Below the pieces are notes generated by a model. It was not told the DNA's origin, made no database searches, and saw only the letters and a program-made list of their open reading frames with translations. The position numbers and the translations under genes were made by a program. Source: an uncultured Chloroflexia bacterium (GTDB taxonomy: Bacteria; Chloroflexota; Limnocylindria; Limnocylindrales; CSP1-4). Taken from it: DNA of 64,000 nt. Below are positions 1-64,000 of the stretch, one piece after another (the first letter of the stretch is position 1; each line of letters begins with the position of its first letter). Location: positions 864,001 through 928,000 of the forward strand of contig CAWHXD010000019.1 in the NCBI GenBank assembly GCA_963833225.1. The letters are read 5' to 3'.

Positions 1-833
1 GCCACGTCGCGCACGCCGAAGATCACGTGCTGGGCACCCGCATCGGACAGCTCGCCGAAGCGGTCCACGACCTGAGCCACGCTGTCGCCCGGCGTGTCGC
101 CGATGGCGAGCCGGACCGACTGGAGGGTCGAGCGCTCGATCTCGTCGGGGTCCCGGCCGATCGCCGCGCAATGCTCGCGGATGACCTCGTACTTGTGGTG
201 GATCATCTCCGGGCCACCGAACACGTTGCTCGCGTCCGCGTACTGGGCCACGAGCCGGAGGGTCTTCCGCTCACCGCCGCCCCCGATCATGATCGGGGGG
301 TGCGGTCGGCTGATGGCCTGCGGGGAGTTGAGCAGGCGGCTCGCCCGGTAGTGGCGGCCTTCGAACGCGGCCTCGGTGCCGTGCTCGCCCTCCCACAGCC
401 CGTGGACGATCTGGAGCGTCTCCTCGAGCATCTCGAAGCGCTCGGCCAGCGGCGGGAACGGGAAGCCCAGCCCGCGTGACTCATCCTCGTTCCAGGCGGC
501 GCCGATGCCCAGCCAGGCCCGCCCGCCGGACAGCACGTCCAGGGTCGTCGCGGCCTTGGCCCACAGCCCCGGGAGCCGGTAGTGCACCCCGCCGACCATC
601 AGCCCCAGCCGGGCGCGAGAGGTGTGCGCGGCCATGAAGCCCAGCGCGGTCCAGCCTTCGAGCATCGGCTCCTCGGGGCGGCCGACGCCCCGGATCTGGA
701 AGAAGTGGTCCATCACCCACAGCGAATCGAAGCCGGCCTCGTCGGCATCGCGGCAGATTCGGGCGAGGGTGGGTCCGATGGCCTCGGTCCCGCCGGGCCA
801 GGTGAACGAGCTGATCTGCAGGCCGATCTTCAT
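1..833 (-). CDS. LLM-class F420-dependent oxidoreductase (3' end runs off window)
   Basis: Not in ORF track. Manual translation from ATG at 833: MKIGLQISSFTWPGG..GFDSLWVMDHFFQI..EPMLEGWTALGFMAAHT..TTLDVLSGGRAWLGIGAAW..PIMIGGGGERKTLRLVAQYADASN; luciferase-like motifs, next to cof genes. Confidence 0.9.
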   Translation of the reverse strand, partial: MKIGLQISSFTWPGGTEAIGPTLARICRDADEAGFDSLWVMDHFFQIRGVGRPEEPMLEGWTALGFMAAHTSRARLGLMVGGVHYRLPGLWAKAATTLDVLSGGRAWLGIGAAWNEDESRGLGFPFPPLAERFEMLEETLQIVHGLWEGEHGTEAAFEGRHYRASRLLNSPQAISRPHPPIMIGGGGERKTLRLVAQYADASNVFGGPEMIHHKYEVIREHCAAIGRDPDEIERSTLQSVRLAIGDTPGDSVAQVVDRFGELSDAGAQHVIFGVRDV

Positions 834-861
834 CCGCGCAGGGTAGCGCGCCACGCCGCGA

Positions 862-1635
862 TCAGCGGAACAGGTCCATGTCGGCTGGGATGACCAGGTC
901 GAGGACGGATCCCTCGCCCTGTGGCGGCCGGGCGCCGCGGACCAGCGCCACGGGGCGTCCCGCGATCTTGCCCAGCGCCAGCTCGGCGGCAGACGCGATC
1001 TCGTCGGCGACACCGCGAACGGTGGACTCCATCACCCGTCCATCGGCGTCGGCCGTGCCGCGCAGGTCCTCGAGCGGCAGCAGTCCGGCCACGCCGATCG
1101 CGACGTCGGTGATGCCCCAGCGCCACGGCCGGCCGAAGCTGTCGCTCACGATCACCGCGAGGTCGGTTCCGAACCGGGCCCGGATCGCCTCGCGGATGCG
1201 GGCCGCGGAGGCGTCCGGGTCCCGCGGGAGGATCGTCACCAGGTCGCCCGACTCGGGGCCGACGTTGCTCGCGTCCACGCCCGCGTTGGCGCACACGAAG
1301 CCGTGGTGGGTCTCGACGATCAGCACGCCGTGGGCCTGGCGCACGACGCGAACCGCCTGGTCCATCACCACCTGGATCTGGCGTGGGTCACGGTCCCACG
1401 CCTCCGCCCAGGCGATGGCGTCGGGAGAGGGCGTGACGGTCCGCAGGTCCACCGTGGCGCCCTCGGCCTTGGACACGATCTTCTGGGTGACAACCAGGAC
1501 ATCATCCGGCTCGAGCGGCAGGATCCCGCCGGCGGTCTCGAGGGCGTCGCCGATCAGCGCCCCGAGGTCGGCGCCGGCCGTCACCTCCGGCATCCCCGCG
1601 AGCGCGATGACGTCGACGCGGCCCTCAGTCGACAT
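862..1635 (-). CDS. cofE: Coenzyme F420-0:L-glutamate ligase (single domain)
   Basis: VVTQKIVSKAEG, ETHHGFVCANAGVDASN, LPRDPDASA, SDSFGRPWR, VADEIASAA motifs. Confidence 0.95.
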   Translation of the reverse strand: MSTEGRVDVIALAGMPEVTAGADLGALIGDALETAGGILPLEPDDVLVVTQKIVSKAEGATVDLRTVTPSPDAIAWAEAWDRDPRQIQVVMDQAVRVVRQAHGVLIVETHHGFVCANAGVDASNVGPESGDLVTILPRDPDASAARIREAIRARFGTDLAVIVSDSFGRPWRWGITDVAIGVAGLLPLEDLRGTADADGRVMESTVRGVADEIASAAELALGKIAGRPVALVRGARPPQGEGSVLDLVIPADMDLFR

Positions 1636-2255
1636 GGATGGCCTCCGCGATGGCTGCCTCGGCGAGCAACAGGTCCTCGGGCGTGTCGAGGTCGAGCTCC
1701 AGCACTTCGGTCAGCTCCACGAGGCGCGCGTCCGCCGACTCGGCCAGCCACGCGTGCCCGGCCCGGCTGTCACCCCCGAACGCGGGGTCGATGGCATCGG
1801 GTGGGTCGAGCAGCAGGGCGTTGGTCCCGCGTCGGTGCCGGTCCGGCGCCAGGACCACAGACGGTGATCCGGCAGCGTCGCCCGCGGCGAGGACCGTGGC
1901 CACGTCGGCGGACGTGATCGTGGGCAGGTCGGCGGGCAGGAGCAGGAGGCGGTCCCCGGTGGCCACCTCGCGTGCCTCCTGGAACGCGGGGTTGAGCCCA
2001 CGCGATCGCTGGAGGAGGGGACTGGCCCCGCCGGCCTCGGCGACGGCGAGCGCCTCCGGGTCGGGTGACACGACGATGACCTCGATCACGCCGGGCGTGG
2101 CGAGGGCGGCTTCAACCGTCCGCCGGAGCATCCCCATGCACGAGATCACGGCGTTCCTCGGCGTCGAGCACCGCGCCCAGGCGCGACTTCGCGCCCTCCA
2201 GCGCCCGAACGGGGATGGCGACGCTGGTCGAGCGCGTCGATGCCGGCGTGGTCAC
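1625..2255 (-). CDS. cofC: 2-phospho-L-lactate/PEP guanylyltransferase (frameshift near 2132-2140)
   Basis: N-terminus IPVRALEGAKSRLGAVLDAEERRDLV in one frame, then MLRRTV..GLN..PADLP..APDRHRRGTNALL..DLDTPEDL in ORF 1625..2149; start approximate. Confidence 0.9.
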
Positions 2256-2381
2256 GGGTGGGGGAGCGGGGGCAGGTGCACGCGGCTGATCCTAGCGCGC
2301 CGGGCGAGCACGGCCGGGGCGACGTCGCGTGGGATGGCAGCGCCGCCCCCACGCCGCCGCCCGCCCGCGGCGACCTGATCG

Positions 2382-2972
2382 TCAACGCCGGACCGCGACC
2401 AGCTCCCCGCGCCCGATCGGCACGACCAGGCCCTCCAGCCGCGGATCGCCGAGCGCGGCCTCGCGGAACGGGGCGAGGTCGCTGGCGTGCGACGTCAGGT
2501 TGTCGGCGACCAGCAGGCCGCCCGGCCGCAGGGCCTCGATCGCGGGCTCCAGCGCCCGCAGGTAGTCGCCCTTCTCGGCGTCGAGGAACACCATGTCCGC
2601 CGTGCCGGCGTGCTCGTGCAGGCCGGTGACGCCGTCCTCCAGGCGTGCCTCGACCAGCGTCTCCACGCCGGCGTCGTGGAACGTCGCCTGCGCCAGCTCC
2701 ACCTTCGCCGGGTCGATGTCAAAGGTCGTCACGTGCCCGCTGGTCCGCGCGGCCCCGAGCGCGAGCCACAGCGAGGAGTACCCGGAGCTGGTGCCCACCT
2801 CGACGATCGTCCGGGCGCCCGTCGCCTCGACCAGCAGCCGCAGGAAGGCTCCGACCTCGGGGGAGATCGCCCGCAGGCGTTGCGCCTGCGGCGTGCCGTC
2901 CACGCGGTCGGCGGCGTCTCGTGCCTCGAGCGAGCGCATCACCTTCTCGATGCGCATGGGAATGTCGGCCAT
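2382..2972 (-). CDS. Class I SAM-dependent O-methyltransferase
   Basis: C-terminal part of ORF 2382..4058: IVEVGTSSGYSSLWLA, DMVFLDAEK, LRPGGLLVADN; start set at MADIP. Confidence 0.9.
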   Translation of the reverse strand: MADIPMRIEKVMRSLEARDAADRVDGTPQAQRLRAISPEVGAFLRLLVEATGARTIVEVGTSSGYSSLWLALGAARTSGHVTTFDIDPAKVELAQATFHDAGVETLVEARLEDGVTGLHEHAGTADMVFLDAEKGDYLRALEPAIEALRPGGLLVADNLTSHASDLAPFREAALGDPRLEGLVVPIGRGELVAVRR

Positions 2973-3058
2973 GGGGCGTCTCCGGCCATGCGGTGCGGTC
3001 CCGGACAGCCTATCGCCCCGGGGCCATCCCGGGCGGCCACCATCCCTTCGCCATCCGC

Positions 3059-3101
3059 TCGCCGGCCGATCGCCGGCCGATCGCCGGCCGGTCACCGGCC
3101 C
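3059..3101. repeat. 11-bp tandem repeat (TCGCCGGCCGA x3 plus a degenerate copy overlapping the aguA stop codon)
   Basis: Direct reading: tcgccggccga tcgccggccga tcgccggccgg tcaccggccc. Confidence 0.8.
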
Positions 3102-4114
3102 GCCGGCACCTGCTGCGTGATGCAGTGAGGTCCGCCCCCACCGAAGTTGAGGGCGGCGCCGGGGACGCCCACGACCTCGCGACCGGGGAGGATCTCGCGC
3201 AGCCGGGCGAGCATCGGCTCGTCGTTGGCGTCGCCCGCGAGCGGCACGATCGCGGCGCCGTTGGCGAGGTACAGGTTGGCGTAGGCGAGGGCCGCGGTTG
3301 GCCCCGGGTCCAGGGGGGTGATCGAGAACGACCGGCCGACGGCATCGCGCGCGGCGCTGAGTGCCGCCGCATTCGCGTGACCGGTGACGTGCTCGGTGGC
3401 CGAGGGATCGGCGGGGACCTCGAGGAGGACGTGCGCCGGGCCCAGGTACGAGGCGATCCCATCCAGGTGTCCATCGGTCGCCTCGGGACCCACGTCCAGC
3501 GAATGCCCGAACGGGAGCCACACGACGGTGTCGACACCCAGGTAGGCCCGCAGCCCATCCTCGATCTGCGCACGGTCCAGATCCGGGTTCCGGTTGGGGT
3601 GGAGGAGGCACTGTTCCGTGGTCAGGACCGTGCCCTCGCCATCGACCAGGAAGGCGCCGCCCTCCAGGACGAACGGCGCACGGTAGAAGGGCAGGTCCAG
3701 GTGTCGCGCGATCAGCTCCGGCACGCGGGCATCGGCGTCGTGCGGGTGCCAGCGGTTGCCCCAGGCGTTGAACCGGAAGCCCACGACGGCCAGCCGGCCG
3801 GCGGCGTCCCGGACGAACACCGGCCCGTTGTCGCGCATCCAGGAGTCGTCGATGGGCAGCTCCAGGACGTCCACGGCAGCCCCGCACCGGTCGCGCACGT
3901 CGGTGGCGTCGCCCGGGTCGGCAACCATCGTCACCGGTTCGAACGCCGCGATGGCCCGGGCGACAGCGGCGTAGTCGGCCTTCGCCTCGTCCAGCCGCTC
4001 GCCCCACAGCTCGCGCCGGCACGGCCACTCCATCAGGCACCGGTCGTGGGGCTCCCACTCGGCGGGCATCCGGAACCCGTCCGCCGCCGGTGTGGACGCC
4101 CGTTCCTCGAACAC
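3092..4114 (-). CDS. aguA: Agmatine deiminase family protein
   Basis: RMPAEWEPH, DSWMRDNGP, LEGG, TDGHLD, YAN, GGGGPHCITQQ catalytic motifs. Confidence 0.9.
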   Translation of the reverse strand: MFEERASTPAADGFRMPAEWEPHDRCLMEWPCRRELWGERLDEAKADYAAVARAIAAFEPVTMVADPGDATDVRDRCGAAVDVLELPIDDSWMRDNGPVFVRDAAGRLAVVGFRFNAWGNRWHPHDADARVPELIARHLDLPFYRAPFVLEGGAFLVDGEGTVLTTEQCLLHPNRNPDLDRAQIEDGLRAYLGVDTVVWLPFGHSLDVGPEATDGHLDGIASYLGPAHVLLEVPADPSATEHVTGHANAAALSAARDAVGRSFSITPLDPGPTAALAYANLYLANGAAIVPLAGDANDEPMLARLREILPGREVVGVPGAALNFGGGGPHCITQQVPAGR

Positions 4115-4148
4115 GTCGTGCCCTCCCGTTGGTCCGTCGGAGGCGAGG

Positions 4149-5094
4149 CTAGAGCGCGGCCAGCACCTCGCCGGCGAGCCGTGCGCGCGAAGCCTCGTCG
4201 CTCATGATCGTGTCGGTCACCAGCGTACGCATGCCGAGCGCCCCGATCGCGGGCGCCAGCGCGGCATCGACCGCGTCCAGCACGAAGATGTCGACCAGGT
4301 CCGCGTAGAGGCGGGCGACGCCGAGGGCGCTGGACTCGTGGCCAAGCCCCGCGAGCATCCGGTCCGCGGGCCCCTTGAGCGCCCGCCCGCCGATGATGGG
4401 GCTCACCGCCGCGACCCGAGCGCCACGCGCCCGCGGCGATCGCCAGGAGCTCGCGCAGGCCGGGGACGGCCAGGATGGGCCCCACGGAGACCAGCGGGTT
4501 CGAGGGTGCGATCACGATCGCGCTGGCGGCATCGATGGCCGTGCGCACCTCGGGGGTCGGCGCGGTCTTCTCGATCCCGGTGAACCGCACCTCGAGCACG
4601 TCGGGCGCCTGGCGGCGATGGACGAAGTACTCCTGGAACTCGAGCCACCCATCGGCCGTGCGCACCTCGGTGGCCACCGGCCCGTCCGTCATCGGCAGGA
4701 TCCGTGCCGCGATCCCGAGCGAGGCCTGGGCCTCCCGGCACGCTTCCGTCACGCGCGCCCCGGCCCGCACCCGCGCCGTCCGAACGATGTGCAGCGCGAT
4801 GTCCCGGTCGCCGAGGCTGAACCAGGTCTCCTCCCCGTAGGCGCCCAGCTGGTCCATCACCGCGTGGGTGTCGCCCTCGATCCCCCAGCCCCACTCGACC
4901 TGTTCCATCCCGGCGAGGGTGTACAGGACCGTGTCGTGATCGGGCATCACCAGCAGCCCGTGACGCCAGCAGTCGTCGCCCGTGTTGACCACGACGGCCA
5001 GCCGGTCCCCGAGGTGCACGGCGAGGCCCTCGGCCAGCTTCGCGCCACCGACGCCCCCCGCGAGGACAACCACGCCGTCGGCCACGCTGCTCAC
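4149..5094 (-). CDS. cofD: 2-phospho-L-lactate transferase (frameshift near 4432-4441)
   Basis: LAGGVGGAKL, NTGDD, PDHDTVLY, WFSLGDRD, FQEYFV, APSNPLVSVGPIL, then VSPIIGGRALKGPADRM..TDTIM in ORF 4149..4406. Confidence 0.93.
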
Positions 5095-5098
5095 CGGC

Positions 5099-6025
5099 TC
5101 ACCCGTTGAGCAGCTCGACGACCTCGCCCAGCCGGTCGAGCGTCTCGGCGTCGTACGGAGCGGGCATGTCCACGAAGATGTGGCGGAACCCCAGGTCCAC
5201 GATGGGGGCCAGGCCGGCGGCGATCTCCGCGGGGGTGCCGCAGAAGAAGTTCCAGCCCTCGTCAAACGTCTCTCCCGTGGCTGCGAGCCGGCCCCGGTAC
5301 ACGCTCATCGCGGCCTCGCTGGTGCCGCGGATCACCATGTCCACCGTCGTCGTGCGCTCGATCTCCGCCTCGTCCCGGCCCACGGCGGCGCAATGCTCGC
5401 GCAGGATGCCGTCGTGCTTGCGCAGCTCCTCGAGCGTGCCCATCGCGTTCCACTGGTCGCCATAGCGAGCGAGGGTCCGCAGCGTCTTCCTGGGGCCGGA
5501 GCCGCCGATCATGATCGGGAGGTGGGCCTGGACCGGGCGGGGTGCGACCAGCGCGTCCTTCATCGGGTACACCGGCCCCTCGTGGGTCACGAGCTCGCCG
5601 TCGAGCAGCCGCCGGAGCAGCATCACCGACTCGTCCAGCCGGTCCAGCCGCTCGCCGAACCCGGACCCGAAATCGAACCCGAAGGCCTCGTGCTCGCGTT
5701 GGAACCAGGCGCCGCCGATCCCCAGGACGGCGCGGCCGCCCGAGAGGTGGTCGAGGCTGGTGGCGAGCTTGGCCGTGAGCCCCGGATTGCGGAAGGTGTT
5801 GGCGGCGACCATCAGTCCCAGCGTCGCCTTCGTGGTCACCTGTGCCCAGCCCGACAGGATCGACCAGCCCTCGAGGATGGGTCCCTGCCACGGTCCCGAG
5901 ATCGAGTTGAGGTGGTCCCAGGTCCAGAGGCTGGCCGCGCCGCCCGCCTCTGCCCGCACCGCCGCATCCCGGATCGCCGGCCAGGAGTCCGTCTGGGGCC
6001 ACAGCAGGACGCCGATCTTCACCAT
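5099..6025 (-). CDS. LLM-class flavin/F420-dependent oxidoreductase
   Basis: LWTWDH, EGWSILSG, NTFRNPGLTAK, LDHLSGGRAVLGIGGAW, IMIGGSG. Confidence 0.92.
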   Translation of the reverse strand: MVKIGVLLWPQTDSWPAIRDAAVRAEAGGAASLWTWDHLNSISGPWQGPILEGWSILSGWAQVTTKATLGLMVAANTFRNPGLTAKLATSLDHLSGGRAVLGIGGAWFQREHEAFGFDFGSGFGERLDRLDESVMLLRRLLDGELVTHEGPVYPMKDALVAPRPVQAHLPIMIGGSGPRKTLRTLARYGDQWNAMGTLEELRKHDGILREHCAAVGRDEAEIERTTTVDMVIRGTSEAAMSVYRGRLAATGETFDEGWNFFCGTPAEIAAGLAPIVDLGFRHIFVDMPAPYDAETLDRLGEVVELLNG

Positions 6026-6035
6026 CGCCCATGGT

Positions 6036-6465
6036 TCAGCCCTCCAGGCGGTCGTGGATGCCGGTGATCCGGACGAGGAAGGTGACCCGCGGCTGGGTGC
6101 GGAACGTGGCGACGGATTCCTCGCGTCGGGCCCTCGGGGTGGTAGCGGTGGGCGAGCGCCACGATGTCCTCGCGGGCGCGATCGACGTCCTCGATCACCT
6201 CGTCCACCACGCCGGTCATGCCCAGCCAGATCTCACCGTCCGCGGGGTCCAGCACGGACACGGCGACCCGCGGGTCGCGCATCAGGTTGAGGCACCAGCG
6301 ACGGGGAGTGCGGCTGTTGAGCAGGATGCGGCCGTCCGGCTCGACGCGGTACCAGGCCACCGCCTGGCGGGGCGCGCCGTCGGGATCCAGGGTGGCAATC
6401 GACGCCACGTACCGTTGATCGAGGAAGGCGCGGGCGGCGGGGGAGAAGGCGGTCACGGTGGGCAT
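6036..6465 (-). CDS. PPOX-class (pyridoxamine 5'-phosphate oxidase-like) F420-dependent oxidoreductase (frameshift near 6125)
   Basis: ASIATLDPDGAPRQAVAWY, NLMRDPRVAVSV, LAHRY; C-terminus FRTQPRVTFLVRITGIHDRLEG in another frame. Confidence 0.85.
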
Positions 6466-6492
6466 GTCGTGATGGTAGCGGCCGGCCGCTGG

Positions 6493-6846
6493 CTAGGGCC
6501 TGATCGTCGACTTGGGGCAGCCATCCCAGCTCTGGGCGCAGTCGTCGGGCGGCAGGCCGCTGCCGCTCGCTCCGCCGGCGGACCAGGCTCCCACGGCCGC
6601 GGCGGTCCCGAGGCCGAGGCCCACGATCAGCAGCAACGCACCCAGCATGCCGAGGGTGCGCGAGCGCCGCGCCGGCAGCAGCGCGCGGCCCGGTGCCTGG
6701 GTGCCGGGGTCCGGGGCGGCCTCGATCCCCTCGAGCTCCCGGTGGACCAGACCTCGCTGCACGGCGTAGATCACGAGCAGCGCGATGCCGGCAACGAGCG
6801 TGATCAGCGAGGCGATGCCGATGGGACTCCAGCCGGCGAACAGCAT
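6493..6846 (-). CDS. Hypothetical two-TM membrane protein
   Basis: C-terminal part of ORF 6493..7254 from MLFAGWSP; two hydrophobic segments, ends DCAQSWDGCPKSTIRP. Confidence 0.65.
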   Translation of the reverse strand: MLFAGWSPIGIASLITLVAGIALLVIYAVQRGLVHRELEGIEAAPDPGTQAPGRALLPARRSRTLGMLGALLLIVGLGLGTAAAVGAWSAGGASGSGLPPDDCAQSWDGCPKSTIRP

Positions 6847-6958
6847 GCTTGGCTCCCGGACGATTGTGGCGATGGAGGGGCGCGGGGTGAGCCTATCGCG
6901 CCGCGCGCGCACTCGTCGACAGGCTGGCGTCCACGGGGCGGCGTTGGCCTGCGGCGCC

Positions 6959-7618
6959 CTACCGCAGTCGCTCGCCCGCCTCCACGCGGGCCCCGATCCG
7001 GTTGGACGGCGGGGCCAGCGGGCATGCCCATCGCGGGTCGAACGCGCACGAGGGGTGGAACGCGAAGTTGAGGTCCACGACGAGGGTTCCAGCGTCTGGG
7101 TCACCGCCGAGGTCGGCACCCTTCGCGGTGTCGAGGACATACCGGCCGGCGCCGTAGGTCTCGGACCCGCAGGTGGCGTCGAGGAAGGGCAGGAACAGCC
7201 CGCCGGCGTAGCCGCGCATCCAGAACACGTCGAGCGGCGACGGACCGCCGGCAAGCGGCAGGATCACGCTCCCGATGCGGTCGAACGCGAGGTCGTCCGA
7301 GCCGCTGCTGGGCAGCGTGATCGGGGCACCGCGGCCGCCGCTCGCCCCGGATGTGGATGTCGGGCTCACCGGCAGCGTGAACCGGTATCGCTCGTCGTAC
7401 GGCCAGTGGCGGGCGCGGAAGGCATCGCGCTGCGTGACCGGCACCGGTGACTGCGGATGGGTCCGGAACAGCACGTCGCGCTCGGTGCGCCAGCGCTCCC
7501 AGGCCGCGGCCGGGTCGGACGCCGCCGTCGCGCGGACCTCCGCGTACAGGTCGGCGATCCGCCGGCGCCAGTCTGCCAGCCAGCCGCGGTCAGCAGCCGC
7601 GGGAGTGGGCTCGTCCAT
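6959..7618 (-). CDS. DUF1684 domain protein
   Basis: HPQSP, LFLPFLDATCGSETYGAGRY, DLNFAFHPSCAFDPRWACPLAPPSN. Confidence 0.9.
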   Translation of the reverse strand: MDEPTPAAADRGWLADWRRRIADLYAEVRATAASDPAAAWERWRTERDVLFRTHPQSPVPVTQRDAFRARHWPYDERYRFTLPVSPTSTSGASGGRGAPITLPSSGSDDLAFDRIGSVILPLAGGPSPLDVFWMRGYAGGLFLPFLDATCGSETYGAGRYVLDTAKGADLGGDPDAGTLVVDLNFAFHPSCAFDPRWACPLAPPSNRIGARVEAGERLR

Positions 7619-7684
7619 CGCCGCATCCTAGGCCCACGGGGCAACCGTGCGAGAATGCCCCGGCATTCGACGAAGGAGGCGTGC

Positions 7685-8533
7685 GTGGCAGACCAGGCGG
7701 AGATCGGGATCTTCGGCGGCTCGGGGTTCTACTCCCTGCTCGAGGATGTGCGGGAGGCGAAGATCGACACCCCGTACGGCGCGCCCTCGGACTCGTTCTT
7801 CCTGGCCACCGTGTCCGGTCGCCGGGTCGCGTTCCTGCCGCGCCACGGCCGGACCCACTCGATCCCGCCCCACAAGGTCAACTACCGGGCCAACGTGTGG
7901 GCGATGCGCTCGCTGGGCGTGAAGGCGGTCATCAGCCCGTGCGCCGCGGGCTCGCTCCAACTCCACGTGGAACCCGGCCACTTCGTCGTCTCGGACCAGT
8001 TCGTGGACCGGACCAGCGGCCGCCCCGACACCTTCTTCGACGGGCCCATCGTGTCCCATGTCTCCTCGGCCGAGATCTACGACCCGACCCTGCGCGCCAT
8101 CGCGCTCGACGTCATCCGGGAGCACGGCATCACGGTCCACGATGGCGGCACGGTCGTCGTCATCCAGGGACCCCGCTTCTCGACCAAGGCCGAGAGCAAG
8201 TGGTTCAGCGACGCCGGCTGGGAGGTCATCAACATGACCCAGTACCCGGAGGCCTACCTGTGCCGGGAGCTGGGCATGGCGGTCGTGAACATCGCGCTGA
8301 TCACCGACTACGACGCGGGCGTGCTCGAGGGCACGGAGGCCGTGACGGCGCACAGCGTCCTCGAGGTGTTCGAGCAGAACGCCGAGCGGATCCGCAAGGT
8401 CGTCCTGGACATGGTGGCCCGCTTCCCGGCCGATCTCGATGCCCTGGGCGCGAAGGAGGCCCTGCGCTTTACCCGCGGGGATGGGCACGCCGCCGGGCCG
8501 GCCGATATCCGCCTGTTCGAGACGGGACTGTAG
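7685..8533 (+). CDS. mtnP: S-methyl-5'-thioadenosine phosphorylase
   Basis: IGIFGGSG, TPYGAPS, FLPRHG, NYRAN, DQFVDRT, QGPRFSTKAES, INMT, TDYD; AAGGAGG RBS before GTG 7685. Confidence 0.93.
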   Translation: MADQAEIGIFGGSGFYSLLEDVREAKIDTPYGAPSDSFFLATVSGRRVAFLPRHGRTHSIPPHKVNYRANVWAMRSLGVKAVISPCAAGSLQLHVEPGHFVVSDQFVDRTSGRPDTFFDGPIVSHVSSAEIYDPTLRAIALDVIREHGITVHDGGTVVVIQGPRFSTKAESKWFSDAGWEVINMTQYPEAYLCRELGMAVVNIALITDYDAGVLEGTEAVTAHSVLEVFEQNAERIRKVVLDMVARFPADLDALGAKEALRFTRGDGHAAGPADIRLFETGL

Positions 8534-8541
8534 GCGCCCGG

Positions 8542-9015
8542 ATGTCATCCTCGACGGCCACGAAGGCTCCTGAGCAGACGCACGGCTGCGTGCGCTGCGG
8601 CGCGCCCATCCCGCTCCACGAGGGCATGTGCGAGGCCTGCAACCCGCTCGGGCTCAAGGCGCCGGCCGCATCGCAGGCCCACGGGACCGTGTTCGTGGGA
8701 ATCGTGATCGCCGTGGTGATCATGGCCGTGGTCGCCCGCGCGCTGATCGCCGACGTCGGGCCGTTCACCTCGTCGGTCGCCGGGGTGGCCACGGATCCGG
8801 CGGGGTTGCTGCTCACCGTGAGCGTGACCAACGAAGGCACCAATGCGGGGACGACAACCTGCCGGATCGACGACCCGTCGCGCGGCGGCATCGGGCCCGA
8901 CGCGATGTTCATCGAGAGCCCGAAGGTCGAGGGCGGGCAGACGATCACCTTCGACGTGGTGGTCCCGGAGTTCGGGACGGAGCCCCGCGAGCTGCTCGCG
9001 GACTGCGGTTCGTGA
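8542..9015 (+). CDS. Hypothetical protein: N-terminal CxxC..CxxC zinc ribbon, one TM helix, Ig-like beta domain
   Basis: C-terminal part of ORF 7447..9015: CVRCG..CEACN, hydrophobic VFVGIVIAVVIMAVVA, TVSVTNEG; fills the gap between mtnP and the IMPase gene. Confidence 0.75.
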   Translation: MSSSTATKAPEQTHGCVRCGAPIPLHEGMCEACNPLGLKAPAASQAHGTVFVGIVIAVVIMAVVARALIADVGPFTSSVAGVATDPAGLLLTVSVTNEGTNAGTTTCRIDDPSRGGIGPDAMFIESPKVEGGQTITFDVVVPEFGTEPRELLADCGS

Positions 9016-9848
9016 CGGCATCGCGGTACGCGGCCGACGCGGCGTTCACCCGCGAGCTGGCGGAGCGGGCCGGCCGCCTGCTGCACGAGCACTATGAGCA
9101 CGTCGAGACCATCGACCACAAGTCGGCCCGGGACGTGGTCACCGAGGTTGACCACCTGTCCGAGGCCCTGATCCTCGATGCGATCCGCGGGCGGCACCCG
9201 ACCGACGGGGTCCTGGCCGAGGAGTCCGGCGCCCACCACGGTCGCGGGTCCACGCCGGGCCGGGCGGCGGTGGCCGAGGTCTCGCGCGCCCTGGCGTCCG
9301 GCCGGACCTGGGTGGTTGACCCGCTCGACGGGACGGTGAACTACGCCAACGGGATCCCGTACTTCTGCGTGTCGATTGCGCTGGTCGAGGACGGCCGGCC
9401 GGTGGCCGGCGCGGTCTGCGACCCGATGCGCGGCGAGACCTGGTGGGCGACCGCCGATGGTCCGGCGTGGCTGGGCGACCGCGAGATCCACGCGTCGCGC
9501 AAGGAGGCGCTCACGGACTACGTGATCTCGCTGGCCCTCGGCGGGCGGGGGGTCGCGACGCGCGGGCGGGCCGTGCGCAAGGCCATCCGGGCGGCACGCA
9601 ACACGGGATCGGCGGCGCTGGCCCTCGCGTACGTGGCGAACGGGCGGTTCGATGCCTTCCTCCAGTCCGGTGGCATGTCCGCGTGGGACGTCGCCGCGGC
9701 CGGGCTGATCGCCGAGCGCGCCGGGGCGGTGGTGACCGGCGCGAGCGGCGGCCCCTGGTTCGACGTGGAGGGGGCGACCCGCGGGTTCGGGATCGTGGCG
9801 GCGCCGGCGCCCCACCACGCAACGCTGCTCGGGCTCTCTCGCGGGTAG
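9012..9848 (+). CDS. Inositol monophosphatase family protein
   Basis: DVVTEVD, LAEE, WVVDPLDGTVNY, GSAALALAYVANGRFDA, WDVAAA; GTGA overlap with upstream stop. Confidence 0.92.
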   Translation: MTASRYAADAAFTRELAERAGRLLHEHYEHVETIDHKSARDVVTEVDHLSEALILDAIRGRHPTDGVLAEESGAHHGRGSTPGRAAVAEVSRALASGRTWVVDPLDGTVNYANGIPYFCVSIALVEDGRPVAGAVCDPMRGETWWATADGPAWLGDREIHASRKEALTDYVISLALGGRGVATRGRAVRKAIRAARNTGSAALALAYVANGRFDAFLQSGGMSAWDVAAAGLIAERAGAVVTGASGGPWFDVEGATRGFGIVAAPAPHHATLLGLSRG

Positions 9849-9913
9849 ACTCGCAGCCTCGGGCGGCCCGTCGACCCGCGGTCCTGGTCCGGAGGAGGCT
9901 CACGGAGGATCGC

Positions 9914-10642
9914 ATGAACATCAAGGATGTCGAGGGGATCGGGCCGGTCTACGCCGAGAAGCTGGCAGGCGCCGGGGTGAGCACCACGGATGCATTGCTG
10001 GAGCGGGGCGCGCGGCCAAAGGGTCGGGCGGAGCTGGCGGACGAGACCGGCATCTCGCCCAAGCTGATCCTCGAGTGGGTCAATCACGTCGATCTGATGC
10101 GGGTGCACGGGGTCGGCTCCCAGTACGCGGACCTGCTCTCGCTCGCGGGCGTGGACTCGCCGCTGGAGCTGGCGCGGCGCAACCCCGCCAACCTGGCCGG
10201 GACCTTTGCCGAGATCGATGCCGCCCGACCGGACGATGTGCGTCGAGTCCCGTCCGAGGAGACCGTGACCGGCTGGGTCGATCACGCGAAGTCGTTGTCC
10301 CGGGCCATGTTCCATGAGGACGGGCCGGCGTCGGGGTCGGCGGGTGCGAGCACCGCGCCGGCGCCCGCAACGGAGCCGGCAGCCGGTGCCGCGGCTCCCA
10401 CGCCCGATGAGAAGGCGGAGCCGGCACCGGTGCCGCGACCCGCTGCCAGGCCGGCACCCGCAGCCAAGCCGGCGCCTGCCACGAAGGCCGAGCCGCCCGC
10501 CAAGCCGGCGCCTGCCGCGAAGCCCAAGCCTGCCGCCAAGCCCAAGCGCGCCGCCAAGCCGGCGCGGGGCTCGTCCCGGCGCCCGGCCGCGATGCTCAAG
10601 GGCCTGTGGGCCAGGGTCAAGCGACTGATCCGCCGGGGCTAA
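9914..10642 (+). CDS. DUF4332 / helix-hairpin-helix protein with Pro-Ala-Lys-rich tail
   Basis: IKDVEGIGPVYAEKL, ILEWVNHVDLMRVHGVGSQYADLL..GVDS..ELARRNPANL; GGAGG RBS. Confidence 0.88.
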   Translation: MNIKDVEGIGPVYAEKLAGAGVSTTDALLERGARPKGRAELADETGISPKLILEWVNHVDLMRVHGVGSQYADLLSLAGVDSPLELARRNPANLAGTFAEIDAARPDDVRRVPSEETVTGWVDHAKSLSRAMFHEDGPASGSAGASTAPAPATEPAAGAAAPTPDEKAEPAPVPRPAARPAPAAKPAPATKAEPPAKPAPAAKPKPAAKPKRAAKPARGSSRRPAAMLKGLWARVKRLIRRG

Positions 10643-10676
10643 TGGGCTCGACCGGCCACTTCGGCGGCCGGCCGGA

Positions 10677-11570
10677 TCAATCCCGCCAGCGGTGCGGGCG
10701 CTCGGCGAGTCGCGCCAGCCCCCATGCCTCGCAGAACGCGTGCCATCGTGCGCGGTCCGCGCCCTGCCACCGGAGCTCGTCCACGTCCGCCTGTGGGATC
10801 GACACCCCGTCGGCCGTCGTCCGCAGCCGGGCCAGGTCCCGGTAGAGCAGCGCCTCGTCCATCCGGTCGCGAAGCGTCGCCGCCAGGGCCGGCGCGCCCC
10901 GGAGCCCGGGCACGTCCCAGTCGGATGCCGCCGACGGGACCGCCTCCAGCGAGCCATACCGCGCGAGCACCGCTGACGCGGACTTGTCGCCCCAGCCGGG
11001 CAGGCCCGGGAAGCCGTCGGCCGCATCGCCCACCAGCGCCAGCCGATCGGCGACCGCGGACGGCGGCACGCCCCACTTCGCACGCACCCCGGCGTCGTCG
11101 TAGACCAGGTCGCGACGCCGGTCCCAGAGCACCACCCGCTCGTCGCGCACGCACTGGGCCATGTCCTTGTCCGGGGTGCAGATCAGGATCCGCTCGACGC
11201 GAGCGTCGGCGGCGAACCGCTCGGCGGCAGCGGCGATCGCATCGTCCGCCTCGTACTCGACCATCGGCCACAGCACGATCCCCAGCGCCTCGATGGCGGC
11301 CTCCGCGACCGCGAACTGTGCGAGGAGCTCCGGGTCCATTCCCGCCTCCGTCTTGTAGCCCGCGTACAGGTCGTTGCGGAAGGAGCGGATGACACGATCC
11401 GTGGCGCACCCCACGTGCGTCGCGCCCTGCTCGCGGAGCAGGTAGAGGAGCTGCTCCACGAGGCCGGAGACACCGCTCAGGACCACGCCCTCGCGACCGA
11501 GCACGGGCGGGCGCGGCGAGAAGTGGGCGCGGAACAGCTCGTATGTGGCGTCGACCAGGTGGACCTGCAT
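10677..11570 (-). CDS. Stand-alone 5'-3' exonuclease / flap endonuclease
   Basis: LVDATYELFRAHF, SFRNDLYAGYK, EADD, TPDKD, LVGDAADGFPGLPGWGDKSA (H3TH). Confidence 0.92.
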   Translation of the reverse strand: MQVHLVDATYELFRAHFSPRPPVLGREGVVLSGVSGLVEQLLYLLREQGATHVGCATDRVIRSFRNDLYAGYKTEAGMDPELLAQFAVAEAAIEALGIVLWPMVEYEADDAIAAAAERFAADARVERILICTPDKDMAQCVRDERVVLWDRRRDLVYDDAGVRAKWGVPPSAVADRLALVGDAADGFPGLPGWGDKSASAVLARYGSLEAVPSAASDWDVPGLRGAPALAATLRDRMDEALLYRDLARLRTTADGVSIPQADVDELRWQGADRARWHAFCEAWGLARLAERPHRWRD

Positions 11571-11591
11571 CGGGCGGCGGCGGGGCGGCGG

Positions 11592-12140
11592 TCAGTCCGT
11601 GTCGCCGGTCTCGACCAGCTGCTTGAGCCGGTGGAGGTCGGCCTGGAAGATCTCGCGGAGGATCGGGGCCTGGAGGCGCGCAGCCAGCTCGGGCAGGAAG
11701 GGCGGTACCAGCGTCTCGTCCCAGCGCACGATCGTGGTGGTGCCGTCGGCGCCCGGCTCCAGGGTGATCACCCCGCCGCCCTTGAACAGGCCGTGGTGGC
11801 GGATCGCGTACCGGGTCGGGGGCTCCAGCTCGGTGACCTCGACTGGGTCCGTCATGCTGATGCCGAAGATGCGGACCGTGGCCTCGCCGCGCGTCCCGAC
11901 CCGCGCCGGCCCAGGGGTCAGGAGGCGGATGTCCTTCATCTCGTGCATCCAGGCGAGCTGGAGCGCGATGTCGGCGACGACAGCCCAGGTCCGCTCGATG
12001 GGGGCGTCGATGACCTCCAGCATCCGCAGGGGCCGTGGCGCGGCGGACCCGCGACGGGCGGCGAGGATGCGATCGACGACGAACGCGATCGGCAGCGCGA
12101 TCGCGAGCAGGAGGAGGAGGCGGAGGGGACGGCGGATCAT
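11592..12140 (-). CDS. SRPBCC family protein with N-terminal TM segment
   Basis: IDAPIERTWAVVAD..W, GTR, VTELEPP, ADLHRLKQLVE. Confidence 0.8.
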   Translation of the reverse strand: MIRRPLRLLLLLAIALPIAFVVDRILAARRGSAAPRPLRMLEVIDAPIERTWAVVADIALQLAWMHEMKDIRLLTPGPARVGTRGEATVRIFGISMTDPVEVTELEPPTRYAIRHHGLFKGGGVITLEPGADGTTTIVRWDETLVPPFLPELAARLQAPILREIFQADLHRLKQLVETGDTD

Positions 12141-12148
12141 CGGTGCGG

Positions 12149-12790
12149 TCAGGGTATCTCGCTTGCGTCGATTGCCACGTTCCCGTCGATCGCCCCGCTC
12201 TCGTCGATCACCACGCCGGCGGCGGCCATCTCCTCGAGCGCCCGGCGCCCGTCACCTTCCTGCACGTTGACGGCCGCGATGGCGTCCGTGAGCACGGTCG
12301 TGCGGAAGCCCAGCCGGGCGGAATCGAGCGCGGTTGCCTTGACGCAGTAGTCCGTCGCCAGCCCGACCACGACGACCTCCTGGACCCCGGCCGTCTCGAG
12401 CAGGGGCTGGAGAATCGTAGGGACGTCCGCGCCGGTCACGGCGTCGCGCATGGTGAACGCGGAGTAGCCGTCTTCGCCGTTGCTGCCCTTGCGCACGATG
12501 CACGTGCCCGGCGGTGCGTCCAGCGCCGGGTGCAGCTCGGCGCCCCAGGAGTCGGCTACGCAGTGGACCGGCCACGGACCGCCGTCGCGCGCGAAATGCG
12601 GCGTGTGGCTCGGGTGCCAGTCCTGGGTGAGCACGAGGAATCCACCGCTCGCCAGCGCCAGGGCCGCCTCCCGGTTGATGACCGGGATGACGTCCGGTGC
12701 GCCCCGTACCGACAACGAGCCCCGCGGGTCAGCGAAGTCGTTCTGGACGTCGACGATGACGAGGGCGACCCCCGTCTGGTAGCGCACCAT
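12149..12790 (-). CDS. pncA: Nicotinamidase/pyrazinamidase (isochorismatase family)
   Basis: VDVQNDF, QDWHP, WPVHC, RKG, YSAF, GLATDYCV. Confidence 0.88.
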   Translation of the reverse strand: MVRYQTGVALVIVDVQNDFADPRGSLSVRGAPDVIPVINREAALALASGGFLVLTQDWHPSHTPHFARDGGPWPVHCVADSWGAELHPALDAPPGTCIVRKGSNGEDGYSAFTMRDAVTGADVPTILQPLLETAGVQEVVVVGLATDYCVKATALDSARLGFRTTVLTDAIAAVNVQEGDGRRALEEMAAAGVVIDESGAIDGNVAIDASEIP

Positions 12791-12838
12791 GCGTTGAGGC
12801 TAGCGCGGTTCTGGCCTCACGTCGCGGGCCGGGTGTCA

Positions 12839-12915
12839 CGGTCGGGCGAGGTCCTCACCCGGTGCGGTCGAGCGAGGTCCTCACCCGGTGCGGTCGAGCG
12901 AGGTCCTCACGCGGT
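12839..12915. repeat. 26-bp tandem repeat x3 (CGGTCGAGCGAGGTCCTCACCCGGTG)
   Basis: Copies start at 12839, 12865 and 12891; no spacers. Confidence 0.9.
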
Positions 12916-13568
12916 CAGATGACCAGGAGGCCGCTTGCTTCGGGAAGGCGCCCCGCGCCGAGCGATCTCAGCAGGTCCCGGCCGTCGAGCGGCAGGAGCG
13001 AGCGCAGGTCCTCTCGATGAAGGGCGAGAACCCGCCGATTGGCCGCTGTGTCCGACACGATGAGGATGAGGAGGTCCACCGCTCCGTCGCGCAGCTTGAG
13101 GGCCAGCCGCCGCTCCAGGGCCTGGACATCCGCAAGCCTCGTTTCCGCCTCGCACCCGGCCCGCCGGTCCCGCAGGACGACGCATGCGTCCCACGCCCGG
13201 CGATCGCCCGGGATCGGCAGTGGCACCTCCGTCGTCCAGATCGCCCCTGGCGGAAGCCTGGCCCGGAACCGCTCGAGGAGCGCAAGCTGCGCACGGTCAC
13301 GGACCGGGTCGCCGTCCGGATAGAGTCTCGCTCCCAGACGAAGCCCGACCGCCGTACCGGCCCGGGCGGCCTGCCCGAACGTAAGATCCCGGTTGGAGCC
13401 TCGCTCGATCCGCCCGAGCTGTGCGTGCGACATGCCGGCCGCCGCGCCGGCTGCATGCTGGCTCAGGCCCGCGGCCAGTCGTGCCGCGCGCAGGTCCTCG
13501 CCAACCTGGCGCTGGATGCGAGCGGCCAGGTGTCGTCCCTCGTCAGCGGGATTGCGTCGGGTGGGCAT
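12915..13568 (-). CDS. XRE-type HTH protein with C-terminal PD-(D/E)XK-like domain
   Basis: LRAARLAAGLSQHAAGAAAGMSHAQLGRIERG (HTH); C-terminal EVPL..RAWD..CEAET pattern; CAGGAT -10 6 nt before ATG 13568. Confidence 0.8.
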   Translation of the reverse strand: MPTRRNPADEGRHLAARIQRQVGEDLRAARLAAGLSQHAAGAAAGMSHAQLGRIERGSNRDLTFGQAARAGTAVGLRLGARLYPDGDPVRDRAQLALLERFRARLPPGAIWTTEVPLPIPGDRRAWDACVVLRDRRAGCEAETRLADVQALERRLALKLRDGAVDLLILIVSDTAANRRVLALHREDLRSLLPLDGRDLLRSLGAGRLPEASGLLVI

Positions 13569-13731
13569 GGCGCAATCCTGGCGGGCCCCACTCATCTGGC
13601 GCTTACGCCAGCCCCGATCCAGCCCCGGCCCAGCCCGGCCCGCTGTTGGCTGCCGCGGTACGCCCCGCCGTGGCAGGCTCGCCCGACGTGATCGGCTCGC
13701 CCAGCGCTGCTATCGCGCTCGTCCGCCGCTG

Positions 13732-13826
13732 TCCCGCCGTGGTCCACTCGCCCCGCCGTCGTCCGCTCGCCCCGCCGTGGTCCACTCGCCCCGCCGTGGT
13801 CCGCTCGCCCCGCCGTGGTCCGCTCG
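13732..13826. repeat. 19-bp tandem repeat x5 (CCCCGCCGTGGTCC[A/G]CTCG)
   Basis: Copies at 13732, 13751, 13770, 13789, 13808; bracketed by similar GCTCGCCCAGCG..GCTATCGCG segments. Confidence 0.9.
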
Positions 13827-14189
13827 CCCAGCGTTCGCTATCGCGGTTCACCCGGCAGTGTGAACGCCCGGCGAGCCGTCCCACGGCTGACGGGCCCGCC
13901 AGTGTCGCCGCCGCTCGCCCAGAGAGCAGCGCGGCGGATATCGCGTCCGGCGCGCAAGGACAACCGCGACAGGGAACGCTGGGCGTTCAGTGGGAGGTGG
14001 CCGTTCGGCGGGAAGCGGCAAAGCGTGAACCCACCGCCGAGCCCCGCCCCGCCCCGCGCGAGCCACCCGCCCCGCCCCGCCCCGCGGGAGCCGCCACCCG
14101 CGCGACCCGAGCCCCCGCGCGAGCCACGCATCGGGGCTACGCTTGAAGCCCCCGAAGGCGAGACCGTCGCCAGCGTCCACGGAGCCCCG

Positions 14190-16868
14190 ATGTACATCGA
14201 CGATTTCAAGCAGCAGCTGCCCGACATCGACGAGGCCGAGACCCGCGAGTGGATCGACTCGCTCGACCAGGTCCTGGACCAGGCGGGCGAGAACCGCGCC
14301 CGGTTCCTGATGTTCAAGCTGCTCAAGCGGGCTCGCCAGCGCCAGATCGGCGTCCCGGCCCTCACCCAGACGCGCTACATCAACACGATCAGCCCCGAGC
14401 AGGAGCCCTACTTCCCCGGCAATGAGGAGCTGGAGCGGCGGATCCGCCGGCTGATCCGCTGGAACGCGGTGGCGATGGTCCTGCGGGCGAACGTGCGCTT
14501 CCCGGGTATCGGTGGCCACATGTCCACCTATGCGTCGGCCGCGAGCCTGTATGAGGTGGGCTTCAACCACTTCTTCCGCGGCAAGGAGCACCCGGGTGGC
14601 GGCGACCAGGTCTTCTTCCAGGGCCACGCGGCGCCCGGCATCTACGCCCGCGCGTTCCTCGAGGGTCGCCTCTCCGGGGAGGACCTGGACCACTACCGCC
14701 GCGAGACCGGCGGCCGCGGCCTCAGCTCGTACCCCCACCCGAGGCTGATGCCGGACTTCTGGGAGTTCCCCACGGTCTCGATGGGCCTCGGCCCGCTCGC
14801 GGCCGTGTACCAGGCGCGCTTCAACCGCTACCTCCACAACCGTGGCCTCAAGGACACCAGCCAGCAGCGCGTGTGGGCCTACCTGGGCGACGGCGAGATG
14901 GACGAGCCCGAGGCGATCAGCGGGATCGCGCTTGCCGCCCGGGAGGGCCTGGACAACCTGACGTTCGTGGTCAACTGCAACCTCCAGCGTCTCGACGGAC
15001 CCGTCCGCGGCAACGGCAAGGTCATCCAGGAGCTCGAGGGCCTGTTCCGCGGTGCCGGCTGGAACGTGATCAAGGTGATCTGGGGCCGGGAGTGGGACGA
15101 GCTCCTCGCGCGCGACTCGGACGGCGTCCTGGTCGAGAAGATGAACACGACCGTGGACGGCGAGTTCCAGAAGTACTCGACCTCCACCGGCCTCTACGTC
15201 CGGGAGCACTTCTTCGGGCCCGACCCGAGGCTTCGCAAGCTCGTTGAGCACCTCACCGACGGGGACATCGAGCGCCTCCGCCGCGGCGGCCACGACTACC
15301 ACAAGGTGTTCGCCGCCTACAAGGCCGCGACCGAGCACCGGGGCGCACCGACCGTGATCCTCGCCAAGACCGTCAAGGGCTGGACGCTGGGCAAGGGTGT
15401 CGAGGCCCGGAACTTCACGCACCAGGCGAAGAAGCTCCGCGAGGACGAGCTGCGCGTGTTCCGCGATCGCCTCGAGCTGCCCATCCCCGATGACAAGCTC
15501 GCCGAGGCGCCGTACTTCCACCCGGGCTCCGGCTCGCCGGAGGTGGAGTACATGATCGAGCGCCGGGCCTCGCTCGGCGGTTCGGTCCCGCGACGCGTCG
15601 TCCGGTCGGCGCCGCTGCCCAGCCCCGCGTCCGCCGTGGACGCCGAGTTCGCCGCCGGCGGCGCGACCGAGGTCTCCACGACCATGGTCTTCGCGCGCCT
15701 GCTTCGCAACCTCCTGCGCGATCCGGGTATCGGCAAGCGGATCGTCCCCATCATCCCGGACGAGGCGCGCACCTTCGGCCTCGACCCGCTGTTCAAGGAG
15801 GTCGGCATCTACGCGGCCCATGGGCAGCACTACACCCCCGTGGACTCGGAGCTGCTCCTCTCATACCGCGAGTCGATCGACGGCCAGGTGCTGGAGGAGG
15901 GGATCAACGAGGCCGGATCGATGGCCTCGTTCCAGGCGGCCGGCACGGCCTATGCCACGCACGGCGAGCCGATGATCCCGTTCTACATGTTCTACTCGAT
16001 GTTCGGCTTCCAGCGGACCGGCGACCAGGCGTGGGCGTTTGGCGACCAGCGCGGCCGCGGGTTCATGATCGGCGCGACGGCTGGCCGCACCACGCTCGCG
16101 GGCGAGGGGCTCCAGCACGACGACGGTCACACGCACGTGCTCGCCTCGACGGTGCCGGTGATCCGCGCCTACGACCCGGCGTTCGCGTTCGAGCTGGCCG
16201 CGGTGGTCCGCGAAGGGATCGAGCGGATGTACACCGACGGCGAGGACGTCTTCTACTACGTCACCGTGTACAACGAGAACTACGCCCAGCCCGCAATGCC
16301 CGCGGGCGCCCAGGAGGGCATCGTCCGGGGGTTGTACCGGTTCGCCGCTGCCCCCAAGGTTCTGAAGGCCAAGGGTCGGGTCCGACTGGTGGGCTCGGGC
16401 TCGATCATGCAGCAGGTCATCGCCGCCCAGGGCCTCCTGGCCGAGAAGCTCGGGATCGCGGCCGAGATCTACTCCGCGACCTCCTTCCAGCAGCTCCGTC
16501 ACGACGCGCTGCAGGTCGAGCGCTGGAACCGGCTCCACCCGGAGGCGTCGCCGCGCGTTCCCTACGTGGCCCAGGTCCTGGGCTCCGAGGGTGGCCCCGT
16601 CGTGGTGGCCACCGACTGGATGAAGACCCTGCCGGACCTCATCGCGCCGTGGGCGCCGCAGCCCTACATCACGCTCGGAACCGACGGCTACGGGCGGAGC
16701 GACACCCGGGAGGCCCTGCGCGCCCACTTCGAGATCGACCCGCCGCACATCGCGGCGGCAGCCCTCGCCGGTCTGGTCCGGTCCGGCGCCTACGACGCGA
16801 AGGCCGCGGCCGCCGCGATCCGGGAGCTGGGAGTGGACCCGGAGTCGGCCGACCCGCTCACCGCCTGA
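14190..16868 (+). CDS. aceE: Pyruvate dehydrogenase E1, homodimeric type
   Basis: ETREWIDS, IRWNA, GGHMSTYAS, FQGHAAPG, SSYPHP, FPTVSMGLG, GDGEMDE, NCNLQRLDGPV, PDEARTFG, GEGLQH, LGTDGYGRSDTR; start MYIDD. Confidence 0.96.
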   Translation: MYIDDFKQQLPDIDEAETREWIDSLDQVLDQAGENRARFLMFKLLKRARQRQIGVPALTQTRYINTISPEQEPYFPGNEELERRIRRLIRWNAVAMVLRANVRFPGIGGHMSTYASAASLYEVGFNHFFRGKEHPGGGDQVFFQGHAAPGIYARAFLEGRLSGEDLDHYRRETGGRGLSSYPHPRLMPDFWEFPTVSMGLGPLAAVYQARFNRYLHNRGLKDTSQQRVWAYLGDGEMDEPEAISGIALAAREGLDNLTFVVNCNLQRLDGPVRGNGKVIQELEGLFRGAGWNVIKVIWGREWDELLARDSDGVLVEKMNTTVDGEFQKYSTSTGLYVREHFFGPDPRLRKLVEHLTDGDIERLRRGGHDYHKVFAAYKAATEHRGAPTVILAKTVKGWTLGKGVEARNFTHQAKKLREDELRVFRDRLELPIPDDKLAEAPYFHPGSGSPEVEYMIERRASLGGSVPRRVVRSAPLPSPASAVDAEFAAGGATEVSTTMVFARLLRNLLRDPGIGKRIVPIIPDEARTFGLDPLFKEVGIYAAHGQHYTPVDSELLLSYRESIDGQVLEEGINEAGSMASFQAAGTAYATHGEPMIPFYMFYSMFGFQRTGDQAWAFGDQRGRGFMIGATAGRTTLAGEGLQHDDGHTHVLASTVPVIRAYDPAFAFELAAVVREGIERMYTDGEDVFYYVTVYNENYAQPAMPAGAQEGIVRGLYRFAAAPKVLKAKGRVRLVGSGSIMQQVIAAQGLLAEKLGIAAEIYSATSFQQLRHDALQVERWNRLHPEASPRVPYVAQVLGSEGGPVVVATDWMKTLPDLIAPWAPQPYITLGTDGYGRSDTREALRAHFEIDPPHIAAAALAGLVRSGAYDAKAAAAAIRELGVDPESADPLTA

Positions 16869-16887
16869 TCCGGCCTGCGGGACTTGA

Positions 16888-16924
16888 TCAGGCAACCCTG
16901 CGACCCGATATCAAGCAGGCTTGA
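16888..16924. promoter_or_regulatory. Two 14-bp palindromic operator candidates upstream of the iron permease
   Basis: TCAGGCAACCCTGC (16888) and TCAAGCAGGCTTGA (16911), resembling DtxR/IdeR-type cores. Confidence 0.45.
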
Positions 16925-17024
16925 CGATGGTCGCGGCGGTCCGTAGGATGGCGGAGCAATCGCGCTTCCCGTCCCCCGCAGGGCGTCCCGCCCCGCTCCA
17001 CCTGCGTATCGGAGCTCCATCACC

Positions 17025-17921
17025 GTGGATGTTGGATCCTTCACCAGTGGCCTCCTGACCGGCCTTCGAGAAGGGGTCGAGGCGGCCCTCATCGTGAGCA
17101 TCATCCTGGCCTATCTCGCCAGGACCGGGAACCGGCACCAATTCGGCCGGATCTGGATCGGGACCATTGGAGCGGTCGCGGTCTCGCTGGCCGCCGGAGC
17201 TGCCCTGTTTGCCACGATCGGCAGCCTCGAGACGCCGTACGAGCAGATCTTCGAGGGCCTCACGATGATCGCGGCCGCGATCGTCGTGACCTGGATGCTG
17301 TTCTGGATGCGGCGCCAGGCGGCCTCGGTCAAGAACGAGCTGCACGCGGCGGTAGACCGGGTCTTGACCGGGGGCACCGTGGTGGGCCTCGCCGTGCTTG
17401 CGTTCACGGCCGTCATCCGCGAGGGGCTCGAGACCGCGCTGTTCCTGGTCGGCCAGGCGACCTCCGCCGATGCCGGCGCCGGGGCCGTGCTCCTTGGCGC
17501 GCTCGTCGGGCTGGGCATCGCGGTGCTGCTGGGCGCCGGCTTCTACCGCGGGGCGCGGCTGCTCAACCTCCGAACGTTCTTCCGCTGGTCGGGCATCGCC
17601 CTCATCTTCATCGCCGCCGGCCTCGTGTCCAAGGCCACCCACGAGTTCGTCGAGATCGGCTGGGTCACGATTGGCACGGGAACCATGTTCGATATCAGCG
17701 CCGCGCTTCCCCACGAGGCGATGACCGGGGCGCCGGATGGCGTCCTCCTGCTGGCCGGCCAGTTCCTTCGGGCGCTGTTCGGGTACACGTCCCAGCCTGA
17801 GACGGCAACCTTCATCGTCTGGTTTGGCTACGTGGCGCTGGCCCTGACCGCCTTCCTCCGGCCGGTCTCGCGGCCGGCCGCGGTGACCCAGCCCAGCCCC
17901 GGGACCAGCGCCGCGTCCTGA
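17025..17921 (+). CDS. FTR1/EfeU family iron permease
   Basis: Two RExxE motifs (LREGVEA, IREGLET), WMLFWM, multiple TM helices. Confidence 0.92.
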   Translation: MDVGSFTSGLLTGLREGVEAALIVSIILAYLARTGNRHQFGRIWIGTIGAVAVSLAAGAALFATIGSLETPYEQIFEGLTMIAAAIVVTWMLFWMRRQAASVKNELHAAVDRVLTGGTVVGLAVLAFTAVIREGLETALFLVGQATSADAGAGAVLLGALVGLGIAVLLGAGFYRGARLLNLRTFFRWSGIALIFIAAGLVSKATHEFVEIGWVTIGTGTMFDISAALPHEAMTGAPDGVLLLAGQFLRALFGYTSQPETATFIVWFGYVALALTAFLRPVSRPAAVTQPSPGTSAAS

Positions 17922-17933
17922 GCGGAGGGCGGC

Positions 17934-19220
17934 TCAGCCCGCCGGCACCAGCTTGAGCACGCGGCCACCAGGCAGATCCGTGAGGTACACCTCGCCGTCG
18001 TCGCCGAGCCCGATGGAGCTGATCGACGACCCGGTCTCGAGCAGCGTGATCGGGGCCTGGGCGGCATCGAGCCCGGCGTCGATCGCCCACAGCGTGCCGC
18101 TGCAGTAGTCGCTGAACAGGTAGGCGCCCCGGAGCGCCGGGATCGCCTCACCCCGATAGACCACGCCTCCGATGACCGAGCACCCTTCCCCGTGTCCGTA
18201 CTCGGTCACCGGCATGGTGACGCCGGCCGGGTCACAGTCGGTCGATGGGTTGTAGCAACGCCGGCCCTCCCAGCGCCGCCAGCCGAAGTCGAGCCCACCC
18301 GCCCCGGCCAGTGCCACGTCGACCTCCTCCCAGCTGTCCTGCCCCACGTCGCCGATCCAGATGTCGCCGGTCGCACCGTCCACAGACGCCCGGAACGGGT
18401 TGCGCAGCCCGATCTCGAACACCTCGGGCCGCCCACCGCTGGCGGCGTACGGGTTGTCGGCGGGGATCGCGTAGGGGGAGCCGGCGGGCGCGCCGAGCAC
18501 GTCGATCCGGAGCAGCTTGCCCAGGAGGTTGCCGGGATCCGAGGCGCGGTTCTGGGGATCGCCCCCGGACCCGCCGTCCCCCAGCCCGATCAGCAGCATC
18601 TCGCTGGCGTCGAAGCCGATCCAGCCGCCGTTGTGGTTCGCGTACGGCTGGGGCTCGGTCAGGATGACCCGCTCCGAGGCCGGGTCCAGGATCGAGGCAC
18701 CACCCGGGGCAAGACGGAGCTCACTGATCGTGGTCGCGCCGCCGTCGCCCGAGTAGTGGACCCAGGCGCGTGGCTGCTCCGGACCGAAGCCGGGCGGGAA
18801 CGCGAGGCCCAGGAGCCCGCGCTCGCCGCCAGCCGTGACCCGGTCCGCGATGTCCAGGAACGCGGTGCCGGCAACCGAGCCGCCCTCGACCACGCGGATA
18901 CGGCCGGGCTGCTCGGCCACGAACAGGCGCCCCGAGGAATCGCCGGAGCCCGTGACGAACACGGGCTGGTCGAAGCCATCCGCCACGGTGTCCACGCGGA
19001 CCGCGACGGCAGCCAGGTCGGGGCGCTCGAGGCCGCCGCCCGGGATCACCGGGGCGCCGCTCGACGAGGAGCTCGGGCCGGGGGTCGCGGCGGCCGATGG
19101 CCCGCTGGGATCGGTGGCAGCGGGGCTGGTCGGGGTCGGCGCGCTCGCCCCGCAGGCGCTCACCAGCAGCGCGGCGACCAGGGCCGCGGAATAGAACGGG
19201 GAGATCGCGAGCTGCCGCAT
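17934..19220 (-). CDS. PQQ-dependent sugar dehydrogenase (GSDH family) lipoprotein
   Basis: Lipobox VSAC, GERGLLGLAF, NHNGG, GDGG, GKLLRID, GLRNP, GDVGQ, SVIGGVVYRG. Confidence 0.9.
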   Translation of the reverse strand: MRQLAISPFYSAALVAALLVSACGASAPTPTSPAATDPSGPSAAATPGPSSSSSGAPVIPGGGLERPDLAAVAVRVDTVADGFDQPVFVTGSGDSSGRLFVAEQPGRIRVVEGGSVAGTAFLDIADRVTAGGERGLLGLAFPPGFGPEQPRAWVHYSGDGGATTISELRLAPGGASILDPASERVILTEPQPYANHNGGWIGFDASEMLLIGLGDGGSGGDPQNRASDPGNLLGKLLRIDVLGAPAGSPYAIPADNPYAASGGRPEVFEIGLRNPFRASVDGATGDIWIGDVGQDSWEEVDVALAGAGGLDFGWRRWEGRRCYNPSTDCDPAGVTMPVTEYGHGEGCSVIGGVVYRGEAIPALRGAYLFSDYCSGTLWAIDAGLDAAQAPITLLETGSSISSIGLGDDGEVYLTDLPGGRVLKLVPAG

Positions 19221-19265
19221 CGCCGCCAAGGGTAGGGCAAGCACGACCATCAACCCGCCGGGGGC

Positions 19266-20042
19266 TCAGGCCGGCGGTCGCGACCGGAAGCGGTCCAGCC
19301 GCGCCGCGAACCCCTCCGCATGGACGGCGCTGGTGCCGTCCTCGTCGTGGCGGAACAGCACGTAGGCGTCCATCCCGTCATCGAGGAACGGCGCGATCCG
19401 CGCGGCCCAGGCGTCGAGCGCCGCGTCGTCGTAGTCCGTCCGGCGCAACCGCAGGTAGAGGAACGACCCCGTGCGCCGGATATCGGGGGTCTCGGCTTGG
19501 TCGTCGAGGTCGGTCGTGCACAGCACCGCCCCCGCGGCGCGCAGCGCGGCAAACGTCTCGTCCACGTGCCACGAGGCGTGCTGGGCCTCCAGCACCAGCG
19601 GGATCGACCGCGGCCACGCGTCGAGCAGGCGCGTCAGGCGGCCGTCATCGCGGGCGGCCTTGGCGTCGATCCGGAACAACACGGCTCCCAGCCGCTCCCC
19701 GAACCCGGGCAGTGGCTCCGTGAGCCATGGGATCGAGTCCGCGGCGGAGCCGTAGAGGGACCGGACGCTGGCGCCGCGCTGGGCCTTCACGACGAACCGG
19801 AAGCCGGGAGGCGTCGCGGCCACCCAGGCCGCGATCCTGTCGGCAGTCGGCCGTGCGTAGAAGGTGTTGTTGAGCTCCACGGCGGGCAGGCGCGACGCGT
19901 AGTGGGCGAGGAGGTCGCGCGACCGCAGCGACGACGGATAGAAGCGCGGCGCCCACGACGGATAGGCGAAGCCGCTCGTCCCGGCGTAGAGGCGGCCTGT
20001 ACGGCGGACAGGCCCGGCTGTCAGGTCCCCGGGTCCATGCAC
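19266..20042 (-). CDS. DUF72 domain protein
   Basis: GTSGFAY, FYP, VELNNTFY, FRFVVKA, YLRLR; start uncertain. Confidence 0.88.
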   Translation of the reverse strand: MHGPGDLTAGPVRRTGRLYAGTSGFAYPSWAPRFYPSSLRSRDLLAHYASRLPAVELNNTFYARPTADRIAAWVAATPPGFRFVVKAQRGASVRSLYGSAADSIPWLTEPLPGFGERLGAVLFRIDAKAARDDGRLTRLLDAWPRSIPLVLEAQHASWHVDETFAALRAAGAVLCTTDLDDQAETPDIRRTGSFLYLRLRRTDYDDAALDAWAARIAPFLDDGMDAYVLFRHDEDGTSAVHAEGFAARLDRFRSRPPA

Positions 20043-20536
20043 GACGAGTCGGCCGTCGCGTCGCGGCCGAGCTGGTCGAGAACGCCCGAGCAGCCGCGCT
20101 CGATCGCCGCGCGGTCGCGGTCGCCGATGGGATCGAGGAAGTAGCGCTGCACGCCGTCGAGGTGGGTCCGGGACGCCTCGCGCAGGCGCGCCAGACCGGC
20201 GGCCGTCAGGGCGGCCTCGGCGCCGCGCGCGTCCGTCACGCACGCCGATCGCTCGACCATGCCCGCGGCCTCAAGGCGGTCGACCAGGCGCGTGATCCCG
20301 CTGCGGGAGAGCAGCACCCGGTCCGCAAGCACGCTCATCCGCAGCCGGCGATCCGGCGCATTGACGAGCTGCAGGAGGGCGTCGTACTCCGCGAGCGAGA
20401 TGCCGTGGGTGGCCTGCAGCTCCTCGTCCAGACGCCGGAGCAGGCGTGCGTTCGCCTGGATGAACGCCCGCCACGCACCCAGGCGCGGATCGTCGGCGGT
20501 CACCTGGGTCGCGAGGGTCGCTGCGGAGGTCGCCAT
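20021..20536 (-). CDS. MarR family transcriptional regulator
   Basis: LAEYDALLQL, LRMSVLADRVLLSRSGITRLVDRLE, DARG; TAGGAT -10 7 nt before ATG 20536. Confidence 0.92.
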   Translation of the reverse strand: MATSAATLATQVTADDPRLGAWRAFIQANARLLRRLDEELQATHGISLAEYDALLQLVNAPDRRLRMSVLADRVLLSRSGITRLVDRLEAAGMVERSACVTDARGAEAALTAAGLARLREASRTHLDGVQRYFLDPIGDRDRAAIERGCSGVLDQLGRDATADSSCMDPGT

Positions 20537-20566
20537 GGCGGACATCCTACCCCAACGGCGACCTGA

Positions 20567-20607
20567 TTGACAACGCAACTATCGTGGCATATCGTTGCTC
20601 ATGCAAC
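20567..20607 (+). promoter_or_regulatory. sigma70 promoter of the YceI gene with overlapping palindromic MarR operator
   Basis: TTGACA (20567)-17 bp-TATCGT (20590); GTTGC-TCAT-GCAAC at 20594..20607. Confidence 0.75.
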
Positions 20608-20662
20608 TACAGTTCCGGTGGGGAGGATCCCCGCCGGGCACGCTCGGAAGGACCCCACGCAC

Positions 20663-21229
20663 ATGGCTGTCACGACCTGGAACATCGACCCCGCCCACAC
20701 GGACGTGGTGTTCTCCGCCAAGCACATGATGGTGACCACCGTTCGCGGCAAGTTCCCCGACGTCTCGGGCACGATCACCCTGGACGAGGAGCACCCGACG
20801 AACTCGACCGGCACCTTCACCATCGGCGTCGCCTCGCTCACCACGGGCGTAGAGCCGCGCGACGCACATCTCCGCTCCGCCGACTTCTTCGATGCCGAGA
20901 ACCACCCGACCGCCACCTTCGTCGCGACCAGGATCGAGGGCAAGGGCGGCAATGAGTACGCCGTCTCGGGCGATCTCACGATCCGGGAGACGACGAGGCC
21001 GGTCACCTTCGACATGGAGCTGCTGGGCTTCTACACGGGCATGGATGGAGCGCGCCGCGCGGGATTCCACGGTACCGGCGCGATCGCCCGCGAGGCGTTC
21101 GGCCTGGGCTGGAACGTCGCCCTTGAGGGCGGCGGCTGGCTCGTGGGCAAGGAGGTCAGGCTCGAGCTCGACGTCGCGGTCCAGGAGGCCGCGGCGGCCG
21201 CGGTCGACGAGGGGAACATCGCCGCCTGA
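20663..21229 (+). CDS. YceI family protein
   Basis: WNIDPAHT, KHMMVTTVRGKF, RDAHLRSADFFD, GDLTIR, FGLGWN. Confidence 0.93.
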   Translation: MAVTTWNIDPAHTDVVFSAKHMMVTTVRGKFPDVSGTITLDEEHPTNSTGTFTIGVASLTTGVEPRDAHLRSADFFDAENHPTATFVATRIEGKGGNEYAVSGDLTIRETTRPVTFDMELLGFYTGMDGARRAGFHGTGAIAREAFGLGWNVALEGGGWLVGKEVRLELDVAVQEAAAAAVDEGNIAA

Positions 21230-21368
21230 TCGCACGATCCCAGCTCCCATGCGGCGCCTCGGCGGATGGTCCGTCGGGCGCCGCTCTGCGTCCGGGCCAC
21301 CGTCACGCGTCCGGCCGCGGACGACTCGCGCTACGATCGGGGCCACGAAACCCGCCCGCGAGGACCCC

Positions 21369-22626
21369 ATGCCTGAGCTCGACGTCGAGGCGCTGCGCGC
21401 CCGCTTCCCGGCCCTCTCCATCGAGCAGGATGGCCGTCCCGTCGCGCTATTCGACGGCCCCGGCGGCACCCAGGTCCCGGACTCGGTCATCGAGGCCGTG
21501 TCGACCTACTACCGGACCTCCAATGCGAACCACGAGGGCCCGTTCCTCACCTCGCGTCGCAGCGACGCGGTCGTGGCGGAGGCCCACGCGGCGCTCGCCG
21601 ACCTGCTGAACGCCGCCGATCCCGCCGAGATCAAGCTCGGCGCCAACATGACCACGCTCACGATGCACCTCTCCCGCTCGATCGCGGCAAGCCTCGAGCC
21701 AGGCGACACCATCGTGGTCACCAGCCTGGACCACGAGGCGAACGTCGGCCCCTGGCGCACCGCCGCGGCAGATCGGGGCCTCAACGTGCGGACCGTCGAC
21801 ATCCGCCCCGACGACGTGACCCTCGACATCGAGGCCTTCGACACCATCCTCCACGAGCGCCCGAAGCTCGTCGCCTTCGGCTGGGCGTCGAATGCCGTCG
21901 GCAGCATCAACCCCGTCGGCGAGCTGGTCCGGCGCGCGCACGAGGCCGGCAGCCTGACCTTCGTCGATGCCGTCCACGCCGCCCCGCACCTCCCGATCGA
22001 CGTCCAGGAGGTCGACACGGACTTCCTCGCCTGCTCCGCCTACAAGTTCTTCGGGCCGCACGTGGGCGTCCTGTACGGCCGGCGCGAGATCCTGGACTGC
22101 GCTGCCGACCTACAAGCTCCGGGTCGCCGACGACCGCTTCGAGACTGGCACGGGCAACTTCGAGGGGATCGCCGGCTCGCTCGCCGCGGTCGAGTACCTC
22201 GCCGAGGTCGGGCGCCGGTTCGGGGCGCCGTACTCGGCGCGGTTCCCGGGGTTCACCGGGCGCCGGCTCGACACCCACGCCGGCATGGCCGCCATCCGCG
22301 CCTACGAGATGACCCTGTTCGGCCGCCTGCTCGACGGCCTCGAGTCGATCCCCGGCGCGAAGGTCTGGGGCATCACCGACCGCGCCCGCTTCGATGAGCG
22401 CACGCCCACCGCGGCCGTGACCTTTGCCGGGCACACCGCTGAGTCAGTGTCGACCGCTCTGGGCGACCGGGGGATCGCGACCTGGTGGGGCAACTTCTAC
22501 GCCGCCGGGCCCATCGAGCGCCTGGGCCTCGAGCCGCACGGGGTGGTGCGGATCGGGCTGACCCACTACAACACGGCAGCCGAGGTGGACCGCCTGCTCG
22601 CCGAGCTCCGCAAGATCACCGGCTAG
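21369..22626 (+). CDS. Cysteine desulfurase-like protein, aminotransferase class V (frameshift near 22095-22102)
   Basis: RARFPAL, FDGPGGTQVP, GANMTT, LDHEANV, VDAVH, CSAYKFFGPH, then RFETGT..VRIGLTHYN in the next frame. Confidence 0.9.
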
Positions 22627-22677
22627 CGTTCGCCCAGCATCGGCCGGCACTGGACCACGGCCAGGCCGGCCTCGCGA

Positions 22678-23928
22678 CTAGCTCGCGGCGATCCGGTACA
22701 CCGCGTCGGCCGAGAGGTCGCACAGGTACAACTCGCCCGAGGCATCCTGCCCAAAGCCGCTGATCAGCCGCCCCGACCCCGTCCCGAGCAGCCGCACTGG
22801 CGACGCCGGCCGGCTCGCCCCCGCCGACACGGCCCAGACCTCGCCCGAGCAGTAGTCGCCGTAGACGTACCAGCCCCGGAGAGCCGGGATCGCCGAGCCA
22901 CGGTAGACGTAACCGCCGGTGATCGCGCAGCGGCCATTGGAGCTGTGCGAGTACTCGGCCAACGGGCGCTTCTTGCCGCTCTTGTTGCAGCCCGACGCCG
23001 GGTGGTAGCAGTGGTTCCCCTCCATCACGTGCCAGCCCCAGTTCACGCCCTTGCCGGGGCCGGAGCTCGTCCACTTGACCCGGTCCACCTCCTCGTACCG
23101 GGCCTGGCCGACATCGCCGATCCAGAGCGCATCGGTCGAGCGGTCGAACGACCAGCGCCACGGGTTGCGAAGGCCGCGCTGCCAGATCTCGTTCCGGCCG
23201 GGGCGTCCCACGTACGGGTTTGAGGCAGGGATGCGGTAGTGCTTCTTCCGGGTCGTCCCGTTGACGTCGATCCGGAGCATCTTGCCCAGCAGCTTGTCCT
23301 TGTCCTGGGCGCGGTTGCCGGGATCGCCCGCGCTCCCGCCATCGCCGGTGCCGATGTACAGGTAGCCGTCCTTGCCGAACGCGATCATCCCGCCGTTGTG
23401 GTTCGAGAACGGCTGCTTGATCTTGATGATCGTCCGCCCGGAGCCCGGTTCGACCACGTCCGGGTTGGAGGCCGATGCCTTGTACTCGCGGACCACCGTG
23501 TTCCCGGACAGGTTCGTGTAATCCACGTAGAAGCGGCGATTGGACGCGAACGACGGGTGGAAGGCGAGCCCCAGGAGACCCTGTTCGCTACCGCTCGAGA
23601 CCTTGGTGCTGAGGTTGAGGAACGAGGTCGAGAGCAGCGAGCCGTCCTTGACGATCCGGATCCGGCCGCCCTTGGTGACGATGAACAGGCGGGCGGTGTC
23701 GCCCTTGGGGCTGATCGCCAGGACCGGGTCGGTGACGTCGGCGACCTTGACGAGGCGGATGGTGGAGGCGGTCGGGGCAGCGGTCGGGGTCGCGACCCGC
23801 TCGGGCGCCGGGGCAGGGGATGCGGATGCCGCGCCGGGCAGCACCGTGGCGGCCAGCGCCGTCGCGAGGGCGAGTGCGCGGACGCCCCGGACGGGCAGCT
23901 GGATGGAGGAGGCGGCGAAGCGGGTCAT
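22678..23928 (-). CDS. PQQ-dependent sugar dehydrogenase (GSDH family), secreted
   Basis: Signal-peptide-like N-terminus, EQGLLGLAFHP, NHNGG, GDGG, GLRNPWR, GDVGQ, ITGGYVYRG. Confidence 0.9.
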   Translation of the reverse strand: MTRFAASSIQLPVRGVRALALATALAATVLPGAASASPAPAPERVATPTAAPTASTIRLVKVADVTDPVLAISPKGDTARLFIVTKGGRIRIVKDGSLLSTSFLNLSTKVSSGSEQGLLGLAFHPSFASNRRFYVDYTNLSGNTVVREYKASASNPDVVEPGSGRTIIKIKQPFSNHNGGMIAFGKDGYLYIGTGDGGSAGDPGNRAQDKDKLLGKMLRIDVNGTTRKKHYRIPASNPYVGRPGRNEIWQRGLRNPWRWSFDRSTDALWIGDVGQARYEEVDRVKWTSSGPGKGVNWGWHVMEGNHCYHPASGCNKSGKKRPLAEYSHSSNGRCAITGGYVYRGSAIPALRGWYVYGDYCSGEVWAVSAGASRPASPVRLLGTGSGRLISGFGQDASGELYLCDLSADAVYRIAAS

Positions 23929-24028
23929 CGGCTGCGTCTCCGATTGAGGCTGGTGCCGGTCGAGAGCGCTCGGTCCATGGTGCCCGTGACCGCTCGCGCT
24001 GTCGACCGCGCGCCGTATGCTCGGAGCC

Positions 24029-24898
24029 ATGCATGAGACGGTGAGCCGCGCCTGGGGCGCCCAGAGCATGACCGACCCCCTGCGCGAGGTGCTGGTGAAG
24101 CCGCCGGGTCCGGCGTTCGGGCGCGCCTTCGACGATCCGCCAGTGGGCTTCCTGCGGCCGGTGGACCTCGAGCGTGCGCGGCGGGAGCATGCGGGCCTGG
24201 TCGAGACGCTGGCGAGCCTCGGGGTCACGGTCCACGTCCTCGACGCGGAGACCGACGATCCCGACCTCGTCTACGTGTTCGACCCGCTGCTCGTGGCCGA
24301 CGGCGGCGCCATCCCGCTTCGCCCTGGCAAGCCCAACCGCGCCGGCGAGCCCGACGTGCTGGAGGCGTGGACCCGGGCCCGCGGCATCCCGACGCTGGGC
24401 CGGATCGAGGCGCCCGGCACGCTCGAGGGCGGCGACACGTTCTGGCTCCGGCCCGACCTGCTGTGCATCGGGCGGACGCTGCGCACCAACGACGCCGGGG
24501 CGCGGCAGCTGGCGGCGATCGTCGGCGGGGACGCGCGGATCTTCGATGTCCCGTACTGGAGAGGCCCGGCGGAGCTCGTTCACCTGCTGTCGGTGATCTC
24601 GCCGGTGGCGGACGATGTTGCGGTCGTGTTCCTGCCGCTGCTGCCGATGGGGCTGTACGAGCTGCTGCAGGCGATGCGGTACCGGCTCGTCGAGGTGCCC
24701 GAGGAGGAGTACGCGACGCTCGGCTGCAACGTGCTGGCGGTTCGGCCGGGCGTGGTCGTGGTGGCCGACCGGAACCCGGTCACGCGCCGCCGGCTGGAAG
24801 CCGCGGGCGTCGATGTGCACTCGGTCCCGCTGGGCGAGGTCGGCGAGAACGGCTCGGGTGGGGTCACCTGCCTCACGCGCCCGGTCCTTCGGCGATGA
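24029..24898 (+). CDS. Amidinotransferase/DDAH/arginine deiminase superfamily protein
   Basis: EH..L, PDLVYVFDP, LEGGD, RTN, HLLS, GCN, GGVTCLT; TATGCT -10 7 nt before ATG 24029. Confidence 0.88.
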   Translation: MHETVSRAWGAQSMTDPLREVLVKPPGPAFGRAFDDPPVGFLRPVDLERARREHAGLVETLASLGVTVHVLDAETDDPDLVYVFDPLLVADGGAIPLRPGKPNRAGEPDVLEAWTRARGIPTLGRIEAPGTLEGGDTFWLRPDLLCIGRTLRTNDAGARQLAAIVGGDARIFDVPYWRGPAELVHLLSVISPVADDVAVVFLPLLPMGLYELLQAMRYRLVEVPEEEYATLGCNVLAVRPGVVVVADRNPVTRRRLEAAGVDVHSVPLGEVGENGSGGVTCLTRPVLRR

Positions 24899-26166
24899 CT
24901 GGCGGGTTGTCGCCGGCGGCGCGCGCGGCGGCCGACGCGGTCGACGCGGGTGCGCTGACCGAGGACCTGCGCGCGCTCGTCCAGGTCCCGAGCGTCACCG
25001 GCGACGAGGACGCGGTCGCGGCCCAGCTCGCCGACCGGCTCGAGGCGCTCGGCCTGGAGGTCGAGGTCTTCCACCCCAACCCCGCGGCCATTCGCGAGGA
25101 TCCGGACTGGCCGGGCGAGGAGGTGGTCCGCACGTCGCTGCCGGTCGTCATCGGTCGCGTCGGCCGGCCCGGGGGCAAGCGGCTGGTCCTTTCGGGACAC
25201 ACCGATGTCGTGCCCACCGGCGACCCCGCGACCTGGGCTGGCGACCCGTGGTCCGGCGATGTCCGCGACGGCGAGCTGTACGGCCGTGGGTCGTGCGACA
25301 TGAAGGGCGGCGTCGCCGCGATCCTGGCGGCGGTCCGGGCGCTGGGCGCAATCGGTGCCCTCGCGCGGCTCGCGGGTCAGTTGATCGTCGCCCTCGTCCC
25401 GTCGGAGGAGGACGGCGGCCAGGGGACGCTCGCCGCCATTCGTGCCGGCGCCACCGGGGACCTGTGCGTGATCCCGGAGCCGTCCGGTCTCGATGTCGTC
25501 GTCGCCCACGCCGGCGCGATCACGTTCCGGCTCACCGTCCCGGGACGGGCTGCGCATGCGAGCCGGCGCACCGAGGGGGTGTCGGCGCTCGACAACCTCG
25601 GGGATCTCGTGCGCGCCCTCGAGGCCGACGAGGTCCGTCGGAATGCGGCGGAGACGGACCCGCTGATGACGGCGCTCGGGCTGCCGTATCCCACGATCAT
25701 CGGTACCGTCGCGGGCGGCGAGTGGGCGTCCACGGTCATGGACCGGGTGGTCGCCGAGGGTCGGTATGGCGTCCGCCTCGGCCAGGCCCCCGAGGAGGCC
25801 GCGGACGAGCTGCGCGCCTGCATCGGGTCCGCCTGCGCGGCGCACCCCTTCCTGCACGACCACCCCGCCGTCGTGGAGATCGTCGGCGCCCGGTTCGCCT
25901 CCTCGCGGGTGCCCGCCGACCACCCACTGCCCGTGTCGCTCGCGGGTGCAGCCGCTGCGGTCACCGGCCGCCGCCCGGCGCTGACGGGCGTCCCGTACGG
26001 CGCTGACATGCGGCTGTTCATCGGGGTTGGGGAGACCCCGTGCGTCATCTTTGGTCCCGGGGACGTGCGGCTGGCGCACGCTGCCGATGAGCGAGTGCCG
26101 CTCGCCGAGGTCGAGGCGTGCGCGAGGGTCCTGGCCGCCTGGGTCGCCATGGAGCTCGGCACCTGA
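24895..26166 (+). CDS. M20 ArgE/DapE family deacylase
   Basis: GHTDVVP, YGRGSCDMKGG, EEDGG, PEP, GRAAHA, GADM, GPG..AHAADE; ATGA overlap. Confidence 0.92.
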   Translation: MTGGLSPAARAAADAVDAGALTEDLRALVQVPSVTGDEDAVAAQLADRLEALGLEVEVFHPNPAAIREDPDWPGEEVVRTSLPVVIGRVGRPGGKRLVLSGHTDVVPTGDPATWAGDPWSGDVRDGELYGRGSCDMKGGVAAILAAVRALGAIGALARLAGQLIVALVPSEEDGGQGTLAAIRAGATGDLCVIPEPSGLDVVVAHAGAITFRLTVPGRAAHASRRTEGVSALDNLGDLVRALEADEVRRNAAETDPLMTALGLPYPTIIGTVAGGEWASTVMDRVVAEGRYGVRLGQAPEEAADELRACIGSACAAHPFLHDHPAVVEIVGARFASSRVPADHPLPVSLAGAAAAVTGRRPALTGVPYGADMRLFIGVGETPCVIFGPGDVRLAHAADERVPLAEVEACARVLAAWVAMELGT

Positions 26167-26736
26167 GCGACAACGGCCCGATCCTGACGGCGCGTCTCCG
26201 GCTGGATCCACTGGTCGTCGCGGATGCCGCCGAGATGGCCGGCGTGCTCGACGACCGAGCTCTCTACCCGGTTCACCGGGGGCGAGCCACCGAGCCTCCC
26301 CGACCTCGAGCGCCGGTTCGAGGCGCAGGCCGCCGGCCGGTCGCCTGACGGCACGGAGACGTGGCGCAACTGGATCGTGCGGCTCCTCGATGACGGCGCG
26401 GCCGTCGGGTTCGTCGAGGCCACCCTCACCGACGATGACCGGGCCGCCGACGTCGCCTGGGTCATCGGCGTGCGGTGGCAGCGGCAGGGCTACGCAGGTG
26501 AAGCGGCGCGGGCGATGGTCACGCACCTGTTCGCGGGCGGCGTGGGGACCGTCACGGCACACGTCCACCCGGACCACGCGGCCTCGGGGCGTGTTGCGGC
26601 GGCCACCGGCCTCTCGCCAACCGATGAGATCGAGAACGGGGAGCGCGTCTGGCGGCTCGACGCCGGGCTCAGACGGGAGGGACGGCGATCCGGCGCATCG
26701 TCCGGCGGTGCGAGACCAGCACGACGACGGGGATGA
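26163..26736 (+). CDS. GNAT (RimJ/RimL-like) acetyltransferase (frameshift near 26265)
   Basis: ILTARLRLDPL..DA in ORF 26118..26348, then WRNWIV..WQRQGYA..HPDHAASGRVA in ORF 26224..26736; start uncertain. Confidence 0.75.
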
Positions 26737-27973
26737 TCACCCCGAGCGCACCGATGACCCCCAGCGCCGTGTAGCCCACGATGGCCATCACGAACCCGGA
26801 GCCCAGGCTGGCCGCGGCCGCGGAGCTCCAGATCATCGCGTCGGCCACGCCCTGGATCCGTGTCCGCTCGTGGATCTCGAGGCTGCCAGAGAGCAGCGCG
26901 GACCCGGCCACGAACCCGAAGTTCCAGCCGAGGCCCAGCAGGAACAGCGCGAGCAGGAGGAGGTTCCCTCCGTCGGCCGGTGCCAGCGCGGCCATCAGGG
27001 ACGAGACCGCGAGCACCGCCGTGCCCAGGAAGATCACGGCGACCGGCCCAAACCGGTCCGACAGCCGCCCTGAGACCGGTGAGAAGGCGAACATCCCCAG
27101 GGTGTGCGCCGACAGCACGATCCCCACAGCGCCCAGGTCGTGGCCGTGCTCGGTCATGTGGAGCGGCGTCATGGTCATGATCAGGACCATCACGAGCTGG
27201 CTGAACACGAGCGCCACGATCGCCGCCGTGACCGTGGGTCGCCGAAGGATCTCCCGCAGCGGCGCCGTGGGGATCTTCACGTCCGGCCGGTGGATTGCGT
27301 CCTCGTCCGCGAGCTCGTACGGGTCCGGCCGGAGCATCACGAACGAGAGGATCGCGGCGATCCCGACGAACAGCACCGGGACCAGGTACGGCCCCGCCAG
27401 CGGTGGCAGCCCGACGCTCTCGGCGATGCCCGAGGCGAGCGGCACCATCTGGGGCCCGATCACGGACCCCACCGTGGACGCCCAGACGATCAGGCTGATC
27501 GCCGACGCCCGCCTGGCGAGCGGCGCCATGTCCGCATTCGTGTACCGGGACAGCTGGTTGGAGGCGTTGCCAAAGCCGATCAGCAACGTGCCCAGCAGCA
27601 GCAGCGGGAAGGAGCGGGTGAGGACGGCGGCCGTTGCGACCAGCGCCCCCACCACCCCGATCGAGTAGCCGAGGACCAGGCCGCGCCGCCGTCCCACGCG
27701 GGACATGTACGCCGACAGCAGGACGGCGCCCAGGGCAGCGCCCAGCACCACGGCGGCGCCCGGGGCCCCGGCGAGGAGCTGCGAGCCGAGCAGGTCCTTG
27801 GCAACGATGGTCGCCACCGTGACCGCAGCGATGTACCCGGTGCTGCCCAGCGCGACGCCGGCCACGAGCGAGGCCGTTGCGCGGCGGCGCCCGGCCGTGA
27901 CCTGCTCCGGCGTCCGGGTCGGGGGCGCAGGGGCGCCCCGGGCGGCGGGGATGGCGGGCGCGGCGTCGCTCAT
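26669..27973 (-). CDS. MFS transporter
   Basis: About 12 TM segments, MSRVGRRRG, GRLSDRFG, MTMTP, GLGWNFG. Confidence 0.92.
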   Translation of the reverse strand: MSDAAPAIPAARGAPAPPTRTPEQVTAGRRRATASLVAGVALGSTGYIAAVTVATIVAKDLLGSQLLAGAPGAAVVLGAALGAVLLSAYMSRVGRRRGLVLGYSIGVVGALVATAAVLTRSFPLLLLGTLLIGFGNASNQLSRYTNADMAPLARRASAISLIVWASTVGSVIGPQMVPLASGIAESVGLPPLAGPYLVPVLFVGIAAILSFVMLRPDPYELADEDAIHRPDVKIPTAPLREILRRPTVTAAIVALVFSQLVMVLIMTMTPLHMTEHGHDLGAVGIVLSAHTLGMFAFSPVSGRLSDRFGPVAVIFLGTAVLAVSSLMAALAPADGGNLLLLALFLLGLGWNFGFVAGSALLSGSLEIHERTRIQGVADAMIWSSAAAASLGSGFVMAIVGYTALGVIGALGVIIPVVVLVSHRRTMRRIAVPPV

Positions 27974-28023
27974 GGGCGCCGACGATACCTTGGCTGGAGT
28001 GGATTGGATGCCGTGCGTGCCGG

Positions 28024-31000
28024 TCAACGAGGGGCGATCTGGGCGGCCTCCAGGGCCATGCACAGCCCGTTGGCCAGCTGCATCTGGCGCGGCGTATGGC
28101 AGGCGACCCTCAGCAGCGCGGGGGAGCAGACGACCGCGGCCACGCAGCGGGCCCGCGATGTCGCGACGTTCAGGCGGTTGAGCGAGTAGAGGAACTCCAT
28201 CCCGCGCGGGGCGTCCTCGGGTGCCGAGGTCCCCATCGCATAGATGCTGATCGGCCGCTCCTGGCCCTGGAACCGGTCGACGGTCCCCACGAATGGAGCG
28301 CCCAGGCCGGCGCGTGAGAAGGCCTTCTCGATCGCCGCCACGTGCGCGTTGTAGGGCGCGACGATCACCACATCGCCCAGCGTGATCGGTCGTTCGGTGT
28401 CGCTGGCGTCGATCCACGACGGCCCGACCCGGAGGAGCGCGCCGACCAGTGCCGCGACGGCCTCCGCCTCCTCGACGGAGTCCGTGGTGTTGCCCGCGTG
28501 CACCACGGGCAGGTGCTGCATGCCCGCTCCCGAGAGGAGCCCGCTTCCCGTGACCGCCTGCCGCTCGAGTCCCGCGACCGGTCGCAGCCGGCCCTCGTAG
28601 AACGCCTCCGAGGTGAAGTCGCAGACCCGCGGGTGGAGCCGCCAGGTCTCCTCGAGGAAGATGCCCTCGTCGGGTGCGATGGTCGCCCGACCGGCGAGAA
28701 GGTGCCCGAGCGCGCTCAGCTCAGCACCCGGCGGATGGGAGCCCTGGGTTGGCTGATCCAGCTGCTGCGGATCGCCCAGGAGCACCAATCCGCGCGAGGC
28801 CGGTGCGCAGGCGACGGTGTTGGCGAGGCTCAGCTGGCCCGCTTCGTCCACGAACAGCACGTCGAGCAGGGGCTCAGGCAGCGCCATCTCCGGCCGGCAC
28901 CAGGTCCAGGACACGGCGCCGACCACGTCGAGGTCGCCGTCGCGCAGGCTGCGGGCGACGGCGGCATTGTCCGTGAGCGGCGCTGCCCCGGCGAAGGTCG
29001 GCGCCTGGCTCTTCTTTGGCTTCTGGCCGATACGGACCGGCCGCGTCAGCTGACCGGAGGCGGCGAGCGCGGCGGCGGCCTTGGCGACCTCGGCGAGGAG
29101 GTTGCCGATGACCTTGTGGCTGTTCGCAACGACGCCCACCCGCTGGCCCTGCTGGACCAGGGCCACGATCATGCGGGCGCCGGTATAGGTCTTGCCCGAG
29201 CCCGGGGGTCCCTGGATGGCCAGCACCTTGCCCGCGAGCTCAGGAGCCAGCCGGACGGCCGCATCGAGGGGTCGCTCACCCGGGCGCACCAGCGGCACGC
29301 CGGCGACGGTGCCGGGGCGGCGCCGCAGCAGCAGCGCCCGGGCTGCCCCAAGGTCGGGCGTGCCGTCGGGCACGAAGAACGGGTCGGCGAGGCCGTGCCT
29401 GGCCACCCACTCGCCGGTCCGCAGCAGGCTCTCGGAGAGCTCCTTGGTGGGAATGACCTCCAGCGGCACCAGCGCCGTGGGCAGCGGCGTGCCGGCCAGG
29501 CTCGGGCCACGCTTGAGCTGGATCCGACGGCGCACCTCGTCCACCGCCATCACGTCGCCGGCCGACGCCCCCGTCGAGGGATCACGCACGGTTGCGTCCG
29601 GGTCGACCTTGTGGTCCTGCTCGGGAAACTCGAAGGTCCAGACCTTCGACGACTTCTCGATGCGAGGCGCTCCCACGACGACGAGCCCGGCGAGGGGCTC
29701 CTTCTCGTCGCGCAGCTCGTCCTCGCCCAGTCTCAGGAGCTCGAGATATCGCCACCAGGCCGAACTTGTCCTCGCGCCGGTGCCAGGCAAGGAGTTGGGC
29801 GAGCAGCCAGCGGCCGTTCGCATCCGGGTTCGTCGCGCGCTCCGCCGGGTCTGCCGTGACGTCGCCGGCGAGCTGGATCGTCAGCGCCGCGACGCGCCGC
29901 TCCCGCTCGTCGAGGTCCCCCTTGGCCAGGCCGGAGTCAATGACGGCCTGGGCAGGCTGCGGCCCTCGCGCGTCTCCAGCTCGGCCCGGCGCCCTTCCAA
30001 CCAGTCCCGCAGGCGCAGGTTGGAGACCACGTCGTCGCGGTTGTAGCCCTCGATCCCGGCCAGGATCCGCGGGCCATCCTCAACGGGATCGTCGGGTCCC
30101 AGCTCCAGCCAGGTCTCGAAGGCGACGATCGAGGATCCTGCATCCTTGAGGTCCACCTCCCGCATCGAGGCCATCGAGCGGCTCGATCCGCTTGATCGAG
30201 TAGCTCTCCACGCCGGCACGAAGCCCCTGGCGGACGACGCGGAACAGGTCGACCAGCAGCTCGGCCCGCAGGATGCGGTCGAACCTCGGCCTCACGGGTG
30301 CCGTGGACGCTGCGCCAGGCGACCAAGCGCGGTGTGCTCGTAGGCGGCGTAGTGGTAGACGTCATCGCCGGGTCCCGCGCCCAGCGGTCCATGATCAGGT
30401 GAACGGTACTGCTCGAAGGCGGCCTTCTTCGGCGGCCCAGGTGACCCAACCCTCGCGGTCGAGGCTCCAGGATCGAGTGGAACCTCGGGACGGGTCCCAG
30501 CGACCCATCCGTCCCGCCCGGCTCGTCGACCCCGGCCCATCGCTGCGTCTTCCTCGGTCAGGCGCGGCTCGAGGAATCCAAACAGGTACGTCGACGCCCT
30601 CGTCGAGGGCGAACGGGTCGCCCTCGAGATCCAGGAACAGATCGCCATGGCTGGGGAAGGGCAGGCCGAGCAGCCCGCGGCCGGGCACGGCTCGCCATCC
30701 ACGCCGAGGTCGAGCGGCAGCAGCTCATAGCGAACCTCTCCCGCGTCCTCCGACTCGACCTGGATCCGCGCCTGCTCCCGGATCCCGGCCGGTGCGGCGG
30801 GCTGATCCCGACCACGCGTTCCACGGGCGGCAGCTGGAGACCGGCCAGCGCGCGGCGAGTCGACACGCCCCGGCCCTTGAGCGCCTTTCGCTGCCGCGTG
30901 GCGGCGCCCGCGACGCGGCTCAGGTCATCGTCCGCGCGCCGGCGGGCGCGGCACTCCGGTGCCCAGCGGCAGACCAGGCAGTGCTCGACCGGCTCCGGAT

Positions 31001-31724
31001 ACGTCGCCACGGGAGGGTAGGTGGGCTCGGCAGCGACGGCTCCCAGCACGCCGACAGCCGTCGCGAAGTCCGCCTTGACGCGGCGGAAGTACGCCATGTA
31101 GTCATCGACCCGAAGCGTCTCGGTCTGGCGTTGCCGACCCCCGAGGACGACATGAAGGCGTTCCGGACGGTGGCCCTGGACCTCCGTCAGCTGGTCCACG
31201 TACGAGCAGATCTGCAGGATCGCGGATGCCTTGACGTGACGGGCGAGCTTCGTGTCCGCCACCTCGTAGTGCCACGGGCCCAACGCGCTGTCAGGCGTGC
31301 CCGGTTGATGGTCGACCCGGAGCAGAAAGTCCGCGTGACCGCGCCAGGTGCCGTCGAAGAAGGTGGCCTGGTAGATGACGTCCGCCCCGCCGCGGAGGGC
31401 GGCTCGGGTCTCGTCCGCCGCCGCCCGGAGATCAGCCCCGGCGTCACTCGGGACCCGCGCCCCGCCGTCCGTGATCGGAGCCGCCGCGGATCCGTCCTTC
31501 TCGATCTCCACCACCCGCCGGCCGTCTGCGCGCAAGTCCGCGAGGAAGCGCCGCTCGTGCTCCAGGCCCCGCTTGGCGACCAGCTCGATCGTCGGGTCGT
31601 TGCGCACGGGCTTCTTCACCAGCCCATGCATGGCGGCCCGTTCAAGCGCGAATCGGTGCTCGCAGGCGAGGAACCCCACCAGATCCGTGGCGGCAAACAC
31701 CGGGCGACCGTCGATCAGCTGCAT
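28024..31724 (-). CDS. TM0106 family RecB-like nuclease / RNase H-like / SF1 helicase (several frameshifts in about 29750-30800)
   Basis: ATDL..C, GHADFL..EVADTKLAR, LFLDLEGDP, YHYA, YSIKRIE, YNRDDV, QGPPGSGKT, DEAGQ, GDPQQL, TVDRFQGQE, NVATSRAR spread over ORF fragments. Confidence 0.88.
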
Positions 31725-31801
31725 GTCCAGCCATCGTACGGGCCAGCCATGCCACCTCGCCTGTCACGACGGACACCGGCTTCCGACCGTAGACTGCGCG
31801 A

Positions 31802-32272
31802 GTGGACGTTCCACGCAAGCCGCCCAATCGAATCGACGAGCACGGGGTTCGGCACGTCGCCCCCACGTGGGAGAGCCTCGTCGACCGCCAGATCCGCGAG
31901 GCCATCGAGGAGGGCAAGTTCGACGACCTCCCGTACACCGGCCGGCCGCTGCCAACCCTGGACGACAGCGCGGCGGGGGAGTGGGCGATGGCCTATCGGA
32001 TGCTCCGCAACGCCGGTGCCGCGCCTCCGTGGATCGAGGCCGACAAGGCGGCACGGGCCCTGCTCGAGCGGCGTGACGCGCTGGTGCGAAGGGCGGCCAG
32101 TGCCTCGTCCGCGACCATGCGCCGCTTGCAGGTGGACCTGGAGCGGCTCGTCGTCGAGATCAACGCGGCGATCGGCCGGCTCAACGCGGAGGCGCCGACG
32201 GATCGCCAGCACCGCCGTCCGCTCGTGCTCGCCGACGAGCTTGCCCGCCTCGAGGCCGCGCGTCGGCCGTGA
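31802..32272 (+). CDS. DUF1992 (DnaJ family-associated) domain protein
   Basis: WESLVDRQIREAIEEGKFDDLPYTGRPL, LRNAGAAPPWIE. Confidence 0.88.
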   Translation: MDVPRKPPNRIDEHGVRHVAPTWESLVDRQIREAIEEGKFDDLPYTGRPLPTLDDSAAGEWAMAYRMLRNAGAAPPWIEADKAARALLERRDALVRRAASASSATMRRLQVDLERLVVEINAAIGRLNAEAPTDRQHRRPLVLADELARLEAARRP

Positions 32273-32817
32273 CCACCGCGGACCCGGCATCTCGCCCCGC
32301 ATCCGTCCGCGCGCCCGGGCCCGTCACCGTACGCGACGCGACGCCCGATGACGCCGACTCGATCCGCGAGGTGGCAGCGGCGGCCTGGCGGTCCACCTAC
32401 GCCGGGCTGATCGGCGACGAGTCGATCGAGCGGTTCATCGCCACCGCCTACACCATCGAGCGGGTCGCGACCCGGATCGAGCGCCACGTGGTGCTGGTCG
32501 CTGGCGCTCCAGACGGCCCGGTCGAGGCGTTCGCGGAGACCGTGACCCAGGACGACCACGTCCAGGTCGTCGCGATCTACGCCCGGCCCGATGCCCGCGG
32601 CCGGGGCCTGGGATCGGCGCTGCTCCAGCGCGCGGTCGAGCTCCACCCGGGCGAGGACCTCGCCGCGGACGTCCTCGTCGGCAACGCCCTCGCGGAGCCG
32701 TTCTACGCGGCCCGCGGGTTCCAGCCCGGCGAGCTGCTCACCGACGAGATCGCAGGCGAGGAGATCGTCGAGCGCCGCTGGTGGCTGCGGGCCGCGCGAT
32801 CGCCCAGCGAGAGCTGA
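32269..32817 (+). CDS. GNAT family N-acetyltransferase
   Basis: VRDATPDD, AWRSTY, IYARPDARGRGLGSALL, N..FY..RGF. Confidence 0.88.
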   Translation: MTTADPASRPASVRAPGPVTVRDATPDDADSIREVAAAAWRSTYAGLIGDESIERFIATAYTIERVATRIERHVVLVAGAPDGPVEAFAETVTQDDHVQVVAIYARPDARGRGLGSALLQRAVELHPGEDLAADVLVGNALAEPFYAARGFQPGELLTDEIAGEEIVERRWWLRAARSPSES

Positions 32818-33001
32818 CCCCCCGGCGGTTGAACGATGCGCTCCCGGCGGGAGCCAAACCGCCCGGCGGCTGAACGGTGCGCTCCCGGTGGGGATCAGCT
32901 CGCCCAGCGAGCGATCCGTGCGCTCGTGGCCCGGTCCCCGCCTATTCTGGATCGCCCGGCGAGCGAGAACGCGCGCGACCGCACGGTTCACCCGCCCGGC
33001 G
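32801..33001. repeat. Degenerate 40-52-bp repeat array built on CGCCC(A/G)GCG
   Basis: Motif at 32801, 32819 (variant), 32860, 32901, 32953, 32993; the 41-bp units at 32819 and 32860 are near-duplicates. Confidence 0.7.
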
Positions 33002-33091
33002 AGCGAAGCGCATGCCGGTGGCTGGGCGCAGGCCCCGGCGAGGGCTGAGCCGCGACCTGCCGCGGCCGGTCCCGTTCGACGGGCGGACGCC

Positions 33092-34464
33092 CTACCCGAA
33101 CAGCGCCTCGATCGCGGCGCGGAACACCTCGGTGTGCCGGTCCACGTCCGCCTCGACTGTCGCCGGCGACATCAGGGCCATGTTGTGGAACGGCGTCATG
33201 AGCACGCCCCGGTTCATCGCCCACAGGTGCAGGAACCGCTCCAGCTCCGGGTCCATCGGCATCGTTGAGCGCGCGTGCCGTTGCGCGGCGGCTCGGGCAG
33301 GAAGTGGTACTCCGCCCTGGCCCCGAGCCGCGTGACATGCCATGGGCACGTCGTTCGCCCGCAGCGACCTCGTTCACGCCGGCCTCGAAGCGCTCGCCAA
33401 GCGGGATCATCCGCGCGAACGCCTCCTCGGTGAGCACCTCGGCCAGGGTTGCCCGGATCGCCGCCAGCGACAGCGCGTTGCCGGCGAGCGTGCCGCCGAT
33501 GCCGCCGACGTCGGAGTCCTCGCGCTCGATCGACGCGGAGATTTGGGCCGCCACGTCCTCGGTGAACCCGTAGGCCGCCGCCGGGATCCCGCCGCCGATC
33601 GTCTTGCCGATGGTCAGGAAGTCCGGCTCCAGGCCGTGTGCGCCGCGTGTACCCGCCGGGCCCGGCGCAGATCGTGTGCGTCTCGTCGTTGATCAGCAGC
33701 GTCCCGTAGCGGCGGGTGAGCTCGCGAACCCCCTCGTGGTAGCCGGGCTCGGGCAGCACGATCCCGACGTTCGTGAGCGCAGGCTCGAACAGGCAGGCGG
33801 CGACGTCGCCCTTGGCCAGCGCCGCGCTCGAGCCCCTCGAGGTCGTTGATCTCGACGACCCGGGTCGTCTCCGAGACCGGAACCGGCGCGCCGATGTTGC
33901 CCGCCGGTCGACCGCGTCGCCGTCGGGCCCGATCACGGCGAACGTCTCGTCCACGGAGCCGTGGTAGCAGTGGTTGTGGACCAGGATCTTCGCGCGACCC
34001 GTGATGTGGCGGGCCAGCCGGATGACGAAGCGGTTGGCGTCGGTCGCCGTGAGCGTGAACTGCCAGTACCGCACGCCGAACCGTCGGCTGCAGCTCATCG
34101 CCCGCCGCGATGGCGTCCTCGGTCGGGAGCATGTGGGTGATCCCGCGACGCAGCTGACGCTCGACCGCCCGCAGCGTGGCCTCAGGGCCGTGGCCGGCCA
34201 TGGCGCCGGTGTCGCCCAGGCAGAAGTCGACGTAGTCGTGGCCGTCCACGTCGCGTGAACCGTGCGCCCCGAGGCCGACTCCACGAACAGCGGAAGCGCG
34301 CCGGCCCACTTGACCATCCAGTTCATCGGCACGCCGTCGAGCAGGGACCCCTTCGCCTGCTCGAACAGCGCTCGTGACCGCGGGTTGGCGCGCTCGAACG
34401 CCGCCAGCTCCTCCGCCATCAGGCGCTCGAGGCGGGAACGGTCGAGGGTCCTGGAGCTGGCCAT
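33092..34464 (-). CDS. Class III aminotransferase, glutamate-semialdehyde aminomutase-like (multiple frameshifts)
   Basis: GVPMNWM, DVDGHDYVDFCLGDTGAMAGH, TATDANR, CYHG, EPALTN, NDETHT, TIGKTIGGG, GGTLAGN, TPFHNM across frames. Confidence 0.85.
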
Positions 34465-34563
34465 GATGTGAGGCTCCTTGCCACGGCGCCGGCTCGCTGC
34501 CCGCCGTCGATCAGATGATGCCCGGTTGGCGCCAGTCCCGGTCATGCCGTCCCGGACATGAGG

Positions 34564-34596
34564 ACGCCCCGGACCGCGGGGGACGGTCCGGGGCGT
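34564..34596 (-). terminator. GC-rich hairpin after the DUF4397 gene
   Basis: ACGCCCCGGACCG-7 nt-CGGTCCGGGGCGT perfect 13-bp stem about 15 nt after the stop; no clear U-tract. Confidence 0.6.
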
Positions 34597-34610
34597 GGGG
34601 AGGGACGAGG

Positions 34611-35423
34611 CTAGTTGACGGAGGCGCGGTTCGTGACGAGGCGGCGCGAGGTCACCAGGGCCAGGAGGCCGACGCCAGCCACGATGAGCAGCCAGGCGCC
34701 CGACGAGCCCGGCGACGTGTCGGTAGCCGGGGCGGCCATGCCGTCAACGCCCACGACGTAGGTCAGGGGCTCGATGCCGTCGCCGCCCGTGAGGGAGCCG
34801 ATGGCGAACACGCTGTAGGCCACGCCGCCCTGCAGGTCGAGCGCAGGCAGGTCGACCGCGTCCGGGCAGACGGTGTTGTCCGAGTTGAGGCAGACCTTGA
34901 GGTCGTAGCTGCCGGGGGCGAGCTTGAGGTAGCCCGTGGCGTCCGGGTAGGTGAGGTTCTCGACGACCTTCGCGCCGCCATCCTGGGTCAGGACGTCAAC
35001 CGCGGGGGTGTCGGCGGAGAGATGCAGGACGCGGACCTTGGCCTTGCCGTCGACGGCGTTGCCGTCGGTGAACAGGTCGGCCTTGATGTCGGCGAGCAGA
35101 TCGGAAGCGGCGATGGTGTACTTCTCGCCGGCGGCGAAGGTGAGGTCGACCGGCCCGATCGGGCAGACGGTGTTGTCGGCCGTGGCGCAGACCTTGATCG
35201 AGTAGGTGCCGGCCGGGACCTTGACGTAGGAGGTCAGGTCGCCGAAGGAGGCGCCGGAGAGGGCGTCGACCTTTCCGTCGTTGACGAAGACGTCGACCGA
35301 CGGGGCGTCCGGGGACGCGTGGAGAACGCGAACCATCGCGTTGGTCGCGGCCGAAACGGGGATGGCCGCGGTGAGGACCAGGGCGCCGGTGGCGATGAGG
35401 CCGGCAAGTCGGGCAGTGCGCAC
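34611..35423 (-). CDS. DUF4397 domain secreted, C-terminally anchored protein
   Basis: Signal peptide, two repeats VRVLHASPDAPSVDV / VRVLHLSADTPAVDV, PATD plus TM plus basic tail. Confidence 0.9.
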   Translation of the reverse strand: MRTARLAGLIATGALVLTAAIPVSAATNAMVRVLHASPDAPSVDVFVNDGKVDALSGASFGDLTSYVKVPAGTYSIKVCATADNTVCPIGPVDLTFAAGEKYTIAASDLLADIKADLFTDGNAVDGKAKVRVLHLSADTPAVDVLTQDGGAKVVENLTYPDATGYLKLAPGSYDLKVCLNSDNTVCPDAVDLPALDLQGGVAYSVFAIGSLTGGDGIEPLTYVVGVDGMAAPATDTSPGSSGAWLLIVAGVGLLALVTSRRLVTNRASVN

Positions 35424-35505
35424 GAGGCAGTCTCCAGGGTGCGGTGTGGGCTTGGCCGGTCGCTCGGGTGACCGCCGCCGGACCTCTCTTGGTCCGTGCC
35501 CTCAG

Positions 35506-35531
35506 TTCGCGCCAGGGTGCCGTGTGGATTG
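35506..35531 (-). promoter_or_regulatory. SigK-type ECF promoter candidate
   Basis: CAATCC-16 bp-CGAA on the minus strand upstream of DUF4397; same pattern at 45012..45037. Confidence 0.55.
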
Positions 35532-35539
35532 GGGGAATC

Positions 35540-35565
35540 GAAACGGCCGGCCCAGGGGCCGGCCG
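35540..35565 (-). terminator. Intrinsic terminator after the small zinc-ribbon gene
   Basis: Minus strand CGGCCGGCC-CCTG-GGCCGGCCG followed by TTT. Confidence 0.6.
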
Positions 35566-35630
35566 CAGATGGTTCGGGCGTGAGGCTCTGAGTGGCTCAG
35601 GCCGCGGAACCTGATGTGGTCAGGTGTGGC

Positions 35631-35819
35631 TCAGTTGAGCCTGCGGACGTAGCCGCAGATCTCGCAGTGAGCCACGCCGCCGAGCTCGTCGATGACGAGG
35701 AAGGAGGTGCAGCCATTGGTGGCGCAGTAGAGGCGATTCGCGTTGACCACTCGACGCCGCATCCTGCGGATCGAGCTTGCGCGATGCGCCACGGCATTCG
35801 TGGTGGCGCGGGTGAGCAT
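35631..35819 (-). CDS. Small basic zinc-ribbon protein (62 aa)
   Basis: CATNGC..HCEICG, Arg-rich N-half; GGAAAGGA RBS, own promoter and terminator. Confidence 0.75.
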   Translation of the reverse strand: MLTRATTNAVAHRASSIRRMRRRVVNANRLYCATNGCTSFLVIDELGGVAHCEICGYVRRLN

Positions 35820-35829
35820 GAGACGAGTG

Positions 35830-35922
35830 TTCCTTTCCGGGCTCCGTCGTGTTGAGACGGGCCTGCCTCCGCTCCAACGGCCGTGACATTCGGGGGCCGG
35901 AGCGGTGTGATGTTGAGCCCGG
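35830..35922 (-). other. Structured 5' leader (three-way junction) abutting the RBS
   Basis: CCGGGCTC/GAGCCCGG closing stem, CCGTC/GACGG and CCGCTCC..GGCC/GGCC..GGAGCGG arms, CTCAACA twice. Confidence 0.5.
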
Positions 35923-35986
35923 TGCGGCGACGGGATGCGCGTGATGGGCGCCGGCCTCGCGGCCGCGTGCGTCGGGCGATGGATGA

Positions 35987-36015
35987 ATCATGGGGTGAAC
36001 AGGCGTTCCTGTCAA
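35987..36015 (-). promoter_or_regulatory. sigma70 promoter with LexA-type SOS box in the spacer
   Basis: TTGACA (36015-36010)-17 bp-CATGAT (35992-35987); GAAC-AGGC-GTTC at 35997..36008. Confidence 0.7.
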
Positions 36016-36258
36016 CTGCCCCAATCGGGGCAGGACCCCACCGGGCGGATTGGGGGTCGCCTGGCGCTCGATTCCGCGACCCCACGGCGGGACGCCCGCA
36101 GCCAACCGCGTCCCGATCGGATGCCATACTGAGAAGCACGGGTCGCCCCGCTGCCTCGTCCCCGGCAGGCGGGCACGGCCGGCGTCCATGAGCGGCGTGG
36201 CGAGGGACCGCCGCTCGCTGGGTCTCGACAGTGGTGTGTGACAAGGGAGGAGTCTGGC

Positions 36259-37674
36259 GTGCGGCGTCCACGGCACATCGAGGCGGCCGTCCTTGCGGTC
36301 GCCATTCTGGCGGGCTGCGGTGGCACAACCGACCTCGCGGCCCCATCGGCACCACCGGTCTCCACGGCTCCGGCCACGGTGGCCGCTCCGACACCCTCGG
36401 ATACCAGTCAGCCAACAGCCGCAGCCACCCCCGCTCCGATCGCAACGCCTGTGCCCGCATGGCGCGACTACCCCGTGCCCGACGCCCGGCGCGCGACGGT
36501 CGAGGCCGTCGGCGCCGACGGGACGGTCTACCTGGCGACGTTCGCGGACACGACGGGCCTGGACGAGACGGACGTCCAGCTCATCGCGCTGGGACCCGAC
36601 GGTGTGCCGAGGGCCGACTGGAGCTCACCGACGATCCCTCCCGGCTCCGTCATCGCGGCGGCGCGAGCTGCGGCTGACGGCAGCCTGTACGTGGTCCTCG
36701 GGCCGGATCAGTTCGCCGAGAACCTGGAAGCGCCGTCACTGACGGTCATGCGCCTGGACAGCGATGGCTCGGTGGCGCCCGGCTGGCCTGTCCGTATCGA
36801 CAGCGCGTCCCTGACCTCGGGGCCTGTCCTGGTCTGGGACGAGCTTTGCTTCGCCTGGGCGCCGGCACGCAACGAGGCCACGGTCGAGTGCCTGGCTGCG
36901 GACGGGTCTCGCCCTGCCGGCTGGCCGCTGGTGTTCGACGCCAACGCGCTGGTCGGGCCGAGCCCCGCACCCGACGGGCCGCTGTACCTGTCCACGTACC
37001 AGATCTCGATTGCGGCCGGGCCCACCTTCGGGTCGGCGACGATCGACGCGTATGGTTCGGATGGCCGCCTGGTGAGTGGCTGGCAGTCATATCAGGCGCC
37101 CAAGAAACAGATCTCCTACGTGGCCCCGGTCGCGGGCGGCTTGCTCGAGCTGCGCTACGACGCCGGACTGATGTCCGGCCAGGTGACCCTGACCTGGCGC
37201 AACAGCGACGGCACCCCGTCGGGGCCGACCGCCAGGGGCCCCAAGGGCGACCTGTACCCGACACTCACGGTCGGCTCGGACGGCACGCCGTACGTCGCCT
37301 ACGGCAACGGTGGGTGGGCTACGACCGACGGCGCCGTTGCGAATGCGGGCCGCGGGATCGTCGTCGCCTACGGGATGGACGGCAAGCCCAAGCCCGGCTG
37401 GCCGGTGTCGTTCAAGGGCTGGCCGCAGAACGGCTCGGGGATCGACCCGCTGCCGGTCGGCCCGGATGGGTCGGTGTGGGTCGTGGAGCGGATGAACGGT
37501 TTCGGAGCTGTGGTCCACCACCTGGGCCCGGATGGAACCGAGCTTCTCGGCAAGCCGCTGGCGCTCACCGGCGACTTCTTCATGTTCGCCGTGACCGGGC
37601 CAGACGGAACGCTCTACACGACCGACCGTTCCGATGGGACGACGAAGGTCATCGCCGTCAAGGCGCGCGGCTGA
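36259..37674 (+). CDS. Hypothetical lipoprotein with repeated DG..(G/D)W(P) units, probable beta-propeller
   Basis: GGAGG RBS, lipobox LAGC, Pro/Thr linker, about 7 repeats such as RLDSDGSVAPGWPV. Confidence 0.8.
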   Translation: MRRPRHIEAAVLAVAILAGCGGTTDLAAPSAPPVSTAPATVAAPTPSDTSQPTAAATPAPIATPVPAWRDYPVPDARRATVEAVGADGTVYLATFADTTGLDETDVQLIALGPDGVPRADWSSPTIPPGSVIAAARAAADGSLYVVLGPDQFAENLEAPSLTVMRLDSDGSVAPGWPVRIDSASLTSGPVLVWDELCFAWAPARNEATVECLAADGSRPAGWPLVFDANALVGPSPAPDGPLYLSTYQISIAAGPTFGSATIDAYGSDGRLVSGWQSYQAPKKQISYVAPVAGGLLELRYDAGLMSGQVTLTWRNSDGTPSGPTARGPKGDLYPTLTVGSDGTPYVAYGNGGWATTDGAVANAGRGIVVAYGMDGKPKPGWPVSFKGWPQNGSGIDPLPVGPDGSVWVVERMNGFGAVVHHLGPDGTELLGKPLALTGDFFMFAVTGPDGTLYTTDRSDGTTKVIAVKARG

Positions 37675-37693
37675 CACGGATCGGCGGGCGCCA

Positions 37694-37719
37694 GGAACCC
37701 TCGGCCACCCGGCTCCGTC
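37694..37719 (+). promoter_or_regulatory. ECF sigma promoter candidate
   Basis: GGAACC-16 bp-CGTC upstream of the META lipoprotein gene. Confidence 0.45.
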
Positions 37720-37781
37720 TGGGCGGGGATGGTTTGGCGTGTCAGCCACCGTCCCTGACCCGTCCCGACAAGGTGACCCCC

Positions 37782-38597
37782 ATGCGCCTCCTGCCCATCG
37801 CGACGCTCTCGCTGGTCGCGCTCCTGCTGGCCGCGGCCTGCGCCTCGGGCGGCGGGGGAGCGACGGCCGAGCCCACCAGCCCGCAGGCCTCCGCAGCTCC
37901 GGCCGGCGATGCCCCCAACGACGCGGACCTCGAGGGTCGCACGTTCATCGTCACCCACGCCGATGGTCACGCGATCGTTCCCGGTTCCGAGATCAGCTTC
38001 ACCTTCGCGCGCGGTCAGCTCGGGATCAGCGCGGGCTGCAACCAGATGGGCGGCGCGTTCCAGGTCCGGGACGGCGTGCTCAGCGTGGGCGACATGATGA
38101 TGACGGAGATGGGCTGTGAGGAGCCGCTCATGGCCCAGGACGGCTGGATCAGCGCGTTCGTCGGCGGGGCCGCCTTGATGCTCCACGGAGACACGCTCAC
38201 CCTGACCCGGGACGGAACCACGCTCACCGCCATGGATCGGTCCGTCGTGAAGCCGGATCTCCCGATCGAGGGCACCACCTGGGTCGTGGACGGCCTGATC
38301 GTCGACCGGGCGGTCTCCTCGATGCCCGTCGGCGTCACGGCGATGCTGCAGTTCGCCGCCGGCAAGGTCGATGTCGATGCCGGCTGCAACAAGGGCGCTG
38401 GCACGGCGGAGATCAGTGAGACGGCGATCACCTTCGGGCCGATCGCCACCACGAAGATGGCCTGTGGGGACGTGGCGATGGCCGTCGAGATGCACGTGCT
38501 CCGGGTGCTCCAGGGCGATGTCGCCTGGACGATCGACGGTGACTCGCTCACGCTGCTGGGCGCCGGCGGCGGCCTCACGGCGAACGGCGGATCCTGA
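37782..38597 (+). CDS. Tandem META-domain lipoprotein
   Basis: Lipobox AAAC; two META motifs AGCN..TEMGC and AGCN..TKMAC. Confidence 0.88.
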   Translation: MRLLPIATLSLVALLLAAACASGGGGATAEPTSPQASAAPAGDAPNDADLEGRTFIVTHADGHAIVPGSEISFTFARGQLGISAGCNQMGGAFQVRDGVLSVGDMMMTEMGCEEPLMAQDGWISAFVGGAALMLHGDTLTLTRDGTTLTAMDRSVVKPDLPIEGTTWVVDGLIVDRAVSSMPVGVTAMLQFAAGKVDVDAGCNKGAGTAEISETAITFGPIATTKMACGDVAMAVEMHVLRVLQGDVAWTIDGDSLTLLGAGGGLTANGGS

Positions 38598-38600
38598 CCG

Positions 38601-40163
38601 TCAGACCTCCGGCGGGTACCCCGTGATCCGCCGGATCTCCTCGTACAGGGGCTTCAGCCGCTGGTACAGCCGCAGGTACACGTTGCGGTAGAGGTCCTCG
38701 TACAGCGCGTGCGCCGCCGGGTCCGGGTCACGGGTCTCGGCGACGCGGGTCATCGCCGCCACGGCCGCCTCGAACGAGGGGTGGATTCCCAGGCCGACGG
38801 CCGCGTCGATCGCGGCGCCCAGGCCCGAGGTCTCGTGCGTGTGCGGCTGCATCGCCGGCAGCCCGAAGATGTCCGCGGTGAGCTGGACGGCGGCCGGGCT
38901 CTGTGATCCGCCGCCCGAGACGCGGATCTCGGTCACGGGCACCTTCGTCCGCTTCATCGTCCGCTCCATGCCCTCCCGCAGCGCGTAGGCGAGGCCCTCG
39001 AGGATCGCGCGGTAGAGATGCGCCCGGGTGTGGACATCCCCCCAGCCGATGACGGCGCCCTTCGCCTCGGGTCCGGGAACCCGCACGCCGGGCGACCAGT
39101 ACGGCTGGAGCACGAGGCCCATGGACCCCGGCGGCGTGGCGGCCACGAGCTCGTCGAACAGCGGTTCCACGTCCACGCCAAGCTCCCGGGCCCGGGCCAC
39201 CTCGGCCGCCCCGAACTCCCGCCGGAACCACTCGATCATCCAGTAGCCGCGGAAGACCTGGATCTCGAGCGAGTAGGCATCGGGGACGGCGGCCGGATAG
39301 GGCGGCACGACCGGGACGACCTCGACGTAGCGGCGGTGGGTCGTGTTGAACGTCGCGGTCGTGCCCAGCGAGATCGCGCCGACGTGCGGGTCGAGGGCCC
39401 CCGATCCGAGGACCTCGCAGGCCTTGTCGCCGGCGGCGGCGATCAGCGGCAGGCCGGCCGGGATGCCGGTCGCCCCCGCGGCAGCCTCGCTGATGACGCC
39501 CAGCCGATCGCCGGGTGGCACGAGCTCCGGGAGCCAGTCTCGCTCGATGGGGATGGCGAGCCACTTCCAGTCACCCGGCGCGGCCCAGGTGAGCGCCCTG
39601 TAGTCGAAGGGGATGTAGCCCACCTGCGCCGCCACGGAGTCCCGGAACTCGCCGGTGAGGCGATGGACGAGGAACCCGGACAGGAACAGGTAGTGGCGGA
39701 CGGCGCTCCAGGTCTCGGGCTCCTGTCGCGAGAGGACGTTGGCCTCGGCCTCGGCCATGAACGTGGCCACCGTCTCCGTCACCCGGGCGGCCCTGAACAT
39801 GAGGCCCCACCTGCCGCCGATCCGGGGCAGGCCCTCGGCGCGGCAGCGGTCCAGCCACACCATCGCGCGTCGCAGCGGATCACCATGCTCATCTGTGAGC
39901 ACGATGGTCCCGCGCTGCGTGGTGAGGGCGACGCCGGCGAGCGCGTCGCGACGGCCCTCTGGCTGCTCCCAGAGCCGGTGGCAGGCCTCGCCGATCGCCC
40001 GCCAGTACAGGTTCGCGTCCTGCTCGCAGCAACCGGGAGGCCCGGGAACGTACGGCTCGATCGGCACCTTCGCGGTGGCCAGCAGGTTCCCGGCCGGGTC
40101 AACGACCATCGCCCGGACGCTCTGCGTCCCGACATCGATGGCGAGCACCCGGTCCGCGCTCAT
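38601..40163 (-). CDS. FGGY-family carbohydrate kinase
   Basis: LAIDVGTQSVRA, TTQRGT, WLD, AGDK, SLGT, RAILEG, SGGGSQS, GAA. Confidence 0.92.
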   Translation of the reverse strand: MSADRVLAIDVGTQSVRAMVVDPAGNLLATAKVPIEPYVPGPPGCCEQDANLYWRAIGEACHRLWEQPEGRRDALAGVALTTQRGTIVLTDEHGDPLRRAMVWLDRCRAEGLPRIGGRWGLMFRAARVTETVATFMAEAEANVLSRQEPETWSAVRHYLFLSGFLVHRLTGEFRDSVAAQVGYIPFDYRALTWAAPGDWKWLAIPIERDWLPELVPPGDRLGVISEAAAGATGIPAGLPLIAAAGDKACEVLGSGALDPHVGAISLGTTATFNTTHRRYVEVVPVVPPYPAAVPDAYSLEIQVFRGYWMIEWFRREFGAAEVARARELGVDVEPLFDELVAATPPGSMGLVLQPYWSPGVRVPGPEAKGAVIGWGDVHTRAHLYRAILEGLAYALREGMERTMKRTKVPVTEIRVSGGGSQSPAAVQLTADIFGLPAMQPHTHETSGLGAAIDAAVGLGIHPSFEAAVAAMTRVAETRDPDPAAHALYEDLYRNVYLRLYQRLKPLYEEIRRITGYPPEV

Positions 40164-40188
40164 CGCCCGCTCATCGCGCTCAGCCGGC

Positions 40189-41796
40189 TCATGCGTGCCG
40201 GTCCGAGAGCAGCACGCCCGGGTTCATCATCCCGTCGGGGTCGAAGGTGCGGACCAGCGCCTCGAGCGCGGCCATCCCCAGCGGTCCCTTCTCGGCCACC
40301 AGGTACGGCGCGTTGTCCGTGCCCACGCCGTGATGATGGCTGATCGTGGCGCCCTCGGCCGAGATCACGGTCGACGCGGCCCGCTTGATCGCCCGCCAGC
40401 GCTCGGCCGTCTCGTCCGGGTCCGGCGCGAGCCGGAACAGGAACGTCAGGTAGAGGCTGGACCCCGACGGGTAGAGGTGGGACAGGTGGGTGAACACGTG
40501 GACCTTCTCGCCGACCGGGTCGAGGGCAGCGGCAATGGCCGATTCGAGCCGGGCGAGGAGGCCTGGCACCCGCGACCAGTCGGTCGCCGTCTCCAGGGTG
40601 TCCGAGCCGTAGCCCAGGGACCACAGCGCGTTTCGCAGGTACGGCGAGCGGAAGCGCGTCCTGGCCCACGTCCGGGCGAGGGCGGGGATCCCCGTGCCGC
40701 CGTGCGCGCCGATGATCGAGCGGGCCTCGGCTCGCGCGGCCCCGGCGACGCGCTTCCGGCCGGCGACACCCACGAGGAGGAGCGACCAGTCCGCCGGCTG
40801 GCGTCGCATCCGCAGGTAGCTCCGCAGGGCACGGATCTGCGCCGGCCGGTCGGCAAACGCGAGCAGCGTGCGGCTCTCGGCCGGCGTCGACAGGCGCAGC
40901 ACCGAGAGACCGGCCCGGGCCTGGGCGATCGCACGCGCGCAGGCCTCGCCTGCCTCCCAGCCCGGAAGCGCGTAGGCCTCGAGGCGATCCACCTCCGGGA
41001 GCGGCATCGTGCGCAGGATCACGTCCGTGAGGATCCCGAGACGCCCTTCCGACCCGAGCACCAGCTGCCGCAGGTCCGGGCCGGCGGCCGAAGCGGGGTA
41101 GGGCGGCAGATCCAGCGTCCCGGCCGGTGCCTCGAGCGTGCCGCCCGCGAACAGCTGCTCGATCCGTCCGGCGCCGATGCTCCGGAGGCCGGAGCCGCGA
41201 GCCGCGACCCAGCCGCCCACGGTCGCCAGCTCGAACGACTGCGGCTCGTGGCCAACGGTGAGCCCCCGTTCGGCGAGAGAGGCCGCGAGATCCGGGCCGG
41301 TGACCCCCGCGCCGGTCGTGACCAGGCCGCTCCGCTCGTCCAGGGAGCGAATGTCGTTGAGGCCCCCCACGTCGACCGTGATGAGCGGATCGGGCGATGG
41401 CCGGGTGCTGACGCCGCCGACCACGCTGGTGCCACCGCCGTACGGGATCAGCCGGGCACCCACGGCCTTCGCGTGGTCGATGAGCCTGCGGACGTCGTCG
41501 TTGGCGGCGGGCCGGGCGACGGCATCGGGCACCGCTGACAGGCGGCCGGATCGCAGCTCGATCAGGTCCGGGAACGACTGGCCACGGGCACGGCGGACGC
41601 GCAGCTCGGGATCGCTGTCGAGGAGGCCGCCGAGCGCATCGCCCAGTCGCGAGGCCGGGACACGCGCCACCACGTCGGAGAGCGTGGCATCCCGCGGCGC
41701 CGTCGCCGGGCCCACCAGCCCCTCGAGGAACCGGCGCGGCGACGACCCCACGCGAGTGTCGTCCGCCTCGTCGCCCCAGCCGTTCCAGCGCCGCAT
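40189..41796 (-). CDS. FAD-binding oxidoreductase, alkyl-DHAP synthase-like
   Basis: MRRWNGWG, PYGGGTSVVGG, GHEPQSF, GSEGRLG, DTLETA, THLSHLY, ISHHHGVG, FDPDGMMNPG. Confidence 0.9.
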   Translation of the reverse strand: MRRWNGWGDEADDTRVGSSPRRFLEGLVGPATAPRDATLSDVVARVPASRLGDALGGLLDSDPELRVRRARGQSFPDLIELRSGRLSAVPDAVARPAANDDVRRLIDHAKAVGARLIPYGGGTSVVGGVSTRPSPDPLITVDVGGLNDIRSLDERSGLVTTGAGVTGPDLAASLAERGLTVGHEPQSFELATVGGWVAARGSGLRSIGAGRIEQLFAGGTLEAPAGTLDLPPYPASAAGPDLRQLVLGSEGRLGILTDVILRTMPLPEVDRLEAYALPGWEAGEACARAIAQARAGLSVLRLSTPAESRTLLAFADRPAQIRALRSYLRMRRQPADWSLLLVGVAGRKRVAGAARAEARSIIGAHGGTGIPALARTWARTRFRSPYLRNALWSLGYGSDTLETATDWSRVPGLLARLESAIAAALDPVGEKVHVFTHLSHLYPSGSSLYLTFLFRLAPDPDETAERWRAIKRAASTVISAEGATISHHHGVGTDNAPYLVAEKGPLGMAALEALVRTFDPDGMMNPGVLLSDRHA

Positions 41797-41899
41797 GCGC
41801 CAATCGTGCCCCAACGCGAGCCGCCGCGGGCGGCGTGCGCGTGGATGATCGCCCCAGGCTGGCGCCCGCGCGGATGACCGCCCCGGCTGAAGCCCCGCC

Positions 41900-42781
41900 T
41901 CAGACCGGGGGCCAGGGCAGCGCCGGACGCCGGGGATCGGGGTGGGGGAACACGCCCGCGGCGAGCAGCCCATCGATCCGTCGAGCCGTCGCAGTAACCT
42001 CGATCCGGTCCAGGAGCCCGCGCAGCTCCTGCCCGAGCTCCCCGTCCAGCCCTGTCCGGAGCGCGCGCAGGACGAGGGCCTCGGCCTCCGAGAACGGCTG
42101 CCCGCGCCACGCCCAGAGCACGGTCCGCAGCTTGGGAACGGGCGAGAAGGTGACGCCGTGGTCCACGCCATACACGTGGCCACCCGGGACAGGGATGAGG
42201 TGCCCGGCCTTGCGATCGGTGTTGTTGACCGCGGCGTCGAAGACGGCCATGGGCCGCAGGCGAGGATCCTCCTCGACCACCAGCGCCACGGGATCGACGT
42301 CCGGGTCGGCCCGGATCCAGAGCTGGACCATCCCCTGGCCAAAGGGGCCGTCGCGCAGCACGGTCGGCGGCACGAGGTCCCAGCCGCTGGCCCGGGACAC
42401 CGCGAACGCGGCCACCTCCCGGCGTGCGAGGGTGGCATCGGGGAAGTCGCCCAGGGGTCGCTCGCCCATGACCGGCTTGTAGATGCAGGCGGCCTCGAGG
42501 CCAACGGCCCTGGCCACGCACAGCATCGCGTTGTTGGTGGACGCCCACAGCCGGCCGACCAGCTCCAGCTCGCCCTGCCCGACGAGCGCGAGGGCCTCCT
42601 CGGTCCCCAGCACCGGCATCGGTAGCCCGAGATCCTCGACGGACGCGGCCTCCTCGCCGGGATCGTCGTCGCCCCCGGCATCGGTGGGCAGGATCTCCTC
42701 GCCCTCGTCCACCTCGGCCGCGATCTCGGCCAGGATCTCGGCCTCGAGACCCTCGCCTTCGGGGTCGTCTGGGTTGGGCAC
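41900..42781 (-). CDS. SCO1664 family kinase-like protein
   Basis: YKPVMGERPLGDFPDATLARREVAA, VPPTVLRDGPFG, NNTDRKAGH, VDHG, KLRTVLW; acidic N-terminal extension, start approximate. Confidence 0.88.
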   Translation of the reverse strand: MPNPDDPEGEGLEAEILAEIAAEVDEGEEILPTDAGGDDDPGEEAASVEDLGLPMPVLGTEEALALVGQGELELVGRLWASTNNAMLCVARAVGLEAACIYKPVMGERPLGDFPDATLARREVAAFAVSRASGWDLVPPTVLRDGPFGQGMVQLWIRADPDVDPVALVVEEDPRLRPMAVFDAAVNNTDRKAGHLIPVPGGHVYGVDHGVTFSPVPKLRTVLWAWRGQPFSEAEALVLRALRTGLDGELGQELRGLLDRIEVTATARRIDGLLAAGVFPHPDPRRPALPWPPV

Positions 42782-42798
42782 GGGACGCCGGTCCGCCG

Positions 42799-43371
42799 TC
42801 AGTTCAGGAGATGGCCGTTGCGGCGGGGACAGAGGTGGCCCTGCGGATCGAGCGGCTGGCCGCACAGGGGGCACGGGGGACGCCCGGCGGCCACGACGCG
42901 CAGCGCCCGCACGATGAAGGCGCGGATGGCGGCCGGCGTGAGGCGGACCCGGAGGATGTCGGGCCCATCCTCATCGTCGTCCGCGGCGAAGTCCGGGTCC
43001 TCGCCCTCGTCGGCGTCCTCGTCGGCCTCGGTGATCTCGCGGGCCTCGAGCACGACGAGGCTGTCCGCCGTGTCCCAGCCGATCGACAGCACCCCGACCC
43101 GGAACGCCTCGTTGAGGGGCTCGTCGAGGGCGGTGGTGTCGCCGAGCAGCCCGGGAGCCTCGGCGGCGCCCTCCACGCCACGCCGCTCGAGCTCCTCGAG
43201 CAGGTCCCCGAGGCGCTGCGCAAGCGCGGCGACCTGGATCTTCTCGAGGGCAACGGAGACGATCCGGTCCCCGTCGCGCGCCTGGAGGAAGAAGGTGCGA
43301 TTGCCGGGGGCACCCACGGTGCCGGCGACGAAGCGGTCGGGGGTGTCGAACAGGTGGCGGTGTCGAGGCAT
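42799..43371 (-). CDS. DUF3090 family protein
   Basis: PDRFVAGTVGAPGNRTFFLQA, LEK, GRPPCPLCGQPLDPQGHLCPRRNGH. Confidence 0.92.
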   Translation of the reverse strand: MPRHRHLFDTPDRFVAGTVGAPGNRTFFLQARDGDRIVSVALEKIQVAALAQRLGDLLEELERRGVEGAAEAPGLLGDTTALDEPLNEAFRVGVLSIGWDTADSLVVLEAREITEADEDADEGEDPDFAADDDEDGPDILRVRLTPAAIRAFIVRALRVVAAGRPPCPLCGQPLDPQGHLCPRRNGHLLN

Positions 43372-43399
43372 CAGGAGAGCGAGGGTACCGGAAGCGCGC

Positions 43400-44998
43400 T
43401 CAGCCCACCTGCACCGCGATCGAGTGATACCCGCGTGCCCCGTCCGGATCCGGCGGCGTCACGCGGGCATCCTGGACGACGCCGTTGCCGTCGGTGGAGC
43501 GCACCGTGAACGTGTGCCGCCCCGGCACCGCGGTCCAGGCAAACCGCCACTGGACCCAGGTCTGCGGCCCGAGCGGCGTGGACATGGTCGCCTCCTGCCA
43601 CTCGCCGTCGTCGACCTGCACCTCCACCTTGGACACTCCCCGGTCCATCGCCCACGCGACGCCCGCGACCTGGACGACGTCACCCGCTTGGTGAAGGGCC
43701 GAGGGCTTGGGGAGGTCGATCCGGGACTGCGTCAGGACGGGCCCCTCCTTGGCCCAGCCGCGGGGGACCCAGTAGGAGTCAAAGGCCTCGAGCGTGGTGA
43801 GCTCGATCTCGGTGACCCACTTCGTCGCCGACACGTAGCCGTAGAGCCCGGGGACGATCAGGCGGGCCGGGAAGCCGTGCACGGCTGGCAGCGGCTCGCC
43901 ATTCATCTTGACGGCGATCAGCGCGTCCCGCGGGTGGTCGGGATGGGTGACCCACTCGGTGGGGAACCCGGCGGCCCAGCCATCAACGGATCGCGGCACG
44001 ATCTGCGTGGCGCCCGCCTGCACGCCGGCCATGTCGAGCACATCGGTGAGCCGGACACCGGTCCACTTCGCATTCCCGATCAGGCTGCCGCCGACCTCGT
44101 TGCTGACACAGGCGATGGTGACGTAGCGGTCGATCAGCGGCAGCTGCACCAGCTCGTCGAAGGTGAGGGTGACCTCGTGGTCGACCATGCCGTGGACGTG
44201 GAGCGTCCAGGTGTCCACGTCGATGGCCGGGGTGACCAGCGCGGTGTCGATCCGGTAGAAGTTGTCGTTGGGGATCACGAGCGGCGTCAGGCCGGCGATG
44301 TCGAAGCTGTTGTCCGGCATCAGGCTCAACGCCGGGTCGACGGAATCGGGCACGCTCACATCGGCGCTGGCCGACTGGGTGGCGCGGCCGTCGAGGATGG
44401 CCCGGCCGAAGCCGTAGCCCGCGATGGCGAGCAACCCGAGCCCCCCGGTTCGCACCAGGAAGCCGCGCCGGGCGGTGTCCGCCGCCGCGGGGGACGCCGC
44501 GACAGCCGGTCGCCGGGCGGCCCCCATGAGCAGCTCCAGGACGAGCAGGCCGAGCGCGACCTGGGCCAGCGCGGAGATGCCGACGAACGAGAGCGAGGCC
44601 GTGGGATCGCGCAGGCTGGCAAGCGCCCCGGCGGCGACGAGCGCCACCACCAGCAGCGAGCCGAGCGTGGCGGAGCGCCGGGCGACGAGCCCGATCAACG
44701 CCCCGAAGGCGAGCGCCGACACCCCGACCAGGAGGTTGAGCGCCAGCTTGTCGTTGAGACCGAACAGGCCGACCATCACCTCCTTGGCTCCGGGCGGGGC
44801 GAAGTCGATGAGCGCCGTCCCGACCGCGATCAGCGGCGAGGGCGTGCCGGCGGTGATCGCGGCGACCAGCTCCCCCGCGGCGAGCGCCGCACCGGCCGCG
44901 ACGAGACCCGCCGCGGCCGCCAGGAGGCGGCCGGGAGCGACAGGAGCGGGTGTGGATCCCGGAGACCCGGGCTCGGGAGGGGCGGAAGGCTGGCTCAT
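43400..44998 (-). CDS. Membrane-bound molybdopterin-dependent oxidoreductase (sulfite oxidase family)
   Basis: N-terminal TMs, internal RRGFL, FYRIDTA, CVSNEVGG, HGFPARLIVPGLYGYVSATKW, SRID. Confidence 0.92.
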   Translation of the reverse strand: MSQPSAPPEPGSPGSTPAPVAPGRLLAAAAGLVAAGAALAAGELVAAITAGTPSPLIAVGTALIDFAPPGAKEVMVGLFGLNDKLALNLLVGVSALAFGALIGLVARRSATLGSLLVVALVAAGALASLRDPTASLSFVGISALAQVALGLLVLELLMGAARRPAVAASPAAADTARRGFLVRTGGLGLLAIAGYGFGRAILDGRATQSASADVSVPDSVDPALSLMPDNSFDIAGLTPLVIPNDNFYRIDTALVTPAIDVDTWTLHVHGMVDHEVTLTFDELVQLPLIDRYVTIACVSNEVGGSLIGNAKWTGVRLTDVLDMAGVQAGATQIVPRSVDGWAAGFPTEWVTHPDHPRDALIAVKMNGEPLPAVHGFPARLIVPGLYGYVSATKWVTEIELTTLEAFDSYWVPRGWAKEGPVLTQSRIDLPKPSALHQAGDVVQVAGVAWAMDRGVSKVEVQVDDGEWQEATMSTPLGPQTWVQWRFAWTAVPGRHTFTVRSTDGNGVVQDARVTPPDPDGARGYHSIAVQVG

Positions 44999-45011
44999 CG
45001 GTCACCGTCTG

Positions 45012-45037
45012 TTCGTCGCCGGCACGCGGCCGGATCG
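45012..45037 (-). promoter_or_regulatory. SigK-type ECF promoter candidate
   Basis: CGATCC-16 bp-CGAA ending 13 nt before the ATG of the molybdo-oxidoreductase. Confidence 0.55.
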
Positions 45038-45129
45038 CTTGGCGGCCCGGGGCGGACCCGGGCACGCGCCCATCGTGCCCCCCGCCCGTGACGGGTTGGT
45101 GACGCCGGCCGCCCGTTGCCGCCGTGGTG

Positions 45130-46161
45130 CTAGGCGCGGACCTCCTGGCGCAGGAAGAGCACGTAGGCCAGGGCGAACATCGCCGCCGTCAGCGCGACCA
45201 GCAGCACGATCTGTGGCCACACCACCAGGATCGACTGGTCGAGCGACAAGAGCGTCGGCAGCGCCTCCTTCTGGCTGATCGCCTGGCCGACGGTGCCGGG
45301 GCCCAGGACGCTGGCGATCGAGGGGTTGAGAATCGCGACCTGGATATCGTTGTAGAGCTGGGCGGGCGAGAGCCTGAGGAACAGCTGCTGCGCGGACGAG
45401 GCCGCGAACAGCTCGGTGTAGTTCGCGCTGCCGGCCGTGGGGAACAGGGTGCTCGCGAGGATCGGCAGCAGGATCCCGCCCAGCAGCGTGAGGCCAAGCC
45501 ACGATCCGAACCCCACCAGCGCCGCCGATGCGGCCCCGCGGATGACCACCGACAGGAGCAGCGCGAACGCCAGCCAGAACGAGGCGTAGAGGGTGGTCGC
45601 CAGCAGCCACACGACGATCCGGGCGATCTCCTCGGGGCTTGGGATGATCCCCAGCCGCATGATCCCGGCCGCCGCCACGAACATCACGAGCACGCCGAGC
45701 ATCAGCCCGATGACCGCGATCCCGCCCGCGAACTTGCCGTTCACCACGTCGTCCCGGTGGACGGGCTGGGCGAGCAGCCTCGGCAGGGTGCCCTGGTTGC
45801 GCTCGCTGTTGATCGCGTCGAACCCGAACGCGATCCCGACCAGGGGCACCAGCAGGGCCACCAGGCTCACCGTGGTCAATCCGCCGATCTGGTTCGAGCC
45901 GATCACGAACAGCGCCACGAACAGCGCCTTGGCTCCCGAGATCTCGGGAGCCCGGGCGCTGAAGTCGCTCGAGATGAAGATCAGCGGGACCACCGCGGCC
46001 ACGGCCACGACGAGCAGCAGGACGAAGAACCGGATGCTGGACAGGTGGTCCGCCAGCTCCTTGGCGGCGATCGTGCGCCAGCCCCCCGACGGGGCCCGTT
46101 CCGAGCGTCGGGCCTTGCGGATCGCGTCCGCGCGGCGGGACGTGTCAGCGGATGCGGCCAT
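45130..46161 (-). CDS. ABC transporter permease
   Basis: IAAKELADHL, GFDAINSERNQGTLPRLLAQP, GKF, FLRQEVR. Confidence 0.9.
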   Translation of the reverse strand: MAASADTSRRADAIRKARRSERAPSGGWRTIAAKELADHLSSIRFFVLLLVVAVAAVVPLIFISSDFSARAPEISGAKALFVALFVIGSNQIGGLTTVSLVALLVPLVGIAFGFDAINSERNQGTLPRLLAQPVHRDDVVNGKFAGGIAVIGLMLGVLVMFVAAAGIMRLGIIPSPEEIARIVVWLLATTLYASFWLAFALLLSVVIRGAASAALVGFGSWLGLTLLGGILLPILASTLFPTAGSANYTELFAASSAQQLFLRLSPAQLYNDIQVAILNPSIASVLGPGTVGQAISQKEALPTLLSLDQSILVVWPQIVLLVALTAAMFALAYVLFLRQEVRA

Positions 46162-47266
46162 CGCTGTCCTCCGGGACGTACTTGCGGTAGAGGTCCATCA
46201 GGTCGGTGCCGCGACGGCGCAGGTGGGTCAGTGTCAGGCCCGCGGCGGACAGGGCGCCGGCCAGCGGCGCCGCGACGTCGTGAGCGGCGGTCACGATCCG
46301 CAGCCGCTCCTCGCGCTCGTCGGGGGCGACCGACGTGACGCCCGGAACCGCGAGCGCGACCGGGTCGATCGACGCCGGCTCCCCTTCGATCGCGACCTCC
46401 AGCTGGACGGCCTGGTCGGCGCCACCGGCGAGCTCGGCCAGGGGACCGGAGGCGATCAGCCGGCCGGCGCTGAAGAAGCCGACCCGATCGCAGAGCGACT
46501 GGACCTGGCCCAGGATGTGCGACGAGAGCAGCACGGTGAGGTCATGCTCCTTGACCAGGCGCCGGAGCATCGCGAGCAGCTCCTCCACGCCCGACGGGTC
46601 GATCGCGATCGTGGGCTCGTCCAGGATCAGCACGGTCGGGCTCTTGACCAGCGCGTCGGCGATGCCCAGCCGCTGGCGCATGCCGCGCGAGTACTGGTCC
46701 GCCCGCTTGTCGGCGGCGTCCACGAGGCGGACCTCGTGCAGCAGCTCGTCGATGCGGGCCTCCGCCTCGCCGCGGGGCATCCCGTTGAGCTTGGCCGTGT
46801 AGCGCAGGTTCTCGCGGCCGGTGAGGTTCGGGTAGAAGCCGACGTTGTCGGGCAGGTAGCCGACCTGGCGCTTGACCGCCAGCGGCTCGCGCGTCGGATC
46901 GAGCCCCACGACCCGCACCACACCCCGCGTGGGGTCGGTGAGGCCCAGGAGCATCAGCACCGTGGTCGTCTTGCCCGCGCCGTTGGGTCCCAGCAGGCCG
47001 AACACCTCGCCCCGCCGGATGGTGAGGTCCAGCCGGTCGACGGCGGTGAACTCGCCGTACTGCTTGGTCAGCCGCCGCGCGACGATGACGGCGTCGTCCG
47101 GGACGTCGGCCAGGACCTCCGCGACCGTGACCCGGCGCTTGGTCCGCGGCTTCTCCCGGCCGCCCGTGTCCCCGCCGCGCCCCCGATCGGGAGGGGCAAC
47201 CTCCCAGGGCCGGACCGGCCGCTTGCCGTCGCTGCCGGCGGACACCGTGGTCCGCTCGTCGGTCAT
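46145..47266 (-). CDS. ABC transporter ATP-binding protein
   Basis: GPNGAGKTT, YSRGMRQR, LILDEPT, SSH. Confidence 0.93.
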   Translation of the reverse strand: MTDERTTVSAGSDGKRPVRPWEVAPPDRGRGGDTGGREKPRTKRRVTVAEVLADVPDDAVIVARRLTKQYGEFTAVDRLDLTIRRGEVFGLLGPNGAGKTTTVLMLLGLTDPTRGVVRVVGLDPTREPLAVKRQVGYLPDNVGFYPNLTGRENLRYTAKLNGMPRGEAEARIDELLHEVRLVDAADKRADQYSRGMRQRLGIADALVKSPTVLILDEPTIAIDPSGVEELLAMLRRLVKEHDLTVLLSSHILGQVQSLCDRVGFFSAGRLIASGPLAELAGGADQAVQLEVAIEGEPASIDPVALAVPGVTSVAPDEREERLRIVTAAHDVAAPLAGALSAAGLTLTHLRRRGTDLMDLYRKYVPEDSDGRIR

Positions 47267-47271
47267 GTCGG

Positions 47272-48459
47272 CTACCGCCGACCGTAGGTCCGGAACACCC
47301 ACCACAGGCCGACGAACACGGCGGCGATCAGGGCGAGCCCGGCGATCCACCAGAAGGCCGGCGTGTCGACCTTGACCCGGATGGTGACGTTGCCGCTCGC
47401 CTCGGCGGCGGTCGCGGTCATGGTGACGTTGTAGTCGCCGGTGATCGCGTCGCCGGTCGGCGTGATCTTGGCCGTGACGGTCGCGCTGTCGCCGGGGGCG
47501 ATCGTCGGCACGCTGTCCTGGTCGAACTCGACCTTCCAGCCGGTGGGGGCACTGGCCGTGGGCTTCACGACGGTGAGGGGTGCCGTCCCGGTGTTGGTGA
47601 ACGTGAGCGGGAAGTCGGTCGTGGTTCCAGCGTTGGCGGTCGTGGACAGGACCGAGTTGGGCGTGGAGACGCTGATGGAGTAGCTGCCGGTCACGGTGAC
47701 CTTGAGGTCCGCCGTGGCGGTCCGGTCGCCGCCGGTCACGGTGACGTTGATGTCCGAGGTGCCCGCGTCGACTCCCGCCGGCGGCGTGGCGGTGACCGTG
47801 ATCGTGGAGGTGCCGCCCGCGGTGACGAGGGTGCTGGTGGCCTGTGCCTGGCTGGCGGGCTTGGCGGTGACGGTCCAGCCGTCGGGCCCGGTGGCCGCGA
47901 TCGCAAACGTGGTCTCGGTGGCAGTGCCGTTGCGGAGCGTGAGGGTGAACGAGAAGGTGCTCGACGCCGGGCCGCGCAGCTCGGGGAAGTCCGAGGTGAG
48001 GGTGACATCGCCGCCCACCTTGGCCTCGGTCCGGACGGTCAGTGGCAGCACCGTTGTGCCCTGCGGTCCCGTGGCCTCGACCCGGAAGGTGGAGGTCCCG
48101 GAGGCGGCGTCCTTGGGGATGGCGACGTTAAGGGTGACGTCGACGGGATTGCCCTTGGTCACGTACGCGCCAGCGACGACCAGGCCACCCCCGGCGAACC
48201 GCGCGGTCCAGCCCGTCGGCACGCCCGCCGCCGCGAGCTTGACCTCGCCGTCCTGGTTGGAGTCGAGCGTCACCTTGAACGAGGCCGTGGATCCAGGCTC
48301 GGCGACGATCGAGGGGAACGGCGTGCTCACGGACAGGCCGGATGCCGCCGCCACCAGCGGGGCGACAGGACCGGCCACCAGGCCGAGGACAGCAAGCAGC
48401 AGGGCGGCCCGGGCCGCAAGGCGCGTACGACCCGGGTTCCGGGAGGCGCGATCCGACAT
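47272..48459 (-). CDS. NEW3-domain (Ig-like) surface protein associated with the ABC system
   Basis: Signal peptide, three P.GW repeats, NTGTAPL, GDY, C-terminal TM ending FRTYGRR. Confidence 0.88.
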   Translation of the reverse strand: MSDRASRNPGRTRLAARAALLLAVLGLVAGPVAPLVAAASGLSVSTPFPSIVAEPGSTASFKVTLDSNQDGEVKLAAAGVPTGWTARFAGGGLVVAGAYVTKGNPVDVTLNVAIPKDAASGTSTFRVEATGPQGTTVLPLTVRTEAKVGGDVTLTSDFPELRGPASSTFSFTLTLRNGTATETTFAIAATGPDGWTVTAKPASQAQATSTLVTAGGTSTITVTATPPAGVDAGTSDINVTVTGGDRTATADLKVTVTGSYSISVSTPNSVLSTTANAGTTTDFPLTFTNTGTAPLTVVKPTASAPTGWKVEFDQDSVPTIAPGDSATVTAKITPTGDAITGDYNVTMTATAAEASGNVTIRVKVDTPAFWWIAGLALIAAVFVGLWWVFRTYGRR

Positions 48460-48608
48460 GGCGTGACTCCGAGGTGTGTCAGGGAGGTGGCTCAAATGCC
48501 CGGCGGCCGCCAGCGTGGCGTGCCGGGCCATGTGGAGGATGATATGGCGGATCACCTGAGAGGCTGCTGAGAGCCGGCGGTCCGCGCGCGGGTCGGACCA
48601 GGGAACGG

Positions 48609-51455
48609 TCAGACCGGCGGCGGTGTCGGCGTCGGCGTGGCCGGTGTCGGCGTCGGCGTGGCCGGTGTCGGCGTTGGCGTGGCGGGCTTGGGCGTCGGCG
48701 TGGCCGGTGGCGGCGTCGGCGTCGGCGTGGCCGGTGGCGGCGTCGGTGTGGCCGGTGGCGGGCTGGGCGTGTCCGTCGGGGACGGCTCGGTCGAGGCGGA
48801 CTCGGACGGTGACGGGCACACGATCGGCGTGGCCAGCGGGTCCACGGTGGCCAGCGGATCCACAGTCGCCAGCGGATCCGGCGGGGCGCACGGGTCGACC
48901 GTCGGGCTGGGCGTGGGCGTGGCGCACCCGGAACCCTCACCGAGCAGCGGTCCCCACGAGCGGCCGTACGGCGTGAACACGCCGTTGTAGAAGTACGCGG
49001 TGCGGGTGCCTTTGGGGCCGCCGGCACGCCCCGGGCCCTTGGCGGCCCGCGCCAGCCAGCCGCGGTCGGCCTCCAGCCAGTTGGCGTGCTCGCTCTCGAA
49101 GCCGGCCACCGCAAGCACGGGCTCGCCGCAGCGCTGGTCCGCGGGCAGGGCACCGCCGGGCGCCGTGCCGGGCAGGAACAGCTCGGTCACGCCGTTGCCG
49201 CCGGTGGCCCGCAGCCCCGTCCATGGATCCACTGCCACCGCCTGGAGGGAGCCTGGCACCTTGAAGCCGTTCACGGACCAGCCCTTCGTCGCCTCCTGCA
49301 GGAAGCCCTGCCAGACGTAGGTCGACACGTCGATCGAGAACACCGGGTGGGCGGCCGTGGACACCAGCGAGTTGTCGGAGTTGCCGTTCCAGACACCAAC
49401 GGCCAGCGCGTACTCGCCCTGCTTCCGCTCGGCCTTGCTGGGCGCCCCGATGTAGCCGTAGGCGTTGAGGTCGCGGGCATCGTTGTTGGTGCCGGTCTTG
49501 AGCGTGGCCGGCCGTCGCTTGCCGCCGTCGGTGATCCGGAACTGGCCCCAGTACGGGTTCTGTGAGGGATCCGTGTTGCCGGCCAGGATGTCGGTCATGA
49601 TGCCCGCGGTTCCCTCGTCGATGGCCTGCGTGGTCACGCGGCTGGCGGCGTCGTCGAGGATCGAGGTCCCCGTGTTGTCGACCACGTCGATGATCGTCGT
49701 CTGGGGCACCAGCTTGCCGCCGTTCGCGAGGACGCCGTAGGCACGCACGAGGTCCTTGGGATGGACCTCCTCGACACCCAGGGCAAAGGCGAGGCCGGCA
49801 TCGGTCGGGCCGCCGGCGAACGTGACCCCCATGGACTCGGCCTTGGCCTGGATCGTGTTGGTGCCGATGACGGCGACGGCCTTGACCGCGGGGATGTTGA
49901 GCGAGAAGCGCAGGGCGTCGCGCATGCGGACCGGCCCACGCTCCAGCGGGTCCGCGTCCTGGGGCGTGTACCCGCCGCCGAAGTCCGTGACCACGTCCAT
50001 GAACATGGTGGCGCCGGTGATGACCTTGGCGTCGATGCCGGTGGCGTACACGACCGGCTTGAACGCGGACCCGGGCTGGCGCCAACCGTCGGCGAGCACG
50101 TCGAACCGTGGCTGGAACCGTTTCGTGGCCCTGGTCGCGGTGGGATCGGCCGAGCCCTGGTAGGCCACGATCTCGCCGGTCTGGTAGTCCATCGCGATCA
50201 GGGCGCTGTTGCGCAGGCTCTTGTTGGCGAGGTTGGCCATCCACGGCTCGTAGCTGAGCCCGAGGGCCCGCGCGGTCGCCTTGGGGTTCTTGGCCTTGGG
50301 CACGATCGCGGCCGCCTTGACCCACTTCTCGGCGATGCCCTGGAGGCGCATGTCGATGGTCGAGGTGATGGTGAGACCGCCGCGCTCGAGGACGGGACAG
50401 GTCTCCGCCTCATCGCCGCACAGGCGGGTCGTCAGCTCGCGCCGGACCTGCCACACGAACTGGGGAACCTTCCACTGGTTCGAGCGCTGGGGCGCGAGCA
50501 TCACCTTCTCGGCCTTGGCGGCCGCGAAGTCGTCGGCGGTGAGCAGTCCGCCGGTCAGCGGCGTGCCTCCAGGGGCGGCCATCTGGTCGAGCACCAGGTT
50601 GCGCCGGATGACGATCGTCGAGTCGGCCGGCACGACGAGCTGGGTCTCGTCGCAGGTCTCCGGGTCGGCGGCCGGATCCACGCACTCGGTGACCGCGTTC
50701 GCGACGAGGTCGTAGGTGGACGGCGACTTGGGGAGCGCCGCGATGATCGCGGCCTGCGCGAGCGTGAGGTCCTGCAGCGCCACCCCGAAGTAGCCCCTGG
50801 CCGCGGCCGCCACCCCGTACGAGTCGTTGCCGTAGTAGTTCTGGTTGAGGTAGGCGGCCAGGATCCGCTGTTTGCCCGCCTCGCCCGGGTAGGCCTGCGT
50901 GACCCGGATCGACTGGATGATCTCGCGCAGCTTGCGGCTTGCCGTGACCTGGGTCTGGGCGCTGCTGTCCTCGGTCAGCAGCCGCTGGCGGACCAGCTGC
51001 TGGGTGATCGTGGACGCGCCTCGCGGGCGCCCGCGGATGGCGTCCAGTCCCGCGGCGATGATCCCGACCGGGTCGAACCCGCTGTTCTCCCAGAACGTGC
51101 GGTCCTCGATGGCGGTTGTCGCGTCAGCCAGGATCGGCGGCACGTCCGCGAAGGAGACCACGAGGCGGTTGAACTCCCCGAAGCGGGCGAGCTCCACGGT
51201 GCCGGTGCGGTCGTACACGACCGACTGCTCGGGCAGCTCGATGCGTTCCAGGACGCCCGGTTCCGGCAGGTCCGCGGCCAGCGAGGTGTAGGTGGTGACC
51301 GCGAACGCCGCCCCCGTGACCCCGAGGGCGACGAAGGCGGCGAAGACCACGAGGCCCATGGTCGCCGCAACGCCGATCCCCGAGCGTCGTCGGCGGGGCC
51401 GGTCATCGGAACGGCGATCGTCGGAAAACGGGTAGCCGCCCGGGTCGTAGCTCAT
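48609..51455 (-). CDS. Class A penicillin-binding protein (transglycosylase/transpeptidase) with Pro/Thr tail
   Basis: EDRTF, GASTITQQL, RKLRE, YLN; RQPGSAFK, SLN, KTGT; PATPTPT repeats at the C-terminus. Confidence 0.93.
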   Translation of the reverse strand: MSYDPGGYPFSDDRRSDDRPRRRRSGIGVAATMGLVVFAAFVALGVTGAAFAVTTYTSLAADLPEPGVLERIELPEQSVVYDRTGTVELARFGEFNRLVVSFADVPPILADATTAIEDRTFWENSGFDPVGIIAAGLDAIRGRPRGASTITQQLVRQRLLTEDSSAQTQVTASRKLREIIQSIRVTQAYPGEAGKQRILAAYLNQNYYGNDSYGVAAAARGYFGVALQDLTLAQAAIIAALPKSPSTYDLVANAVTECVDPAADPETCDETQLVVPADSTIVIRRNLVLDQMAAPGGTPLTGGLLTADDFAAAKAEKVMLAPQRSNQWKVPQFVWQVRRELTTRLCGDEAETCPVLERGGLTITSTIDMRLQGIAEKWVKAAAIVPKAKNPKATARALGLSYEPWMANLANKSLRNSALIAMDYQTGEIVAYQGSADPTATRATKRFQPRFDVLADGWRQPGSAFKPVVYATGIDAKVITGATMFMDVVTDFGGGYTPQDADPLERGPVRMRDALRFSLNIPAVKAVAVIGTNTIQAKAESMGVTFAGGPTDAGLAFALGVEEVHPKDLVRAYGVLANGGKLVPQTTIIDVVDNTGTSILDDAASRVTTQAIDEGTAGIMTDILAGNTDPSQNPYWGQFRITDGGKRRPATLKTGTNNDARDLNAYGYIGAPSKAERKQGEYALAVGVWNGNSDNSLVSTAAHPVFSIDVSTYVWQGFLQEATKGWSVNGFKVPGSLQAVAVDPWTGLRATGGNGVTELFLPGTAPGGALPADQRCGEPVLAVAGFESEHANWLEADRGWLARAAKGPGRAGGPKGTRTAYFYNGVFTPYGRSWGPLLGEGSGCATPTPSPTVDPCAPPDPLATVDPLATVDPLATPIVCPSPSESASTEPSPTDTPSPPPATPTPPPATPTPTPPPATPTPKPATPTPTPATPTPTPATPTPTPPPV

Positions 51456-51500
51456 GGCTGGGAGTGTGCGGTGAAACGGCGGATCGTGCCACCGGGACCG

Positions 51501-52049
51501 CTACGGCGTGTCGAGATCGAACACCAGCTCGTCGCCATCGATCTCGTCCACCTGCGTGCCGACCTGTCGGAAGCCGAACGAGCGGACGATCGCGAGCGAG
51601 GCCACGTTGTCCGGGGCGACCGAGGCGCGGAAGTGGTGGGTCCCCATCGACTCTGCCCACGCGAGCAGCGCGCCGACGCACTCGGTCGCGACGCCGCGCC
51701 GCCGGAACGCGGCCTCCACGCGATAGCCGATCTCCACCCGGCCGGTCTCGTCCGGCGGCGCGTGGAACCCGATCGTGCCGATCACCTCGCGACGACCGTC
51801 GGGGTGGGTCATCACGATGGACCGACCCAGCCACGGCTGGCTCGCGGGGTCGGCCTTGACGGCCGGGATCCGGTAGGCGAGGAAGTTGGCAAGATCCTCG
51901 CGCATCCCGCTCGAAAGCTCGGCACCCAATTCGCGGGCGGCCGAGTCGAGGTCGCCCGCGGCGAGGGCCTGCATGAACGCGAGCGACATCGACACGAGCT
52001 CGAACCGCGCGGTTCGGATCGCGGGGACGCGGGGCGGGCGTGACTCCAT
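51501..52049 (-). CDS. GNAT (RimJ/RimL-like) acetyltransferase
   Basis: IGTIGFH, VEIGY, RRRGVATE, DNVAS. Confidence 0.88.
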   Translation of the reverse strand: MESRPPRVPAIRTARFELVSMSLAFMQALAAGDLDSAARELGAELSSGMREDLANFLAYRIPAVKADPASQPWLGRSIVMTHPDGRREVIGTIGFHAPPDETGRVEIGYRVEAAFRRRGVATECVGALLAWAESMGTHHFRASVAPDNVASLAIVRSFGFRQVGTQVDEIDGDELVFDLDTP

Positions 52050-52073
52050 GCCGGCGAGGATACCGGCCGCGAC

Positions 52074-52646
52074 TCACGGATTCGAGGGGCTGATCGATCG
52101 GACCCCCGGGTCCGACGTCCTGACTGTCAGCGACTTCCGGTAGCGGATCTCCACGACCTCGCGGCCGCCGATCTCGACCGTCTTGGCCCGGCCGTCGGCC
52201 AGCCACCCGCTCGCCTCGTAGAAGGCGCGGCCGCGCGTGTTGTCCCGCAGCACCCACAGCAGCGCCTCGCGGAACCCGGCCTCGACGAGCAGGGCCTCGG
52301 CCCTCGCCATCAGCACGGAGCCCACGCCGGATCGCCAGCGCTCCGGCGACACGTACAGGGCCTGGACCTCGCCCAATCCGGGGAGGTCCTCGTCGCGGCA
52401 CGGGCTGATGCTGACCATCCCCACCACGCGGTCGTCATCGACGGCGATCCAGGTGGCCGGGTCCCCGGGGCCCAGGCGGTCGAAGGTGTACCGCGCTGCC
52501 CGGGCAGCCACGTCCATCGCGTCGAGGAACGGATCAGGGACGACGCCCCGGTATGCCGTCTGCCACGTTGCGACATGCATCCGGGCCACCGCGAGCGCGT
52601 CCGCGCCGGTTGCTCGCCGCAGCGTCGGGGGAACCGGCTTCGTCAT
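52074..52646 (-). CDS. GNAT family N-acetyltransferase
   Basis: HVATWQTAYRG, ALYVSPERWRSGVG, LWVLRDN, FYEASGW; start MTKP. Confidence 0.88.
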   Translation of the reverse strand: MTKPVPPTLRRATGADALAVARMHVATWQTAYRGVVPDPFLDAMDVAARAARYTFDRLGPGDPATWIAVDDDRVVGMVSISPCRDEDLPGLGEVQALYVSPERWRSGVGSVLMARAEALLVEAGFREALLWVLRDNTRGRAFYEASGWLADGRAKTVEIGGREVVEIRYRKSLTVRTSDPGVRSISPSNP

Positions 52647-52710
52647 GCCCGCATTGTCCCCGAACAGCAATGCAGGGTGGCAGCGTTGACGCCGCCACCC
52701 TGCGAATCCG

Positions 52711-52751
52711 GGGTGAGCCGGGATCAGGTGAGCCGAGATCAGGTGAGGCGG
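52711..52751. repeat. 15-bp tandem repeat (about 2.7 copies) overlapping the stop of the small gene
   Basis: gggtgagccgggatc aggtgagccgagatc aggtgaggcgg. Confidence 0.65.
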
Positions 52752-52973
52752 ACCCAGCGGACCGGGGTCTCGACAAGCTCGCGGTACTGCTCGCGCAGGT
52801 CCACCTCGGAGTGCCGCGAGGGCACCTGCGCCCGGGTGATCCGGGCCGGCCCTCGGCGCGGGTCCGCGCGAGGAGCCTGATCCGGCGGATGGCGGACCAA
52901 CCGGCCGCCCGACCAGCTCATGGCGCAGGATCGCCAGGATCTTGTTGCCCGCTACTGCGTTCGTGCCGACCAT
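52739..52973 (-). CDS. Small hypothetical protein (about 77 aa, apparent frameshift)
   Basis: GGAGG RBS, MVGTNAVAGNKILAILRHELVG then ..SEVDLREQYRELVETPVRWVRLT in another frame; faces the MarR operators. Confidence 0.5.
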
Positions 52974-53008
52974 CTGTCCTGTCCTCCGTCGCTTCCGGGC
53001 GACATCGC

Positions 53009-53110
53009 TCTTGATGTCAAGACTCTTTATGTCGAACTTGTATGGCCGTACAGTAGCGCCTAGATACTTTGATGTCAAGAGGTATGACCAAGAGAATCTT
53101 GACATCGTGC
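53009..53110. promoter_or_regulatory. Four TCTTGA-NN-TCAAGA-type operators in an AT-rich divergent promoter
   Basis: TCTTGATGTCAAGA 53009, TCTTTATGTCGAAC 53024, CTTTGATGTCAAGA 53067, TCTTGACATCGTGC 53097; TTGACA 53099 and GATACT 53121. Confidence 0.8.
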
Positions 53111-53133
53111 CGTGAACGTGGATACTCGGTGGC

Positions 53134-53694
53134 ATGGACGAAGAGCGGGACTGGCTGGACGAGTCGCTGATCGTGTGGGCGCGCGAGATCCCGGACCTCA
53201 ACTCGCTCACGGAGGCCATCGTCGAGCGCATCCAGATCCTGTCCAAGTCATTCGACCGATCGTTGGAGGAGACGCTCCAGGCGTCCGGGCTGGACCACCG
53301 GTCCTACCATCTCCTCGGGCGGCTGCGCAGCTACGGCGCGCCGTATCGACGATCCCCGGGCCAGCTCGCCGCCGACATGCACCTCTCCAGCGGCGCGATG
53401 ACCAACCGGCTCGACCGCATGGAGGAGGCCGGCCTCATCCGGCGTCTGCCTGACCCGTCCGACCGGCGCGGCACCCTGGTCGAGCCGACGGAGTCCGGCA
53501 ACGCGACCTGGGACCAGACGACCGGCACGCAGGCTCGGCGCGAGGCGATGATCGCGTCGGTCCTCACGCCGGATGAGCGCGAGGAGCTCCATCGGCTGCT
53601 GCGACGCCTGATGCGCGCCTTCCCGGACAAGGAGCACCCGGTTGCGGGCCCGGAGGCCGGCGGGTCGGACGCACCGGACGCCTCGCGCGACTGA
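53134..53694 (+). CDS. MarR regulator, TamR/PecS (UrtR)-like
   Basis: N-terminal WAREIPDL helix, SPGQLA, SSGAMTNRLDRME, DPSDRRG. Confidence 0.9.
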   Translation: MDEERDWLDESLIVWAREIPDLNSLTEAIVERIQILSKSFDRSLEETLQASGLDHRSYHLLGRLRSYGAPYRRSPGQLAADMHLSSGAMTNRLDRMEEAGLIRRLPDPSDRRGTLVEPTESGNATWDQTTGTQARREAMIASVLTPDEREELHRLLRRLMRAFPDKEHPVAGPEAGGSDAPDASRD

Positions 53695-53848
53695 CGCCCG
53701 GTCGGTCAGGGGCGGTCGATCCGCAACAGGAGCCGCGGCCTCCCGCCCCAGTCCCGCTCCAGGACGGAGAACGTGGTCACCCCGGCCGCGGGCGTCAGCG
53801 CCTCGTGAGAACGACCGCGAGATCTGCTCGGACTCGTAGGGCATGTGC

Positions 53849-54805
53849 CTACCACCGGTCTGCCCCGCGGCCGGCCCTGCCGCGCAGGTGAGCGAGCACC
53901 TGCGGATCGATCCAGCCCGGCGCCGCGGTCCGCTCCTCCAGGTTCTCGACCGCCATCCACGCCAGCAGGCGATCCTGCCAGGCGGGATCCCAGCCATCCG
54001 GCAACGGTCGTGGCTCACCGACGCTGGGCCGCGATTCCTCGGGCTCGGCCTCGTCCGGCCACATCGGGACGTAGAGGGAGCTGCCGGCGTTGGCCGGATC
54101 CCAGCCGAGGTGCCCGAGATGGCCGCGGATCTCGGCAGCCAGCGACGCGTCGAGGGCGACGAGGTCGGCGGGTGCCGGCCGGTCGAGGAGCAGGTGCGTG
54201 AGCTGGAGGAGGCGGCCAAGCTCGCCGACCGGGTCCGCGTGGTCGTCCACGCGGAGGTCGATCCAGCGATCGTTGGCGCCGCCATAGCCGCCGCCCTCGC
54301 GCACGATCAGCAGGGCCGCCGACTGACGCCCACGCCGGTCGCCACCCGCCGCATCGGCCGCGGCGAGACAGGTCACCAGGAGCTCGGGGAATGGATGGCC
54401 CGCGGCTTCGAACGTGTCCGCCAGCGCATCGACGACGCCGGCGCCGGCGAGGATGTTGCCCTGGGCCGCGTAGCCGGGTCCGGTTCGGCCGCCCGCCCAG
54501 GCAAAGCACGAGCGGCCCGTGTACGTGGCCGATCCACCGCTCGCGTCCACGATGCCGGCCTGGCGCTGCGATCGGAGCGGGTCTGCCTCGACGAGCGAGG
54601 CGAGGGTGGCTTCCGCGTCGGTTCCGCCCGCGAGCATCGCCAGCCCATCGGGCCCGTAGGTGACGTTCGCGTAGGACTGGGTCGCGATCGCCCCAACGCC
54701 GGCGCGCGCCCACGGCACCACCGATCCCACGGACAGGAACTTGGACTGGACGGCGATGCCTAGGTCGCCGGTGGCGCGGTCCCGCGCAACGATGGAGTAG
54801 GTCAT
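53849..54805 (-). CDS. DUF1028 domain protein (Ntn-hydrolase-like)
   Basis: MTYSIVARD, VGAIATQS, QGNIL, GGDRRGRQSAAL, DLRVDDH. Confidence 0.92.
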   Translation of the reverse strand: MTYSIVARDRATGDLGIAVQSKFLSVGSVVPWARAGVGAIATQSYANVTYGPDGLAMLAGGTDAEATLASLVEADPLRSQRQAGIVDASGGSATYTGRSCFAWAGGRTGPGYAAQGNILAGAGVVDALADTFEAAGHPFPELLVTCLAAADAAGGDRRGRQSAALLIVREGGGYGGANDRWIDLRVDDHADPVGELGRLLQLTHLLLDRPAPADLVALDASLAAEIRGHLGHLGWDPANAGSSLYVPMWPDEAEPEESRPSVGEPRPLPDGWDPAWQDRLLAWMAVENLEERTAAPGWIDPQVLAHLRGRAGRGADRW

Positions 54806-54904
54806 GGCGGGTGCCTCCTTGGCGGCCAGCGTAGCGCGCCGGGTGGGGGAGACGGACGAGCCGCACGCGTCGATCGCGGGCGGCTCGCCTGACTGCGCGA
54901 GATG

Positions 54905-54953
54905 GGCGGGTCGATGCCCGCGTGGCTGCAGGGTCCGGCGGGTCGATGCCCGC
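54905..54953. repeat. Duplicated 17-bp hairpin element GGCGGGTCGATGCCCGC
   Basis: Identical copies at 54905 and 54937, each GCGGG-6 nt-CCCGC. Confidence 0.7.
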
Positions 54954-54958
54954 CTCGA

Positions 54959-55343
54959 TCAGCTCCTCGCCAGCGAGTCCCGGATCTGGGTCAGCAGCTT
55001 GACCTCGTCGGACGGCTCCGCGGGCGCTGCCGGCTCCTCCTTGATCAGCGGCCCTCCCGATCAGGAACACGACCAGCGCGACCACCACGAACACGATCAC
55101 GACCTGGATGAAGTTGCCCCAGCGGATCGCGACCTCCGTGGCCGCATCGCCACCAACCGCCTCCTTGAGCACGATCTTGAGCGCCGTGAAGTCGACGCCG
55201 CCGAGCAGCACGCCGATGGGCGGCATGATGATGTCGGCGACGAGCGAGGACACGACGCTGCCGAGCGCGCCGCCGATGATCACGCCGATGGCCAGCGCGA
55301 GCGCATTCGTCTTGGTCAGGAACGCCATGAACTCCTTGAGCAC
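54959..55343 (-). CDS. mscL: Large-conductance mechanosensitive channel (frameshift near 55050)
   Basis: MLKEFMAF..ALAIGVIIG..SSLVADIIMP..GGVDF..WGNFI, then EVKLLTQIRDSL in another frame. Confidence 0.92.
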
Positions 55344-55359
55344 CGTGTATCACCCTCCC

Positions 55360-55908
55360 TCAGGTGGCCGCATGACCGGGCATGCGGCCGTACAGGTCAA
55401 ACCTTATGGTGCCTCGCGCACCTCGGCCAGTTCGCGCACACTCGGTCATCCCCAGCACCCCGAGCAGGCGATCCACGAACGTCGCCTGGGCCGGATTGAG
55501 CCGCCGCCTCGCCTCGGAGGGGCTGGCCCACAGCACCCGATCGATCTCCGGGACGCTGATCATGCGGCCGGACCGCGGTGGCCACTCGACCTCGGCCCGC
55601 ATGCTCACGAGCCGGCCTGGGTCCAGGTCGCCCTCCTGGGCGAAGGCATGGACGACCTTGCCCGAGCGCATCCGGACCTCGCCCAGATCCTGCACCTCGC
55701 CGTCGGGCGGCCGCTGTCCGGTCTCTTCCTCGAATTCGCGCCTCGCCGCCGCGAGCAGCTTCTCGTCGGGGAGCGGTGCGCCCTTGGGGAGCGACCAGGC
55801 GCCGGCGTCGCGACGTGCCCAGACGGGGCCGCCGGGGTGGGCGACCAGGACCTCGAGCCCGTCGGCGGGGCGACGGTAGAGGAGCAGACCGGCGGACAGC
55901 TTGGCCAT
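55360..55908 (-). CDS. NUDIX hydrolase
   Basis: SAGLLLYR, HPGGP, WSLPKG..AARREFEEETG, EWPPRSG, PEIDR. Confidence 0.9.
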   Translation of the reverse strand: MAKLSAGLLLYRRPADGLEVLVAHPGGPVWARRDAGAWSLPKGAPLPDEKLLAAARREFEEETGQRPPDGEVQDLGEVRMRSGKVVHAFAQEGDLDPGRLVSMRAEVEWPPRSGRMISVPEIDRVLWASPSEARRRLNPAQATFVDRLLGVLGMTECARTGRGARGTIRFDLYGRMPGHAAT

Positions 55909-55942
55909 GGGCTTCCCGATCCTGCGCGGCGCACACGAAAGC

Positions 55943-56121
55943 GCCCGAAGGAACCGTACCGCACCGACTCGCCCACGACACTGCCAAGCAAGCTCGGCCC
56001 TGCCGCAGCGGCTCCAGTCCCACCACCCCTTCGGCCTTGCGGCCTCCGTGGCGGCGGTTCCGGGGACCCGGTCCGATCATCGCTGACCGGTCCGGCGTCG
56101 GTACCACCGGCCCCTTCGGGC
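55943..56121 (-). ncRNA. 179-nt rod-shaped structured RNA, 6S RNA candidate
   Basis: Ends pair (GCCCGAAGG/CCTTCGGGC, GTACCGAC/GTCGGTGC), internal hairpins, dedicated sigma70 promoter placing +1 at the stem's 5' end. Confidence 0.6.
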
Positions 56122-56128
56122 AAACCGA

Positions 56129-56157
56129 ACGATATCGGTCGGGGAGGGAGGTGCCAA
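56129..56157 (-). promoter_or_regulatory. sigma70 promoter of the ncRNA
   Basis: TTGGCA (56157-56152)-17 bp-TATCGT (56134-56129). Confidence 0.7.
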
Positions 56158-56162
56158 CCAGG

Positions 56163-56237
56163 TTGTCCACGAGTTTCGGTCCGGTGACGGCGAAGTTGTC
56201 CACGACTGCGACGCGCGCGTGGACAACCTGTGGACAG
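56163..56237. promoter_or_regulatory. Cluster of four DnaA-box-like 9-mers
   Basis: TTGTCCACG at 56163 and 56196 (+); CGTGGACAA at 56218 and TGTGGACAG at 56229 (reverse orientation). Confidence 0.6.
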
Positions 56238-56243
56238 CCGGCC

Positions 56244-56876
56244 TCACGCTTCCTCGGTGATCACGCCTCGCGCCGAGCGGGCCGGGGCGACCTCGTGATG
56301 GCGCAGGCAGCGCGCCTCGTACGTCTCGACCGCGGGGCCGTCGAAGCCGCCGATCACGATCAGCGGGTCGTCGATGGCGGCGGGCCGGCCGCCGACCAGG
56401 CGCTGGGTGCGTGTCGCCGTCTCGCCGCACACGACGCAGATCGCCGAGAGCATCGTGATCTCGTCCGACATGGCGAGCAGCGCCGGCATGGCGCCGAACG
56501 GGCGTCCGGCGAAGTCCGTGTTGAGGCCGCTGGCGATCACGTGGCGGCCCGACTGGCGCAGCATGTCCGCGACCTGCGCGACCGACTCGTCGAAGAACTG
56601 GGCCTCCTCGATGCCCACGAGGTCCACATCACGCTCGCGCGCGAGCGAGAGGATCTCGACGGGCTTGCCCTTGGGGACCAGCACGGACGGGTAGCGGGCC
56701 TTGCTCCGGCTCTCCGCGTAGTCGCTGGGCGTCCGGTCATCCACGTCCGGGCGGACGAGCAGGATCCGGCGCTTGGCGATCTCCGCCCGGCGGAGCAGGC
56801 GCAGCAGCTCGTCGGTCTTGCCCGACGACATGCAGCCGGCGATGACGTGGAGCCAAGGATCGGCGCGGTAGAGCAC
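56244..56876 (-). CDS. tdk: Thymidine kinase
   Basis: GCMSSGKT, IEEAQFF, GLNTDFAGRPF, CVVCG..TQR, YEARCLRH. Confidence 0.93.
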   Translation of the reverse strand: MLYRADPWLHVIAGCMSSGKTDELLRLLRRAEIAKRRILLVRPDVDDRTPSDYAESRSKARYPSVLVPKGKPVEILSLARERDVDLVGIEEAQFFDESVAQVADMLRQSGRHVIASGLNTDFAGRPFGAMPALLAMSDEITMLSAICVVCGETATRTQRLVGGRPAAIDDPLIVIGGFDGPAVETYEARCLRHHEVAPARSARGVITEEA

Positions 56877-56984
56877 GGTCCGAATCTACCGGCTCGGGGC
56901 CTCTTTCCGCTGGCACCTTCACCGCCCGGAGCCACCCGCGACCCGAGCCGCCCATGCGGCGTGCCGGGCGTAGGCTTGCGCGCG

Positions 56985-57918
56985 ATGCACGCGATCGACG
57001 TCGAGGAGCTGGCAAAGCACTACGGGCCGGTGCGCGCCCTCGACGGGGTGACGCTCGAGGTCCGGCCCGGCGAGATCTTCGGCTTCCTCGGCCCCAACGG
57101 CGCGGGGAAGTCGACCCTGATCCGGCTGCTGCTGGGCTTCATCCACCCGACGGCGGGGCGGGGGAGCGTGCTGGGGCTCGACATCGTGGGGGATTCGGTC
57201 GCGATCCGGGGCCGGATCGGCTACCTGCCGGGCGGGATCGCGCTCGACGACAACCTCACCGGCGAGCGCCACCTCGACGATCTCGCCGCGCTCTCCGGTC
57301 GCCCACCGGTCCGCCGGGCGGCCATCTGCGATGCCCTGGAGCTGTCCGCCGCGATCCTGCGCCGCCCGATCCGCGACTACTCGCGCGGGATGCGCCAGAA
57401 GATCGGGATCGTGCAGGCGCTCCAGCATGACCCGGAGCTCGCCATCCTCGATGAGCCGTCCGAGGGCCTGGATCCCTTGATGCAGCGGGCCTTCTACGAG
57501 GTGCTCGAGGCGGCGCGAGCCGCGGGGCGGACGGTGTTCTTCTCGTCGCACGTGCTGTCCGAGGTGGAGCGCGTCTGCGACCGGGTCGCCATCGTCCGCG
57601 CCGGCCGCCTCGTCCTCAGCGGTGACGTCGCGACCCTTCGGGCCCAGCGGCGACGCCGGGTGGAGCTGCGGTTCGACGGTCCGGCACCGGAGCTGGGCGG
57701 CGTGGCAGGGGTCAGCGACGTGGACGTCGACCACGTCGGCGGCTTCCTCACCTGCGCCCTCGCCGGTGATCCGCGGGCGTTCCTCGACGCGATCCGCAGC
57801 GCGGCGGTCAGCGACCTCTCGATCGAGCCGGCGCGGCTCGAGGACGCGTTCCTCGAGCTCTACGCGGGCGAGGCGGCTGCCGAAGCCTCAGCCATCGCTC
57901 GGGGTCGACGGCCGATGA
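56985..57918 (+). CDS. ABC transporter ATP-binding protein (3' end uncertain; reads through into the permease)
   Basis: GPNGAGKST, YSRGMRQK, ILDEPSEGLD, SSH, LEDAFL; start MHAID. Confidence 0.9.
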
Positions 57919-58746
57919 ACGCCGGCCCGAAGCGCGCCATCCTGAGCGTGCCGCTGATGCGCCGGACCTGGCGGGCGCAGCGTTCCCGGGTCGCGCTGGT
58001 CTGCGTCGGGCTCGCGATCTGGGCGTTCCTGATGCCCGTGATCTACGCGACGTTCGGTCGACAGCTCGCGGTCCTGCTCGACACCGGGATCATCCCCAAG
58101 CCATTCCTGCGCCTCCTTGGCGCCGACCCGTTCAGCCTCACGGGCGCCGTCGCCCTCGGGTGGATCCACCCCATCGGCATCGGGCTGTTCGTGCTGTTCC
58201 CGATCGGTCTGGGCGCGGCGATGATCGCCGGGGAGCGGCAGCGGGGAACGCTCGAGATCCTGCTGTCGCGGCCGCTCTCCCGCCGGGCGCTGTTCGTCAC
58301 CCACCTGGTGACGCTGGCGTTGATCTCCGCGCTGGTCGTGGCGGCTGCGCTCGCCGGGACGCTGGCCGGGTCCGCCGCGTACGGGGTGGTCGACGGGCTT
58401 CCCGTCGCGAACCTCGTGTTCCTCGCGCGTCAACACGTGGCTGTTCCTCGTGGCGCTGGCGGCCGTTGCCCTTGCCGCATCGGCCTCCTTCGACCGGCTC
58501 GCGACGCCGGTGGGCATCGGGTTCGCGGTGCTCCTGATCGGGTACCTGCTCGAGGCCCTGGGCACCCTCTGGCCCGACGCCGCGTTCCTCCAGCCGTGGA
58601 CCCCGTTCCACTACCTGCGCCCGCTCGAGATCCTCGGCGGGACCGGCACGGTCGGCGACCTGCTCGTGCTGGCCGGGCTCGCGGTGGCGGCGACCGCGTA
58701 CGGCCTGTGGCGATTCCCGCGGCGGGACCTGGCGGCGCCGAGCTGA
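57915..58746 (+). CDS. ABC-2 type permease (frameshift near 58427)
   Basis: TM segments, AGERQRGTLEILLSRPLSR, continued in ORF 58450..58746 with TPFHY..FPRRDL. Confidence 0.85.
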
Positions 58747-59079
58747 GGGTCCGCGGCATCGCCCGCCTGCCGGTCTCGCCCGCTCCGCCCTCACCGGCCC
58801 CTGCGTCGTCGGCCCGTGGTCACCCGCTCGCCGATGGCGCGCTGCGCGGAGCTCTGCGCCAGATATCACCGCCTGCTGCGATAGCGACGGGCCTGCGGGC
58901 CGGGAGTGCGCCTTGCATCAGCTGGGCGTGATGTGGCGTGCGCCGAACCCGCACGGCACCCGTCCCTCCAGTGGTGGTGGCCGATATCCGGTGCAAACGC
59001 CCCTGCGAGTCACGCGGCGTCGAGTCGCCCATCGGCCCGGGCCGCCTATCGACCCGGCCAGCGCGACCTGCCTGACCCG

Positions 59080-59532
59080 TCAGGGGCAACTGCCCGAACA
59101 CCAGCCCGGAAGCGGCGCGCGGTACCCGATCAGCACCGGGACGAGGTCGGAGCCGACCTGCGCGATGTGAAGGCCGGCGTGCTTGTCCGTGCCAGCGAAT
59201 GCGATCTCGACGTTGGCGACCCAGGTCCCGCCGTCGGGCGGCTGCGGATACGGGAAGTTCTGTGCCGGATCGAACAGGCATTCCTCGATCGGGCAGAAGA
59301 AGCCGCTGTTGACCCAGACGTGGGTCGGCGTCCAGCCCGTCACGGCAACGGCCGCCAGGGCGACCCTCTCGGATTCGTCGCACGTCGCCTGGGCCACTCC
59401 ACCCAAGCACGAACTCGTCATCGTGGCGGCTGTCTGGGCTGTCGCCTGCGTCTCGACACCGCTCGGGACCCCGTCGGTGCCGCAAGCGGCCACCATCAGG
59501 AGCAGCCCGACCAGCACCAATCGCCACATCAT
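59080..59532 (-). CDS. Hypothetical Cys-rich lipoprotein
   Basis: Lipobox VAAC plus six further cysteines; protein-like composition. Confidence 0.7.
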   Translation of the reverse strand: MMWRLVLVGLLLMVAACGTDGVPSGVETQATAQTAATMTSSCLGGVAQATCDESERVALAAVAVTGWTPTHVWVNSGFFCPIEECLFDPAQNFPYPQPPDGGTWVANVEIAFAGTDKHAGLHIAQVGSDLVPVLIGYRAPLPGWCSGSCP

Positions 59533-59745
59533 CCGGCTACCCCCAGCCGCTGCGGGTCACAGACACCCGTCGCGAGCATCGGCTCATTCCGGGTGGTCGT
59601 CAAGGGTCGGGCTGCGACCGGCCCGCTCTGGCCGCCGTGCCTGTCTCGCCCTTCGCCGCAGGCGAGCGGATGGCACGGTCCGTCCATGACGCGATCGCGG
59701 CTACGCCGCCACGCGGGGTAACGCCGGGAGCGCCATCATGGCGCC

Positions 59746-60693
59746 ATGACGACCGCGACCTCGCCCATCGCCATCGGACTCAGCCTGCCCACCTGGCCGC
59801 GGGCCGACCGGACGTACGCCACCTGGCCGGAGATCCGCTCGCTGGCGCTCGAGGCCGAGGCGATGGGCGTCGACACCCTCTGGGTCGCCGACCACCTCCA
59901 GCGCGACCTGGCGTCCGGGGAGCGGATCGGGTTCTGGGAGTGCTGGACGATCGTCACCGCGCTGGCCGAGGCGACGACGAGGGTGGAGATCGGGCCGCAC
60001 GTGGCCTGCACGGGGTTCCGCAACCCGGGGCTGCTGGCGCGGATGGCCGCCACGCTCGATGAGGTCAGTGGTGGGCGATTGATCCTGGGGCTCGGCAGTG
60101 GCGTGCCGGCGACCGACGCCAGCTGGCGCACGTTCGGCTACGACCAGGACCGGCCCGTGACCCGGTATGCGGAGGCGGTCGAGGTGATCGCCCGGCTGTT
60201 CCGTGAGCCGACCGTCACGTTCACGGGCGAGAAGGTGCGCGCGGATGACGCCCAGCTCCTGCCGCGGTCCCGACACCGTGCCGCGCCGCCGATCTGGGTC
60301 GCCGCCAAGGGCGATCGGACGAGCCGCATTGCCGCCCAGTGGGGCGACGCGATCAACGTCAACGTGCCCCTGTCCGACGCCGCCGGCATGGAGGCGCTCG
60401 TCTCGACGGTGCGACGCGCCTGCGATGCGGTGGGGCGCGAGCCGGCAACGCTCGTCGATGACGGGCTGGGCGCGCGTGGTGCTCGATCCCGAGGGCAACG
60501 GGATTGTTCGGCCGGGTGCCTCACCGGCTCGCCGGGGGAGATGGCGACGGTGGTCCGTGGGTTCGGGGCTGCGGGCCTGCGGCACCTGACCCTGTCCTTG
60601 GGTACGCCCGACGATCCGAGCCGGACGCCGGCGCTGACGCCTGACGCGCTCGGCCGGCTGGGGCCGCTGGCCGACGCGGTGCGGGCCGTCTGA
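59746..60693 (+). CDS. LLM-class flavin-dependent oxidoreductase (probable compensating frameshifts near 60455-60510)
   Basis: LWVADH, ECWT..ALAEAT, FRNPGLLARMAATLDEVSGGRLILGLG, PPIWVAA. Confidence 0.88.
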   Translation: MTTATSPIAIGLSLPTWPRADRTYATWPEIRSLALEAEAMGVDTLWVADHLQRDLASGERIGFWECWTIVTALAEATTRVEIGPHVACTGFRNPGLLARMAATLDEVSGGRLILGLGSGVPATDASWRTFGYDQDRPVTRYAEAVEVIARLFREPTVTFTGEKVRADDAQLLPRSRHRAAPPIWVAAKGDRTSRIAAQWGDAINVNVPLSDAAGMEALVSTVRRACDAVGREPATLVDDGLGARGARSRGQRDCSAGCLTGSPGEMATVVRGFGAAGLRHLTLSLGTPDDPSRTPALTPDALGRLGPLADAVRAV

Positions 60694-60782
60694 CTGGCGT
60701 CGCCCGATCGGTGCGGGGGGCCAGCGCGCGGTCGCGCGTTTGCATATGCTCCGCTCCACGATCGCGAGCCAAGGAGAGGTTG

Positions 60783-61406
60783 ATGGCCGGGTTCACCCCG
60801 TTCACGAACAACTACTCGGACCTGTCGGACGAGAACGGCTACCAGTTCGAGTTCAAGTGCGACATCTGCGGATCCGGCTACCGGAGCGAGTTCATTCGCT
60901 CGAACCTGGGCACCGTCGGCAACCTCCTGAGCGGTGCGAGCAGCCTGGTCGGTGGCCTGTTCGGCAGCGCGGCGAACGCCGCGGACCGGATCAAGGACGT
61001 CACCGATCGCGGCGCTCGCGACGAGGCGCTCCAGAAGGCCAGCAACGAGATCATGGGCCTGTTCACGCGGTGCCCGCGCAGCAACGACTGGGTCGATGAG
61101 ACGTGCTGGAACCAGGCACGCGGGCTGTGCGTGTCGTGCGCACCGAACCTTGCCGCCGAGTTGGAGGCTGAGCGCGCTTCGGCCGAACTCTCCCAGATGC
61201 GCCAGGCGATGCAGCACGAGACCGTGTTCTCGGGCGACACGTCGGCGCGGCAGACCGTGTGCACCACGTGCGGCAAGCCCGTCGGCTCAGAGAAGTTCTG
61301 CTCCAACTGCGGGACACCCACGGGCCAGAACAAGTGTGCCCAGTGCGGTGCGGAGGTGGCGGCCGGCACGCGCTTCTGCGGGAACTGCGGCGCGAAGACT
61401 TCGTAG
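60783..61406 (+). CDS. Multi zinc-ribbon (DZR) protein
   Basis: GGAG RBS; FEFKCDICG, CVSCAP, CTTCG, FCSNCG, CAQCG, FCGNCG. Confidence 0.88.
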   Translation: MAGFTPFTNNYSDLSDENGYQFEFKCDICGSGYRSEFIRSNLGTVGNLLSGASSLVGGLFGSAANAADRIKDVTDRGARDEALQKASNEIMGLFTRCPRSNDWVDETCWNQARGLCVSCAPNLAAELEAERASAELSQMRQAMQHETVFSGDTSARQTVCTTCGKPVGSEKFCSNCGTPTGQNKCAQCGAEVAAGTRFCGNCGAKTS

Positions 61407-61596
61407 GGCCCGGGGCCGGGGCCGGGGCCCGGGCCCTCGGCGCCCCTGCTCGGGCGCTCGGCGCCCCAGCGGTCGCGTGCAGTTGCGATTCGGGCGCCAG
61501 CCGCCGGGATCGTCGCGTGGGACCAGCCCGCGGTGAGACAGATGCTGCCGGCGGCGCCCACTTCGTCTCGTGACGCGCCGGTTCGGGCCCCAGGCG

Positions 61597-62710
61597 CCCG
61601 CCGCGCGTGTGGTGGTCCCGCCGCGCGTGTGGCGACCCGGCCACACCCATGCTTGTCGTGTCTGAAGCGATGAGCAGGAGGCGCGGCGCCGTGGTCAATG
61701 ATGACGTCCTCTATGGGTTCCGCCTGCGGCTGTTCAGCCTGGCGGCGGAGCTGGGCAACGTGCGGGCGGCCTGCCGGATCTTCGGGGTCCATCCCTCGAC
61801 CTACTACCGCTGGCGGGGTCTGGTCCTGCGCTCGGGGCTCGAGATGCTCCGACCGCGGGAGCGCCGGCCCCCCCGGATGCCAACCAGACGAGCCAGCTCA
61901 CCGAGCAGCGGGTGATCGCGTTCGCCCTGGGCCACGCAGGCGGGCCTCCGACGGATCAGCGCCACCCTCGCCCAGGCGCGCTGGGGCGGCATCGTCCTGA
62001 GCCCCAACGGCGTGTGGCGCGTCCTGCGCCGTCATGGCCTGTCCCGGCGGATCAGCCGCCTGTCGCTGGTGGCAGGGTATGCGGCACCGCCGAGCCCGAG
62101 CGGCCGACCCCGCTCGAGGCGCGCCATGTCGCGGTCGACCACCCGGGCGAGCTCGTGGGCTTCGACTGCTTCCACGTGGGCCGCCTCGCGGGCACGACCG
62201 GACGGGTGTGGCAGTACACCGCGATCGACCTTGCGAGCTCGTACGTCTGGGCGAGCTCGCCACGACGCCGCTCAACCCGAGCGCCCGGAAGACCTCGGCC
62301 CTGGCCCGGCGGGTGGCGGCCGACTCGCGACCGCCGGCTGGCACCTCGAGCGCGTGCTCACCGACAACGGCGAGCGAGTTCCGCAGCTAGGCGTTCGGGG
62401 ACACGGTCCGCGAGCTCGGGGCCACGCAGACCTTCATCCGGGCGGGGCGCCCCGCCACCAACGGCGCGGTCGAGCGGGTGCAGCGCACGATCCTCGAGGA
62501 GTGCTGGCGGCCATCGTTCGCCCGGAGCCTGGTGCCCAAGCTCACCGGGCTCACAAGAGATCTCGCGGGCTACCTGCGCTTCTACAACGAGGAGCGTGCC
62601 CACACCGGACGGCTGACCCGGGGTCGGACGCCGCTCGAGGCCTTGATCGGTGCCCGCAAGATGAGGCCACGATGACCGAGATGCGTCGCTACATCTCGGG
62701 GGACGTAGAC
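61597..62710 (+). mobile_element. IS481-family insertion sequence, degraded
   Basis: NVRAACRIFGVHPSTYYRW HTH, GELVGFDCFHVG, QYTAID, VLTDNG, TNGAVER..TILEE, YNEERAH; frameshifts and an in-frame TAG near 62388; imperfect terminal IR (TGTGGCGAC vs TGTAGCGAC). Confidence 0.85.
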
Positions 62711-62768
62711 CGATGGCGACCCGGCACCCGACCGGTGGGGACCCGGCCACCAGACCGATGGCGACCGG

Positions 62769-63125
62769 CTACGAGGCCGGCGTCCCGCAGTCCAGGCAGA
62801 ACCGAGCGTCCGGGGCGTGGACGCTGCCGCAGGCCTCGCAGGCCCGCCCCGAGGCCGCGGGTGCCTCGGACCCGAGGGGGTGAGCCGCGGGCGTTGCCAC
62901 CGAGGGCGCAGGCTCCGCCGGGCCGTTCGCCGCCTTGACGGCCGCCGCACCCACGCGCTTACCGCATCTCGGACACGCAACCCAGGCAGGGTCATCGAGC
63001 GGCGCCCGGCACGATGCGCAGCGCGGCGGCGCGAATGGATCAGGCGTTCCGCACGCTGGACAGGCCGTGACGTCACGATTGATGTAGGTCCCGCACCGCG
63101 GGCAGGGATGCTTGAACGTGGGCAC
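62769..63125 (-). CDS. Double zinc-ribbon protein
   Basis: Six CxxC pairs (CPRCG, CPACG, CASC, CPRCG, CEACG, FCLDCG); GGAG RBS. Confidence 0.85.
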   Translation of the reverse strand: MPTFKHPCPRCGTYINRDVTACPACGTPDPFAPPRCASCRAPLDDPAWVACPRCGKRVGAAAVKAANGPAEPAPSVATPAAHPLGSEAPAASGRACEACGSVHAPDARFCLDCGTPAS

Positions 63126-63136
63126 GGTGCTCTCCG

Positions 63137-64000
63137 TCAGTCGAGGCCCGCGGCCTCATCGATCTGGGCATCCTGGGCGGCCCGGCCGGGCCATTCCGCC
63201 GCCTCATCGCGGACGGCGCCATGCCAGGCGACGAGGTCGCGGAGGGCGGCCGACCAGCCGTCCGGGTCCCGGTGGACCAGCCTGGCGACGAATTCGAGCT
63301 CGGGCCGTGGCCAGCGTTGGCAGAGCGGCAAGGGCCAGCCGGTACCGCAGGAACTCTGGTTCCGCGAGTCGCCCGGCGGGGAGGGCGATCGGCTCGCGCA
63401 GGAAGCGGGCGTCGATGAGCGCCTCGGAGATGTCCGCCACGGCCGTCTCGAGGGCACCGCTCGGGAGCGTCCCGCTGAACGTGGCGCGCGGCATCACGCG
63501 GAACACATACGTCGCGTGGGCCCCCTCGCTCACAACTTCCATCGCGACCAGGTTGCCGGGCAGCCCGACAAGGAACCAGAGCCTGGGGGTGTCCGGCACG
63601 CTTGGCCGTTCGGGAGCCGCGGCGAGCCAGCGCGGTGCGGCATCGCCCCCGGCAAGCTCCCGCAAGGCAGCATACGACTGGTTGAACGGCGGGTGGCCCA
63701 GGACGGCCCTCTCCAGGGGTGCCCAGGGCTCGCCCAGGGTCGCCGGCGAGGCCGGGCGTCCGTCGACCAGCGCGGCCGCGCCCATGGCACGCGTTGCATA
63801 CGGGGCGTCAGGGATGAGGGCGCCGACGATCGCCGCCGCGTCCGACGCAGCGCCCTCGCGGAGCGCGGTCCAGCGCTGTGCTGGTGGACGGCCAGCGCCC
63901 CCATGCGGAGGAGTCGCAGCGCCGGTCCGCCGGCCGGGTCAAGGGGCAGCGAGCGGCCGGCGCTGTCGATCCGGATCCCGCCCACGGCCGCGTCCAGCGC
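63137..64000 (-). CDS. Hypothetical protein, 5'-truncated and frameshifted
   Basis: Protein-like segments WFLVGLPGNLVAMEVVSEGAHATYVFR, FLREPIAL, FVARLVHRD..WSAAL across frames. Confidence 0.55.

What the first reader, a model, noticed from the sequence alone, without database searches (positions are those of the whole stretch)
55943..56157. Unannotated 179-nt promoter-driven rod-like RNA (6S-like or new class)
Seen: on the minus strand TTGGCA-17-TATCGT places +1 near 56122, exactly where GCCCGAAGGGGCCG..GTACCGAC begins; this pairs with GTCGGTGC..CGGTTCCTTCGGGC ending at 55943, followed by CTTT. Inside are hairpins CCGGTCA-GCGA-TGATCGG, GGCC-GCAA-GGCC (GNRA loops) and CCGAGC..GCTTGG. Established: 6S RNA is ~180-200 nt with a closing stem and central bubble. 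Inference: a divergent ssrS or an Ms1-like RNAP-binding RNA; side hairpins on both strands make it atypical.
Basis: partly seen in the sequence, partly recalled or inferred. Interest (0 to 1): 0.72.

Follow-up and report, generated by a model that had tools for sequence, protein, structure and literature searches.

The report
DnaA-box-driven paired-end small RNA family
This is a real, expressed gene for a tightly folded small RNA of about 180 bases, one of at least four related RNA genes in an uncultured soil Chloroflexota genome that all share the same paired ends and a promoter flanked by replication-initiator (DnaA) binding motifs; it is not a recognisable 6S RNA.

Summary
On the minus strand, the only sigma-70-like promoter found in 1.6 kb (TTGGCA-17-TATCGT) precedes a very stable fold (-117.8 kcal/mol, z -5.6). 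RNA-library contigs from two studies span only 55941-56121.

The 6S/Ms1 reading does not hold.
- There is no Rfam hit.
- The organism is Chloroflexota (Limnocylindria-type MAGs), not an actinobacterium.
- The fold is a covariation-supported four-way junction, not a rod with a bubble.

New here: the RNA is the largest of at least four paralogues in this genome (186, 161, 145 and 80 nt).
- All begin with GCCCGAAGGGGC (the 145-nt copy with a compensated variant) and end with its G.U-containing complement.
- All are followed by a weak U-rich tail.
- All sit behind a GTGGAYAA (DnaA-box) site exactly 5 bp upstream of the -35 element.

This box-promoter-arm signature occurs in 127 of 151 genomes of the family (45 of 49 genera), 1-4 times per genome, never in the reversed control. 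It was found in 0 of 267 Chloroflexota genomes outside the class.

Flanking genes differ between lineages, so it is a stand-alone gene, not a NUDIX leader.

Most likely it is a DnaA-gated, trans-acting, protein-binding or scaffold RNA. The partner is unknown. Rsr, CsrA and Hfq were not found.

The parts
55941..56121 (-). Transcribed small RNA (type 1 member). The 5' end is G56121. The observed 3' limit is 55941-55944, and the true end probably lies in the UUUCGUGU that follows.
   Evidence: Whole RNA-library contigs of 181 nt (run X2) and 170 nt (run X5) cover only this stretch. No contig from RNA runs X2, X3 or X5 covers 56122-56322. Fold z is -5.63.
56108..56122 (-). P1 5' arm (U-GCCCGAAGGGGCCG), invariant core.
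   Evidence: 11 of 15 pairs never vary in the genus. The arm is the same in 44 family-wide representatives.
55942..55956 (-). P1 3' arm (CGGUUCCUUCGGGCG), which pairs with the 5' arm through two invariant tandem G.U pairs.
   Evidence: The G.U pairs make the helix specific to this strand. Paralogues show compensatory changes in this helix.
56101..56104 (-). P2 5' strand, a short extension of the closing helix.
   Evidence: helix 2: the pair 23:170 is C-G in 16 sequences and U-A in 14.
55961..55964 (-). P2 3' strand.
   Evidence: helix 2.
56065..56099 (-). Hairpin H1 with a GNRA loop (GCGA).
   Evidence: helix 3: 4 of 14 pairs have compensatory changes (for example G-C in 25 and C-G in 10). It is conserved family-wide.
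56014..56063 (-). Hairpin H2, long, with internal loops and a C(GCAA)G tip.
   Evidence: helices 4-6; tip pairs with 7-20 compensatory sequences.
55970..56010 (-). Hairpin H3 with a CUUG loop.
   Evidence: helices 7-8. In another lineage this arm carries a GAGAUCACAUCAAGG motif instead.
55933..55940 (-). U-rich tail (UUUCGUGU) after P1, the likely termination tract.
   Evidence: It reads UUUUUUGUGU in L043 and L046. RNA contigs stop just before it. The simple terminator scan did not call it.
56129..56134 (-). -10 hexamer TATCGT.
   Evidence: It is conserved across the genus.
56152..56157 (-). -35 hexamer TTGGCA.
56163..56170 (-). Proximal DnaA-box-like site GTGGACAA (= TTGTCCAC), 5 bp upstream of the -35 element.
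   Evidence: The 5-bp spacing is fixed in all paralogues and genera.
56196..56203 (-). Second DnaA-box-like site GTGGACAA, 33 bp from the proximal one and in the same orientation.
56218..56226 (-). DnaA-box-like 9-mer TTGTCCACG in the opposite orientation.
56229..56237 (-). DnaA-box-like 9-mer CTGTCCACA in the opposite orientation.

Best explanation
The locus is an independent gene for a highly structured small RNA of about 181-186 nt. It is the largest of at least four paralogous 'paired-end' small RNAs in this Chloroflexota (Limnocylindria-type) genome.

Shown:
- Each paralogue has a sigma-70-type promoter.
- Each has a DnaA-box-like site (GTGGAYAA) exactly 5 bp upstream of the -35 element, plus two or three further boxes upstream.
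- Each transcript starts with GCCCGAAGGGGC or a compensated variant, and ends with its complement carrying two G.U pairs.
- The two ends form a 13-15 bp helix followed by a weak U-rich tail.
- The interior is a variable cassette of one to six hairpins capped by GNRA or CUUG tetraloops, or by a recurrent GAUCAC(A/C)UCAAGG motif.
- A discrete RNA of this size is present in RNA libraries.

Inferred:
- The terminal helix doubles as terminator and end protection, and is the common handle for an unknown protein.
- The RNAs act in trans as protein-binding decoys or scaffolds rather than by base pairing, because almost no conserved single-stranded sequence is left.
- Their transcription is set by DnaA occupancy of the boxes, probably as activation given the position just upstream of the -35 element. 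This would tie their level to replication-initiation status.
For: Fold and covariation:
-.
- Independent folds of 48 de-replicated representatives give the same 'closing helix plus three hairpins' shape in 40 of 48.

Expression and ends:
- Whole RNA contigs from two studies cover 55941-56121 and 55944-56113, while a probable DNA run reads through.

Conservation of the type 1 RNA:
- 35 of 36 genomes of the genus by BLAST.
- One copy each in 54 of 151 family genomes, 24 of 49 genera, with a genus-trained model.
- 35 of 44 family genomes with a broader model.

Stand-alone gene:
- tdk and NUDIX flanks occur only in the own genus, plus NUDIX alone in two further loci, of 27 loci examined.
- Other lineages have MFS, or pyrophosphatase plus LigT, as neighbours.

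Paralogues:
- Four in the own genome.
- Eight and 22 more in relatives, 73-259 nt, with the same arms, boxes and promoter.
- P1 compensation between paralogues: C-G to U-A, A-U to G-C, and A-U to G.U to G-C.

Signature GTGGAYAA-N5-TTG-N32-36-GCCYGRAGGGGC:
- 127 of 151 family genomes, 1-4 per genome, with 0 reversed-pattern control hits.
- With one mismatch, f1 58 of 60.
- 0 of 267 genomes outside the class.

Boxes:
- In the own genome the only clusters of three or more exact 8-mer boxes are at three of these RNA genes.
- Similar boxes lie in the dnaA-dnaN spacer and upstream of parA.
- There is one bona fide DnaA with its DNA-binding domain.
Against: - No protein partner is identified. Rsr/TROVE was found in 0 of 61 family genomes. 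CsrA and Hfq were not found in the own genome, which is 86% complete.
- DnaA binding is inferred from sequence only. The presumed oriC spacer has poorer boxes than these promoters, so another factor recognising GTGGAYAA is possible.
- The type 1 RNA of this genus lacks the repeated GAUCAC motif that gives other paralogues their sponge-like look.
- Contigs cannot show strand, exact ends or abundance.
- One RNA contig of a relative (run X3, 55833-56115) continues into the NUDIX gene, so read-through occurs or DNA contaminates that library.
- The invariance of P1 could partly reflect a DNA-level constraint on the initially transcribed region.
- The simple terminator scan finds no canonical terminator.
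Confidence: 0.55

Rival explanations
1. It is the functional 6S or Ms1 analogue of this class. The RNA binds RNA polymerase, H1 and H3 melt or flank a promoter-like bubble, and the paralogues are 6S-1/6S-2-like variants.
For: - The size of about 181 nt and the paired ends fit.
- Rfam 6S is found in 35 of 151 Chloroflexota genomes but in 0 of 15 genomes of this class plus the own genome. The 6S niche therefore looks empty.
Against: - No Rfam similarity even at E 10.
- H1 and H3 are GC-rich, tetraloop-capped and kept by compensatory changes, which leaves only a few unpaired junction bases.
- Canonical Chloroflexota 6S genes fold as rods and lack the box cluster.
- The shared features (arms, promoter) extend to paralogues of 73-85 nt that cannot mimic an open promoter.
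Confidence: 0.12
2. The RNAs are DnaA-controlled base-pairing regulators. A loop or junction sequence, for example the GAUCACAUCAA motif, is a seed that pairs with mRNAs, and the closing helix only stabilises and terminates the RNA.
For: - The loop motif is conserved in many paralogues.
- The paired-end design would stabilise an antisense RNA.
Against: - The type 1 RNA of this genus has no such motif and almost no conserved unpaired stretch.
- The strict motif occurs in the own genome only inside the paralogues; the 24 relaxed hits are otherwise in coding-looking sequence.
- Hfq was not found.
Confidence: 0.15
3. The functional unit is the DNA: a DnaA-titrating or DnaA-recycling box cluster (datA/DARS-like), with transcription through the neighbouring stable RNA only modulating box occupancy.
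For: - There are three to four well-matched boxes at fixed spacing, better than in the dnaA-dnaN spacer.
- There are several such loci per genome.
Against: This would not explain the RNA-level constraints:
- strand-specific G.U pairs;
- compensatory changes in P1, P2 and H1-H3;
- conservation of three or more orthologous RNA types across genera.
Confidence: 0.1
4. It is a cis-acting 5' leader (a riboswitch or attenuator) of the downstream NUDIX gene.
For: - Only 33 nt separate the end of P1 from the NUDIX start codon.
- One RNA contig of a relative runs from the RNA into the NUDIX gene.
- The NUDIX gene lies downstream in the genus and in two other loci.
Against: - In 21 of 27 loci examined the RNA has other neighbours.
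- Paralogues sit in unrelated contexts.
- RNA contigs from two studies stop at the end of P1.
- No known riboswitch family matches.
Confidence: 0.05
5. It is a mobile or selfish element (MITE-like, or of plasmid or phage origin) with terminal inverted repeats.
For: - Identical ends flank variable interiors.
- There are several copies per genome.
- Positions differ between lineages.
Against: - The 'repeats' pair only as RNA: G.U on one strand means C.A on the other.
- Copies are 1-4 per genome and orthologous types are stable.
- Each copy has its own promoter.
- There is no similarity to plasmid or phage records.
Confidence: 0.03

Closest known systems
6S RNA (Rfam RF00013)
   Same: - A trans-acting RNA of about 180 nt.
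- The 5' and 3' ends pair into a closing helix.
- It has its own promoter.
- No other 6S candidate is detectable in this class.
   Different: - No covariance-model match.
- A four-way junction instead of a rod with a large bubble.
- An invariant closing-helix sequence.
- Up to four paralogues down to 73 nt that share ends and promoter.
- DnaA-box promoter architecture, which is absent from six canonical Chloroflexota 6S loci.
Ms1 RNA of Actinobacteria (PMC9130861; abstract start and passages seen)
   Different: - The host is Chloroflexota.
- About 181 nt rather than about 300 nt.
- The flanks are not HAD-IB hydrolase and oxidoreductase.
- There is no sequence or model similarity.
Bacterial and eukaryotic Y RNAs (features recalled, not from a call)
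   Same: - Several paralogous small RNAs per genome.
- A conserved helix formed by the 5' and 3' ends, with variable interiors.
   Different: - The defining partner Rsr/Ro (TROVE domain) was found in 0 of 61 family genomes.
- No Rfam Y-RNA-type match.
- No tRNA-like module was recognised.
CsrB/RsmZ-type protein-sponge RNAs (features recalled)
   Same: A modular RNA built of a variable number of similar hairpins. Some paralogues carry two or three copies of one loop motif.
   Different: - The motif is GAUCAC(A/C)UCAAGG, not GGA.
- CsrA was not found.
- A common closing helix is not a Csr feature.
DnaA-regulated promoters and DnaA-box clusters outside oriC (B. subtilis DnaA regulon, E. coli datA/DARS; recalled). 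Also the cell-cycle-linked ncRNA CcnA of Caulobacter (PMC8959179, listing and abstract start only).
   Same: - Clusters of DnaA-box 9-mers beside a promoter.
- A noncoding RNA tied to a replication or cell-cycle regulator.
   Different: - Here the boxes head a whole family of structured RNA genes with a fixed 5-bp box-to-(-35) spacing.
- I found no description of a DnaA-box-controlled sRNA family.

Membership tests
6S RNA (RF00013) | Match to the family covariance model at or above the gathering score. | tested here: not met
   - No match in the window.
- None at E up to 10 in 55600-56500.
- None in the whole genome at E up to 10.
- None in 12 diverged orthologue loci.
6S RNA (RF00013) | Rod-like fold: closing stem, a large central bubble that mimics an open promoter, and a terminal stem. 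| tested here: not met
   - The consensus is a four-way junction.
- The would-be bubble strands form H1 and H3, with 98-99% of cells paired and compensatory changes.
- Canonical Chloroflexota 6S loci fold as rods.
6S RNA (RF00013) | Binds the sigma-70 holoenzyme and templates product RNAs. | not testable with these tools
   Needs RNAP co-purification and small-RNA sequencing.
Ms1 RNA | Conserved flanks (HAD-IB hydrolase or phosphoserine phosphatase, and an oxidoreductase) and an intergenic region over 300 nt, in Actinobacteria. | tested here: not met
   - The flanks are thymidine kinase and a NUDIX hydrolase.
- Record titles name Chloroflexota and Ca. Limnocylindrales.
- The criteria come from passages of PMC9130861. 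Its supplementary figures were not seen.
Ms1 RNA | Binds the RNA polymerase core. | not testable with these tools
   Biochemical.
Y RNA | An Rsr/Ro60 (TROVE-domain) protein is encoded in the genome, usually nearby. | tested here: not met
   PF05731 gave 0 of 1 for the own genome and 0 of 61 for family genomes, 44 of them high quality.
Y RNA | A conserved helix formed by the 5' and 3' ends, shared by paralogues with variable interiors. | tested here: met
   This is a resemblance in design only.
CsrB/RsmZ sponge RNAs | Multiple GGA-containing hairpin loops, and CsrA present. | tested here: not met
   - Loops are GNRA, CUUG or GAUCAC-type.
- PF02599 was not found in the own genome, which is 86% complete.
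DnaA-box-controlled promoter | 9-mers close to TTWTNCACA (consensus recalled) clustered at the promoter. | tested here: met
   - Four boxes match TTGTCCAC or TGTCCACA and are conserved with the promoter in 27 of 27 loci shown.
- The proximal box has a fixed 5-bp spacing.
- The three clusters of three or more exact 8-mers in the genome are all at these RNA genes.
DnaA-box-controlled promoter | DnaA binds the boxes and changes transcription. | not testable with these tools
   Needs EMSA or ChIP and reporter assays. A single DnaA with its DNA-binding domain is encoded.
Any described RNA family (Rfam 15) | Any covariance-model match. | tested here: not met
   Searches covered the window, the region, 12 orthologue loci and 20 paralogue loci. 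The only matches at these loci were a tRNA, a sub-threshold c-di-GMP-II hit and a weak radC hit, all elsewhere in the flanks.

The most novel reading that the evidence does not exclude
These RNAs are a previously unknown RNA arm of the DnaA regulon. Their promoters read DnaA activity, and their invariant tandem-G.U terminal helix, with or without the GAUCAC hairpins, sequesters or scaffolds a still unidentified replication or cell-cycle protein. This would couple chromosome initiation to another process in Limnocylindria. It would be a new functional class of bacterial small RNA rather than a divergent 6S, Y or Csr RNA.
Probability: 0.25. Interest if true: 0.85.

Novelty: new variant of a known kind. 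Interest (0 to 1): 0.7.

Why it matters
The class Limnocylindria is known here mainly from metagenome-assembled genomes, many from soil, sediment and water samples.

- No 6S RNA could be detected in the class (0 of 15 sampled genomes plus this genome).
- I found no description of small RNAs in it.
- Here a whole family of expressed, strongly structured RNAs emerges, with a clean and searchable signature: DnaA box, promoter, invariant paired ends.

If DnaA really controls them, they would be a rare case of structured non-coding RNAs wired to the replication initiator. Their natural paired-end design would then be a model of how bacteria build stable decoy RNAs.

The signature also gives a ready covariance model and pattern for annotating these genes in several hundred MAGs.

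Tried and rejected
- **Rfam.** At gathering and E-value thresholds on the window, orthologues and paralogues, nothing relevant turned up.
- **SRP RNA.** A normal small SRP RNA lies elsewhere, at C8:773306-773405.
- **Y RNA.** No TROVE gene was found.
- **CsrA and Hfq partners.** Neither was found in the own genome, which is only 86% complete.
- **Origin of replication at the locus.**
  - dnaA and a box-bearing dnaA-dnaN spacer lie on another contig.
  - The GC skew of contig C19 is weak. Its cumulative maximum near the locus is close to the contig end, so I treat it as uninformative.
- **Second DnaA-like factor.** The second PF00308 hit is an IS21 IstB helper.
- **Plasmid or phage origin.** No BLAST match.
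- **mRNA sites carrying the GAUCAC motif.** The strict form occurs only inside the paralogues.
- **A conserved neighbouring gene as partner.** None was found; there are three different synteny groups.
- **Coverage gap upstream of the RNA.** The RNA-library contigs leave 56122-56322 uncovered in runs X2, X3 and X5. A gap in contig cover is only a weak hint.
  - A first all-against-all flank comparison timed out and was redone on 47 representatives.
  - One call with 102 sources was rejected for size and resent with 100.
- **Earlier notes of this scan.** None bears on the RNA.
- **Literature.** Searches for a prior description found nothing: Limnocylindria + RNA motif, Ellin6529 + small RNA, and DnaA box + sRNA terms.
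  - The Chloroflexi-1 motif paper was seen only as a listing. That motif is in Rfam by my recollection and did not match.

Full report
**1. The observation**

- On the minus strand, TTGGCA (56157-56152), a 17-nt spacer and TATCGT (56134-56129) form the only sigma-70-like site between 55300 and 56900. Fifty dinucleotide shuffles gave a mean of 0.0 sites.
- From about 56122 the sequence UGCCCGAAGGGGCCG pairs with CGGUUCCUUCGGGCG, which ends at 55942 and is followed by UUUCGUGU.
- As RNA the minus strand folds at -117.8 kcal/mol, against -91.2 +/- 4.7 for 200 shuffles (z -5.63, none as good).
- The plus strand reaches only z -1.91. This fits the two G.U pairs in the closing helix, which would be C.A mismatches on the other strand.
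The overall shape, however, is a closing helix (P1 plus a short P2) with three hairpins H1-H3. That is a four-way junction, not a rod.

**2. It is transcribed as a discrete RNA (weak-hint level)**

- Four runs were laid.
- In a biofilm metatranscriptome (run X2), a contig of 181 nt in total covers exactly 55941-56121, with 3 differences.
- In a bioreactor metatranscriptome (run X5), contigs of 170 nt in total cover 55944-56113 (3 differences, depth 125.7) and 55941-56109 (21 differences, a relative).
- No contig of the three RNA runs X2, X3 and X5 covers 56122-56322. The run that is probably DNA (X1) crosses the whole region on an 8124-nt contig.
- The 5' limit, G56121, lies 8 nt after the -10 hexamer.
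- Caveats:
  - Contigs show neither strand nor exact ends.
  - RNA libraries can hold DNA.
  - One estuary contig of a relative (run X3, 55833-56115) continues about 100 nt downstream into the NUDIX gene.

**3. Conservation and structure**

- The element is single-copy in the own genome by BLAST.
- It is present at 77-99% identity in 35 of 36 other genomes of the genus.
- In 36 aligned sequences the RNAalifold consensus has 57 pairs.
- 98.7% of cells are standard pairs. Ten pairs carry compensatory changes, against 4.2 +/- 1.2 in column shuffles (0 of 500 reach it) and 0-5 when partners are slid by 1-3 columns.
- Examples: pair 23:170 is C-G in 16 sequences and U-A in 14; pair 41:48 is G-C in 25 and C-G in 10.
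- A model trained on the genus (R1) finds exactly one copy in 54 of 151 genomes of the taxonomic family (24 of 49 genera; 53 of 150 without the unpublished genome G141).
- A broader model (R2) finds it in 35 of 44 family genomes and in none of 106 genomes of four sister families.
- From 152 collected sequences, 48 were kept after k-mer de-replication. Forty of these fold independently into the same 'closing helix plus three hairpins' shape. The other eight have two to six hairpins or nested variants.
- Across the family the interior drifts freely, while the two arms are almost invariant.

**4. Who carries it**

- Among the 80 records listed, nearly all are MAGs titled Chloroflexota, Chloroflexia or Candidatus Limnocylindrales. 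A few are labelled Anaerolineaceae or Thermomicrobiales, and one Patescibacteria.

**5. It is a stand-alone gene**

- tdk upstream and NUDIX downstream are kept only in the own genus, with NUDIX alone in two further loci. The other 21 of 27 loci examined lack both.
- A flank comparison of 47 representatives gives three synteny groups: tdk/NUDIX; unknown/MFS transporter; and unknown/inorganic pyrophosphatase plus LigT-like phosphoesterase.
- What travels with the RNA is its upstream region.
- In all 27 loci displayed there are two TCCACA-type boxes, two GTGGA(C/T)AA or GGGGATAA boxes in the opposite orientation, a -35 TTG, and a -10 TAnnnT. The RNA start follows.
- Within the genus the boxes are 90-100% conserved, while the spacers between them are not.

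**6. The unexpected part: a paralogous family**

- Weaker R2 hits of 83-150 nt in relatives turned out to have the same first and last 13-16 nt, the same boxes and the same promoter.
- The own genome holds at least four members:
  - C19:919940-920125, 186 nt, which is this finding;
  - C8:72963-73123, 161 nt, with three CUUG-capped hairpins;
  - C7:560112-560256, 145 nt, with three GAGAUCAC(A/C)UCAAGG hairpins;
  - C19:161376-161455, 80 nt, with one such hairpin.
- The C7 copy has changed arms (GUCCGAGGGGGC with GUUUCCUCGGAC). These keep pairing through two double substitutions, C-G to U-A and A-U to G-C.
- Twenty-two further paralogues of 73-259 nt show A-U, G.U or G-C at another arm position. 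So P1 is an RNA helix, not merely a repeated DNA word.
- The composite signature is GTGGAYAA-N5-TTG-N32-36-GCCYGRAGGGGC.
  - It occurs in 127 of 151 family genomes, 45 of 49 genera, 1-4 times each. The reversed-pattern control gave 0 hits in every genome. Without the unpublished G141 and G197 the count is 125 of 149.
  - With one mismatch it is in 58 of 60 genomes of the family, 1 of 7 and 5 of 66 genomes of two sister families, and 0 of 66 of a third.
  - In a phylum-wide draw it is confined to this class: 0 of 267 genomes of all other Chloroflexota families.
- Recurrent promoter and start variants indicate at least three orthologous types kept across genera. In several genomes two members sit about 250 bp apart.
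- None of 20 paralogue loci matches any Rfam family.

**7. The boxes**

- GTGGACAA and GTGGATAA are the reverse complements of TTGTCCAC and TTATCCAC. That is the DnaA-box core as I recall it (consensus TTWTNCACA).
- The genome encodes one full DnaA with its C-terminal DNA-binding domain. The second hit is an IS21 IstB.
- The dnaA-dnaN spacer on contig C6 carries GTGGACAAC and several looser boxes next to an A+T-richer stretch.
- Two exact 8-mers lie upstream of parA.
- Genome-wide there are 110 exact 8-mers, against 85 for a reversed control. Only six clusters of two or more lie within 130 bp.
  - The three clusters with three boxes are three of the RNA genes. The fourth RNA gene appears in the looser 6-mer scan.
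  - Of the three two-box clusters, one is upstream of parA, one is at another promoter-like site (C6:30458) and one is inside a UvrA-like coding sequence.
- The proximal box always sits 5 bp upstream of the -35 element, roughly -49 to -42 from the start. This suggests activation, which is an inference.
- DnaA binding itself is not shown.

**8. What it is not**

- Not a recognisable 6S.
  - There are no model hits.
  - Rfam 6S detects 35 of 151 Chloroflexota genomes but none of 15 in this class. A functional replacement therefore cannot be excluded.
  - Six canonical Chloroflexota 6S genes are rods without box clusters.
- Not Ms1: synteny, size and taxon all fail.
- Not SRP RNA, which is found elsewhere.
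- Not a Y RNA, since no TROVE gene was found in 61 family genomes.
- Not a Csr-type system or Hfq-dependent as far as an 86%-complete genome shows.
- Not plasmid or phage DNA.
- Not a NUDIX riboswitch (section 5).

**9. How it most likely works**

Shown:
- a promoter with boxes;
- a discrete RNA;
- a covarying four-way junction;
- shared paired ends among paralogues with modular interiors made of very stable tetraloop hairpins.

Inferred:
- P1 plus the U-rich tail terminates transcription and shields both ends.
- With almost no conserved unpaired sequence, the RNAs more plausibly bind protein than mRNA. The binding element would be the invariant tandem-G.U helix as a common handle, and the repeated GAUCAC hairpins in some members.
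- DnaA occupancy sets their level.

I put about 0.9 on 'real independent small-RNA gene of a new family'. I put about 0.5 on DnaA control and about 0.55 on the combined statement. Rivals are scored in their own section.

**10. Novelty**

- The family has no match in Rfam 15.
- My searches found no description of it.
- In design it resembles Y RNAs (shared terminal helix, variable interior) and sponge RNAs (repeated hairpins). It fails their defining tests.
- I file it as a new variant of a known kind, the structured trans-acting bacterial small RNA, with a real chance of being a new functional class.

Noticed in passing
own genome outside the window: C8:72963-73123 (+), C7:560112-560256 (+), C19:161376-161455 (-): Three further members of the same RNA family (161, 145 and 80 nt), with the same paired ends, DnaA-box-like sites and promoter. 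The C7 copy has compensated arm changes and three GAGAUCAC(A/C)UCAAGG hairpins.
   Followed up: yes
relatives, e.g. G085:C86:635-977, G103:C1:144325-144646, G448:C2:666885-667199: In several genomes two family members lie in tandem about 250 bp apart, each with its own box and promoter.
   Followed up: no
own genome C8:444241-444275: Two exact DnaA-box 8-mers lie in an A+T-richer stretch just upstream of a ParA/Soj-like gene. This is a possible origin-proximal element, separate from the dnaA-dnaN spacer at about C6:94160-94240.
   Followed up: partly
own genome C6:30458-30494: A TTATCCACA box and a GTGGACAA box precede a TTGACG-17-TACCGT promoter-like site whose transcript does not start with the family arm. 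This may be another target of the same regulator.
   Followed up: no
window 54015-55343 (-): A 442-aa ORF has only its first 100 residues matching MscL (E 3e-29). Typical MscL proteins are, as I recall, about 130-150 aa, so it carries a long unexplained C-terminal extension.
   Followed up: no
window 56919-57734 (-) and 57888-58565 (-): Two ORFs (271 and 225 aa) upstream of tdk have no Pfam match.
   Followed up: no
L054:2042-2148 (+): A sub-threshold match to the c-di-GMP-II-GAG riboswitch (34.9 bits against a gathering score of 40, E 0.003) lies about 400 nt from the RNA gene in a related genome.
   Followed up: no
own genome C7:17775-21149 (L184): An IS21-type pair: a transposase with an integrase core, plus the IstB helper.
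   Followed up: partly
L244 (G136:C81:1-340): A 259-nt family member carries about eight C(GCAA/GCGA)G-capped hairpins between the same arms. It is the most expanded cassette seen.
   Followed up: no
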